Shown here in pieces: positions 1 to 64,000 of a stretch of DNA of 64,000 nt (the first letter of the stretch is position 1; the number at the start of each line of letters is the position of its first letter). Origin of the DNA: Octopus vulgaris (taxonomy: Eukaryota); NCBI GenBank assembly GCA_951406725.2, contig OX597835.1, forward strand, positions 19,530,001 to 19,594,000. Direction: 5' to 3'. The notes below the pieces were generated by a model. That model saw nothing but the letters and a program-made list of their open reading frames with translations. It was not told where the DNA came from and did no database searches. The position numbers were made by a program, and so were the translations under genes.

Positions 1-80
1 GGTCGATATAATCGACTTAATCCGTTTGTCTGTCCTTGTTTGTCCCCTCTGTGTTTAGCCCCTTGTGGGAAGTAAAGAAA
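1..80 (+). mobile_element. SINE family A, 3' part cut by window edge
   Basis: ggtcgatataatcgacttaatccgtttgtctgtccttgtttgtcccctctgtgtttagccccttgtggg matches the tail of the many family-A copies (e.g. 53891-54115). Confidence 0.85.
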
Positions 81-628
81 TGGTTATAACACCTATAATT
101 AGTACTTTAGTTTGACGACAGACGAAGACTTTAAGGGAAATTTAGTGTCCTTGCATACATTTTTAGTTCACATCAGAGTGTGTCCGAATTTACCATGTGG
201 TGTCGGGTCACGATATAAATTATTTGTGTGACAGAGATAATCGAAAGAAGTCCATTTCTCTTCTAAGCGTTCAAGTGAAATCTCTTATTAGGGCCCTCTC
301 CACCTCCGCTAATCGAAGCTTTACCAAAGTCCGTGTCAAGAATCATCTTTTGCAAGAGATTAAATGTTGAAAGCACAGGTATTATTCCCATACGCCCTTT
401 TTAAAGTATCTATTTTTGTATTTCAGTGTTATTTTGTATATAAACACACACAAAAATATATACATGCATATATTCAAGCATACATATACACACACATAGA
501 TGTGCATGTATGTATATGTTTATATGTATATGTACATATATATGTTTGTGTGTGCATATATTTGTATGGTTATATATACATACATATATATATATGTATG
601 TGTATATATATATATATGTATACCTATT

Positions 629-677
<49 letters not shown>

Positions 678-688
678 GTATGTATAGG

Positions 689-1085
689 CAGGGTGCGGTG
701 AATATATTGCCTAAATTACGAAAATATCAAAATAAGAAAGGGGTTGCAGGCCGGGTAGTTGTTAGGTGACCAAATATTAGTGGTGATGTGGTCGCAGAAA
801 TTATGTGACGGCCATGTGTGGCATGGTGCAGAGTCCTGTTGCTAGACATAGGATATTCCTGTAGACGCCCTCTTCAGGGCAGTACTGCCTCTTCCAGGCA
901 CTTGATACAGGCCTCCGTGCTGACTATGAGGCCTTGTGGGAAGATGAATGGAGGCATAACGAGTGATCAATACTGATCCCCTCCAAACACCATGATGTTG
1001 ACTGGATGTTTGATTTCTATCGTTCTCGGTACATGTTTTGGGGACATGGCAAGACAATGGTTATTCTCAATGTTCATCTGTTCGA
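689..1085 (-). mobile_element. Decayed Tc1/mariner (maT/DD37D-like) transposase fragment with probable TIR at 689
   Basis: Minus-strand frames give KHPVNIMVFG, VMPPFIFPQGL, ACIKCLEEAVLP, QQDSAPCHT and NFCDHITTNIWSPN, with frameshifts; cagggtgcgg end at 689. Confidence 0.75.
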
Positions 1086-1571
1086 ATTCGGGTTTCCAGT
1101 CAGAATGCAAAGCAGTACAGCATGTCGTTTTCAAATTTGTGACAGAGTGAATTGTGTTATGGGGATGTTTTTGTTTTTTATCTCACAGTCGGTGCCCAGC
1201 TCACCCTAGAATACTCTGTAGTGGACAAAATCAAAATCAAACAATGCTCATAACATTCGAAATTAAATCCTTTAATGTATTGGTCAACCTGAAAACAAGA
1301 ATAAACTCACTTTCTGAACTGTGTTACTGTGAATCTGTAGAACCAGAACATTCATAAAATCAGCATGGAGTGTACAAACGTGTTAATTTCAACTTAACTC
1401 CCACAGCATTATATCTATCAATTTCGCGTTGATTTAGTTGTGATTTTGTAGAAATAAAAGCATACTGATGTTTCTTTTGGCATTTTTTTCCTTCTAGTCG
1501 GTAATCATCTCTCCCGCTCATCTTGCGTTGGTTTTATTATTTTATTTTTTTTTATCTAAAGCGCACATTTA

Positions 1572-1990
1572 GGCGCAGGAGTGGCTGTGTGGTAAGTAGC
1601 TTGCTAACCAACCACATGGTTCCGGGTTCAGTCCCACTGCGTGGCATCTTGGGCAAGTGTCTTCTGCTATAGTCCCAGGCCGACCAATGCCTTGTGAGTG
1701 GATTTGGTAGACGGAAACTGAAAGAAGCCTGTCGTATATATATATATATGTCGTATATATATATATATATATGTGTGTATATGTTTGTGTGTCTGTGTTT
1801 GTCCCCCTGGCATTGCTTGACAACCGATGCTGGTGTGTTTACGTCCCCGTCACTTAGCGGTTCGGCAAGAGAGACCGATAGAATAAGTACTGGGCTTACA
1901 AAGAATAAGTCCCGGGGTCGATTTGTTCGACTAAAGGCGGTGCTCCAGCATGGCCGCAGTCAAATGACTGAAACAAGTAAAAGGGAAAGA
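1572..1990 (+). mobile_element. SINE family B (tRNA-like head, internal (TA)n, gtaaaagag-type tail), full length
   Basis: A box tggctgtgtgg and B-box-like ggttcagtccc; near-identical to copies at 51328, 51871 and 13937. Confidence 0.9.
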
Positions 1991-2479
1991 GAGAAAAAGA
2001 TTTCCTCAATTTCTGGACAGTAACCAAAAAAATAACATATATCAATGTATCTTGTTTTTGCCTGTCCATCTTATCTCTATCTCTGTCTTTCTGTTTTTTA
2101 TGTATGAGTTTGTGTGTGCGCTTTACACAATTTTATTTCTAGATATTTTGCCAAGGGAAGAAGATCCGGTTTCTAAGCCAAATCTGAACTACTTTGTTGG
2201 TATTTGAACAGTATGAGATGCCATTTGCAATAAGTGGAGGGAAGAAAGTAATTCGGGCCCATGCATATATAACTATACTCACATGTGTATCTCACGTGTA
2301 GACAGGTGCATATGTATATTATTTCAGTGTTTGTTTTTATGCATATGTGACGTTGTCTATGGGACATTCATAATTACAGCATGATATATTATACTCTTGA
2401 TATATGCATGTCAATCTGTCAGAGACAATGACAACACGGCAATGTTTAACATATATAGGGACATAACATAATCTTAGAT

Positions 2480-2639
2480 AATGTCAAGTGTCACATCGTT
2501 CTTGCAACAAGTATTTATATGTTGCGTCAATATAATTTTGTATGCATACACACATACATATACATATATACATATATACATATGTACATATATACATATA
2601 TACATATATATATATATGTATATACATATATACATATAT

Positions 2640-2677
<38 letters not shown>

Positions 2678-2864
2678 GTATGTATACATATATATAATAT
2701 ATATATACATTTGTATGCGTATCTCTCTCTCTCTATATATATATATATAACTATGTATATATTCATATATGTATACACACATATATACACCCATTTATAT
2801 ACTTATATATGTAAATATATATTAATATACATACGTGTGTATACAAATGTACACCTGTATATAT

Positions 2865-2925
<61 letters not shown>

Positions 2926-3045
2926 TAATGCACACGGATATAGGTAAACATATGAGTATATATACGCGAATATTTAAAAATTTGTGTGTGTATACATACA
3001 CACACACGCACACGCGCACACACACACATATATATATATATATCG
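2480..3045. repeat. Compound (TA)n/(CA)n/(TG)n microsatellite region
   Basis: Directly visible. Confidence 0.9.
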
Positions 3046-4491
3046 CATATAGTTTTATTGAAATACGTGAACCTAAACACGTGTTTAGTAAAAAACAATG
3101 CCATAAGCACACACCTATACATCCACACGCGTGCACACACGTTTAGTCCAGATAATGAACAATGGCGCAACACCTTATTACTTCCATACGCCTCTACACG
3201 CACGTCTTACTTCTGTTCCTCATTAAGGCCCCGACAGATCACAACCAGCGCCACTACCACCGCCGCCAAGATAACCATGTTATCCACCATCTACGCAAAC
3301 ACCACCACCACTAAGAACACTCCAGCCGACTCCACTACGACTAACACACCACCCCGGCCTACACCATTGCCACGGATCGTCTAACATTCTGTTTCTCCCA
3401 GAAGCAAACAAAATAGCCGTATCCCACCCTCGTTTCTACACAGCCCCGTTCCACAACCGAAAATCAATATGAACAGATCAAAGTCGAATAGTATCAAACT
3501 AGTATTGATCTTCAGCTTGAGTGGCGTCAGATGTGTATGAAAATCTCCTCAGAACTACCAAATTTACATCTAATCTAGCAACTATTAGCTTCTGTCAAGA
3601 TTTCCTACCTCCAATTCTTTGACTGGAACTGCCATGAAAATGTCAAACAAAATCTTTTGTTTTGGTTAATTACATTTAGAATTATTAATGAGGAAAGAAT
3701 AAGTGTTATAGTCGAACTAGTAATAACGATGGCGCGCTGCGGTTGGTTCTAATGTTGGTGACGGTGGCTGCTACAGTTGCCGTTGTGGTGACCATGTTAG
3801 TTAACTTAGTTTTAGTTAACGTAGTTTTAGCAGTGAAGGCAGTGATGGCCGGAGTGGTGGTTTTGATAAAGGGTGAATTTTGGAGATGGTGGCTCTGTTA
3901 CAACACTATGCTGGAGTTGGGGGGGCGGTGGTTATAGATTTAATACTTTTGTTACTGTATTTTATTACTGTTGTTGTGATGATGGTGAATTAGGTGTATC
4001 TGGTGGAGATGGAAATTGTAGTTACGTTATCGGTGGTTGTCGCGGTTTTGTTGTTGCACATGATGGTGGCGGTGGCGGTGGCGGTGAATATTGCGTAGGC
4101 AGTGGTGGTGTTGGTGGTTGTGAAAGTACGTATAGTGGCAGTGGTCGTTGTGTTACCGGGGCTATATATTTATAGACCGAAATGAATGAGAAGAATCTGG
4201 GCAAGTGGGAGAGCACAGACAAAGAAGAAGAAGAAGCGTAGTAGAAGAAAAAAAAGATCAGGACGAAAATAAAAGAGGAGGGAGAAGAGAAGGAAGTTGA
4301 GCACATTGTGGTTAAAAAGTCTAGTTGTGGTGTTTCCGTCCCTGTTTTATCTTTCGCGAAGTTACTGTTGCATGGCATAAGCATAAATCCTTACTACTAT
4401 AAGCACACGATTCGAAATTTGGGTGAGGGCAGATATTTATTGTTAGTAGTGTGAGTAGTTATTAAATTACCTGTGTTCGTGTTAGTGGCTT

Positions 4492-4725
4492 TGTGGAGGC
4501 TCGTGGGTTTTTGTTAGGGTGTTGGTCTCGTGATCGTAAGATTATAGTTTCGATTCCTGATCCGGGCGACATTTCATTCCAAGTTGCTCCAGTTCACACA
4601 GTTAGCAAAAAAACAGTGATCCTGCAATGGACCGGTGTCTCATCCAGGTGTGGAATGCATAGCCGTAAACGTTGGGAAACCGGCCCATATAAAGTTGGCA
4701 AGCTCGAGCAGGAAATGTTACCTTT
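4492..4725 (+). mobile_element. Degraded tRNA-headed CORE-type SINE
   Basis: gtggaggc start, gtttcgattcc B box, and gttgctccagttcac core shared with the 28496-28838 SINE. Confidence 0.55.
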
Positions 4726-6296
4726 ATCAAATGGTTGTTTTAGAACCTGGTTGATTTATTTTTGCACCTGAAAATGGAAAGCCATTATATTCAGCTTTCT
4801 AGGAGTGTTGTTACTGGTTAAGCTTTCGCGAAGTTATTGTTGTACGGACATAAGAATAATTTTGGTGAATGCTGATGTTGTCTTTGAGATAGTTGGGCCT
4901 GTGGTGGCAATGCTAAACAAGGTTGCTCAAGTGTTGTTCTAAGTGGACATTTGGGTAACAACGGATGTTCTACATGCCTAAGATAGTCTTGAGAAGAAAA
5001 TGGTTGGCACTTAGGTGTGATAACGGTCGCTGTGACCCTAGTTTTATTGGTGGTGTCTATACTAGACCAAGGTGAATTATTATTCGAGGCAAAATTTGAT
5101 TCAGGGACGAAAATACTTGCTATTTCTAGCAAGAAGCACGACCAGGTAATGGCTAATCATTAACTTCTTATTTACAGCCCAGTTTCGTTATATACTATTC
5201 GCATGCATGCTTGTATGTGTGTATGTGCGTGTGTGTAAATGCTTATGTATGTGTAATAATTTCTGTGTGCGTGCGTGCGTGCGTGTTTGTATGTGTTCAC
5301 GTGAGTGTGTGTTTGCATCTAACTTAATTTCTGTGTGCGTCTCTTTATGTATATATAAATATTTATGTTTACATACGTAGAGCATGCATACACACACATA
5401 CACACATACATATGACACTTAAGGCAGTTGAGCTACCGTCGTGTTTCATATGCAAAACTCATCATTTTGATACGATGAGTTGTGTAGAGACAATCCTTCG
5501 CTCGTAGTATATCTAAATTCTGTAATATTCACCCTGGTTCCTATGATACATAGTCTGTGTGGGCCTTCAATATGAGGGAATAAATCTGTATAGGCGTTTG
5601 TAGATTATATAATACAGGTGTTTATTGCTGCAGCTATCTGTACACATTTCTTAATACATACCAATGTATGATTGTATCTGATTTTGTAAACCTGTGGCTC
5701 TATTTCGTGTATGTGTGTATATCCAGGCGTCTGCAGACATGCTTGCGTAAGAGTGATTTCGTTGTAGAAACGGTGCTTCACTTGATAACGTGTGAATTTA
5801 TGACAGGAAAGAAAGAGGTGTTTACGTTTCGGTGTTCCACAAAAGGATCTACAATAAGTGGACGAAATGTTCTATTCTATGATATACGTACATAGTCAGT
5901 TGCTTGGAAACAACTGATTTTCGTACAAAGCATGTCATTCGGGTATTGTTAAGTGTTCTGTGGCAAGTTATCATTTCAACAGAGAAAGAACAAATAAAAA
6001 ACGATGTCGTGTTCTATAGAGTAATCAATGTCATTACCATTGGAATGATGTTATTATATTTAAAGTATGGAAATGTGGAAACACGAAGAGATACATTCGT
6101 AGGATGACATTGATATTGAGATACTGCACACGACAATGTACGCACAAAGTAATTATCATGTGTATGATGGCGTACTAACGGAGCGTCTCCATCAGATAAT
6201 GTGTTGATATGTGGCGTATTGTTAGATATATATACATACACACACATTTATGTATCAGTGTGTGTACGCTCTCCTCTCGCTCTCTCACACACACTC

Positions 6297-6355
<59 letters not shown>

Positions 6356-6367
6356 CTTTCTATATAT

Positions 6368-6885
6368 ATATAAATAAATATAAGGATGGTATTATTAAAA
6401 TACCATCACGAGTGGTAAGCGAATTATCATCCGTTCAGGCAAATTAATAAAATATATACATACAATATTAGATATGTACATAAATAGTTCTATTTTTAGC
6501 GTAGTAGGTACTCATGTAGTACCCTTGTGTATATATGTACATTTTTTTTTTTTTTTTTGTACTTGTTTCAGTCATTTGACTGCGGCCATGCTGGAGCACC
6601 CCCTTTAGAGTGGTGAAAGAGTACAGCAGGGATCACCACCACCATCCCTGCCGGAGCCTCGTGGAGCTTTTAGGTGTTTTCGCTCAATAAACACACACAA
6701 CGCCCGGCCTGGGAATCGAAACCGCGATCCTCCGACCGCAAGTCCGCTGCCCTAACCACTAGGCCATTGCGCCTCCACACATATCTAATATTGTTTGTAT
6801 ATATTTTATTAATTTGCCTGTACGGCTGATAATTCGCTTGCCACTCGTGATGGTATCTGAATACCATCCCTATATTTATTTATAA
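6368..6885. repeat. ~110-bp inverted repeat (arms ~6368-6477 and ~6779-6885) interrupted by a SINE
   Basis: taccatcacgagtggtaagcgaattatcatccgttcaggcaaattaataaaatatatac versus its near reverse complement gtatatattttattaatttgcctgtacggctgataattcgcttgccactcgtgatggta. Confidence 0.85.
6542..6780 (-). mobile_element. Chimeric SINE: family C head + family B tail + poly(A)
   Basis: Reverse complement reads gtggaggcgcaatggcc...ctgtactctttcaccac (C head), then ggtgctccagcatggccgcagtcaaatgactgaaacaagta (B tail), then an A-run. Confidence 0.8.
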
Positions 6886-6986
6886 ATAATTTTACACATT
6901 TCGTTTGTTGCGATAGTACTTGGTCACTTTAAACGAACTTTTGCAGGCATAATGGAGGAGAATTTTAGTAATAATTTAGCTGGAAG

Positions 6987-7047
6987 ACTTTGTCTAATCA
7001 GAAATCAGGCACTTCTTTGGCGCTAAATTTCGAAACCGGTACCAAGT
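6987..7047 (+). ncRNA. Decayed minimal hammerhead ribozyme motif
   Basis: ctaatca (degenerate CUGAUGA), stem II gaaat/atttc, GAAA, palindromic ACCGGT, GUA site, ccaagt partly pairing with upstream actt. Confidence 0.45.
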
Positions 7048-7195
7048 TGACCAGAATTTACTTGTTCTGACCCATTAGAAGATATTATTATTATTGTTCA
7101 CTGATATTTTTTCCTATCATGTCTGTAATAGATTTGTGACTATTCGGTGGTACAGAAGTATTTGGGTGTTCTTTCTAAACTGACTTATTGGAAGT

Positions 7196-7238
7196 CCACC
7201 TGAAGATTGTCGATCAAAACAAGAAACAATTGTAGTGG
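7196..7238 (+). ncRNA. Minimal type-I hammerhead ribozyme
   Basis: Stem I CCAC/GTGG, core CTGAAGA, stem II TTGT/ACAA, GAAA, palindromic ACAATTGT, cleavage triplet GUA (7232-7234). Confidence 0.8.
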
Positions 7239-7325
7239 CGGTTTTTTTGACTATTTATTAAAATTTTATGTATTGATTAAGTCTTTCCTTGTTTGTTTTG
7301 CAAAATAGTGGTTTTGTCTCTAATA

Positions 7326-7446
<121 letters not shown>

Positions 7447-7559
7447 GGAAACAGTAAAAAAGATGACAAAAATGTTGTTGTAACTAGTGATGAAAAATGT
7501 ATCGGTTTTCGTAATCCTAATAAGAGAAACTAAGGGATTCCTTCCGGTCATGTTTGAGA

Positions 7560-8060
7560 AGCTATTGCTAAACAAGGTCTGCTTCAATAGAAAGTCAATT
7601 TGTGGTTTTTGTGCAATTTTAAGGTGTTGTTGCATTTTTCACTTGTTCCAGATGGTCAACCCGTGAAGGCTGTCCTATATGGTCAACAAAAGCAACAAAT
7701 ATATGATGCTTTGAAAGCCCGCTGCTAGCATTGGTTAATTGATGATGCGCACTCATCCAGCATTAAAGTTCCTCGGCACACACTTCATATGTGACGAAGC
7801 ACAAATTTGAGAATGTTGAGATGCTGGTTATGCGGTCTTACCATTCTTACAGTCCAGACTTTGCATCATCATCTTTTCACTTTTACCGAGCCAGGGTTCA
7901 TATCGTGCACGGACTAAGCTTCTACAATATGGAAGTGGTGGGAAGCAGCTGCGCTGCAGGGAATACTTTTAGTCTAAATCAGCCAAATGTTATAAGCGTG
8001 AAATTGAGATTCTTGCACGACGATAGCAAGAGACTACAAAACAATTTTGACTCAGCTTGA
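7560..8060 (+). mobile_element. Decayed mariner (DD34D-type) transposase C-terminal half
   Basis: LVPDGQPVKAVLYGQQKQQIYDALKAR, HSYSPDFASSSFHFYR (cf. HPPYSPDLAPSDFHLFR) and SKSAKCYKREIEILARR; stops and frameshifts. Confidence 0.75.
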
Positions 8061-8700
8061 CTCACAATAACAAAGCCATTTGATTGAAATTAAAATATTG
8101 ATCCAGACTATTTAAGTTATGCAACATTCTGCAGCTAATTGGAAAGTACATTTTGGAGCTTCAATGAGATCGAATTATTTCGATGACTTCATTTGCAGGT
8201 CACTGTTCACAAAAGAGAAATGTACATTCCATGTATCAATTTCGGGTTACCGTTTGTTAAATCACACACACGCGCATAAATATACATATATATAATTGAA
8301 CATGTATATGAATTTTAATAAAAAATAGCGGAATAAACAGGCTACAATCAAAACAATTGATCTGTGCATTATCAGCAAATGTATGTCGTGTTCCATATTG
8401 AACATAATATCATTATATAAATATTATATATGTTCCAGCAATCGCTCAGTAGCTGCGTACAAGCACGCCATAAGACGCGTTGCTTTGAGATCACTGATAT
8501 ATATGTATATATATATATAATTATAATTAAGGGTTAAATGCAACAAGTTGCTCAAAACCACATACCGAAAATATTAGAAATAGCAGCCAAAATTGATCAC
8601 TATTTCCTCTACTAATAAAAAGTCTCCACAAACAAACAGAATTTGTAAGCTGTATATGGCAAAAAAGGCAGAATATAACGAAACCCCAGCCTATGGATTA

Positions 8701-8758
8701 ATTATAGACGACTCGTTTCTGGATTAGAACCGAAGGTTCATTTCCTTGTCAATATAAT
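8701..8758 (-). ncRNA. Hammerhead motif with decayed core inside a ~290-bp (TA)n-flanked element (~8520-8812)
   Basis: Reverse complement: attata-TTGACAA-gga..gaaccttcggttc..tcca-GAAA-cgagtcg-TC-tataat; perfect 6-bp stem I, GUC site, core has 2 substitutions. Confidence 0.6.
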
Positions 8759-8810
8759 ATTTCCTATAGATCTAGAAATGCTAGGGGAAAAACTCACCCG
8801 TTACACCAGC

Positions 8811-8864
<54 letters not shown>

Positions 8865-9600
8865 ATGTGTCTGTGTCTGTGTCTGTGTGTGTACGTACGC
8901 GTGTGTGTTTGTGCACATGCGTATGTGTTTGCATATATATTATATATAGGTTCTGTTATTTCAACACCTTCCGGCTGTATGCCAGTACAATCATGCTCAA
9001 AAGCAAATCGAAAATGTGCACATAAAAATCAAAGAGAGTAAAAAAAAAACACATTGCAATTCTCAGTGCAACGACAATAGATATTGGATTGCATCTATGT
9101 CCTTCAGATGCACATTCATATATAGTGGATATAGTGGATGTTTGCATTATTTTTTGCCATACATATCGATGCTACAGAGCTTGTCAATTACCAGTAGGTC
9201 ATCATGTTGCTAGCTAGAAGCGCTTACATATACTGCTGCCATTGTCCCAGAAATATGTCACAAAATGGTCTTAAATTCTGTTCAATTGCTATTATCTCTT
9301 CCTTCTGCATGCCCTCACTCACTCTCACTCTCTCTCTCTCTCTATCTGTCTCTCTTTCTGTCTTCTTCGTCTCCTGTTCATGTTCTTTCTCTCTGTGCTG
9401 TTTTACAGGCATAATCAAAATTGAAGTATAGCACAGTATCTTTTATGTTGCGTATAAAATGTTTTCGCAGCGACTCACACCTCCATCTTTCATTTTCGTT
9501 CTCTTTCTTTCCTTCTCTCCACTGTATCTTATCTTGGTCATTTATTCGCTGGCCTTTCTGTTTTTATCTCTCCTTATTCTGTTTATTGTTGTTGTTGTTT

Positions 9601-9738
9601 GTATTCAGGTTACTGCTTGGAATCGAACTCGGAATCTCGGGGTTAGTAGCCCGCACTCTTAACCACTACGCCATATGCCCACAGGCATGGGCATATGGTG
9701 TAGATTCCGAGTTCGATTCCAAGCAGTGACCTGAACAC
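9601..9738. mobile_element. Head-to-head palindromic pair of tRNA-derived (Pol III) heads
   Basis: Left arm reverse complement gggcatatggcgtagtggttaagagtgcgggctactaaccccgagattccgagttcgattccaagcagtaacctgaa (A and B boxes); right arm is the same with an internal deletion; 8-nt spacer. Confidence 0.8.
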
Positions 9739-9745
9739 TAGCAGA

Positions 9746-9836
<91 letters not shown>

Positions 9837-9856
9837 TTAATAATAATAACAACAAC
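9746..9856. repeat. (TAA)n microsatellite
   Basis: Directly visible. Confidence 0.95.
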
Positions 9857-9900
9857 GAAAAATACCTTAGGAATGAGAACTCAGGTTCGAAATTTCCCAA

Positions 9901-9946
9901 GACATCTGAAGAAGTCTGGAGGGTATATTAGCCGAAACGTTGTGTT
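9901..9946 (+). ncRNA. Minimal hammerhead ribozyme motif
   Basis: gacat-CTGAAGA-a-gtctgg..ttagcc-GAAA-cgtt-gtgtt; palindromic AACGTT stem III; one mismatch in stem II. Confidence 0.6.
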
Positions 9947-11563
9947 AACAACAAACAAGATGAGGACAAATATCTGTCGAGTAAAAAATAACGTAAATAA
10001 TGTAAATACAAGGAAGCTGAAATAATGTTTATCGCCAATTCAACATTGCTGTCTCGCAGAACCTGATGTTACTGCCGTTTTTAATCCGAGAAAGACACCT
10101 CTGCCAGTTGGTTATCGATGCAATATGCGCCCGGTCCAATATATGTTGTAAGAAGGAGAGCGAACCTCCACCATTTTCCACTGTTGCTAGAACCATCAAA
10201 TCATCCGGTTTCGCGCTGTTTGTGCTGATTCTCAGTGGTGGCAACCAGTCCCCTATAGATATCTGTATTTTGACACTAGCCCGCAATATATTGAAAAATA
10301 ACTAATAACTAGTCACTGATCTTGCAACAAGCAAAGAATCTTGTCAGATGAAAGTTGAGATTAGAGCTATCAAAAATTTGCTTTTAAATATGACGAAGAT
10401 AATAATTGCTGGTTCAGTCAAACTCCCCCAAAACCCAAATATTAAATACGAAACATTGTTGTCATTGATATCGCCCACATCACGAGAAATATTCACTCAA
10501 ATCCGAAATGTCTGAATCTCACAAAAACTTTCGAGATGGCAAATATTACAGGAAAGTTTTACTGAAATTCTTATTCTCAGTATTTTGGTCTCCTTTTTCT
10601 GTCACACACGCTCGCTACTTTGAAATCACAACCATAGTAAAATGTCCAATAGACTGTTGCTTCCGGTCACTAAGTGAGACTTGGAAAATCTTTTATAGAA
10701 CAGTAAAATGCTAAAGAAAACAATGTCTGATAAAATGAAAGCAGCAGCAGAGGATAGGGGTGAGTTATAAGTACTTAAGGATATTGGACATGGAAAACTA
10801 ATGGAAGTGGACTTGCACAAACTGAGACTAATGGAAGATGGACTTGGTCTCAAGTAAAAATTTAATGGACGGAATGAGATTGAAGCTACTAAGTCATGGA
10901 AGTTCAATCCTTAGATATGAAGCAGAGGGTAAATTACGTTGAAGATCGACGGTGTTTAGATCCAAAGACAAGCAAGTTATTTATAAGACATGGGATATTT
11001 CCCCCTAAGAATGATATAGACACATTAACTACCGAGGAAAAGTGGCGGAAGAGGCCTAACTGGGTGCGAACAGTATTGGGCCAGAATTAATCGTGACTGC
11101 TCGTAGATCTTGTTGCTGTTATAGCAATGCCTGACACACTGGCGGTGCGGGTCGCCTTTTTTTTCCTTTTATTTTTATTTTGTTACCTGAGCAGAACGCC
11201 AGCAGGTGATACATCATTCCAAATACATGACATCTGATTCGCCTGTCTTCCAACGTTCTAATCTGTTGTGTATGTTGTCTAAAGAACATTACCTGCGCAG
11301 TCGGTATGGACGATGTTTACTTCCATTGGAACTAGAGGAAAAGAATGACTGTGCACAGGATGGTAGGGGTAGCAGAATGAGCCTCCCGCCTTTTATTGTA
11401 GCAAGACGGAGGAGCTAAGCTGGAAGCCAGGAAGAGATGATGGTCACTGCTGCTGACATACCTGTGATCATTGGATACCGCGTGATGATATCAAAATCCT
11501 CCTGACCAAATTTGCTGTCACTTCGGTGAGTCGAAGTCAAGCACCTTCTACCTGTAAAAAGTT

Positions 11564-11591
11564 ATGAATAATAATAATAACAATAATAATG

Positions 11592-11635
<44 letters not shown>

Positions 11636-11728
11636 TATAATGATAATGATAATAATAATAATAACCACAACAACAACAACGACGACGACAACGACAACAA
11701 CAACAACAACAACAATAATAATAATTAT

Positions 11729-11772
<44 letters not shown>

Positions 11773-11801
11773 TGATAATGATGATGATGATGATGATGAT
11801 G

Positions 11802-11858
<57 letters not shown>
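11564..11858. repeat. Compound (TAA)/(CAA)/(TGA) trinucleotide microsatellite
   Basis: Directly visible; source of the poly-N/I/Y ORFs. Confidence 0.95.
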
Positions 11859-11859
<1 letters not shown>

Positions 11860-12374
11860 GTTTCGTGGCTTCTGAATTTCATTGACTGAAAGTGTAGTAT
11901 TGATTTTGGTGTAAAAAGATTGGCTACAGCAAATATTTTGTTCGTTACCACAGAACCAAGCTTGCCAATTGCTTGATGTTAACCAGTTGAGCATATCTCT
12001 TAGTTGCTGATGGTATGTACATCTCTGATCACCGAGCAGAAATAGTGGGAGAGCATGATAGTCGTGTGTGAGGAATTTTGCAGGGTTTGAATAATTCACC
12101 TCTGGAAACATGCGGGTTTCGTTCATCATCCTGAAACACGTCATTCAGGGACGTTTTGAGTGATATAGTCACTACATGAAGAAAATTGTAACTGGGCCCC
12201 ACCTGTAAGGTCAGGTACTGCTTACCTTGGGATGAGAACACCATGTTACGCACATATGGTTATGATACATGTATCCTGTGTACACTTATCATACGGGTAG
12301 TCATGACGAGTATATTGGGCATCGTGTATTTGCACCCCGGCAACGCTTTGATGTGATTCACTGCTCTCTAACTC
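11860..12374 (+). mobile_element. Non-coding interspersed element embedded in (TAA)n
   Basis: Its last ~200 bp (tgaagaaaatt...cactgctctc..actc) recur at 19046-19242; both copies are flanked by TAA repeats. Confidence 0.7.
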
Positions 12375-12422
12375 AATAATGTAAATGATAATAATAATAA
12401 TAATTATTATTATTGTTATTAT

Positions 12423-12641
12423 TGGCAGAAACGTTAGCGCGCCGGGCTAAATGCTTAGCAGTATTCCCTCTGTCGCTACGTTCTGTGTTCAAATTCCGAC
12501 GAGGTCGACTTTGCCTTGCATCCTTTCTGGGTCGAGAAATAAAGTACCCCTTACGCACTGGGGTCGATGTAATCGACTTAATCCATGTGTCTGTCCTTGT
12601 GTGTCTCCTCTCTGTTTAGCCCCTTGTGGATAGTAAAGAAA

Positions 12642-12642
<1 letters not shown>
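12423..12642 (+). mobile_element. SINE family A (tRNA-like head, Meta-domain-like core)
   Basis: tggcagaaacgttag A box, gttcaaattcc B box, gaggtcgactttgcc..catcctttc..ggtcga core. Confidence 0.85.
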
Positions 12643-12698
<56 letters not shown>

Positions 12699-12970
12699 GT
12701 GAATAACAACGCTAATGTCAGCAGCATTAATAAAATCGGTTTTGGTAGAAATTAGAGCAAAATATATTGATATATGATGATCATGTTGATGAATATGATT
12801 TTCATAAAGATGATGATGATGAGGAGGAGGAGGAGGAGGAGGAGGCGGAGGAGAAGGAGGAAGAAGATGGTGGTGATGGTGATGATGATGCTGTATGACG
12901 ATATTAATGATGATGACTATAAAATGAATTAGACAGTGAGCATAACAGATATCTACTACTGCCACTAATT

Positions 12971-12971
<1 letters not shown>

Positions 12972-13023
<52 letters not shown>

Positions 13024-13056
13024 GCTGCTACTGCTGCTGCTGCTGCTGCTGCTGCT
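12972..13056. repeat. (CTA)n/(CTG)n microsatellite
   Basis: Directly visible. Confidence 0.95.
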
Positions 13057-13532
13057 TCTGTTGCTGTTGAAACATTTTGTTGTTGTTGAGATTAATAAAA
13101 AAACACACAAATAATATTTAATACCGAACTACAAGGTCACAACAACAAATGTCATAATTATTTTCGGAATTAAAAATCAAAGAAATATTTGGAAAAAATG
13201 AACAAGGTCGAGTTTCACTTAATTTTAATGTCATTTTACTATAATCAAATTAATTCATATTTTCTAATATTTATTATTAATATTATCATAATGTTTATCA
13301 CTATACTTTATGATATTATTATTTTTTTCTAGCTTTTGTTTTTCGTATTACGAAATTTTCAACTTTTTTTTTATATTTCGTGCAGCTTTGGAGGAGAAGG
13401 AATAATCATTTGCTCATAATAAACGGTTGTTCTTGTTGGCATTCTCTTATCTCAGTAACCGATGTTTGGTTGGTTACGACGACAAAGTTTCCAGTTGAAA
13501 CATTCAACGGTAAAGCCAGCTCGTGAAATACT

Positions 13533-13910
13533 TTTCTGCTCTAGGCACAAGGCCCGAATTGTTTGGGAAAGGAGCCAGTCCATTGGATCGACCCCAGTAC
13601 GCAACTGGCACTTAATTTATTGATCCCCGCAAAGGATCAAAAGGCAAAGTCGACCTCGGTGAAATTTGATCTCAGAACGTAAAGACAGACGAAATACCCA
13701 TATGCATTTCGCCCAGCGTGCTAACGTGTCTTATTTCTTTACTGCCCGCAAGGGGGCTACAAACAGAGGGGGAAAACAAGGACAGATAAACGGATTAAGT
13801 CGATTATATCGACTCCAGTGCATAAGTGGTACTTATTTAATCGACCGCGAACGGATGAAAGGCAAAGTCGACGGAATTTGAACTCAGAATGTAGCGGCAG
13901 ACGACATACC
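13533..13910 (-). mobile_element. SINE family A, multimeric, minus strand
   Basis: Two aaaggcaaagtcgac cores plus the ctaggcacaaggcccgaa tail. Confidence 0.8.
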
Positions 13911-13936
13911 CTAATATTATTATTATATACATGTAT

Positions 13937-14350
13937 ACTCTTTTACTCTTTTACTCTTTTACTTGTTTCAGTCATTTGATTGCGGCCATGCTGGAGCACC
14001 GCCTGTAATCGAGGAACTCGACCCCGGGACTTATTCTTTGTAAGCCCAGTACTTATTCTATCGGTGTCTTTTTGCCGAACCGCTAAGTAACGGGGACATA
14101 AACACACCAGCATCGGTTGTCAAGCAATGCTAGGGGACAAACACAGACACACAAGGACACACACGCATATATATATATACATATATACGACGGGCTTCTT
14201 TCAGTTTCCGTCTACCAAATCCACTCACAAGGCTTTGGTCGGCCCGAGGTTATAGTAGAAGACACTTGTCCAAGGTGCCACGCAGTGGGACTGAACCCGG
14301 AACCATGTGGTTGATAGACAAGCTACTTACCACACAGCCACTATTGCGCC
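13937..14350 (-). mobile_element. SINE family B, full length
   Basis: Reverse complement of 1572-1990 with a (ctctttta)n tail. Confidence 0.9.
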
Positions 14351-14694
14351 TATATGTATATATATACATATATTTCCCCCTTTTTATGCAGAAATACATA
14401 TATTTCCTCTTTCTTTCACTGCTTTCATCAACTTCAAGTTTAGTTAGACAAACGAATCAGCTCTACAATTTTACCCTCTCGTACTTATTCTACCCATATC
14501 GGTTGTCGAACAGCCAAGTTACAGGGAAATGCACAAACCAGTACCCGCGGTCTCGTGATGTTATGTAAGACACATATACAAAGACAAACACACACTTTTC
14601 TATCCCTTTCTGTTTGTCTCACATACACTCACACATACATATATACAGACATACGTACACACATATATACATACATACATACATACATACATAA

Positions 14695-14815
14695 CACGGG
14701 CTTCTTTTATTTTCAATCTACCAATTCCACTCTCAAGGCTTAGACAAGTCAGGGTTTTAGTAGAAAATACTTGCCCAAGATGCCACACAGTAGGACTGAA
14801 CGCAGAACCATGTGT
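14695..14815 (-). mobile_element. SINE family B, 5' fragment
   Basis: acttgcccaagatgccacacagtaggactgaac. Confidence 0.65.
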
Positions 14816-14870
14816 ACGCGTAGTGTCGATTGCAAAGGCTGATGTACTTGCGTGTACAAATGCACATTCC

Positions 14871-15045
14871 CACGGATTTATCGATCGCATTCTCACCTGG
14901 AATCGATTTTTGAAATTTTTTGAAGACTTGTACACGCCCTGATACTGTCGGAAACTACATATCAAATTTGAGCGCAATCGGATGGAGGATGCTCGAGATC
15001 CTAGAAGACACATACACAGACAAACAGAACGGATTTTATATATAC
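14871..15045 (-). mobile_element. Helitron 5' fragment (same family as 24200-24742)
   Basis: Reverse complement matches catccgattgcgctcaaatttgatatg and tcgattccaggtg..aatgcgatcgataaa at 24261-24360. Confidence 0.7.
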
Positions 15046-15102
<57 letters not shown>

Positions 15103-15113
15103 TGTGAAGTATA

Positions 15114-15629
15114 CTGGGTGATTGAAAAGTAATCCCCTGTTTTAAAATACTTAGATTATTTATTAATTGTAAGTTTTACAAAAAATGGATATGCGAGGAA
15201 TGCTTTTAGTATGTGGTTTAATTTCAAAATTCGATATCGGCCCCAGATGTTGCCCCCACCTTCTTGAATCGTTCCGGAATTACGTCAACTCATTTCACCA
15301 GAAACTCTGACGGAATGGAGGACATTAATTTGCGTATTCGCCCTTCGAGTTCTGCCAAAGTCTTTGATTTGGTACAGTAGAGTGGTTCCTTTAACCAAAA
15401 AGCAAAGAAAGGAATCGCAGGATGTTATGTCGGGACGACCACATTGACCCATCTATCTTCTGGAGAAGTGGGCATTCAACTATTCACGAACGACGAAAGC
15501 AATACCTTTAAAGATTATTTCACCATACTACAAAAAAAAAAAAACCCACATAAATAAATTGAGGCAAAAATTACAATTAATAAATAATTTATAAATATTT
15601 AAATTAGGAGTTACTTTTCAATCACCCTG
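15114..15629 (-). mobile_element. Internally deleted Tc1/mariner-superfamily element with long TIRs
   Basis: TIR c(t/a)gggtgattgaaaagtaa at both ends, TA at the left; minus-strand remnants VRE*LNAHF, PDITSCD and TKSKTLAELEGRIRKLMSSIPSEFLVK. Confidence 0.8.
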
Positions 15630-16066
15630 TCGGTCATGCTATTTCTGTGTATGTTCGTTTACAATTACATGCATATATATATATATATATACATATGCGT
15701 GTATGCAAGCATCAATCACATGTATGTCGTTTCCCGGTACAATAATCTTATGCGCTGTAGGATCTTGATAACTAACACCACGTGTGATTCTATTGACTAA
15801 CGTGGTGTAGGGAAAGTTAGACAGGGGAGGGTTCTCTGATGGTGGGGACATATGAATTGCAGTCTTTAATTGTGCTTAAATTTAAGTTCTCACAAACGCA
15901 TTTCATGCTGAGATACTTAACCTCAAATATTCAAATATTTATAACATGTGACGCATTTATTGATATTGTCAAACTGTGAGTAATTACGATATAGTAATGG
16001 ACGTAGTCACGTTGCAATTTACCCTGCTAATGCCTCTATATATGATGATGTATAGGACATATAAGA

Positions 16067-16162
<96 letters not shown>

Positions 16163-16220
16163 AGTGGGAATGTTATTCCAAACTCACAGAGAAAAATTCA
16201 ATTTAGAAATACTAAATCAA

Positions 16221-16295
16221 ATGACCGACAGGGTGATTGAAAAGTAACGCCTAATTTAAATATTTATACTTATTTATTAATTGTAATTTTTGCCT
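16221..16295 (+). mobile_element. Orphan TIR copy of the 15114-15629 element, including its flank
   Basis: atgaccgacagggtgattgaaaagtaacgcctaatttaaatatttat is the near reverse complement of 15562-15637. Confidence 0.8.
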
Positions 16296-16479
16296 TTTCT
16301 GTTTGCAGAATGTGGCACCCCATTATGTTCAGCTACACCAGGCAGGGCTGTCCCCTGTACCTGCGTTTCCCAGGTGTCGGGTTTTGGTCCAAATGCACTT
16401 CAGTAAGGCTTTGAGAGAATCCGTGAATCTCTTTTTCTACTTACCCTGTGTTCGCTTACCTTTTGCCAATTAACTGCAA

Positions 16480-16544
<65 letters not shown>

Positions 16545-16550
<6 letters not shown>

Positions 16551-16735
16551 ATATGTGGAAATCGACAACACCATCTCTTCGAAGAGATGGTGTTGTGGAT
16601 TACCACTTCGGCATCTGAAACTCAGAGTTTTATCTTGACTATTGAGTAAATGTAACATATTATTTTATAGATAAATATCCTCTATTTACATAATATTGAG
16701 GTCTCTTTCTTTCTTTTGTTATCTTACCGTTTTTA

Positions 16736-16739
<4 letters not shown>
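16545..16739 (+). mobile_element. (TA)n-flanked ~195-bp element with a long hairpin and a hammerhead-like 3' half
   Basis: Perfect palindrome acaacaccatctcttcgaagagatggtgttgt followed by GAAA-ctcagag-TT; no CUGANGA upstream. Confidence 0.5.
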
Positions 16740-16793
<54 letters not shown>

Positions 16794-17111
16794 CAGTACT
16801 GGGAGAATAAGAACGGAACGAAGCGAACGAATCGGATCGAACCTACGCGAGGGCGCTGTCAAACAATAGTGTAATAGCGCCTCTGGTTTTCTGTTGTAAA
16901 AAAATGGTTTTTCCGTTTTTGTTTCTCGTTGAGTTCTACGTCTAGTTGTGGTGTCCTGTACTCACGTGGTGTCCTGTTCTACGTCTAGTTGTGGTGTCCT
17001 GTACTCACGTATATATATTTATATATACATGTATATATACATGTAGATGTAGGTACGTACATATATGTTTGTATGTATTCATATATTTTATTTATTACAC
17101 TATATATATAT

Positions 17112-17241
17112 ATAGGGAGAATTCACAAAAATAACAAAATACGAAGGCAGGTGGTGTAGACAACAAACGGATGTATTAGTATAACGCTCGAGAAGTGAAA
17201 ATGTCTTTAACGTTTCGAGCACCTACGCTCTCCACAGAAAG
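17112..17241 (-). mobile_element. Hammerhead mini-element, family X (ribozyme motif 17205-17241)
   Basis: Reverse complement cttt-CTGTGGA-gagc-gtaggt-gctc-GAAA-cgtt-aaag; homologous to the 26391 and 56210 copies. Confidence 0.7.
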
Positions 17242-17257
17242 CTACGTGTGTATGTGT

Positions 17258-17293
<36 letters not shown>

Positions 17294-18435
17294 TAGAGAG
17301 AGAGAGATAGAAAGTGAAAGAGAATGTGTGTATGAGAGTGCCTACGTTTAACCTATATAATAGATACATAAGCAGGGAAATATAATTATTTTTCCATATA
17401 TTGAAGAGATGACTAACAGACTTGATCGACGCACGAACTGCATCGGGTACTCATCATAAATGTGCCTCTCTATCACCTTGGCTAATGACAGATAACTATG
17501 CCTGCTATCTGCTTATAGTCTCAACATGCCCAGTAGCTACAGACAGCTGTAGTTCCCAATCTGTAAGCCGTGTTTTAAAACTTGTTTTACTATCAGCAGC
17601 CTTTCGATGGCAAATTCTGTTCATGCAGCACCAAAGTATAGTACAATATTGAGTTGATATATAAACAGATCAAATGTAACAGTTTCTCCGTAGATTGGTT
17701 ACACGTTATGGTGTTGTGTATATCGTCGTAAGATGTCACTATTCACCTCTGTATTTACGTGTGGATACGCCATTTTGTAACCCAATATTTGTGTGTGTTG
17801 TACTGATGAAAACATTAAAATTTTTGTGGACGTTTTGCACCGACTAATTTTAAAAACAAAAGAAAGTGTTGAGTGAACCAGAAGTGCATGAGAATACCTT
17901 TGCAAGGAGAATATATGCACAGTGTTGGAAAAGGATGATGGGAGAAATGAGTTAATCTGTGTGAAGGTAACGTGAAAGCTAGTTGATAAAATATTCGCCA
18001 TTTTCGACCTCTTTTAAATAGTGACATTTGTTTTCTTTTATTTTCTTCATATTTGGATATTTTCTATTTATTTTTCTTTTTTTTTTTTGTCATCGTCTTT
18101 CATACATGGTTATATGTCCTTTGATGTCTTTTCTTTCGATCGTTCAATGAACCGATACAAGATAATAATAATAACGATTTCTTCGTGTTTCGTCGAGTAT
18201 GAAAACTGTATGTTGGCCTACGAGAATTCTGATTAATTTATTAAGATTGCTTCTGTTATGCATTAAAAGAAATAAATAAAGAAATAAAGAACTACGTAAA
18301 CAAAACTAACAAATTTTTGGTTTTGTGTAGGTTTTATGAGATTCTGCTATGCAAATAAGAAATATGTATATATATATATATATATATAAATACACACACA
18401 CACACACACATATATATATATGTATATATATATAA

Positions 18436-18497
<62 letters not shown>

Positions 18498-18837
18498 GCA
18501 TGTATATATATATATATGCGTGTGTGTGTGTTTGTGTATGTGCTTTTAAATACATATATATGCGCATGTGTGTATGAATGTCTGTATGTGTGTATATGGG
18601 TGTATATGAAATGAGAAAAAATTACTTTAAATCGCTGACTATTAGAAGATTTTCAGTTTAATTAGTGTGTAGTAGGAGAAGAAACACAAATTCGGAGAAA
18701 AATATCAAAGGTGCTAAGAAAACAAAACAAACTGATTTCGTTTCATAATTCTTCATACAATGGCAACATTAATGTCGCCAGCACCACTACAACCACCACC
18801 ACCGCTACCATCCCACTTCCTTTTCATTATCAAAATC

Positions 18838-18854
18838 ATAATAATAATAATAAC

Positions 18855-18950
<96 letters not shown>

Positions 18951-18978
18951 AAGAAGAAGACAAATAATAATAATAATG

Positions 18979-19019
<41 letters not shown>

Positions 19020-19045
19020 TATAATAATAATAATACTAATAATAA
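18838..19045. repeat. (TAA)n-(GAA)n-(TAA)n microsatellite
   Basis: Directly visible. Confidence 0.95.
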
Positions 19046-19242
19046 TGAAGAAAATTCTAAATGGGCCCCACCTGCAAGGTCATGTGCTGTTTATCTTGAT
19101 ATAAGATCACCATGTCACGCACATATGGTTGTGATGCATGTGCCTGGTGTACCCTTATCAGACGGGTAGTCATGATGAGTATATTGGGTTTCGTATATAT
19201 TACCCCAGTGTCACTTTGATGGCATGCACTGCTCTCTCACTC
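19046..19242 (+). mobile_element. Truncated copy of the TAA-embedded element (cf. 11860-12374)
   Basis: Aligns by eye with 12177-12374 and shares the same right end. Confidence 0.75.
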
Positions 19243-19281
<39 letters not shown>

Positions 19282-19298
19282 TATTATTATTATTATTA

Positions 19299-19374
<76 letters not shown>

Positions 19375-19470
19375 CGTCTATTTTACTAACGGAGTTGTTT
19401 TCGTTATGATCAATTATCGTCATCATCATCATCATTAACACAATTGGCGTCGACATCATCAATAACAAAT

Positions 19471-19892
19471 TTTATATTGCCAGTGCAAGATCAAAGCTTG
19501 CTTACCAAAAACTACCCGGTTAACGTTCTTCAAAACAGTTATGACCCTAAATGCAGATTCAAATGCGACACATTTGATGAAACAATTGACAATTTCTCTC
19601 GGGATGTCCTGTGCCGAAACGAAACGAAAATGAAAAAATCACCACAATAATGTAGGACGGTATTTCTCTTACAAAATATATAAAAACACTACCAAATCAG
19701 CACTCCTGCTTACTGGTATGGACATCGTCCTGAGCCAGTCATTGAAGGTAAAAATATCACTATCCTCTGGGATTTTCTAGTCAACACCGACAGAACGATC
19801 CAGGCTAATCGACCAGACATAGTCATTAAAGGCTGGGAAGAAAATACTTGTAGACTAATACATGTAGGCGTTCCCACTGATAAAAATGTATT
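19471..19892 (+). mobile_element. R4/Dong-clade non-LTR retrotransposon remnant (zinc knuckle + restriction-like endonuclease), part 1
   Basis: FILPVQDQSLLTKNY..DPKCRFKC..ETID, WYGHRPEPVIEGKNITILWDFLVNTDRTIQANRPDIVIK..CRLIHVGVPTDKNV. Confidence 0.85.
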
Positions 19893-20121
19893 CTTTTATT
19901 CTATTATTCCTTGTTGCAGTGATATTGACTGCGGCCATGCTAGAGTACCGCCTATAGTCGAACAAATCTACCCCAGGACATATACTTTGTAAGCCTAGTA
20001 CTTATCGTATCGGGCTCTTTTGCCGGACCAGTAAGTTACGGGAACGTAAATACACCGACATCGGTTGTCAAATGATGGTGGGGGACAAACACAGACACTC
20101 AAATACATATATTCATACATG

Positions 20122-20185
<64 letters not shown>

Positions 20186-20369
20186 ATATATGTGATGTGT
20201 GTTTGAGTGCGTGCGTGTGTGTGTATGTGTGTGCGTGACGGGCTTCTTTCATTTTCCATCTTCCAAATCCGCTTATAAGGTATTGTTTGACCCGAGGCTT
20301 TAGTCGAAGACACTTGCCTGGAACCATGTGGTTGGGAAGCAAGCTTCTTACAGCACAGCCACTCCTGCA
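19893..20369 (-). mobile_element. SINE family B inserted into the R4/Dong remnant
   Basis: gactgcggccatgc...acagccactcctgc; the R4/Dong reading resumes on the other side. Confidence 0.85.
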
Positions 20370-20371
20370 CT

Positions 20372-20552
20372 TATATCTGTAGAACAATTTGACAACTTAA
20401 GTAAATAAATGACCTTTCTTTTGAAACATAAAAGATGTGGAATTTTAAAGCAGGAACATCTTGATAATATCCCAGGAGAACCATATCTCAGAGAAATCCA
20501 AACCCTTGTGCTGACAAGTACTTCCAACATTCTTAGAAGAACCTTATCATGC
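20372..20552 (+). mobile_element. R4/Dong remnant, part 2 (C-terminus)
   Basis: FDNLSK, KMWNFK, QEHLDNIPGEPYLREIQTLVLTSTSNILRRTLS. Confidence 0.8.
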
Positions 20553-20960
20553 TTCCCATAATATTCTATACGGACAAGAAGATAAATGGCAAAACAGACA
20601 CTCAAAATACCTATATATATATATATATATATACATATATACATACACATACACACACATGCAAAATAATGTGATATACTGTTCAATGTTGTTCTTCGTG
20701 TTTTTTGCACATGTGATTAATATGTACGTTTTGCATGTGTGCGTATATGTATGTATATTTTTATATTTTATATGTATATATGTGTTTATGTGTATGTATA
20801 TATATACATATATATATATGTATGTGTATATATGTATAGGTATTTTGTGTATCTCTTTAACCATTTATATTATTGTTCTTATAGGACAGTATGGGAAGCA
20901 TGTCTTTATTATATATCAGTATTATTATTATAATATTATTATAACTTTATAATTATGTAT

Positions 20961-21094
20961 ATCTTCTGACGAGGCCTTTGGTTAGTTAAACAGAAAAATA
21001 TAATCTTTAATGCCTAAGACTATACTATAATGGCATATATGAGCAATTTAAAGTGGATTACCTCTTGACCATAGGCTGAAACAGCTGTAAGGGG
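20961..21094 (+). ncRNA. Type-I hammerhead ribozyme with long stem II insert
   Basis: tctt-CTGACGA-ggcctttggttag(~80 nt)ttgaccataggct-GAAA-cagctg-TA-aggg; palindromic ACAGCTGT; GUA site 21087-21089. Confidence 0.75.
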
Positions 21095-22882
21095 CAGTTT
21101 ATTTGCATTGTTTTTATTGCATTATTAATTTACTTATTGATATATTTTGTTTTGTTCGATTTTCATGTTCTTATTTATATAATTAATAAATAATATGAAA
21201 TTATATCTGTAAGTTGATGATCGAAATGAATTTGTTCCTCCATTTTCTTATTTGTATTATGAATTTACGGTAAAATAGTTTACCTTCACCTATCCAATAC
21301 AATAAATGAATTAATTGCATTGCAATTATAAGCATTTATGTATTTAGTATTTGGGTACATCACCAGCAGTATATTGGATAACTGATATCCCATAGTGGGT
21401 TACACTCATAACCCCTATCTTACTTTGTACTATGTATATATATATATATATGTATAATGTTTGTGTTTGTAATTTGACAGATACGTAGTGAGGAACATTT
21501 TCTCGAGGTTTACTCATTCCTTCCACGTTCTACTCACCCACGCTATATCCACCAGTGAAGGCAACAATTATCTCTTATAACACCATTCGCCATTATCTTG
21601 CTGTTTGCATTTCAATGGAATCCAATTGTTAGTGCAGTCAACTACTTAGAGCTGCTGAACAAAAATAATTAGTTAATTGCATCGAAACAACCTGTCTCGA
21701 TGAGCGAGGGGTGGTCATGCCAATCGTAATTTTCTTTGGTATAAATTTGAAAAACACAATGCAGAAGTTATGTCAATAGGCAGGTGTGGATGTAGGAAAT
21801 ATGGTGTAGAAGTTTGATAATAACGAAACATTTTAGGTAGCTGGAAGTCGTAATATAAGGTTGTGTAGCTGATATTGTTGTCAGGTGACACATATCTTAT
21901 TGTGAAGCTATTTAATTTCATGTGAGAAGTATCTAGCGGGAGCATCTTGAATCCGTTTCTAATATGGATGACAAGATAATGGTTCTTATGTTGATCGGCA
22001 GAATGGTTGCAGAGGGTTTTAGAGCAAAGGATGGAGAAAGCAGCGAGCAGGTGATTATGAAAAGTGCATATATTTGTAATATTTTAGCATATAACTTGGT
22101 AACACTTAGAAGTCAGATGAGCGAGAAGATGGGATAGAGAATGTAAAGACAAGATCTCATACAAAAATTAATGAAAAGATGTTGATTGAAAGAATTAATA
22201 GTGTTGTTAAATGGTAGGTGAAAAGGAACTGGTATTAACGGAAGTACATATGTATGTTTGTGCGTGTGCATGCGTTTGCAGATCTATATTTCATGACAAA
22301 AACGGATATACACACACACACACACACACACATGTATATATGTATTAGCCATTGAAACATTCTTAATGACACGTCTTCGAATTTTTTTTCAAAGTACATA
22401 CGGTAACAAGAGCGCTAAAAGATTTTGATTTTAAATGGAAAATTTACCAGCGTCTAAGACATAATAGCTGAAAATTGAAAAAGAATACAATAATAAAATA
22501 TGCACTTTATTTGTCTATGCACCGTATTTCCTTCCTAGATCTCTCTCTCTCTCTCTCTTAGCACCGAGTATAAGACTCGCTAACACATTGTCAGTTCTTA
22601 CATAAATACACACATTTCATGTATTATATTCCTAATGGCTTTCATATATATTATATCTTGAATCGTGTACGTGATGGCTTTTATAATGAAGATATTGGTG
22701 TCACATCACACGGCTTTAATTAAGTCTATATTATATATCTTGAAGATAAAGAAGATAATTCAATAAACAAAATTTAAACGTTTACCATTCTTATGAGAAA
22801 ATTTCTCATTTATCCAAAGCAATGGCTTCAACGTCGTGTCTAGACCTGGTAGAATCAACGAAACTTTCTTCCGTAAACTTAC

Positions 22883-23125
22883 ACCAAGTAGCGGCAGCAT
22901 CTTAACGATTGAGGTATTTTAGCATTGCCCAGGCTATTGCAACAGATCTTCCCAATACTATGTTATGAGTATAACTGATTCCCATCTCTCCATTTCCTTC
23001 ACTGCATTCCTTCTTCTGATACAACCATGATGTTATAATTACGAGAAGGTGTTTATCTCGAAAAATATAATCACCTGTTCCGAACTTTTTCTTTCATGTC
23101 TTTGGTCCAGTACAGAGCAGACAAC
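22883..23125 (-). other. Candidate host exon (mostly UTR, possible start codon)
   Basis: Reverse complement: acceptor tttttgctgttgtttag|G and donor GGT|gtaagt; ATG at 22900 gives MLPLLG; unique non-repetitive sequence; no homology evidence. Confidence 0.25.
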
Positions 23126-23367
23126 CTAAACAACAGCAAAAATACTAAAAACACAATATAGTTATTTAGTATCTCCCTCTATATATTTTTCTCCTTTTTC
23201 TTCTCTATCCTGTCTTCCTTTCTGTTTTTCTCTAACTTTCTCACCTCGCACCCCTTTTTATATTTCCTCCCCTCCTACATCTTCCTCTCTTTGTAAATAC
23301 CCTTACCCTATTTCAGTCCCTGTCTTAATCTCTCTACAATTATTATGCTCACATTTATTTATTAAAA

Positions 23368-23930
23368 CAGCGAGATTGCGTAGTCGTTAGCACGTCGGGC
23401 GTAATGCTTAGCAGTATTTCGTCTGCCGTTACGTTGTGAGTTCAAATTCCGCCGAAGTCGACTTTGCCTTTCATCATTTCGGGGTCGATTAAATAAGTAC
23501 CAGTTATGCACTGGGGTCGATATAATCGACTTAATCCGTTTGTCTGTTCTTGTTTGTCCCCTCTGTGTTTAGCCCCTTGTGGGTAGTAATGAAATAGGTA
23601 TTTCGCCCGTCGCTTCATTCTAAAATCAAATACCGCCGAATTCGACTTTGCCTTTCATCCTTTCGGGGTCGATTAAATAAGTACCAGTTATGCACTGGTG
23701 TCGATATAATCGACTTAATCCGTTTGTCTGTTCTTGTGTGTCCCCTCTGTGTTTAGCCCCTTGTGGGTAGTAAAGAAATAGGTATTCCGCCCGCCGCTTC
23801 ATTCTAAAATCAAATACCGCCGAGGTCGACTTTGCCTTTCATCCTCTCGGGGTCGATTAATTAAGTACCAGTGAATCAACTATACCCATCCCCCAAATTT
23901 CAGGCCTTGTGTCTTTAGTAGAAAGGATTA
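23368..23930 (+). mobile_element. SINE family A, one head + three tandem core units + terminal tail
   Basis: Core repeats at ~23450, ~23635 and ~23818; ends ccccaaatttcaggccttgtg..agaaaggatt; imperfect TSD attatgc(t/a)cac. Confidence 0.85.
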
Positions 23931-24199
23931 TTATGCACACTTTTGTCTTCCTCCCTAAAACAGGAGCCTCGTGACAATCCAGTTTCAAAAATTAATCTAC
24001 CTTTATGGATTGATTGCCCGCTTCAACATTACGTTTCGTTTTTCTCAGCCGCAATCATAAACTTACATTCATATTTTGTTTTATTTTTATTTTTGTCAGA
24101 CATTTTTCCAAGAACAAAAAAGGAGCACAATGTTCTTTTTTATTTGCATTAATGTCACACATACCTTTTGCTAAGTCTGTCCAATAACCGTACGACTTG

Positions 24200-24742
24200 T
24201 CTATTATATAAAATTCGTTCTATCTGTGTGTGTGTGACGCCTAGTATCTCAGGCATCCCCCATCCGATTGCGCTCAAATTTGATATGTCGATACAAGGGG
24301 TTGTATAAGTCTTGAAAAATTTACAAAAGTCGATTCCAGGTGGGAATGCGATCGATAAAGCCGTTTTTGTCCTGCTTTTTTTCCGTCAACCTGTACATAA
24401 CTACACCTTCCATTTTTTTGTTGGTTTTGTACTGCTTAAAGGCACGTTTATTTCCTGCCAAGCTTATTGTTTAAACTATGTTTGTGTTCTCCTGTGAACA
24501 GCCTTATTATTACTGGTACTTTAAACACATCGGCTGCATATTTGTGTGAATAAAATATTTTTTCTTTGGAAAAGAAAAAAAGTCTATCTTTATTTCTTCT
24601 TTTGCTTGTATCTCAAATTTAGTTCAAATCATTGTTTCTCGACGGGGAGGCCTATGGGAGGTTCGGACAAGTTGTTTTCAGAAAATTTGGTTTAAATGTT
24701 TGACAACTCAGCACCGTCCATTGGACGGGGACGATATGCTCG
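24200..24742 (+). mobile_element. Non-autonomous Helitron
   Basis: 5' TCTATTATATAAAA; 3' hairpin ccgtcca-t-tggacgg (24714-24728), then 10 nt, then CTCG|T (variant of CTAG). Confidence 0.65.
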
Positions 24743-25063
24743 TTATATATAAACATACTCTATCATTTTTCATATGATAAATTTTTCGTTATAGGCTTAC
24801 GCGCTACTGTTGTATGTATATTCTTCCACTCTTCATCACCCTTCATATTTACCGTTCGATGAGGTCACTACGTCTGATTTTTGTACTAGTCTTATTCTGT
24901 TATTCATATTCACTCATTTATATCATTTATAGCAGTATTTTGCTGTTCATGCCACAAATTCGGACAAAACTATCCACAAAACATCGAAATTGTGATAATA
25001 TTTTCCCAATCAAGCTTTATCGGTCTGCAGTCACAAATTTCAGATAGTGACATAGATAGAAAC

Positions 25064-25117
<54 letters not shown>

Positions 25118-25120
<3 letters not shown>

Positions 25121-25414
25121 TTGTGAGTGGATTTGGTAGACGGAAACTGAAAGAAGCCTGTCGTATATATGTATATATATATGTGTGTATGTGTGTGTGT
25201 TTGTGTGTGTGTTTCTCCCCCTAGCATTGCTTGACAACCGATGCTGGTGTGTTTATGTCCCCGTCACTTAGCGGTTCGGCAAAAAGAGACCGATAGAATA
25301 AGTACTGGGCTTACAAAAAATAAGTTCCCGGGGTCGATTTGCTCGACTAAAGGCGGTGCTCCAGCATGGCCGCAGTCAAATGACTGAAACAAGTAAAAGA
25401 GTAAAGAGTAAGAG
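25118..25414 (+). mobile_element. SINE family B, 5'-truncated
   Basis: gccttgtgagtggatttggtagacgg...gaaacaagtaaaagagta. Confidence 0.9.
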
Positions 25415-25710
25415 TATATATATATATACACACATATATATATATATACACACACAAATACACACTTTTAAACAAATACGTTTATGTATATATATATATG
25501 TGTGTGCGTGTGCAGATATAGATAGACAGACGGATATATATATATATATTTATATATATATATATATATATATATCTACGGTCGGTAGGAGTTAGAATGT
25601 GACTGAACAATTGAAAAATATACATTCACATGTCTTGTATATATGTTTGATTTATGTATAGATGTATAGACATATGCGCTTGTGCTGAAGAATTTTATGT
25701 AAATATATTG

Positions 25711-25905
25711 GAAAAAAATGTACCATTTTCAGGGAGTGGTACGTCGATTACTCCGATCCAATTCTCAGCTCGTGAATATTTTATCAACTCCAAAAATATT
25801 AAAGGTAAAGTCGACCTCTGAGGAAATTGTACTGAGAATGTAAAGGCGGACGAAATGTCGCTAACAATTTAACCGGTGCGATAAGGATTCTGCCAGTTCG
25901 ACGCC
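25711..25905 (-). mobile_element. Old SINE family A copy with 19-bp TSD
   Basis: aaaggtaaagtcgacctc core; attttatgtaaatatattg on both sides. Confidence 0.7.
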
Positions 25906-26348
25906 ATTTTATGTAAATATATTGAAATCCATTTTTAATATGTATTTTCCAAAATACTCTGTACTATTTTGAAAGTGTGGTAAACGATTAATATGATTTT
26001 AAAATAAAAAAAATACTTCTGCATAAATTCACAAAGATATAACAGTTTCTCACATTAAGCCTCTCGGGTTCCGGCGAACATCAGTTGTAAGAAGAAATCC
26101 TTTCGGATTATATATTTAGACTGTTCCTTATGTTTCATCTAGTTCCTCTTCTATTACGGATTTCTTCCCTTCTCATCTGTAAAATGCTTATTCTGTTCCT
26201 CGTTTTCTCGTCTCTTTCTCCTTTTTCTAACTTTCCTCCATCTTTAACTTCACTTCTTCTTTGCATAAGTTTTCTTTTCGTCATTTATACTCTTATTTTA
26301 CTTCAGCTACCCCGTTGTTCATTCTTCCTTCTCTTCTCTGATATCTGC

Positions 26349-26390
<42 letters not shown>

Positions 26391-26394
<4 letters not shown>

Positions 26395-26586
26395 AGAGTT
26401 TACGAAAAGAAAAGAAAGAGGAAGCTAGGTGGTGTACAAAACAAACAGATGTATTAATATAACGCTCAGGAATAGAAAAAGCCTTTTACGTTTCGAGCCT
26501 ACGCTCTTCTACAGAAAGTGACACAGAAAGAAACAAGGAGAGAAAAAAATGTGTGTAGTGGCTAACGATCTATCATGGCGACTGAT
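26391..26586 (-). mobile_element. Hammerhead mini-element, family X, between (TA)n tracts (ribozyme motif 26483-26518)
   Basis: Reverse complement cttt-CTGTAGAa-gagc-gtag-gctc-GAAA-cg-TA-aaag. Confidence 0.75.
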
Positions 26587-26857
26587 ATATATATATATAT
26601 ATATATATCTGCATATGTATATCATGTATTGTGATTTAAGCAGCACAGCAAATGTTATCTTCAAGTGAATATTCGCTGGATACTATCGATACCAGTAATT
26701 AGCTTGTAATAAATTTCCGGACCCTGGATAAGTGAAAGGTAACGATTACTTAAGTTGCTTTCGAAATCACATCGTAAAAATCCGGAGCAAACTGAACAAA
26801 AAGTTCCCTCGGTGTGGTAATGATCCCGTGCACGCACTGCCTTTCCCTATATATGTA

Positions 26858-27095
26858 GGGCGGCGAGCTGGCAGAATCGTTAGTACGCCGGGCGAAAAGC
26901 TTAGCGGAAATTCATCTGTCGTTACGTGCCGAGTTGAAATTCCGGCGAAGTCGACTTTGCCTTTCATCCTTTCGGGGTCGATTGAAGAAGTACCAGTTTA
27001 GGCACTGGGGTCGATGTTATCGACTTAAATCACTTTGTCTGGCCTTGTTTGTTCCCTCTATGTTCATCCCACTGTGGGCAACAAACAAGTAAATA
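26858..27095 (+). mobile_element. SINE family A
   Basis: ggcggcgagctggcagaatcgttag head, core and tail. Confidence 0.85.
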
Positions 27096-27301
27096 TATAT
27101 ATGCTGGCATTGCCCTTTAGCAACTTAAAGAAGGAACCATTCATTTTTAACGAAGTTACCACGTGTTATTCTGTTAAACCTTTGGTACATTTCTACTTGA
27201 AATAATATATCACTTGTTGGCGACCAAAGATCAAGTCTTAAGAAATGTACTGATTGTAGACCAACCGTAAGTGTCGGTGATAACTATACAACTTTGTTGA
27301 A

Positions 27302-27700
27302 GACGGTGAGCTGGCAGAGTTGATAGCACGCTTGACAAAATGCTTAGCGGTATTTCGTCTGCCGTTACGTTCTGAGTTCAAATTCCGCCGAGGTCGACTT
27401 TGCCTTTCATCCTTACGGGGTCGATAAATTAAAGTACCAGTTACGCACTGGGGTCGATGTAATCGACTTAATACCTATGTCTGTCCTTGTTTGTCCCTTC
27501 TATGTTTAGCCCCTTGTGGTAATAAAGAAATAGGTATTTTGCTTGTCGCTACGTTGTGAGCTCAAATTCCTCCGAGGTCTACTTTGCCTTTCATCCTTTC
27601 GGCGTGGATAAATTAAGTACCAGTAAAATACTGGGGTCGATGTAATCGATTATCCCCCTCTCCCAAATTTCAGGTTTTTTGCCTAGAGTAGGGATGATAA
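27302..27700 (+). mobile_element. SINE family A, dimeric
   Basis: Head, two core units and cccaaatttcagg..tgcctagagtag tail. Confidence 0.85.
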
Positions 27701-27934
27701 TTATTCAAGTTTGTGGCACGCTGATTTATTGTTTTTGAAATTAATGTGGAAATGGTGGAACTTTCTACAGATTTGAGTGACGTTAACGTTATTCTTAGCT
27801 GGTATCAACCTGACACTCAACAAGATAGAGCCTTTGAGCTGTATGTATAATCTACACAGAGGGAACGTGTGTGTGTGTGTGTGTGTGAGAGAGAGTGAGA
27901 GAGAGAGAGAGAGAGATTGAAAGAGATAAGATTG

Positions 27935-28245
27935 AGAAGAAGAAGAAGAAGAAGAAGAAGAAGAAGAAGAAGAAGAAGAAGAAGAAGAAGAAGAAGAAAA
28001 AGAAGGTAAAAGAAAAAGAAGGGGAAGAAGAAGAAGAGGAAGAAAAAGAAAAAGAGGAAGAAGAAAAAAGAAGAAAGAAGAAGACGAAGAAGAAGGGGAA
28101 GAAGAACAAGGAGAAAGAAGACGAAGAAGAAGAAGAAGAAGAAGTAGAAGAAGGAGAAGAAGAAGAAGAAGAAGAAGAAGAAGAAGAAGAAGAAGAAGAA
28201 GAACAAGGAGAAAGAAGACGAAGAAGAAGAAGAAGAAGAAGAAAA
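27935..28245. repeat. Degenerate (GAA)n polypurine tract
   Basis: Directly visible. Confidence 0.95.
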
Positions 28246-28495
28246 GGTGGGGGGGGGGAGACATGAAAGCCAGAGTGAGAAAAAAAAAAACGAAAAATGA
28301 ACACACAGGTGACCAAATTTGTACTTGTTCCTTACCAAATCCGAAATGTTGTACTTATGTACACCACGTATCTTTGTAATCGCAGATTCAGTTACGAAAT
28401 GCGTAGAGGAAAGACTTGCAGGGACATTTGTTTCTTTTGAATATAAACTGTGCGGAAGCACAACAAAATGATTGATGAATCTGTTATTGCGTAGT

Positions 28496-28838
28496 AAAGT
28501 AAAGACCCCCTTCGGTCACGACACTGACTATGGGATTGCACCTAGAAAGTTACCCTCCTAGACACAAGTCCGGGCAAGGTTGTTTATGGAAGACCAGCAG
28601 TCGCCCATGCATACCAGCCTCCCCTCTCCACGCCACCAGTGTTATCCAAGGGAAAGACAAAGGTCGATGCAGCTTGGCACCAGTGACGTCGCAACTCATT
28701 TCTACAGCTGAGTGAACTGGAGCAACGTGAAATAAAGTGCCTTGCTCAAGAACACAACACGCAGCCCGGTCCGGGATTTGAGCTCACAACCTCACGATCG
28801 TAAGCTCGATGCTCTAACCACTGAGTCATGCGCCTTCC
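28496..28838 (-). mobile_element. tRNA-derived CORE-type SINE (family D)
   Basis: Reverse complement ggaaggcgcatgactcagtggttagagc head, tgtgttcttgagcaaggcactttatttcacgttgctccagttcactcagctg core, ctttact tail; flanked by cgtagta repeats. Confidence 0.8.
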
Positions 28839-31800
28839 GTAGTAGACTTAATATATCAGCTGTTATAACCACTTCCGCTCCACACATGACATGTCGTTCT
28901 TTTGTACAGTCTCATTTGTTTTTTTTACGTCAACACTGCTTGGAACTCTCCAAGCTATTCGTTGGTCTCTCAATAACTTTTCTTTCTACAATCTCAACCA
29001 GAATTTCGAGTTACTGAAAATGTTCACAGAACTTGTCGCTCCGTCTGTGAATAGTCTAAAGGAAAAAAAAAAGAATCAATCTGAAAGATGTATAGAGTTG
29101 CGGCAAAATTAAATAATGTCATCTTGTATATAATTACTTGATTTATTGAGAGGTTTATCACATGATTTATTTATTGACCGAAATATCAACATTTCAGCAT
29201 AGCAAAAAGAAAACAAAAAAGGAAATCTAGTTACAAGAGACTTATTTCTGTCTGTTACTTGCCTTTATCATCCGTATGTCTCTTCTACGCAGTGTCTCAG
29301 CAGTGAATGTCAATAAAACACACAAACACACATCCATGCCTGTATGTGTTTACAGAGAGAGAGAGAAAAAAAAAAAGAGAGAGGGACAGACAAACAAATA
29401 AACACAGAAACAGAAAGAGAGAGAGAGAGAGAGAGAGAGTCTAGAGCAGAGAGCACCAAAGAATATAGAGAATAATAAATTATTTCTTAGAACTTAGTGT
29501 TTTGTAATTAATTAAGAATAGAAAAGAATATATTCTTGCCAGGAAAACTGTTTGATTTTCTGTTGAATTCCACAGGGAGTGATTTATCTTAGCGCAAACC
29601 CACTGTAGTGTCTTAGATCTTCACAACAAAAGCTGTGATTAGTATTTTTAATAAAATACTTTAAGATGGACCGCTGCATTTCTTAGCATCCCTAAGAAGT
29701 TGGAAGTTTATTTTTATCTTTATCCATTAAGATAGCGACCTAATCAACAACAACAACAACAATATAAGATTATATTCACTCCCACAAGGTAGGTTGTAGA
29801 TAGTTTCAAATGAAATATACTTATCTCTTCCGCATATGAACACATGCAAATACAGACATACAACACAGCGTTACACCGCAATATTTAGTGGCTATTTCAG
29901 CAATGAGATCGTGGCTGCTTAATGGGTCAGTAGGCGCTGATGAGGGATCAAAAATTCCGGAAATATATATATACATCAATTACCTATCTTCCCTTCTTCG
30001 ATTATATTGTCTGCATTAGACATTTTCAGATCTAAAATGTCATAAATTAGTGCTGGCTATAATTTCTATACAAAATCTGCTGAGATATCTCTAAGAAGGG
30101 AGTTATATGTACATATGCATACATATATAATTGTTTTTTCCAGAATGAGATAAAAAAACAAGACTCTGAAGATTTTAGAACATTCATAAATAGGTTTTAC
30201 AAATGTTTCCAGGATATTTATTATATCCCTTCCTCGGAGAATGTGTGAGAAAATGCTTCATCAAGAGTTAATTTAGATAAGATACGAAATAGAGAGTAAA
30301 GTGGAGAAATGAAAGTAGATGTGAGATCTGCAGGGATATTGCATTTGTAGATCCATTATTTACATATATAAGTGTGTGTGTGTGTGCATGCATGGATATA
30401 TAAACTACACTGTACAAGTGCAATTGAAAGAAAAATCAGAGAAAAGAGCTATATTGATAAATACCAACCCAAGCTGAATAAACAATATTTCTGCTGCGAC
30501 GACCACAGCCACTAACAACAACAACAACAATACTAAAGGTGCTCATTATGATGATAGAAAAATATTAGTGAAGTCCAAAGAAAAGTCACTAAAAATTATC
30601 TTATTTTGGGGTTCAAAGTTCCATTACCACAGCAGCTCCTACTACCATCACTACCACCACCACCACCACCACCACCACCACCACCACCACCAATAACAGT
30701 AAATGAGATAATAGGGAAATAATAATTTCTGCTTTGGCCAAGGTCAAGATATAGGTCTCCTAACCTGTTCAACAATCCATGACGCCTAAACCAAACAGCA
30801 ATCAACTTAAGTAATTTAGTAAAATCACACAGCGATTGGTCAGAATACAGTTTGCAAAAATTGACATTCTGGAATCTATACAAATGTATTTCAGGCTCAC
30901 AGTTTAGCCATCTCACCACAGTTGTAAATTGTAAAGCATAGCTCTCACGGCTACTATATAAACCTTAAGATTGCATAGTTTAATGCATGAAAGTACTGGT
31001 TCAATCAGAATGGACATTTTATATTCTCTCATTTCGTTATATTATATCATATTATATCATATTTATTATTTTATATTATATATATTGTATTTATAAGATT
31101 GTAAATAAAACGTGAAAAATAATAAATATACTCTTGTATACACAATCATACACACCTGTGTGTTGTATACATATATATACATACACACACACAAACATGC
31201 ACACACACACATATATCCAACAGCAATACATAACTGATACATACAATATTCGTTCTCCAACTTCCTCTTGGAATTAAGCTCACTATATCTTTCCAGTTTA
31301 AATTATAAGCACCTGTCAACAATCTGTTACGTCAAATGTCGGTTAGAAATACACACATACACACACACAGATAAACACAAACACACATACAAACACACGC
31401 GCACACAAATGCACACATACAACTTTCACCCATATTTCTATCTATGTATCAGTCTGTCTGTCTCTCTATCTATCAGTAAATTTATCTATTTATCTGTCTA
31501 TCTTTCTACCTGTTTCTCTGTCTGTTACATACATTTAAAAATTCTATCTAACTTTATATATACATGTCTATATTATTCAGTTCCTTTGCTTCAGGTGGAT
31601 ATACCTCTAGTTAATGACACCACATACTGGGAAACTTCACTCAAATATGTTTTTCAAATAAGCTCCACAATGCTTAAATAATGTTTATGAAAATAATTTT
31701 AAGTTGAGAAGAAATATTTGTTTGCATTTTTGCGGAAGATCACCGTAATGAGTCTTTACATAGCTGTCGGGGGTATCATTTCGCGAATCTTCTCTGCATG

Positions 31801-31971
31801 TTGTCTATCACAATTAAGCATTCTTGGAGAACGAAGTGGAGTGATGATTAATTCAAAGTTTTAAAATATGAACGTTTACGACATAATATTCCTCGTCACA
31901 TCGACATCATATTACTTGTCCCCACGACATAATATATTGATAGTTTGGGAGATAGACGAACAGACAGATTC

Positions 31972-32181
31972 TTTTCTACAACAGGCACAAGGCCCGAAAT
32001 TTTGGGGGAGGAAGCCAGTCGATTATATCGACCTCAATGCGTAACTGGTACTTATTTAATCGATCCCGAAAGGAAGAAAGGCAAAGTCGACCTCGGCGGA
32101 ATTTGAACTCAGAACGTAGCAGCAGACGAAATACCGCTAATCATTTCTCCCGGTGTGCTAACGTTTCTGCCAGCTCGCCGA
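31972..32181 (-). mobile_element. SINE family A, monomer with TSD aacagacagatt
   Basis: Reverse-complemented head, core and tail. Confidence 0.85.
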
Positions 32182-32340
32182 CTTAACAGACAGATTTTTA
32201 AGATAGACAGAGACAGATAGACAGACAGACAGACAGATATGTAGAGAGGTAGATACATTTATAGAGAGACAAACAGGCACAAAGAAAAGTAGAAATATGG
32301 GTGTGAGAGTTGTGTGTGTGTTTGTGTGTGTGCGTGTGTG

Positions 32341-32391
<51 letters not shown>

Positions 32392-32503
32392 TTGTGTGTG
32401 TGTGTGTGTGTGTCCTGCGTGCGTTTACGTTTTTATGATAGTTTGACAGGTATGTATAATTGAAACTGGAAACAATAAATTATACGATTAGGACAGGAAA
32501 TAA

Positions 32504-32922
32504 GGCGGCGGCGAGCTGGCAGAAACGTTAGCACGCCGGGCAAAATGCGTAGCTGTATTTCGTCTGCCGTTACGTTCTGGGTTCAAATTCCGCCGAGGTC
32601 GACTTTGCTTTTCATCCTTTCGGGGTCGATTAAATAAATAGCAGTTACGCACTGGGGTCGATGTAATCGACCTAATACCTATGTATGTCCTTGTTTGTCC
32701 CCTCTGTGTTTAGCCCCTTGTGGGTAATAAAAGAAATACGTTTTTCTTCTGCCGTGACGTTATAGGTTCAAATTCCGCCGAGGTCGAATTTGCTTTTCAT
32801 CCTTTCGGGGTCGATAATTTAAGTACCATTTACGCACTGGGGTCGATGTAACCGACTGAATCCGTTTGTCTGTCTTTGTTTGTCCGCTCTGTGTTTAGCC
32901 CCTTGTGGGTAGTAAAGAAATA
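32504..32922 (+). mobile_element. SINE family A, dimer with 19-bp TSD
   Basis: tatacgattaggacaggaa at 32481-32499 and 32923-32941. Confidence 0.9.
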
Positions 32923-33887
32923 TATACGATTAGGACAGGAATGACCATTCACAAAACTGGAAGGTAATAAAGTAATAGTACGGATAATGTTACATAACAC
33001 TGCGAATAGCATTGCTGCTTTGATTAACCGACTGACAAATACAGCCTCGCTCGACCTTGTTTAAATGTCTGTCGTACTTCTGCAGAATTAAGAAAATATG
33101 TCTTATGTTTCTCAATTATTCCTTGATCAGCGCTGGCCGGTGGCTAATTCGTTTCTTCACCTCCCGTGCATCAATTGATTAACTGAGCCATCGTACGCAC
33201 TTAAATGAGGTCGCACAGCTTGCTAGAAAAAGTTGTTAAATTCTGTGAAGTCATCTTTTGTTTCAGAAGGTGAAAATTTGAATACCGTTTTTGCATTCCC
33301 TACCCTACAGGGCAGATTGGAATAGTTACGGCTGTGATAACTTTGATAATTCTCCCTCGGGATCAGAGATATATGTGAGCTTCACATCAAAAGCTTAAAT
33401 GTGTGATCTACTCAGACGAAGGAATTTCATGTGGAGGGCGTGTCAGGGGATATAACTTGAAGATATGTCAACCACATGATATCTCGTTTGAAATATCGAG
33501 TAAGATAATTTTCTATTCAACAAATAGCTTTTACTCAACAAATGAAACTGCTTAAAACAGCAAAATATCTGCCTTAATTCACACCTTGCCATATCTCATG
33601 AATCTAATTTCCAAAGGTATATTTCTTACAGAAAAAAAAATCAAACAAAAACAAAATGGGTGGATTTATGAACACTTTTTGTATTTTCGATCCGATTGGC
33701 AATATAACTTTCACCAATGCGTCAGCAGCGGAAATATGCGACTGAGGAAGTGACGCAAATTGGCGCATGTATTTTATTGGGAGGGAAGGTTCACCTGAAG
33801 ACTGGTTTAATACCAACTGTTGATCCTAGACGGTTTTGACGGAGTCTAGGCAGTGAGCCATGATTCAAGCCCTCCTCCGCTTAGAGA

Positions 33888-33952
<65 letters not shown>

Positions 33953-34164
33953 AGGATGCATTTCCTCATGCATTTTGTAAGACATAAAAACGTACACTCA
34001 CGAAGGATACACACAAACACATACAGAAAAACAGAGAAACACACTCAACCACACTAAAACAGGAATGGAAACCTACTTGCTGATGTCTACTGTCAGAAAT
34101 CACACACACCTTGAACATACAGACGGAAATGACACATACGGGATTCAAGCCTCCTCTCCTTAAC

Positions 34165-34660
34165 TCCTCAAAGACATACATCATCTCGAAAGAGTCCAGA
34201 AGCTGGCTACCCGCATGGTTCTTGTTCTCAAGCATTTGTCTTATGAAGAAAGGTTGAAGACGCTCGACCTTTATTCTCTAGAAAAACGACGATGCCGTGG
34301 TGATCTCATTCTTGCTCACAACATCGTAAGCGGAAAGTGTAACCTCTCGAAAGAGCTGTTTTTCACTCCTGCTCCGGAGCGTGGGCTGCGGGGTCACTCC
34401 GAAAAGCTCTATCTGCGACGATTTCATCTCAATCGAAGGAGAGGGGCTTTCTCCGTTCGGGTTGCGGATCCGTGGAATAAGCTGGCGGACGAGATATTGA
34501 AGATGCCGACGACCGCTCGGTTCAAAGTCTCTCTTGAACAGAAATGGCCAGAACTCTTTGCATGAACATCCTCCCTGTACATAACTCCATGTCCCCCTAC
34601 ATGGCCTTGCTTTTTGCTTTTTGAGCCAAAAAATTAACTTAACTTAACTTAACGTAACTA
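34165..34660 (+). mobile_element. CR1-clade LINE 3' end (ORF2 C-terminus, 3' UTR, (aactt)n tail)
   Basis: LKDIHHLERVQKLATRMV..LSYEERLKTLDLYSLEKRRCRGDLI..LRGHSEKL..FSVRVADPWNKL; ORF 34215-34565; tandem pentamer tail. Confidence 0.9.
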
Positions 34661-34762
34661 TAAGTTGGGGTTAAATGCATAAAAAAACCGTTTTGGAACG
34701 CCCCATTCACATAAAACGATGCACAAACACACATACACATACTCTTTTTCTCTCTCTCTTTC

Positions 34763-34803
<41 letters not shown>

Positions 34804-35413
34804 GTCACACATACATATATACCCAGTCGTTTAAACTGAAACATTTCGACACTGGTATACTTCTATCTCAGCCAAATACATTTCATTATTCAATTGAAGC
34901 ATTCATCCCATTGTAATTCTGTAGAAATGGTACTTAAATCTCTTTTGTAGTCCGTTTTGTTGGCCACACAGTTATCCTATCATGCTACTAAACCCATCAC
35001 CTCCGAATCATCATCAAAAAGAAATGGCGCTTCGCTTTTTCGTTTGCTGCTGGCCAACATAGCTTCAAAACCATTGAAGCGTTGTTAACTTGTATGTCTC
35101 TATACATATTTCAGATCGTATATTTTCTGTGTGTATTTGTAATTGTAAATGCCTATATGCAACTACGTATGTTCTGTCTGTGTGTGACCGGAGTATTCAT
35201 AGCACAAAAGAAACACATTTACTCCAACCAAGACAAATGTAATAAGAGATCGACAACAAATATGTATATATTGATAATCTTTTATTAATCTGGTTTACAC
35301 TTAGCACTTCCATCTTCTATAATACTAAAATCTATAAACTTACTTCTGAAGCACATTTTGTTAAATGTTTTGAAATAAAAAAAAACCCCACAAACAAACC
35401 AATCTGTAGGGAT

Positions 35414-35469
<56 letters not shown>

Positions 35470-35523
35470 CTTGCATGCATAGATATATATATAAATATAA
35501 ATATATATATGTCTAAATACATG

Positions 35524-35586
<63 letters not shown>

Positions 35587-36132
35587 GCTCACACACATAT
35601 GGATATATGTGTATTTATCTATATATCTTTATGTGTGTGTGTGTGTGTGATTGTGTGTATGAATATCTGTATGTATAACAGAATCGACGTAAAGATAATG
35701 GAAACACGACTAAAATTGAAACATCTACCGTTCCGTCATACAGACCTTACCATTATAAAGACGAGTATCGAAACTATAAGCAGTACAAGCTTTAGTTATA
35801 ACGCTCAATAAACCAGAATTATCAGTGCCACTATTAGCATCATCATCAGCAGCATTTTTAGCGTAAATTCCTGTAGCAACAATCACCGCATCATCATCAT
35901 CATCGTCATCATCAACGTCATCGTCATCATTTGACGCACGCAATCCCAGACACATCCTTCTTGTGGAGGCAAAGGTTGTCAAATAATTTGTTTCCCTCTC
36001 CCATTTTCTTCCCGTTATTAACAATTTATTGTCAAATAAACGAAACGCGAACAGTAAATTGCCGATAGTTTAAACTTCCTAAGTTTGAAGTCTAACAGGA
36101 AATTCTTCTTCCTTTTCTTTTCCTTTGGCCGG

Positions 36133-36175
<43 letters not shown>

Positions 36176-36212
36176 CAACAGGCACACATGGACATATATG
36201 TATACATGCATG

Positions 36213-36395
36213 CATTTCGTCTGTCGCTACGTCCTGAGTTCAAATTCCGCCGAGGTCGACTTTGCCTTTCATCCTTTCGGGGTCGATTAAATAAGTACCA
36301 GTTACGCACTGGGGTCGATATAATCGACTTAATCTGTTTCTCTGTCCTTGTTCGTCCCCCTCTGTGTTTAGCCCCTTGTGGGTAGTAAAGAAATA
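36213..36395 (+). mobile_element. SINE family A, 5'-truncated
   Basis: Core and tail match family A. Confidence 0.85.
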
Positions 36396-36791
36396 GTATA
36401 CATACATGCATATGGAGAGAAAAAAAAATTGCTATCGGCGCTTAGTCCATTTTCTCTTATTTACCGACTTTGCCGAGCTGAAAGAATAAAAGGATTAGAA
36501 TACAAAAAAATATCATGTGTACCGATATATATATAAATATATAAGTGTGTGTGTATTTATATATATGCATATATGTGTATATGATAGTATAAATGTATGC
36601 ATGTGTATATATTTATATATGGATGTAGTGTGCGAACAAAGTGGAAACGAGAACAGTCGATTGTGAAAGTAATGTTGTAAGATAAATAACTTTTCGTTAC
36701 GGAAAACATATACACTGACGCATGCGTGCATGCACTCACATAGATACATACACACAAACACACGAACACAGATACATGTAGATAGATATTC

Positions 36792-36830
<39 letters not shown>

Positions 36831-36879
36831 TATACATATGTATATATATATATGTATATATATATATATGTATATATAC

Positions 36880-36963
<84 letters not shown>

Positions 36964-37613
36964 TTATATGCTTCAGGCAAAATCTCTTAAAAACTCGACT
37001 ACACAGAAACATGCGTACAAGCACAAAATATCAAACATACTCCCACAACCCCACCTCCACACACAAACGTGCTTTTGATGTGTTTGTCTATCTGTATACT
37101 TGCGTGTATGTATGTTTGTGTGTTCGTATATGTATGAATGTATGCATGTATGTATGTATGCATGTATGTATGTATGTATGTATGTATGTATGTATGTATG
37201 TTTGTATGTGTGTATGTATGTGCGTATATGTATGTATGTATGTTTCTGTGTTTGTATATGTATGTATGTATGTATGTATGTGTGTGCTGTATGGAATTCC
37301 TTGTGGTTCTATTCTTCACCATAAAATGAAATGAAAAGTTTTCCTGTTTCACTGCTTTATGACCCCTCTTTGTATCGCTTTCTTCTTCTCGATTCTGAAA
37401 GTCCTCATTGGGTATTGCTAGGGCAGGTCTGTCACAATGACCATTGTACTAAAGGTGAAGTATGAAATCAGATACAATTGTATCATTCGTATTTCATCAT
37501 AATAAATATCATGTTTCTATGTATGTTTAGTTAATAGTGTTTGATGCATGGGTCAGTTTATAACTTTGTACTGGATATTAGGAAATTCTATAGTATGAAG
37601 CATTATAGTAACT

Positions 37614-37727
<114 letters not shown>

Positions 37728-38084
37728 CGGCAGGTGGCTCGCAACCTGTGTACGCTCAACAAGAGAACCGATGCGAAACTCCAATACTAACTGTTACATC
37801 AAAGAACGACACTCAACGAAAGCAACAACAATAGTCACAGCGTCGGCAACGACAACAACGCGAATGGCTACGGAACCAACACCAAGACAAGTAACTCTAA
37901 CACCAAAACAACTGTTTGTAAACTTCTATACTATTAACAATGAAATAAAGCATTATAGATTACATGAAAGACTATCACTAATGTCGGCTATAATGCAATA
38001 GTAACGTTAATACGAATGGTGATACCCTTTATACTATAGCCCATACTACTTGCAACAGCAAGGATATCTTCCGCAGTAATTCTT

Positions 38085-38720
38085 TCTATTATAGGCAGAA
38101 GGGTTGGAAATTTTGGTGGGCGTAATTCTATTAGGTGGAACCCATTGCCCGACTGGATAATATTGTATCGATTTCGAAGCGATGAAAGACAGAGTCGACC
38201 ACGGTGTTATTAGAACCCAGAACGTAAATTTAGAGAAAATGCAGCTAAGCATGTTTTCAGGTAAGTTAACGATTCTGCCAGTTCGATGTCTTACTGACGT
38301 TTTCGAATTTTGGTAGACGACCAACAATTTTGGATGAGGGAGCAGTCGACTATATTGCCCCCGGTTTTCGACAGGTACTTATGATATCGGCTCCGAAATG
38401 TTGAAAGGCAAAGTCGACATCTGTGGAATTGGTATTTACGACAAACGAAAATACTGCTAAGCATTTTATCCGTCGTGCTAACGCTTCTGCCTGCTGACCA
38501 CCTCAATAATGATAATAATCTTTTTTCTGCTATTGGCACTAAGCCTGAAATTTTATTGGAGGTGTAAGTCGATTGCATCGACCCCTGTGCACATCTGGTA
38601 CGTTTTTTTTTATTGACTGCGAAGGAAGGTAAGATAGGATGACCACGGCAGAATCTAATCTCAGAACGACAGAACGAAGAAATACTGCTAAGCATTTTAT
38701 CCGTCGTGCTAACGCTTCCG
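38085..38720 (-). mobile_element. Three tandem old SINE-A-related units
   Basis: Repeated aaatactgctaagcattttatccgtcgtgctaacgcttc and degenerate gtcgac cores. Confidence 0.65.
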
Positions 38721-38825
38721 AAAGATCGCTGACCACCTCAATAATGATAACAATAATACTAATACTACAAATACTTATCCAACTTCTAATAATAATAATA
38801 ACAGTAGTAGTTGTAGTAGTAATAA

Positions 38826-39057
38826 TTATTTCTTTACTACCCACATAGGGGCTAAACATAGAGGGGACAAACAAGGACAGACAAACGGATTAAGTCGATT
38901 ACATCGACCCCAGTGCGAAACTGGTACTTTATTTATCGACCCCGAGAGGATGAAAGGCAAAGTCGACCTCGGCGGAATTTGAACTCAGAACGTAACGACA
39001 GACGAAATACCGCTAAGCATTTCGCCTGGCGCGCTAACGTTTCTGCCAGCTCGCCGA
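38826..39057 (-). mobile_element. SINE family A with TSD tagttgtagtagtaataat
   Basis: Near-consensus copy; direct repeat on both sides. Confidence 0.9.
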
Positions 39058-39600
39058 CTAGTTGTAGTAGTAATAATGCCATCATGCAGTACCTGGCAGT
39101 GGCTCTCATGATGGACTGAGGCCGTACCAGGCAGTGAGTTCAAGTTCCTCACTTCCTGGCATGTAGTGTTCTAGATCAAAACCCTTCATTTCATGTTGTT
39201 CTTGTAGCGACGCAATGTTTCCTCCGAGTGTTTCCTCCGACTAAATATGTCACGGCAGGATTTGCACACTGACCTTGTAAGCCATCACCAGCAACGACTC
39301 CCGAATGGAGACTCATGTGCTGGATCCCTGTCGCTCAAGTGTAGAAAAGGTGCCATTCGTCAGGTGAATGCAGCAACGCGCCTTTATAGCGCATACACTT
39401 ATACTACAACCACCATATTTTTTTTTACCCTTGAACGTCGGATATATGATATATCGAAACAGGAGGAAAGAAAGTATTTACACGATGCGCTACTATTACT
39501 ATTACACGAGACTCAACGCTCTGTATCAACGGCTCACAGTGAACTGCTTACCAAACCGAAGTGCCAATCGGTCACATTTCTTTACTTTATAATAATGAGT

Positions 39601-39983
39601 GTGGAGGCGCAATGGCCCAGTGGTTAGGGCAGCGGACTCGCGGTCGTAGAATCGCGGTTTCGATTCCCAGACCGGGCGTTGTGAGTGTTTATTGAGCGAA
39701 AACACCTAAAGCTCCACGAGGCTCCGGCAGGGGATGGTGGTGATCCCTGCTGTACTCATTCACCACAACTTTCTCTCACACTTACTTCCTGATTCTGTTG
39801 TACCTGTATTTCAAAGGGCCGGCCTTGTCACTCTCTGTGTGACGCTGAATATCCCCGAGAACTACGTTAAGGGTACACGTGTCTGTGGAGTGCTCAGCCA
39901 CTTACACGTTAATTTCACGAGCAGGCTGTTCCGTTGATCGGATCAACTGGAACCCTCGGCGTCGTAACCGACGGAGTGCTTCC
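39601..39983 (+). mobile_element. SINE family C (tRNA-like head, possibly OR1/OR2-type), full length
   Basis: A box tggcccagtgg and B box gtttcgattcc; TSD aataatgagt (39591-39600 and 39984-39993); twin copy at 52637. Confidence 0.9.
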
Positions 39984-40111
39984 AATAATGAGTCTGTCCA
40001 CCTTTAGTCACTCGGTGAGAGAAGCAAAATCCTTCCACAACCATATTCCTTAAATATTGTAAACAAACTTTACGACCAGGATCAGGATGTTTTTAATCGT
40101 GATCTATTGTT

Positions 40112-40384
40112 TTATTTCTTTATTGCTCACAAGGGGCTAAACATAGAGGAGACAAACAAGGACAGACAAAGGGATTAATTCGATGACATCGACCCCATTT
40201 CAACTGATACTTACTTAATCGACGCCGAAAGAATGAAAGTCAAACTCGACCTCGACAGAATTTGAACTCTGAACGTAGCGGCAGACGAAATACCTATTTC
40301 TTTACTGCCCACAAGGGGCTACACACAGAGGGGTGAAACAAGGACAGATAAACGGATTAAGTTGATTCTGCAAGCTCGCTGCCT
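40112..40384 (-). mobile_element. SINE family A, rearranged dimer
   Basis: Two cacaaggggcta tails and one core. Confidence 0.75.
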
Positions 40385-41105
40385 TTTAATTGTTATCTAT
40401 AACACCCTTACTGAAAAGGTAAAGGAAACCAAATAGCAGCCCTACGAATGCCTCCAAGAAGTCCAGAACTGGAAACTTCATCCGTATCACTTCAAATCAA
40501 TATCACTTCAAATCATTTTGTTTAGCATTTCTTTAGCCTTAAGATATATCAAGTGTAGCAATGTCACAAATATCCCAGTCACACTACATATTCCAGTACT
40601 ATTACCAAATGCTACCAGAAATATTGAAACCCACAACACAGGGAGGAATTACACAAAGAAACATCAGAATCGACATTAAGTAGCAAACAAGAAAACAGTA
40701 ACAGGAAATAAACTGCAATCACGAGACAGGTATTTGAACACAGTAGCAGCAGCTTAGGGAACAAACGATCATACTGACGCGATACTGTGTTTAAAAAAAA
40801 ATAGGATACATTAGAAAATATAACCCCAGTTTCCAATAAAATTATAGGAATATAACTGTCGGTGAGACTTAAATCATAAGCGTTCTCAGTCGAGGTTATC
40901 CTGATTTGATGTAACGCTACAGACAACCATCCACCTGGGATGACCTGCGGCTACAATACAGCAACACGATTTGTACAAACCTGCACCATTACATCCATTT
41001 AAATATAATTTCTTGATATCATAACAGAATGAATAACAAAGACCGAATATTATCGAAAACTTGTCGCACAAATTCAGTGTTTTTTTTTTATTTATGAGCA
41101 TCGTT

Positions 41106-41403
<298 letters not shown>

Positions 41404-41830
41404 TCTGCTATCGTTATTATTATGAAGTTTTATTATATTGATTTTTTTTGTGTATTTATTTCATTTCCATTCACAATAAGCTTCGAATTGTTATACTAGT
41501 GTTTACACTATATTCAATTCCAAACAATAGAGCTAAAGTTTGTGTGAGTTCAAATAACTGGAGAAAAATAGTTCGGTAAAAGTTCCATACAGTTTTTCTA
41601 TCAATAAATAATTATATCAAAAAACACTTAGGAAGAGATGGTCCCTATATAAATAAAAAGAAAAAAAGTATACAAACAAATAAATGGATAATGATTGCTA
41701 CTGGTTAAAGTTTTGACCCTTGATATTATAAACGTTCAACCCATGTCTAAAGTCATACCAGCAAACTCCTAATATGAAATGTAATATGACCCCGAGCAAT
41801 GTTATACGATGAAATTTTATACACACACAC

Positions 41831-41895
<65 letters not shown>

Positions 41896-42061
41896 TGTGT
41901 GTGTGTGTGCGTGTGTATGTATCTCTCTCGCCATACACATATGTATGTATATATATATATGCATGTACATATATATACATACACATAGTTATGTGTATAT
42001 ACATAAATACATATATGTATATATGCATATACATATATATACATACACATATTTATGTGTG

Positions 42062-42130
<69 letters not shown>

Positions 42131-42642
42131 ATATATACTTTTATACATATATATATGTGTGTGTGTGTATATATATATATGTGTATGTGTGTGTGTGGTG
42201 AGAGAGAGTCACACAGACAGACAGGCAGATAAAGAAAGATAGATATATATACAAATATGAATTGAACAGAGAGAATGGAAGTGAAACAACTGACATAGTA
42301 GCCAACGGCATAAATATATCCGATCAGACATTGGTGTATTGGATATTCAATGTTTGGACGTTCTTTCACTGCTGGCTAGGTTTCTAGGTTGGAAGTATCT
42401 GTTCCGTTACATTATTTAATACCTCAAATTCTATTGAAAATACTTATTGTATTCTTGCAAAATATGATTGCTCCAATCGTGTTCGCTTACGTCATGGTTC
42501 ATGGTGCTGTGTTGCAGGTGTGTAGTCAGGAACTTGTAAACTTGTAGGGTTTATAGGTGAAGGGAATCATACATACACACACGGACATATAATCGTTTTC
42601 TTCTGCATATATATATATATATATATAGATATATATATATAA

Positions 42643-42851
42643 AGTGAATCCAAACAAGAAAACACACAAAAAAAAAACAACAACGCGAGGACGTGGAACA
42701 AATAAAGTATTATTGGACGCTCAGGAAAGAAGGGAAGAAGGAGGGTCTAACGTTTCGAGCGGAGCTCTTCGTCGGAAACATAGGAGAAGGAAAGATACCG
42801 AGAAGGGAAGACAGAGGAAAAAAATCGCCAGCGGTACTCACGAGGTCACAT
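42643..42851 (-). mobile_element. Hammerhead mini-element, family Y (ribozyme motif 42745-42779)
   Basis: Reverse complement gttt-CCGACGAa-gagc-tcc-gctc-GAAA-cgtt-agac; TA-flanked; homologous to 43621-43810. Confidence 0.7.
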
Positions 42852-42876
42852 ATATAGTTACATCATAAGGAAATGG

Positions 42877-42966
42877 TTCCTTGCCCGAGTTGTCACGCAG
42901 TGGGACTGAACCCGGAACCATGTGGTTGGTTAGCGAGCCATTTACCACAAACTCACTCCTGCGCCT
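42877..42966 (-). mobile_element. SINE family B, head fragment
   Basis: cacgcagtgggactgaacccggaaccatgtggttgg. Confidence 0.75.
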
Positions 42967-43301
42967 GTATGTATAATTATATTTTGAAGAATTGCAAAAT
43001 TCTGCTTGTTCCTGATTAAATTGTTGATATCTTTCCAGTCTTATAAATTAAGGTTTAAGGAGGATAATACTTTTACTTTTTTTTTCTTTTACTTTTTACA
43101 TTTTAGTTTCTGTTCTCGTTTCCCGTATTTTTTAACCTCCTGCGTTTGTCATTTGCTGAATTCTCAGCGTCTTTGTGTTTCTTCTCTTATTCAATGCTTT
43201 TTAGTTGGTTACGTGGTTTGTGTCTGATTATTATGTTTGAGATATTTCTCAACATATGAAGATATTTGTAGCATTTAACATGTATTGTGTACTTTAAATG
43301 A

Positions 43302-43335
<34 letters not shown>

Positions 43336-43339
<4 letters not shown>

Positions 43340-43564
43340 GGAAATGAAGAAAATGCTGACAAATAATTGAAGTAATTTAAGTAATTTAATTAGGTGAAAG
43401 TTCTTTTTACCGGTTGCGCATTTGTTATGCTTATCAAAATATAAAAGAGAGATTAGAGTCTGTCTCTTATATGTGAAAAAAAGAGGCTCCAGAGTTGTTT
43501 GGGATTTGCTTGGTTTCGCGCCTAAAATTTTGATTGGTCATTATGAAGGGGTCACGTGAATGTT
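43336..43564 (-). mobile_element. (TA)n-flanked element with decayed hammerhead (43403-43447)
   Basis: Reverse complement TTGATAA-gcat-aacaa-atgc-GCAA-ccgg-TA-aaaag. Confidence 0.4.
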
Positions 43565-43585
43565 TATATATATATATATATATAG

Positions 43586-43620
<35 letters not shown>

Positions 43621-43625
<5 letters not shown>

Positions 43626-43810
43626 AATCCAAACATGAAAACACAAAGAGAAAACACTTCAAATCGAGGACGTGGAACAAGTATAGAATTATTGGACGCT
43701 CAGGAAAGAAGGAGGGTTTAACGTTTCGTGCGGCGTTCTTCGTCAGAAACATAGGAAAAGGAAAGATCCAAAGAAGGGAAGACGGAGGGAAAAGTCACCA
43801 ACGGTCACAT
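43621..43810 (-). mobile_element. Hammerhead mini-element, family Y (ribozyme motif 43716-43750)
   Basis: Reverse complement gttt-CTGACGAa-gaac-gcc-gcac-GAAA-cgtt-aaac; stem II partly decayed. Confidence 0.7.
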
Positions 43811-43860
43811 TTTGAATCATTTTGTATATATATATATATTGACTCGTTTTGAATCATTTG

Positions 43861-43912
<52 letters not shown>

Positions 43913-43933
43913 TTTGTATAAATATATATATAT

Positions 43934-44566
43934 ATAAATTTATTTTATTTACGAAAGATTGCCGAAACTATGCATAGTCCAGAAAGGAGAGGGTAAACGT
44001 TTTTATTTCTCTTTCCATTTCAGAATTACAACTATTAGTTGTTTGGATTGTAGCTGCTCTTTCTAGTGAGTCGGATGTCCTATTATGGCCATCCCTTATA
44101 TGTTTGAATGTATATTACATAGTCTATTGACTATTTTTCCTTTCTCACTTGACCGCTGGTAGCGGAGAATTTTTCTAAAATCTTTTTGCTACCCTAAAAT
44201 TTATTAATTAATGATTTTTTTGGCTAATTTTGAAATTAAATCGGCAGTTTATATTTACTGCTGAAAAAACCGCGCGAGTGTGGTGGATTTTAAAAATTTA
44301 TAGCATATAGACTCGAGGCATGCGCGTTATCGCCTAGTGAACATATGGTAGTCTTTGGCTTTTCTGCTGAAGAGGCAACGCCAGTGGTAAATAAATTTAT
44401 TTTATTTACAAAAGATTGCCGAAACTATGCATAGACCAGAAAGGAGAGGGTAAACGCTCTTATTTCTCTTTCCATTTCAGAATTACAACTATTAGTGGTT
44501 TGGAGTTTAGCTGGTCATTCTAGTGAGTCGGATGTCCTATTATGACAATCCCTTATATGCTTGAAC

Positions 44567-44571
<5 letters not shown>
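43934..44571 (+). mobile_element. Retrozyme-like element: ~1.4 copies of a 457-nt hammerhead-bearing unit in (TA)n
   Basis: ~180-bp direct repeats starting at 43934 and 44391; a hammerhead spans the unit junction. Confidence 0.8.
44359..44444 (+). ncRNA. Type-I hammerhead ribozyme (cleavage triplet reads GAC here; GUC in the upstream copy at 43977-43979)
   Basis: Stem I cttttctg/cagaaagg (8 bp with one GU), CTGAAGA, stem II ggcaa/ttgcc, GAAA, palindromic ctatgcatag. Confidence 0.85.
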
Positions 44572-44623
<52 letters not shown>

Positions 44624-44745
44624 TATATACATATATATATATATATAAAGAAAGAGAGAGAGCGAGAGAGAGGGAGGGAGAGAGAGGGAGAGAGAGAGAG
44701 AAAGTTAGTGAGAGAGAGAGTTAAACACAGTTGTTATTCAAATCT

Positions 44746-44838
44746 TTATAATTTGAACATATGTCTCGAAGAAAACATTGGCATTGTTCCAGAAGGAATA
44801 AAATTATGTAAATGCAATTTTCTCATCAGAGGAATAAA
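44746..44838 (-). ncRNA. Decayed hammerhead motif
   Basis: Reverse complement CTGATGA-gaaaa..ttttc-ttc-GAGA-catatg-TT; palindromic ACATATGT; poor stem I. Confidence 0.35.
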
Positions 44839-45111
44839 GAGAAACAAAACGCATCAATAAGACATGTTAACCGAATGTCATTACTGCATATATGATGAAG
44901 GGAATGCTATAATGTTATTAAAAAAAATAAAAACGTTAATATATATATATATATATATATATAGCGTCAAAGGAAATTTATAGAAACAGAAGGAGAAAGA
45001 AAGAAATTAGCAGAAAATTAAAAGTGCATAGGTATAGTGAGATAGGTGAATAGGAATAAAGGTTAATGGTATGGAAATAGATACATATAGCGGAAGTGAA
45101 ATGTAAGAAGA

Positions 45112-45244
45112 CAGGAGTGGCTGTGTGGTAAGTAGCTTGGTAACCAACCACATGGTTCCGGGTTCAGTCTCACCGCGTGACATCTTGGGCAAAATGCCTT
45201 GCGAGTGGATTTGGTAGACGGAAACTGAAAGAAGCCTGTCGTAT

Positions 45245-45286
<42 letters not shown>

Positions 45287-45506
45287 GTGTCTGCGTGTCT
45301 GTGTTTGTCTCCCTAGCATTGCTTGACAACCGATGCTAGTGTGTTTACGTCCCCGTCACTTTGCGGTTCGGCAAAAGAGACCGATAGAATAAGTACTGGG
45401 CTTACAAAGAATAAGTCCCGGGGTCGATTTGCTCGACTAAAGGCGGTGCTCCAGCATGGCCGTAGTCAAATGACTGAAACAAGTAAAAGAATAAACAAGA
45501 GTAGAG
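45112..45506 (+). mobile_element. SINE family B with internal deletion
   Basis: Head and tail match family B. Confidence 0.85.
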
Positions 45507-45884
45507 AGATAAAGGTCGAATTTTAGAGACTGGTAGAAATCACTTATAGGAACTAAAGGTATGGTTTTGCCAATGTTTGCAACGATAAACGCGTTCTTTA
45601 AACGTGTTTACAAGAAGATTCTTTGTGAACTGGATGAAAAACATTTCATCGTTACAGGTCGAACAAAAAAGATTTACCTTCACCATACGGAAATAATTTA
45701 GATAGAATATTCCATTCCAAATCAAATTGATAATCATTCCTTTAGAGAATTTGTTTGATTTGGTTTGTAAAAGTACAACAGTTAAGCAAACTTTTTGAAC
45801 GCTATGTAAGCCACTATATATCAACATTCCATTCAAGTACTATATACATATATGTACATACATATATATGCATATATATGCATA

Positions 45885-45922
<38 letters not shown>

Positions 45923-45929
45923 TTTTTGT

Positions 45930-46128
45930 ATCTGTCTCTTGTCCTCGCACCATAGCTTGACAACTGATGTTGGTGTGTTTTCGACAACGTCACTGAGCGT
46001 TTCGGCAAAAAGGGGTCGATGGAATAAGCATTAGGCTTACATAGTATAAGTCTTGGGGCCAATATGTTCGACTAAAGGCAGTGCTCCAGCATGGCCGCAG
46101 TAAAATGACTGAAACAAGTAAAAGTAAG
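45930..46128 (+). mobile_element. SINE family B, older 3' half
   Basis: cgactaaaggcagtgctccagcatggccgcag..gaaacaagtaaaag. Confidence 0.75.
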
Positions 46129-46584
46129 GAAATGTATACAAATAAACATACGTTTATTTATATGCATTTTTGTATATGCTTGTGCTTGTGCGCGTGAATC
46201 GCGCATGCTCCGTACAGATATCTACTTTCGCTTTCTTGTTTAAATTATTGTTTTATAGCCGAAAGTTCTCATGAGTTTGGTGTTCCTCAACATCATCATT
46301 AGCATAAGGAATATCAGGGCAACATGACGGCGTGTATCATCACTGGTATCGTCCCTCATGAACTCCTGGGCATTGTTTACAGGAGACAGAATATATCCAT
46401 GCCAACCGTCGTCGTCGTCGTCATCATCATATTGTCTTCCGTCGTTGACGTCATCATCATCATCGGCAACCTCTTCGTCATCTTCCTCATCATGATCAGT
46501 ATCATACCACCGTCAACACCATCGCCACAATCATCATTATCGTCTCACCATCACCAGCAGCACCACCATCATCATCATCAATGC

Positions 46585-46965
46585 CACCTCACTTCCATTA
46601 CCTTCATCATCATTTTAATCATCATCATCGTCGCTACAAGAACGTAGTGATTGACAGTAATTTCACCGCCCAACTTTTGCCACCACCACCAGCACCACCA
46701 TCATCATCATCAACGCCAACTCCGCCCTCACCTCACTTCCATTACCTTCATCATCATTTTAATCATCATCATCATCGCTACAAGACTGTAGTGATTGACA
46801 GTAATTTCACCGCCCAACTTTCGGCACCACCACCAGCACCACCATCATCATCATCAACGCCAACTCCGCCCTCACCTCACTTCCATTATCTTCATCATCA
46901 TTTTAATCATCATCATCATCGCTACAAGGCCGTAGTGATTGACAGTAATTTCACAGCCCAACTCT
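46585..46965. repeat. 144-bp minisatellite, ~2.6 copies
   Basis: cacctcacttccatta starts at 46585, 46729 and 46873. Confidence 0.9.
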
Positions 46966-47017
46966 CGTCCATTGTAGCCCAAGTCATGCCAACCCCAGTC
47001 AGCCACGGATATGCATG

Positions 47018-47087
<70 letters not shown>

Positions 47088-47689
47088 TACACACAAACAC
47101 ACACAAGTAAAAGCACTGAAGCCAACACACAAATACAACCAACTTCCAAGCTTAAATCTTACTGCGGATCACATATTTTGTTCGGGTTATTGCACTATTT
47201 TACTGGGTTTTTTTTATTGAATTATTCAAAAAAATTTCACTGGTGACGGTCATCTTAGGACACAGGTTTCAAACCTAACTCATGTACATACGAAAACAAT
47301 CGATGGCTTGTTGCGAGTTTTAGTGAACAATGATTCGCTTAAATTCGCAGCAAGCTATCCACCGTTTGTGCTGTATATAACGTAATAATGGAAGATACAG
47401 TAAACATAAGTCCAGTATATTTTCTTTTAAATCTGTCGAGGGCAGTTTTATTTACTTCCTTAACATATTAATGTGAATTTAAACAAAACAAAACCATATA
47501 TTTTATCGCAAAGGTATCAGTATTTCTTTCTCAGTACAAGGGTTGATGAAATAAGTATCAGTTAAACACTAGGGTCCATGTAATTGACTAGCGCCCTTTC
47601 CCAAGTTTTCAAGTCTTGTGCCTAAAGTAGAAAGGGCAATTATACTTATGATATGCAAATTATATCATCTACGTTTACCATTAAATGTT

Positions 47690-48185
47690 CTTTCAACCGT
47701 GAACATCAACTAGGAAAATTATGTGATCAACAGCGATGTAATTAAAAGGTAATCAGTTGAACCCTTGAATTATTGATCATGAAACACTGTCTTTGAAGGA
47801 CAGGAAATGTAGCAAGAACTGAAAGGTCAAAATTCTCACGCTAAAACGTATTCAACAGTCTCACTTCACGGAAAAAATTAAGGAGTTGCCTTCTTCGAAG
47901 AATATTAGGCCCAAACCAATATTACATTGAAATCTACTGGACTTGAACCTATATCGTTTGAAACACAAGTCCCGAGACCGAACCTACTGGTGGTGTTCTA
48001 TCACTATTGCAACCGAAAACGTAGAAACCACCTCAACAGAAAAGGTAGAAATCCAACGACAGGAGAGACAAGCTCGACAAAATCACCCTTCCCTTCAACC
48101 AACATTACCATACAATCAATGCCATCGACTTTTCCAGGCAAGAATTGGTCTACAGACTCAGCAACACTATTACCATAAAAGAAAT
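47690..48185 (+). mobile_element. RTE (BovB-like) LINE ORF C-terminal remnant
   Basis: SRDRTYWWCSI...QRQERQARQ..LPYNQCHRLFQARIGLQTQQH, a degenerate C-terminal C2H2 motif (CxxCxRxFxARIGLxSH). Confidence 0.7.
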
Positions 48186-48299
48186 GTTCATCAAAAATAA
48201 CAAACTAAATTCTAGGATTCGGGCTAAATCTGCGTTGAGCAAAGAATTCTCTGACAATATTTGCAGTTATAAATCCAGATGAATCATGCCTGCTATGGC

Positions 48300-49250
48300 T
48301 TCTCAACACGCCATATAGAGTTTATCAAAACTGCTCATGGAATGAGTAATCGTACTTTACGCTAAAAACTACCATGTTGCTATTTCTTACACGTGAGCAT
48401 AATCCAATGACATTATGTTTCCAGCAGCTTCCTTCTCCTTGATTCCAATGTTAAAGACATGGCCAACATTCAGAAGTGACTTGAATGGATTAACAAACTA
48501 GCTGCGACAGTGTTATCGTTTTTGCGATGGAAACACCACATTGGTACTTCAATGTTAGCAACTAAATGCTGTCTTTTGACAAGGATCAGTGTCCAAAATT
48601 TGCAAAATTGTTTCCAATTTGCAAATAGGATTTATAAACTAACGTTATCAATCAGGGAGGGAGAGGGAATAGGGGAATGAAGAAAGAATTTTGCAACCAA
48701 ATCTGCAAATAAAGATCTGAAATCCACGCTTATTTTCATTGGAATTCTAATAAACTGTTTGTGAGTGCTTTCTGAACACTTTAAAATTACATGTTTTCTG
48801 ATAGATCAATCAAAAAGGGCTATAATTTTAACTCATTTGCAGCATTTTGATATCATAAAAGTGCTACGTGTATCAGTATTAACTTCCAAGCCAATTTGCA
48901 ATTTTTCTTTATACCGAAGAAAATTTTATTTAGCTTTCGTTTCCAACAGAATCTCGTTTCATCCACAAAACCCATATCTTTAATAATTGTCTTTAATACG
49001 CTGAGATACTTAGCTCATACACTATCATTTGTAATAGCAGCTTTTGCCTGAAAATATCAGCTGAAAGATTTTAAATCTCTCAAATCTTCTAAATCTTGGC
49101 GAAGAATCCTTCGGTAGATGTTCAATCAAGTTTCCTTTATGTCATACTATGGTTTTTGCTGATGAAAATATTCTGTTGCCATTTAACGTGGTGCTCATTT
49201 CACTTGAAAAACATACGTGTTTGATTGCGATAGGAAATAAACATTTTTAG
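48300..49250 (-). mobile_element. Highly decayed pogo/Tigger DDE transposase
   Basis: VDETRFCWKR, NAANELKL*PFLIDLSEN, AWISD and ILQILDTDPC resemble NMDETGLFWK, NAAGxxKLKPL, KAWxT and LLILDNAP. Confidence 0.6.
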
Positions 49251-49793
49251 ATGATATCTTATTTCAATCAACGCAAGCTTTTGTTTCTTCCTCGAAAATT
49301 TACTGATGATTCAGAACATTGAAACCGATCTGACGAAGATTTGCTTTCGAAATAATATACAACACTGGTTGATATACAAAGATATTAATCTGATTGTTGT
49401 GACCCCCAACCAAAGAAAAAAAAGGATAGGGACCAGATACAAAGAAATATTCAACTTAGAGTTCATTAAGAAGCAATAAACATACATAATGTTATGCAAT
49501 TACTACCATATGTACAGGCACACACCACACACGCACACACACAAGCATATACACACATATATACACACATGCACACGTACATGTATATCTGTATATAATT
49601 GTATATATATATAGGGATAAATGTATACACATGCACAATCACACATGCACACATACACACATGTATACACTAATACATGTGTTGATGAATGGTTATTCAT
49701 CCGCATGAAAGTTGATGACTCGGTTCTGACATAAAGGGAATTACGGCCGCTGTATCATGTGAAGTATTCTTCAGTCAGAAACTATCACATCAA

Positions 49794-49870
49794 ACCCCAC
49801 TTAAATAACACATCAAAAACCCCTTAAATAACACATTAAATACCCTTAAATAACACATTAAATATCCCTT
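49794..49870. repeat. ~23-bp tandem repeat x3 (ccttaaataacacattaaata)
   Basis: Directly visible. Confidence 0.85.
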
Positions 49871-49979
49871 CATGTTAAGGCTCTCGTTGCTTTCACAATC
49901 CTACATCGGCTTGTTTATATTTACATCATATGGGGAGAGCAAAGCTGTTCGTGATTTTATCATTTTATATTCTCATCTG

Positions 49980-50172
49980 AGGTGGAGAGCTGGCAGAATC
50001 GTTAGCACGCCGGGCAAAATGTTTATCCGTATTTCATCCATCTTCACGTTCTGCGTTCAAATTCTGCCGAGGTCGACATTACCTTTTATCTTTTTGAGAT
50101 CGATGGAAAAAATACCAGTCGAACCTTGAAGCTGATGTTATCGACTATCCGCCCCCCACCGAATTTCAGGCA
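49980..50172 (+). mobile_element. SINE family A, older copy
   Basis: gagctggcagaatcgttagcacgccggg head and core. Confidence 0.75.
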
Positions 50173-50440
50173 CTAATCGTATAGTTTTATTTGAAACTAC
50201 GAAATCCAGTTCCAAAGCCTGCAATATTTGGTTATATGACCAAGTGTTCGTTGAAGTCACTAAATATTTGTGTACATCTATTTATGTATAAATGCATGTT
50301 GTTTATACATGTTTCTATCTCTCGCTCTATTCAAGCGTCTGTGAGAGCAATTTTACGTGTGCTATGTTCCTTCTGTTCACTGATTTTCGTATTTCTCGCT
50401 CGCATGGAGCGTACTGCCCGCTATCAGTGTCTACATTCTA

Positions 50441-50686
50441 GCCTGGCCTCCGTGCCGGTGGCACGTAAAAAGCTCCATCCGATCTTGGCCGCTTGCCAGC
50501 CTCGTGTGGCACGTAAAAAGCACCCACAACACTCTCGGAGTGTTGGCGTTAGGAAGGGCATCCAGCCGTAGAATCATTGCCAAATCAGATTGGGCCTGGT
50601 GCAGCCTTCTGGCTTCTCAGACCTCAGTTGAACCGTCCAACCCATGCTAGCATGGAAAGCGGACTCTAAACGATGATGATGATGAC
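50441..50686 (+). mobile_element. SINE with RTE-type 3' end and (gat)n tail
   Basis: gtggcacgtaaaaagc x2, ttggcgttaggaagggcatccagccgtag, ccaacccatgctagcatggaaagcggac..gatgatgat. Confidence 0.65.
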
Positions 50687-51327
50687 GATTACAGTAAACA
50701 AAACTGACAAAGGCGATGATTAAGACAAAGAAAATGCGGAGGAATATTCTGTTTCCACAGTTATTGTTTCTTTCAGTAATGAGGATGAGGAAGAAAAAGA
50801 AGAAGAAGAGGTAAAGGAGGAAGATGTGGAGGAAGGGAAGGAGGAGCTGGAGGAGGAAGCAAAGTAAGAGCTGATTGTAATGATGACTATCACGTCGACA
50901 ACGACTAGGCTGGTAGCTTTCCTGAGCACTCACAATTTTACATACAATCACATAGAGTACGTGTATTTGCCCTTTATTTATTCTGAGTTCTAATATTTCC
51001 TCTCGCTTCTTGTTTCGTATGTAAAGTATGTAATATTAATAATCAATTCACAAAAGAATTATCTTTCTCTTTCAATATTTTCAACGTTATAACTTGAAAC
51101 AGTTCTTCATTTGATATAGTGGAGGGAAATATAAACCTAAAAATAACACAAAAAATCTAAAAGAAAACACACGTTTCGATAAATTTAAGATTTAAATATG
51201 AAATTCCAGTAATTTTCACTGTCCTTGTCAACATATGCCACATCGAATTTATTGTGCATAAGAATTTATTATCTATAAGTATTTACTGAGAGCTAAAGAG
51301 GTTAAAAGAATATTTTAATGGTTTTAT

Positions 51328-51744
51328 GGAGTGGCTGTGTGGTAAGTAGCTTGCCTACCAACCACATGGTTCTGGGTTCAGTCCCACTGCGTGGCATCTT
51401 AGGCAAGTGTCTTCTGCTATAGCCTCGGGCCGACCAATGCCTTGTGAGTGGATTTGGTAGACGGAAACTGAAAGAAGCCCGTCGTATATATGTATATATA
51501 TATGTGTGTACGTGTGTGTGTATGTTTGTGTGTCTGTGTTTGTCCCCCTAGCACTGCTTGACAACCGATGCTGCTGTGTTTACGTCCCCGTAACTTAGCG
51601 GTTCGGCAAAAGAGACCGATAGAATAAGTACTGGGCTTACAAAGAATAAGTCCCGGGGTCGATTTGCTCGACTAAAGGCGGTGTTCCAGCATGGCCGCAG
51701 TCAAATGACTGAAACAACTAAAAGAGTAAAAGAGTAAAAGAGTA
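51328..51744 (+). mobile_element. SINE family B
   Basis: Near-consensus copy. Confidence 0.9.
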
Positions 51745-51870
51745 ATATTTCGATGGGCGAAGTGCAAAAGTGAAATGTGTCCTTGAGTAACTGGGTGGTA
51801 TTTGCCAGAAAAAATTTAAGTCGAGATAAAAGAAATCAAATCAATTTTCGCAATGCAGGCTTGATTTCAG

Positions 51871-52097
51871 TTACTCTCTTTACTCTTTTACTCTTTTACT
51901 TGTTTCAGTCATTTGACTGCGGCCATGCTGGAGCACCGCCTTCAGTCGAGCAAATCGACCCCGAGACTTATTCTTTGTAAGCCCAGTACTTATTCAATCG
52001 GTCTCTTTTGCCGAACCGCTAAGTGACGGGGACGTAAACACACCAGCATCGGTTGTCAAGCAATGCTGGGGGGACAAACACAGACAAACAAACATAT

Positions 52098-52172
<75 letters not shown>

Positions 52173-52338
52173 TACGACAGGCTTCTTCCAGTTTCCGTCT
52201 ACCAAATCCTCTCACAAGGCATTGGTCGGCCCGGGGCTATAGCAGAAGACACTTGCCCAAGATGCCACGCAGTGGGACTGAACCCGGAACCATGTGGCTG
52301 GTTAGCAAGCTACCTACCACACAGTCACTCCTGCGCCT
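51871..52338 (-). mobile_element. SINE family B, inverted relative to the 51328 copy
   Basis: Near-consensus reverse complement. Confidence 0.9.
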
Positions 52339-52636
52339 ATATTATTTACCAAATCACTAAATTATTTTTCTCTTGGGCATTATAATTAGAAACCTTACAC
52401 ACATAGGTAACATGTATAGGACTGTAAACAATAGTCCATTCACTGGAAATGTAACTGCTAGTAGATAAGAATAACGAACCACGCACCATAAGTTAGCCAA
52501 CATTGCAACGATTCAGACTTTTCTTTTGTGTGAGAAGGATCCGTAGTCATACCCGTTTGTTGTTTTCACCTCTGTATCGTTACGCCCTCCTATAAACACG
52601 AGAGGTACTGCATTTACTATTCTTTATATAAAATAT

Positions 52637-53029
52637 GTGGAGGCGCAATGGTCCAGTGGTTAGAGCAGCGGACTCGCGGTCATAGGATCGCGGTTTCGAC
52701 TCCCAGACCGGGCGTTGTGAGTGTTTATTGAGCGAAAACACCTAAAAGCTCCACGAGGCTCCGGCAGGGGATGGTGGTGATCCCTGCTGTACTCTTTCAC
52801 CACAACTTTCTCTCACTCTTACTTCTTGTTTCTGTTGTACCTGTATTTCAAAGGGCCGGCCTTGTCACTCTCTGTGTCACGCTGAATATCCCCGAGAACT
52901 ATGTTAAGGGTGCACGTGTCTGTGGAGTGCTCAGCCACTTACACGTTAATTTCACGAGTAGGCTGTTCCGTTGATTCGGATCAACCGGAGCCCTCATCGT
53001 CGTAACCGACGGAGTGCTTCCATCCATCC
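52637..53029 (+). mobile_element. SINE family C, full length
   Basis: TSD atataaaatat (52626-52636 and 53030-53040); (tcca)n tail. Confidence 0.9.
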
Positions 53030-53229
53030 ATATAAAATATAAAAAAGATATGGGCAACTCATCCCTCATTTTAGTCTTATATTTCTTCTGTTTTAATAAG
53101 CAACCTTTCAATTCCCCTTTCTCACACAACTTAATACTATGAATTCAATATTTTTTTAGTATAATTTCAGCGCCGAAGAGTGGGGTGTGCTCACCGCAGA
53201 GAGTAGCAATTTTACATATAATTTTTTCT

Positions 53230-53346
53230 TATGAAGCCTAGTACTTATTCTATCGGTCTCTTTTGCCGAACAGCTAAGTTACGGAGACGTAAACACACCA
53301 GCATTGGTTGTCAAGCGATGATGGGGGACAAACACACACACATGTA

Positions 53347-53379
<33 letters not shown>

Positions 53380-53538
53380 GACGCGCTTCTTCCAGTTTAT
53401 GTCTGACAAATCCTCTCACAAGGATTTGGTCGGCCCGAGGCTATAGTAGAAGACACTTTCTCATGGTGCCACGGAGCGGGAATGAACCCAGAACCATGTG
53501 GTAGGTAAGCGAGGTACCTTACCACACAGCCACTCCAG
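53230..53538 (-). mobile_element. SINE family B, older partial copy
   Basis: agtacttattctatcggtctc...accacacagccactcc. Confidence 0.8.
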
Positions 53539-53890
53539 CTTTAAAGAAATATATAGATAATTTGGCTACAACGCAATGTGACAAACTGTTTACTCACGTA
53601 GTTCCAATACATAAATCAGTAAAAGCGTCAAGAATTGATACATACAGTTATTTTGCAAAAACATGGGAGATTTTGTACATGCAGAGGCTTTCGAAGGCAT
53701 TTTTGCCTCATAAGACCCTATATTTTTGACTCAGCTTTCCTTTTCGGCGTCTTTCCGACATACTATTTTATAATCCAGCACGTGCATATTATTCATAAGT
53801 TTACGAGTTCTCCGCCATGTTCTAAGATAAAATACCATGCAATACAAAGATACTACGTGTGATGAATTGAAATAACCATATTTTCCACAA

Positions 53891-54115
53891 GCGGCGAGCT
53901 GGCAGAAACGTTAGCGCGCCGGGCGAAATGCGTAGCCGTATTTCGTCTGCCGTTACATTCTGAGTTCAAATTCCGCCGAGGTCGACTTTGCCTTTCATCC
54001 TTTCGGGGTCGATAAATTAAGTACCAGTTACGCACTGGGGTCGATGTAATCGACTTAATCCGTTTGTTTGTCCTTGTTTGTCCCCTCTGTGTTTAGCCCC
54101 TTGTGGGTAGTAAAA
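53891..54115 (+). mobile_element. SINE family A, young copy
   Basis: Direct repeat atattttccacaagcg at 53878 and 54128. Confidence 0.9.
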
Positions 54116-55037
54116 AAAAATATATATATATTTTCCACAAGCGAAATCCCTCACCCTTGAAATGAACAATAAGGACCCAGTGGAGAATACATTCTGAAAG
54201 ACTTAACAAATTGAGGAGTAAAGAAACAGTATAACATTACACTCGTAACAGTTTTTAGTGATAACTTTACTCGATCAGAGAGGAAAAGAAAAGCTAAACT
54301 AAATACGAAATGCAGAATACTTTTGCTGAACATGCATAACCCATCTACAAATCAATAGCCGAAACCCGTTTTTCACTCTTATACAACTCTGGTTTAACAC
54401 TTGAATCTTGACCAACAGTCTTCCATCGCTTATGTTAAACATATGTAGCGTGCTTGAACAAAATGCCCTGTAACAATGTGAACAGACTCACTATGACGCT
54501 CTAACACGAAACGTCGTACCTATGTAATTACTCTAAACTAGATTTTGTCATAGCTGTTTAACCTATTATAATTAATTTACTGTTTCGAAGAATTTGGTTT
54601 ATTAAATTCTGTATATTGGGCAAATGTTTCAGCTTTAAAAAGGCAAGCTATTTACTGCCGCAATTGTCGTTATCGCAGTTATCTTCGAGTTGATATTGGT
54701 GATGATGATGATGACGAAAGTAGTAGCAACGTTCATGTTGTTGTTGTAGTTAATTTTATTGTTATTTTTTCTCATGGCAATTTTATATATATATATATAT
54801 ATATGTATATGTTCTTTCCCAATTTCTCCGTAAAATGAAATTTTCTCTTTGAAGAAGGAAAAGAAGAGGGGGAAAGAATACCGAGATACACAAGAATAGA
54901 ATAAGAACACGTAAGTAAATAAATCGTTACATGTAAAGAAATTTATTACCAAATTAATTTTAATTTCCCTCACCAATATATGCTGGTAAATATGCGCACA
55001 TATTTCGCTTTAGGTCTATGTTGATTGAGCATTCTTA

Positions 55038-55118
<81 letters not shown>

Positions 55119-56209
55119 AAAAATACTATATCTATATATATATATATATATTCGTATATGTTTATATCAATTTGCGCTTACGCGTATGCAGTTCAATATA
55201 ATTACGCTTCCATATACACGCAAGATTATAATTCCTGAGCGGCACTCTTACAAAGCACGCATACACACATGCAAATATTCATGCTTAAGTTCACCATATC
55301 GGCACGCATTCTTACCTACAACAATGCATACGTATTATGCAAGTAAGTAAATTTCTCACATGCATGCATTTGGCGTATATCAAAGGCTTTGAATTAAATA
55401 TGCATAAAGAAAGAATGAGAGAGAAAGAGGGAGAGGGAGAGAGAGAGAGGGAGAGAGGGAGGAAAACAAAGGAACACTATTAAAAACCACTACGACACAG
55501 CACGAATCAAAAATTCAGGCAACAAGATTTAAGAACATAAAAGTGTGTAACATTTGTCCTTGTTAATTCAACTATATATTTGATTAAATTTAACACGTCT
55601 TTTATCTTATTTTAAACGAAACGCATTTAGTTTTATAAATGGGAGTAATGTAAATTAAAAAGTATGCATGAATTCGTACGAACATGCTTGCACGCATACA
55701 TACACACATACATACATACATACATACATACATACAGACACAAACACATAATGCATGTATACACCATGCATGTATGTGGTGTAAGGAGGGAATTATGGGA
55801 GAAACAGAAACTGTGAGATGTGTTCAAGTTTGCCAAATGGATGATAATGGTGGGCTTTCTTAGACTCTTTTCAAGAGTTCGAATACGCTTCTGGCGTTGT
55901 TTCTAGTTCCTTCTCATAAAATCTTTCTTTTAATTTTGCCAACCAAACTATTTAAACTGAATGTCTAGAAAGTGACGTCGTTAAGTAATGTCCGTTACTG
56001 AGTATTCTAGTTAAACTCCATCTTCTTAACATGTAATGCGATTTTTATTTCTAGTTGCGTAAATGCCCTTTATCACACAATTTGTGGCCCTTAGAGAATA
56101 TACGGCAAGTGGGAATTTATGTCACCTTGGACAAAACGATGTGCAAACACACATACAATTACACAGACTCGCGTGCACTCACATTCGCACACACACATAC
56201 ACACACACA

Positions 56210-56406
56210 GGAAGCTTTATGAAAATAAACAAAAGACGAAGGCAGGTGGAATACAAACAAACAATTGTATTAGTATGGCGCTCAGTAATATAAATAAAAC
56301 AAGTCTTTAACGTTTCGAGCCTACGCTCTTCAACAGAAAGATACACAGAAAAGAAACGAAGAGAAAGAAAATGCGTGCAGAAGCTAGCGATCCAACATGG
56401 CGATAT
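56210..56406 (-). mobile_element. Hammerhead mini-element, family X (ribozyme motif 56305-56340)
   Basis: Reverse complement cttt-CTGTTGAa-gagc-gtag-gctc-GAAA-cgtt-aaag; flanked by (CA)n. Confidence 0.75.
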
Positions 56407-57912
56407 CACACACATACATATATGTTTACACTCTTTCGAAAACTAAGTTATGACTGGAATTAATTCAAGACAAGAGAATTACTGTCCCTCATCCTCATAT
56501 AATGGAGCAATCGCTACATAGATATACAGCCTTTTGTAATATGAAATTAAGCGTCGTCTGATTCATAGGCAAATATTTTATTTTTCTGACGAGAAAATGA
56601 AAAATACAGTTCTTATATACATAAGCGTAGCGAGAGCTGGCTTATTCCATATTCACCTAGAATATATTTTCCCTGAAATATTCGCTTCGTGGTTGCATAT
56701 AACAAATTTTAGAAATATTTCCAGTTACTAATATAGTATAGATGATTAGGAAAGTAAATTAAATTATAGAAAGTAAATAATATACAATGAGAGCAGGTTA
56801 GTTCAACTTGATGAAATTCTGGGTTAGTCGATTATGTCGATAGCAGTGCTCAACTGGTATTTTTTCGATTCCGTGCAAAAGGTATGTCACCTTCCTAGTG
56901 ATAGTAATATTGTTTTCAAATTATTGCACAGGACCATTAATTCGGGGGCGGAGGAGATAGTCTATTATGTTAACACCACTGCTCCAATGGCGTAGAATGT
57001 GATTTCCTTAATTCTTCCAGGTGCTTAAGTATTTGTGATGGAATGGTTGGAGAAAGGGAGAGCTATGGCAGCAAATTGCTGGGCCAATTCTTCATTGACA
57101 CGCGCGGTATCAGATCCTATCAACGTGACCGTGAATGGACAAACTTAGACACAACCCACGCCCTAAGTCAATGAAACACAACATAAATAGTTTGAAAGTA
57201 CACAACTGCTTATGATATACCACTGAAGCTAACATTTTCTAGATAAAATGTAATATGTAAGCGTGATTGTCTTACAAAGCTTAAAAATTTAATGTTAAAA
57301 AGTACAAATACAATCAAAGCAATGTAGATGTTGGATTAGATTAATTATTGAAGTTATTAGATGTTTCTATAAACCTATTTTCAATTCGTACTGCCGAGGA
57401 GATAGCTACTGAGATGCATGGCTACATTTTTGTAAAGATAATTACAGAAACACACATCTGGTATGCATTGTTCCATTACTGTATCGAAATGTAATACATA
57501 GTAATAATAGAATCAGTCTATATTCTTAAGACATTCTCACGTATCATGTGTTAATCGTGAACATAACATGTACGGAATTCTCTTGAATAAAATAAAGCTC
57601 TTCGCGTGTTTGTTATTCTCCAATCACCAAAATAAAATAAAATAAAAGAAAAGAACAGCGGCAGCAATAGCAAAAACAGCAACATTTTATTCCACTTTAC
57701 TCAAGGGCATCGATTGTGAAGACGATATTACATGTACCAATTAGTAAAACCGTTGGGCTTTTGGAAAACCTATTACAAAGAAGAAAAAAAATATGGACAT
57801 AGACAGTAATAGCAATAATACATTTCTAATAGCTTTTTTTTCATAGAATATGTTTTTTAAAACATGTCTATTACATTTTCTCCTCGGGTATTTTAATATA
57901 TACATACATACA

Positions 57913-58043
<131 letters not shown>

Positions 58044-58760
58044 CTCTTTATTTAATCAACATTGTTTTTAGTTTCGCTTTTTTTTTTCCTATTCTCTTTC
58101 ATATTTTTACAATTTTATTTCCATAGATTCTCGACAAATTCCTATGTTTGATTTATTTTCTTAAGATTTCATTCTCGTCACGTAAATAGCTACAAAAAGT
58201 TTATGTATAAGATATAAGGCGGTGTAGGTTCTTGTCTTTGTGTTTAAACATGTTTCGCTGCTGTTTACTAAACGTCATTTTCTAATATATTTTCTGAATT
58301 TTAATATTCATTTACAACTTATTCAATTTTTTCTACAATTATCTTTTGTTTAATGTTTATTTATTTTTTGCTTATTCGTTTTTTGTCAGCCTCTTTTGTC
58401 ATTACATGGTGAAAGAAGCACAGCGTTTTGTAATTTGTATTTATGATGTCCCTTAGCAAATGCTACTGAGATAAAAAGGAGTGGCTACTAAAGTCAAGAA
58501 TCGATCTGCGTCAACATTTTGCCAACGTTGTTAAGTTATAAAATAATATAACTATTGAAGAAATAATTAAAAACAAAAACGCAATGTATAACAACGACTG
58601 TACACCCCACCATTTTTTACTTAGCACTTTTCTTCCTATCTATTTTATGCGAGTTCTGACCTAAGTATTCAATGCTACCAAATTCGAGCAGCCCATTCAA
58701 TTAAGACGAAATTAGAATTCTTGGATAAGAAAATGAATGGCATTTTCGTATCCAAGAATT

Positions 58761-58974
58761 TAGTTGGGTGCTGAAAAGTTACTGGGCTTCAGTAAAAGAA
58801 ATTACAGGAGCATAAGATGCTTATTTTCCCATCATAATAACCTCTCCGATTCACACACTTATTGTAACGGTCCTCAGCTTTGCTAAGTCCTGCAAAAGAA
58901 CTCGGCATGCTGGGTCTCGAACCAGGCCTTTCACGAAAACCTTAAAGCCATAACCATTTCAGCAACCCGTGGTA
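58761..58974 (-). mobile_element. Mariner-derived MITE
   Basis: Imperfect TIRs gggtgctgaaaagtt / ccatttcagcaaccc with TA ends; minus-strand WFETQHAEFF and DRYNKCVNRRG resemble the mariner C-terminus. Confidence 0.6.
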
Positions 58975-59648
58975 GATATCCTGTTATTTGAGTGATAACG
59001 ACAGAGGCCAAACGTGGCTGGAACCTGTCACGATTATCGGGATGCAAAACTTAGCATTTGTCACCTGTAACTCTTCTTTCCTATACGAGTGAGTAGGAGA
59101 GGTGCAGCACATAAAGGCGGCCGCATAAAAGCGATCATCCTGTATTAAATTGTAAATGCAATACTCAGTTCGGTAACGGAAATTAAATCTCGGTATCATT
59201 AGTATCTCTGAACAAATGTATGAACATTTTCAGACAGTAAGACATGTCCGCAGCATGTAAAACCTTATCGTGTGGTTAGTAAGTATATATTCCCCGGGGT
59301 TTTATCAAATCAGCTTACAGAATAGTTGTTGTTACTCTTTAAGGAGACTTTTAACGTAAAAACCATGTTTGATATGCATTCCATAAGTTGGATCACTTAT
59401 ATGTTTGGCTACATCTCTTAGCAATGAAATTAAACGGCTATTTCTTGAAATATTCAATTCGCGAGCTGCATCATTTAAAATATTGAATTCCTGACGAAGA
59501 TAGGATGTACTGGACACTTATGAACATATTCGGATACTATACTCGTTTGAAACTTTGACACTAAGCCGTTAACTCCGGTGCTGAACTGGTAATATCAGAC
59601 TCTGTGCCTTTAGGAGAAAGGATTATTATTATTATTATTATTATTATT

Positions 59649-59798
59649 CAGTAGTTTTATTTTTATAGCGTGCTTTCACTTCACTACCGAGCGCAGCTCT
59701 GTGTGCCTTGGGTATGTGCTGTGATTTGTTGTGATGCTCTGATGGTTATTGTATGGAAAGTGTTCTGCGTAGGATGTGTGCAGTGCCTAGTAGTGCAA

Positions 59799-59802
<4 letters not shown>
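59649..59802 (-). mobile_element. R4/Dong-clade 3' end inserted in (TAA)n
   Basis: Reverse complement KIALLGTAHILRRTLSIQ* plus a short 3' UTR; TAA repeats on both sides. Confidence 0.8.
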
Positions 59803-59857
<55 letters not shown>

Positions 59858-60010
59858 GTTATTATTATTATTTTTATTAATATGATTATCATTATTATTC
59901 ATTCTTAATGAAACTACAAGCTCTCTCGTATGCCCACGTTTGTAATGCTTTTACTACAGGTGTTCATTTGCAATGATCTAATAGGTAAGATAATATCATT
60001 ATCACCACAA

Positions 60011-60408
60011 GGCGGCGAGCTGGCAGAAACGTTAGCACGCCGAGCGAAATGCTTAGAGGTATTTCGTCTGTCTTCACGTCCTGAGTTCAAATTATTCCGA
60101 GATCGACTTTACCTTTCATCCTTTCGGGGTCGATAAATTAAGTACCAGTTACGCACTGGAGTCGATATAACCGACTTAATCCGTTTTTCTGTCCTTGTTT
60201 GTCCTCTCTGTGTTTAGCCCTATGTGGGTAGTAAAGAAATAGGTATCTTGTCTGTTTTCACGTCCTGAGTTCAAATTCCGCCGAGGTCGACTTTACCTTT
60301 CATCCTTTCGGGGTCTATAAAGTAAGTACCAGTTGTGTACTGGTGGCGATCTGATCGACTGGCCTCTGCCACCCAAATTACGGGCCTTGTGACCACAGTA
60401 GAAAAGAA
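60011..60408 (+). mobile_element. SINE family A, dimeric
   Basis: Head, two cores and cccaaattacgggccttgtg tail. Confidence 0.85.
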
Positions 60409-60541
60409 CATGCAGTTTTTGCATATATAAGGAATTTCATAGTATGATATATTGTATATATCACTTCTTTAATTCCTAACAAGTATACAAACTTTACATT
60501 TGCTGCCTCTCTAACGATTTCTTCTCATTCTATCTATCAAA

Positions 60542-60617
<76 letters not shown>

Positions 60618-60781
60618 ATCTATATCCATCTATCTATCTATATATCTATCTATCTACCTATCTATCTATCTATCTATTTGCGTTACTCACTCTATAATTT
60701 TCCCTTTCTTTCTCCTTATCTCCGCTCTCTATAGTTGTTAATCTCCCACCCGCCTCTCTATCACTTCTTCCTCTCTCTATC

Positions 60782-60820
<39 letters not shown>

Positions 60821-61209
60821 AATATGTACAGAATGTGCTGCACTAAATTTTCAGTTAACTTAAATATAACACTTTACACCTTAATCCACCTTTGAACATT
60901 TTTGAAAATACGTTTAGGTTTCAAAGCATTTTAACAACATATGGGTTTCTAAAGTTGAAGCGCGCGAATACGCACTAACACATACTCGCAAGCACACGAA
61001 CAGCCCATCCCTCACACAAACACCTCAACCCCCACACACATGCGCATGTACAAGCATAAAATTTCCAAAGAAAATTAAAGCAATGAATGTTAAGACTCAC
61101 ATGATAAATGACTCTTGCACACATATGCACACGCGTCGAAAATTGCATATGCAATATAGAAATTAATCTATGAAAATGCATATCTGTGTATGCAATATGC
61201 ATTCCAATG

Positions 61210-61310
61210 ATATTTATATATAAATTAATATATATATATATATTTATATATTTATATCAATATATATGTATATATATATTTATATTTATATCAATATATA
61301 TGTATATATA

Positions 61311-61377
<67 letters not shown>

Positions 61378-61406
61378 TTATATTTATAGTTTTCTATATA
61401 TAAATA

Positions 61407-61476
<70 letters not shown>

Positions 61477-61655
61477 AAGATATATTTATATATATATATA
61501 TTTATATTTTTATATATATAAATATATATGTATATATAAATATATATGCATATATATGTATATTTATATATTTGTTTTTATATATAAATATATATACGTG
61601 TATATATATACATATGTATATATACATATATTTATATTTTCATATATAGATATAT
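61210..61655. repeat. Long degenerate (TA)n tract
   Basis: Directly visible. Confidence 0.95.
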
Positions 61656-62119
61656 TCGTGCGCATGCGTGTATAAGCACGTTAGTGTGTATTCACTGGGG
61701 TTGAGAGCTAAGCTAAATCCTTATACGTCTATATGTGAGCGTGTTTATAGTAAGTTTATTCGTTTGCCGAATAAAATTTGATTTTCAGAGGAAAGATATA
61801 AATGGAATATTTTGATGTTTTCTTTTTGAAATTCTCGAAAGCAATTATGTTGTAAAGCAGGAAAATGTATTTATTACATTTCTATAAAAAGTAGGGGGTG
61901 AGGCAGCAGGAGTAAATTTGTATGATGAAAATATATAAATATAGTATTTATTTGGACTGAAATTTAGACAAATCACTTAATATTGTACCGTTCAAATATA
62001 CGGAGGTAGAATATTAAAATCCTCGTTTCTTTTATTTGAAACAATATTATAAATTTCTAGAGAAATCTATTATATATGACTCTTTATACAATGACAAAAC
62101 GAAAGTGTAGCATTGAAGT

Positions 62120-62170
62120 GTTTGCCCGAGGTGGTAGTGATATCAAGGAAATCTACCGAAAGCTCGGAAC
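62120..62170 (+). ncRNA. Decayed hammerhead-like motif
   Basis: ccgaggt-ggtag..ctacc-GAAA-gc-TC-ggaac; core has two substitutions and stem I is weak. Confidence 0.3.
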
Positions 62171-62436
62171 CAAAGTAATTTGAAAATGCTGAGGCATCTT
62201 TGCATGCTTGCTGTAGACGACTTACGAAGGTGTTATAGCATCGTACAGACTACTGTTCGTCACGGATACATGTAGGTATGCATATTTGCTTGTAAGCTTG
62301 TATGTATATATCTATACATATTTATATACATATATATTTATATATATATATGTAAATATATAAGCATACATGTCCATATATATGTTTATATATATATGTA
62401 TATATATTTATATAACATGTATATATAATATATGTG

Positions 62437-62479
<43 letters not shown>

Positions 62480-62677
62480 ATGCATAATATGTATATAATA
62501 TACATATATAATTATATATAATATAATATGTATATAATATACATATATAGGAATATATAATATTTATATTTAAAAATATATATAATATTTATATATATAA
62601 TATATATGTATATATATACATATACTTATACACATAATATCTATATCTATATCTTTATATATATATATATATATATA

Positions 62678-63983
62678 ATGTTGTATAAAAGATCGTGGGT
62701 AAGGCCAAAACAATGTAAAGTAAATGCAAGGTAAATCACAAGAAAACAAATATGTGAATTAATGTAGACTTGCCTGAATTCAATAATTCGGGATTATAAC
62801 CTCATTCTCAAGAAAATGACGAACGTTGTCGATGTCTTTTGCGTGTGAGCGTGTGTGGGGGACATGTACAGAAGGACTAGCTTCCTGTACCTCCTTTGTA
62901 TTATTGATCTTGGGTTTCTTTTGTTGTATGAGGATAGCCTCAGAGATTCTAAGGTAGTCCCTGATGTGCACTGTGATCTCCCGCGTCTAGCATTTCCGTA
63001 TATGTTTCTTCATGGAAGTGTGTGCCTGCACGTGTTCCTTAAAGCATATATGCAGTTTTTTGGTCGTGCTTCCGATGTAAGCTGTGCCACATTGGCCACA
63101 TGGGATCTCATTTACAAAACATGGCCACTGGCAAAATTTAGGGCCATTGATGGGGCAGTTCGACAATGTACACTTCTCAGAGTAGTGAGGAGTGTTCCCC
63201 TTGGACAGAGCCTTTCTCAGGAAAGGACTGTTGTACATTATCTGTATGTCTAGTCGTTCCCCGAGGACTGCGTCTTGTATCGCTGCAGCAGTTCTGTCAT
63301 CAAAGTGTGGTCGCTTTAGGAAGCACATTCCATTCGGAGTATGCTGGTTCTTCCGGGGTTTATTGACCTTGATGTTCTTCAGGCGCCGTTGTTTAGCTTA
63401 AGATGGTGGGTAGCCATTCAGGTTTAACTCACCGAGGAACTGTTTGGTGTAGACGGCTTTGTCCGTGATGTGGCTACAACCGCTGTTTATACGTGCAATT
63501 TGGTTTCTCACTCATGCGGTTTTGGCTCCGGTGGGTAAGGCTGGTAGTGGACGAAAGTTTTCTGTTAGTTGCCTTTCTATAGAATTTGGTAAATATGGAA
63601 CCTTCCTCTATGATCTTGATGTGCAAGCCGAGTATAGAAGAGGTTCCGGATTCGTCTGTATATTCAATCTCGAATTTGATATTTGTGTCGGTGCTGTTGA
63701 ATATCTGGTATATGTTAATGACCTCATCCCTCAGGGACGTGAGTGTGAATGAATGTGCGTGTGAAGGAGCGGTATTATTGAATAGTGGTGGATAATTTAG
63801 ACCGAGGTGGACTGAAATACGGAGAAGCGAAATTAATGCGGTTCGAGATGAAGACGAGATTCCAGATGGAGCCTGCACGAGGCAAGACCGAACAATACAG
63901 ATGTTGCAGGGTACGACCAGTAGGGGAATATTGCGCAATATGGGGGTTTCATTATCGAGAGATACGTCCCGAGGTGCTCGTCC
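62678..63983 (-). mobile_element. Penelope-like retroelement remnant (RT C-terminal half + GIY-YIG endonuclease), TA-flanked
   Basis: IFNSTDTNIKFEIEY..ILGLHIKI..TKFYRKAT, LNLNGYPPS, CTLSNCPI, VNEIPCGQCGTAYIGSTTKKLHICFKEH and LRISEAILIQQKKPKIN; frameshifted. Confidence 0.9.
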
Positions 63984-64000
63984 ATATATATATATAATAT

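Follow-up and report, generated by a model that had tools for sequence, protein, structure and literature searches.

Solo end repeats with tRNA-like heads in the Octopus vulgaris genome, probably derived from a Penelope/Poseidon-type retrotransposon

In the window analyzed here, a stretch of 64,000 nt of Octopus vulgaris DNA (contig OX597835.1), the feature at positions 9586 to 10008 is best read, with a probability of about 0.6, as a decayed head-to-head insertion of two pLTR (pseudo-LTR) copies of a Penelope/Poseidon-type retrotransposon. In the pLTR, a tRNA-like head is followed by an (AAT/AAC)n linker and then by the first 55 codons of the open reading frame (ORF) of the element itself, among which lies a minimal hammerhead motif; the Pol III-type boxes internal to the head are the likely promoter of the pLTR. 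This anatomy is directly visible in the window copy, whose parts are listed below; the A and B boxes are presumptive, having been assigned from the box consensus.

9586..9600, minus strand: short (AAC)n linker of the left arm, an arm without a hammerhead tail (sequence; locus L031)
9601..9680, minus strand: left arm, full tRNA-like pLTR head (z up to 7.8 relative to shuffles, against host tRNA-Arg(TCT))
9663..9673, minus strand: A box of the left head, equivalent to tRNA positions 8-18 (sequence, box consensus)
9619..9630, minus strand: B box of the left head (sequence, box consensus)
9681..9688, no strand: center of the palindrome, a remnant of the short self-complementary pLTR 5' end plus a 6-nt duplication (sequence)
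9689..9738, plus strand: head of the right arm, with a 30-nt deletion (head positions 16-45) that cuts the A box and leaves the B box intact (sequence)
9746..9849, plus strand: (AAT)n linker, of a length that varies among copies
9850..10008, plus strand: pLTR tail, stopping at the "short" 3' end of the family, without the 30-nt extension
9873..10008, plus strand: first codons of a Penelope-type ORF, with the ATG at 9873 and, in the window copy, a frameshift after codon 9
9901..9946, plus strand: minimal type I hammerhead motif (stem I of 5 bp, stem II of 6 bp, no stem III), decayed; motif type after the available part of PMC4209133

An earlier sequence-only reading had described this arrangement, and we find its components in place: an inverted complete head (9680-9601) and a forward head with a deletion (9689-9738) lie head-to-head, followed by the (TAA)n tract, our (AAT)n linker, and the minimal hammerhead at 9901-9946. 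The center of the palindrome is of a type that recurs in many family copies. Upon folding, the head region forms a single long hairpin (z = -14), which had been taken for a component of the element and is instead a product of insertion. The left tail is absent from the window copy, and no target duplication was seen around the insert. The hammerhead cores are CTGAAGA at 9906 and GAAA at 9934, with a predicted cut after 9941; owing to decay (a U-C mismatch and extra G-U pairs), the minimum-energy fold of the window motif is no longer a hammerhead, unlike that of the family majority, which consists of stems I and II with unpaired cores and no stem III. By both motif and fold, the family majority has the minimal hammerhead form that occurs in the pLTRs of Penelope-like elements (PLEs) and that, in the available part of PMC4209133, is presumed to work as a dimer and to be of low activity. 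Because insertion of Poseidon_Ac in vitro does not need cleavage (PMC11167929), ribozyme processing of the octopus RNA is putative.

Other repeats in and near the window bear some likeness to this copy. A second minimal hammerhead motif (43746, minus strand) belongs to a different repeat family and adjoins (TA)n, and three abundant repeat families of 390-430 nt (1565-2000, 23385-23872, 27300-27691, 39575-39984, 51327-52342, 60009-60401, and others) include two with tRNA-like heads that loosely resemble the pLTR head. About 35 kb before the window, locus L095 (G000:C22:19503848-19504131) holds a second copy with the same 6-nt duplication and 30-nt deletion junction; it is inverted, is 91.5% identical over 284 nt to window positions 9575-9852, and has 12 nt of left flank in common with the window copy, beyond which the flanks show no homology; it looks like a local templated copy between microsatellites.

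The head is related to tRNA. When compared with 35 host tRNA-like sequences, sampled from 7 amino-acid types, it aligned far above shuffles and best to tRNA-Arg(TCT) (z of 7.1-7.8), and it matched a host tRNA profile at an E value of 0.0016, bearing out the tRNA ancestry for which the sequence-only reading had proposed this comparison. With its A and B boxes, the unit has a tRNA-related head of the kind found in tRNA-derived SINEs. Rfam and ARAGORN returned no match for the head or the ribozyme, the head falling below their thresholds.

Searched singly, the tail and the head each gave thousands of candidate matches across the genome. The 35-letter ribozyme core has 2,121 exact genome matches (0 for the control), and because the exact core pattern is present in just 8 of 127 tails chosen without that pattern, we estimate a total of roughly 34,000 arms; copies are about 4% diverged from the family majority. 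The stretch is also present in sequencing runs under five organism labels; no RNA run is among the indexed ones that contain it, which says nothing about expression. For the layout of the family, we used a position-ordered set consisting of 90 of the first 100 listed core matches in chromosome order, from which one duplicate was dropped to leave 89 loci (three loci from one segmental duplication are retained). The head lies upstream in 72 of these 89 hammerhead-anchored loci and downstream in none, and when loci are anchored on the head, the tail lies downstream of it in 24 of 29. The co-occurrence at fixed order and orientation that had been set as a test is therefore found from both ends, and the inverted segment, the frequency of which was likewise to be checked, is present on the 5' side in 56 of the 89 loci. 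Another 11 loci have neither a head nor an inversion, and several of these have another element within the (AAT)n linker. At nine loci (L007, L123, L128, L141, L146, L149, L161, L145, and L171), LINE-like 3' ends, which we take to be Dong/R4-like, and another SINE-like repeat are inserted in the linker and split the head from the tail.

The source of the pLTR was reached through fragments of PLE-type reverse transcriptase (RT) that lie upstream of a few copies. In a search with the 3' end of the ORF, from which the head was excluded, the ORF stop was followed by a 29-nt leader and then by the head in 29 of the 30 loci, among which are two triplets of duplicates. All 30 loci found with a distant protein were of the same family; 19 of them extend to the stop codon, and 18 of these run on into the head. 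In a search with the 5' part of the ORF, the tail was continuous with the ORF in 6 of 30 loci. This link is an observed one. The majority of 42 fragments reads as one open frame of 835 codons that begins inside the tail, and the tail, far from being "unique" as originally described, is the start of a retrotransposon ORF (its first 55 codons) and matches thousands of places in the genome.

The RT domain was recognized in a natural copy (L272) as Pfam RVT_1 with an E value of 5.5e-10, and the DKG and YVDD motifs are present. The C-terminal domain aligns to two proteins that bear PF01541 (GIY-YIG; P0200 and P0214), with a C..C/H/H pattern and a motif that reads VY...YKG; Pfam missed the GIY-YIG domain in two natural copies. 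A single ORF combining a PLE-type RT with a C-terminal GIY-YIG domain is the constitution of an EN+ PLE, and a pLTR both before and after the ORF, the partial-tandem form of such elements, was seen in L289 and L312. There is no Zn-finger linker between RT and EN, and the RT falls outside the Neptune clade at 100/100. By this architecture, as set out in the available part of PMC8557442, the element would fit within the Penelope/Poseidon clade, the tree having been built without a named reference sequence. None of the single copies fetched has an intact ORF, and the longest natural open stretch noted among the loci scanned for one is of 465 codons.

Neptune-type families, which emerged from a Pfam search for GIY-YIG partners, were rejected as the partner, as they share no tail with the unit. 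One of them, a young family found at L091-L094 and many other places, retains an intact frame of 781 codons, overlapped by a second frame that lies upstream; close to the 3' end of this family is a core resembling that of a hammerhead (TTGATAA...GAAAC), after which comes (AT)n. Proteins 60-78% identical to the ORF of the octopus element are present in public assemblies (P0122-P0125 and related). Penelope-type ORFs also occur in contigs labeled as bacterial MAGs (L396-L404), most likely through host contamination.

The fixed order and the link between ORF and head together rule out the circumstance on which the sequence-only reading was said to fail, namely that an unrelated tRNA-SINE and a Penelope remnant were nested by chance in one (TAA)n tract. 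Although (AAT)n tracts here do attract other elements, chance nesting has to contend with an order and orientation that hold in most loci, with a head that is never downstream and sits at a fixed 29 nt behind the ORF, and with target duplications common to both arms (see below), and we give it next to no credence.

The inserts themselves carry the signatures of a Penelope element. Among the 89 loci, 3' ends are observed to fall into two classes some 30 nt apart (47 long and 38 short), and in 50 of 51 two-armed inserts of this position-ordered set, the 30-nt extension is present on exactly one arm (on neither in 1 and on both in 0; p = 1e-13); two inserts in which both arms are long (L019 and L049) are known among loci chosen otherwise than by position order. 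Direct repeats of at least 10 nt flank 23 of 74 inserts, compared with 0.8% of 600 shuffled pairs, and target duplications span 8-17 nt; from these repeats, the two arms are seen to be the result of one insertion event. An inverted 5' copy combined with a 30-40 bp tail at one end is the form expected of a PLE, and the frequency of inversion among the 89 loci upholds the earlier treatment of the inverted 5' segment as a Penelope signature, as well as the proposal that Penelope machinery moved the unit: a Penelope enzyme is the likely mover.

Paired arms agree at three non-CpG variant sites more often than expected (24/28, 52/67, and 57/70, compared with 15, 37, and 41.5; 0 of 2,000 shuffles at each), although the arms of one insert are otherwise as diverged as unrelated copies. 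This excess of agreement indicates that most inserts derive from one RNA or one source locus. About a fifth of the arm pairs disagree at variant sites in the tail, however, and one template cannot therefore account for every insert.

Few copies extend into the body of the element. There are 4,276 exact matches to the end of the tail, compared with 41 to the tail-to-ORF junction, and since about 99% of long-ended copies end at the first 55 codons of the ORF, most copies are solo pLTRs. At the end of the tail, read depth falls several hundred-fold in three other data sets (contig depths being rough). Measured into the ORF, one class of 3' ends falls at about 116-140 nt and the other at 161-168 nt. 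At approximately 19 of the 41 junction loci, as read by eye, a segment from deeper in the ORF stands before the tail; these jumps from the tail onto more distal ORF sequence indicate that the templates ran past the tail.

The sequence-only reading had interpreted the unit as a separate SINE with a borrowed tail. A SINE of that kind is non-autonomous and shares only its 3' tail with its partner, whereas here the coding element contains the entire unit, with its head: 29 of 30 ORF 3' ends enter the head, and short and ORF-linked copies have variants in common. It could still be that the short copies form a true separate lineage, in which solo copies act as Pol III source genes and use Penelope protein in trans. 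A full head and tail would hold both a promoter and the RT start sites, and short copies outnumber ORF-linked ones by about 100:1 (by several hundred in the read depth of the three other data sets). They are also somewhat less diverged (3.5%, compared with 4.9% for ORF-linked copies), but the lower value is biased by the choice of exact core matches. Against such a lineage, each of the three main haplotypes is represented among both short copies (18/7/6 of 38) and ORF-linked ones (13/7/3 of 34), and no variants are private to short copies, on which basis no separate SINE lineage was found; moreover, the approximately 19 of 41 junction loci come from templates extending beyond the tail, and an unsystematic look at short copies revealed no transduced flank. 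We consider a separate lineage improbable. An enrichment of particular haplotypes in short copies was only apparent, in that it arose from loci picked by their likeness to the window copy and was gone in the position-ordered set.

Solo pLTRs are more likely by-products of insertion by the Penelope element itself. In Poseidon_Ac, reverse transcription is initiated internally on the RNA, at two closely spaced sites where the ORF begins, and extends both target strands in vitro (PMC11167929). By analogy, an RNA that we infer to start within about 10 nt of the head and to run into the ORF would be the template in octopus; the GIY-YIG nuclease would leave a stagger of 8-17 nt between its cuts in the two target strands, and the RT of the element would begin at two internal sites, located about 116-140 and 161-168 nt from the ORF start. 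We further infer an order of priming in which extension begins at the distal site on one strand and at the proximal site on the other, both extensions usually being templated by the same RNA or by RNAs of the same source, after which the two cDNAs would join at their 5' ends. Priming so near the 5' end of the RNA would yield a short solo pLTR and nothing more.

The ends and composition of the copies bear on which polymerase would produce this RNA. A pile-up of 5' ends at the head is observed: 54 of 91 head-bearing arms start no more than 10 nt from its first base and 10 reach more than 40 nt upstream, which amounts to about 2.7 ends per nt near the head and at most 0.02 per nt at 41-300 nt upstream (the peak at -7, with 15 of the 91 arms, is partly produced by the palindromic, self-complementary 5' end). 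TTTT is absent from the entire 2,555-nt element, when codon shuffling predicts 2.9 occurrences for the ORF (P = 0.03), and is present at least three times in 36 of 37 related ORFs from other organisms. Together with the A box at tRNA positions 8-18 and the B box, these features support reading by Pol III. It is weakened by a Markov P value of only 0.08 for the lack of TTTT, by the similar absence of GGGG, by a TATAA that begins 34 nt upstream of the head, and by L317, the closest metagenome relative, which has no TTTT in its ORF of about 2 kb and yet no tRNA-like head. Across 88 related loci from metagenome and genome collections, no tRNA-like head was detected in the pLTR region (the lone tRNA-like match, in L357, is in the flank), and a hammerhead-like motif is on the sense strand in only 30. 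Also against Pol III, in pooled RNA-seq from another species label, head and tail reads are equal on both strands, 89% of them run into unlike sequence, and there is no pile-up of starts or ends.

The same Penelope element and the same mechanism of insertion could also depend on Pol II transcription that starts from the TATAA or from some other promoter of that type, with the head as a passenger captured once in the 3' UTR. In ORF-linked copies, the TATAA overlaps the ORF stop codon and lies 27-32 nt before the commonest 5' ends, a position that fits a Pol II start equally well. A capped coding RNA is also easier to translate, L317 shows that a TTTT-free ORF can exist without a head, and for the pLTRs of other PLEs, promoter motifs of the Pol II type have been reported (available parts of PMC3846280 and PMC2377424). 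What tells against Pol II is that the 5' end is exactly where the head sits, both of its boxes being in tRNA register, and that the pLTR itself is TTTT-free, unlike the 3' UTR of L317. In addition, the ORF-linked upstream repeats that have a head lack the TATAA, because their 5' end is at -8 or downstream in 7 of 7. Transcription by Pol II is, in our assessment, unlikely, if a real contender. To judge from sequence features, the head is probably a working Pol III promoter for at least short RNAs. The larger proposition is doubtful and advanced only tentatively: that the whole 2.7-kb RNA of an autonomous coding retrotransposon would be made by Pol III from a captured tRNA promoter, with all TTTT purged and SINE-like solo ends mass-produced through internal RT initiation.

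Several known systems share parts of this organization. The Poseidon_Ac element of Anolis carolinensis (PMC11167929) similarly has a single ORF with an RT plus a GIY-YIG at its C terminus, a hammerhead that overlaps the ORF start, and two internal RT start sites that set an optional tail; its description mentions neither a tRNA-derived head nor a Pol III promoter, and the octopus element differs further in having its ATG upstream of the ribozyme and in that solo pLTRs make up about 99% of copies. As far as the available part of PMC3846280 goes, Pen2a, Pen2, and Pen3a of Adineta vaga have direct and inverted pLTRs that include the first ORF codons, solo pLTRs, a 31-bp tail on one inverted pLTR, target duplications of 8-10 bp, and palindromes at pLTR 5' ends, but they differ in their putative TATA/Inr promoter and few copies, with no tRNA-like head reported. 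The head-to-head layout with a one-sided tail is, by the available part of PMC8557442, also general for PLEs.

Short repeats in which a type I hammerhead comes after a Pol III-type promoter are found in schistosomes (Sm-alpha/Sj-alpha); in the part of PMC6765202 at hand, these are tandem and noncoding, have a canonical hammerhead, and have no autonomous partner named, whereas the octopus unit belongs to a coding PLE and its copies are dispersed and head-to-head. Metazoan non-LTR retrozymes are likewise short hammerhead repeats akin to PLE pLTRs, for which PLE enzymes have been proposed, but they are defined by tandem arrays that give circular RNA (PMC7229834, available part; bioRxiv 10.64898/2026.07.22.740005). 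The octopus family has a tRNA-like head and is not tandem, a further tail lying downstream in only 2 of the 89 loci. Finally, the tRNA-headed LTR elements Helenus and Ajax and the 5S-headed Cassandra have small-RNA-derived sequence inside the terminal repeat (PMC10886601, available part); these are nonautonomous LTR elements, in contrast to a PLE with its own ORF.

We found no description of a PLE whose pLTR begins with a tRNA-derived head in the literature searched, Repbase, Dfam, and subscription papers being outside the search. PMC13282606 gives class totals only, and its supplement names no Poseidon or hammerhead; the family may already be in its TE library under a generic label, and related consensus sequences may be present in the supplements of bioRxiv 10.64898/2026.07.22.740005, PMC8557442, and PMC4209133. 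Already known are the association of a Pol III promoter with a hammerhead (schistosome repeats, in the available part of PMC6765202) and short elements derived from PLEs (retrozymes).

The octopus copies indicate that a Penelope element can give rise to a SINE-like family from its own end repeat, without a separate SINE gene. They also provide genome-scale support for two internal RT start sites, until now based on in vitro work with one element, in that 50 of 51 inserts pair a long arm with a short one, the two mostly deriving from a shared template. Tens of thousands of such copies could be mislabeled as SINEs by automatic pipelines. If the head is a working Pol III promoter, it would be a kind of promoter that we have not found described for a PLE, and the element would possibly be a coding retroelement read by Pol III.
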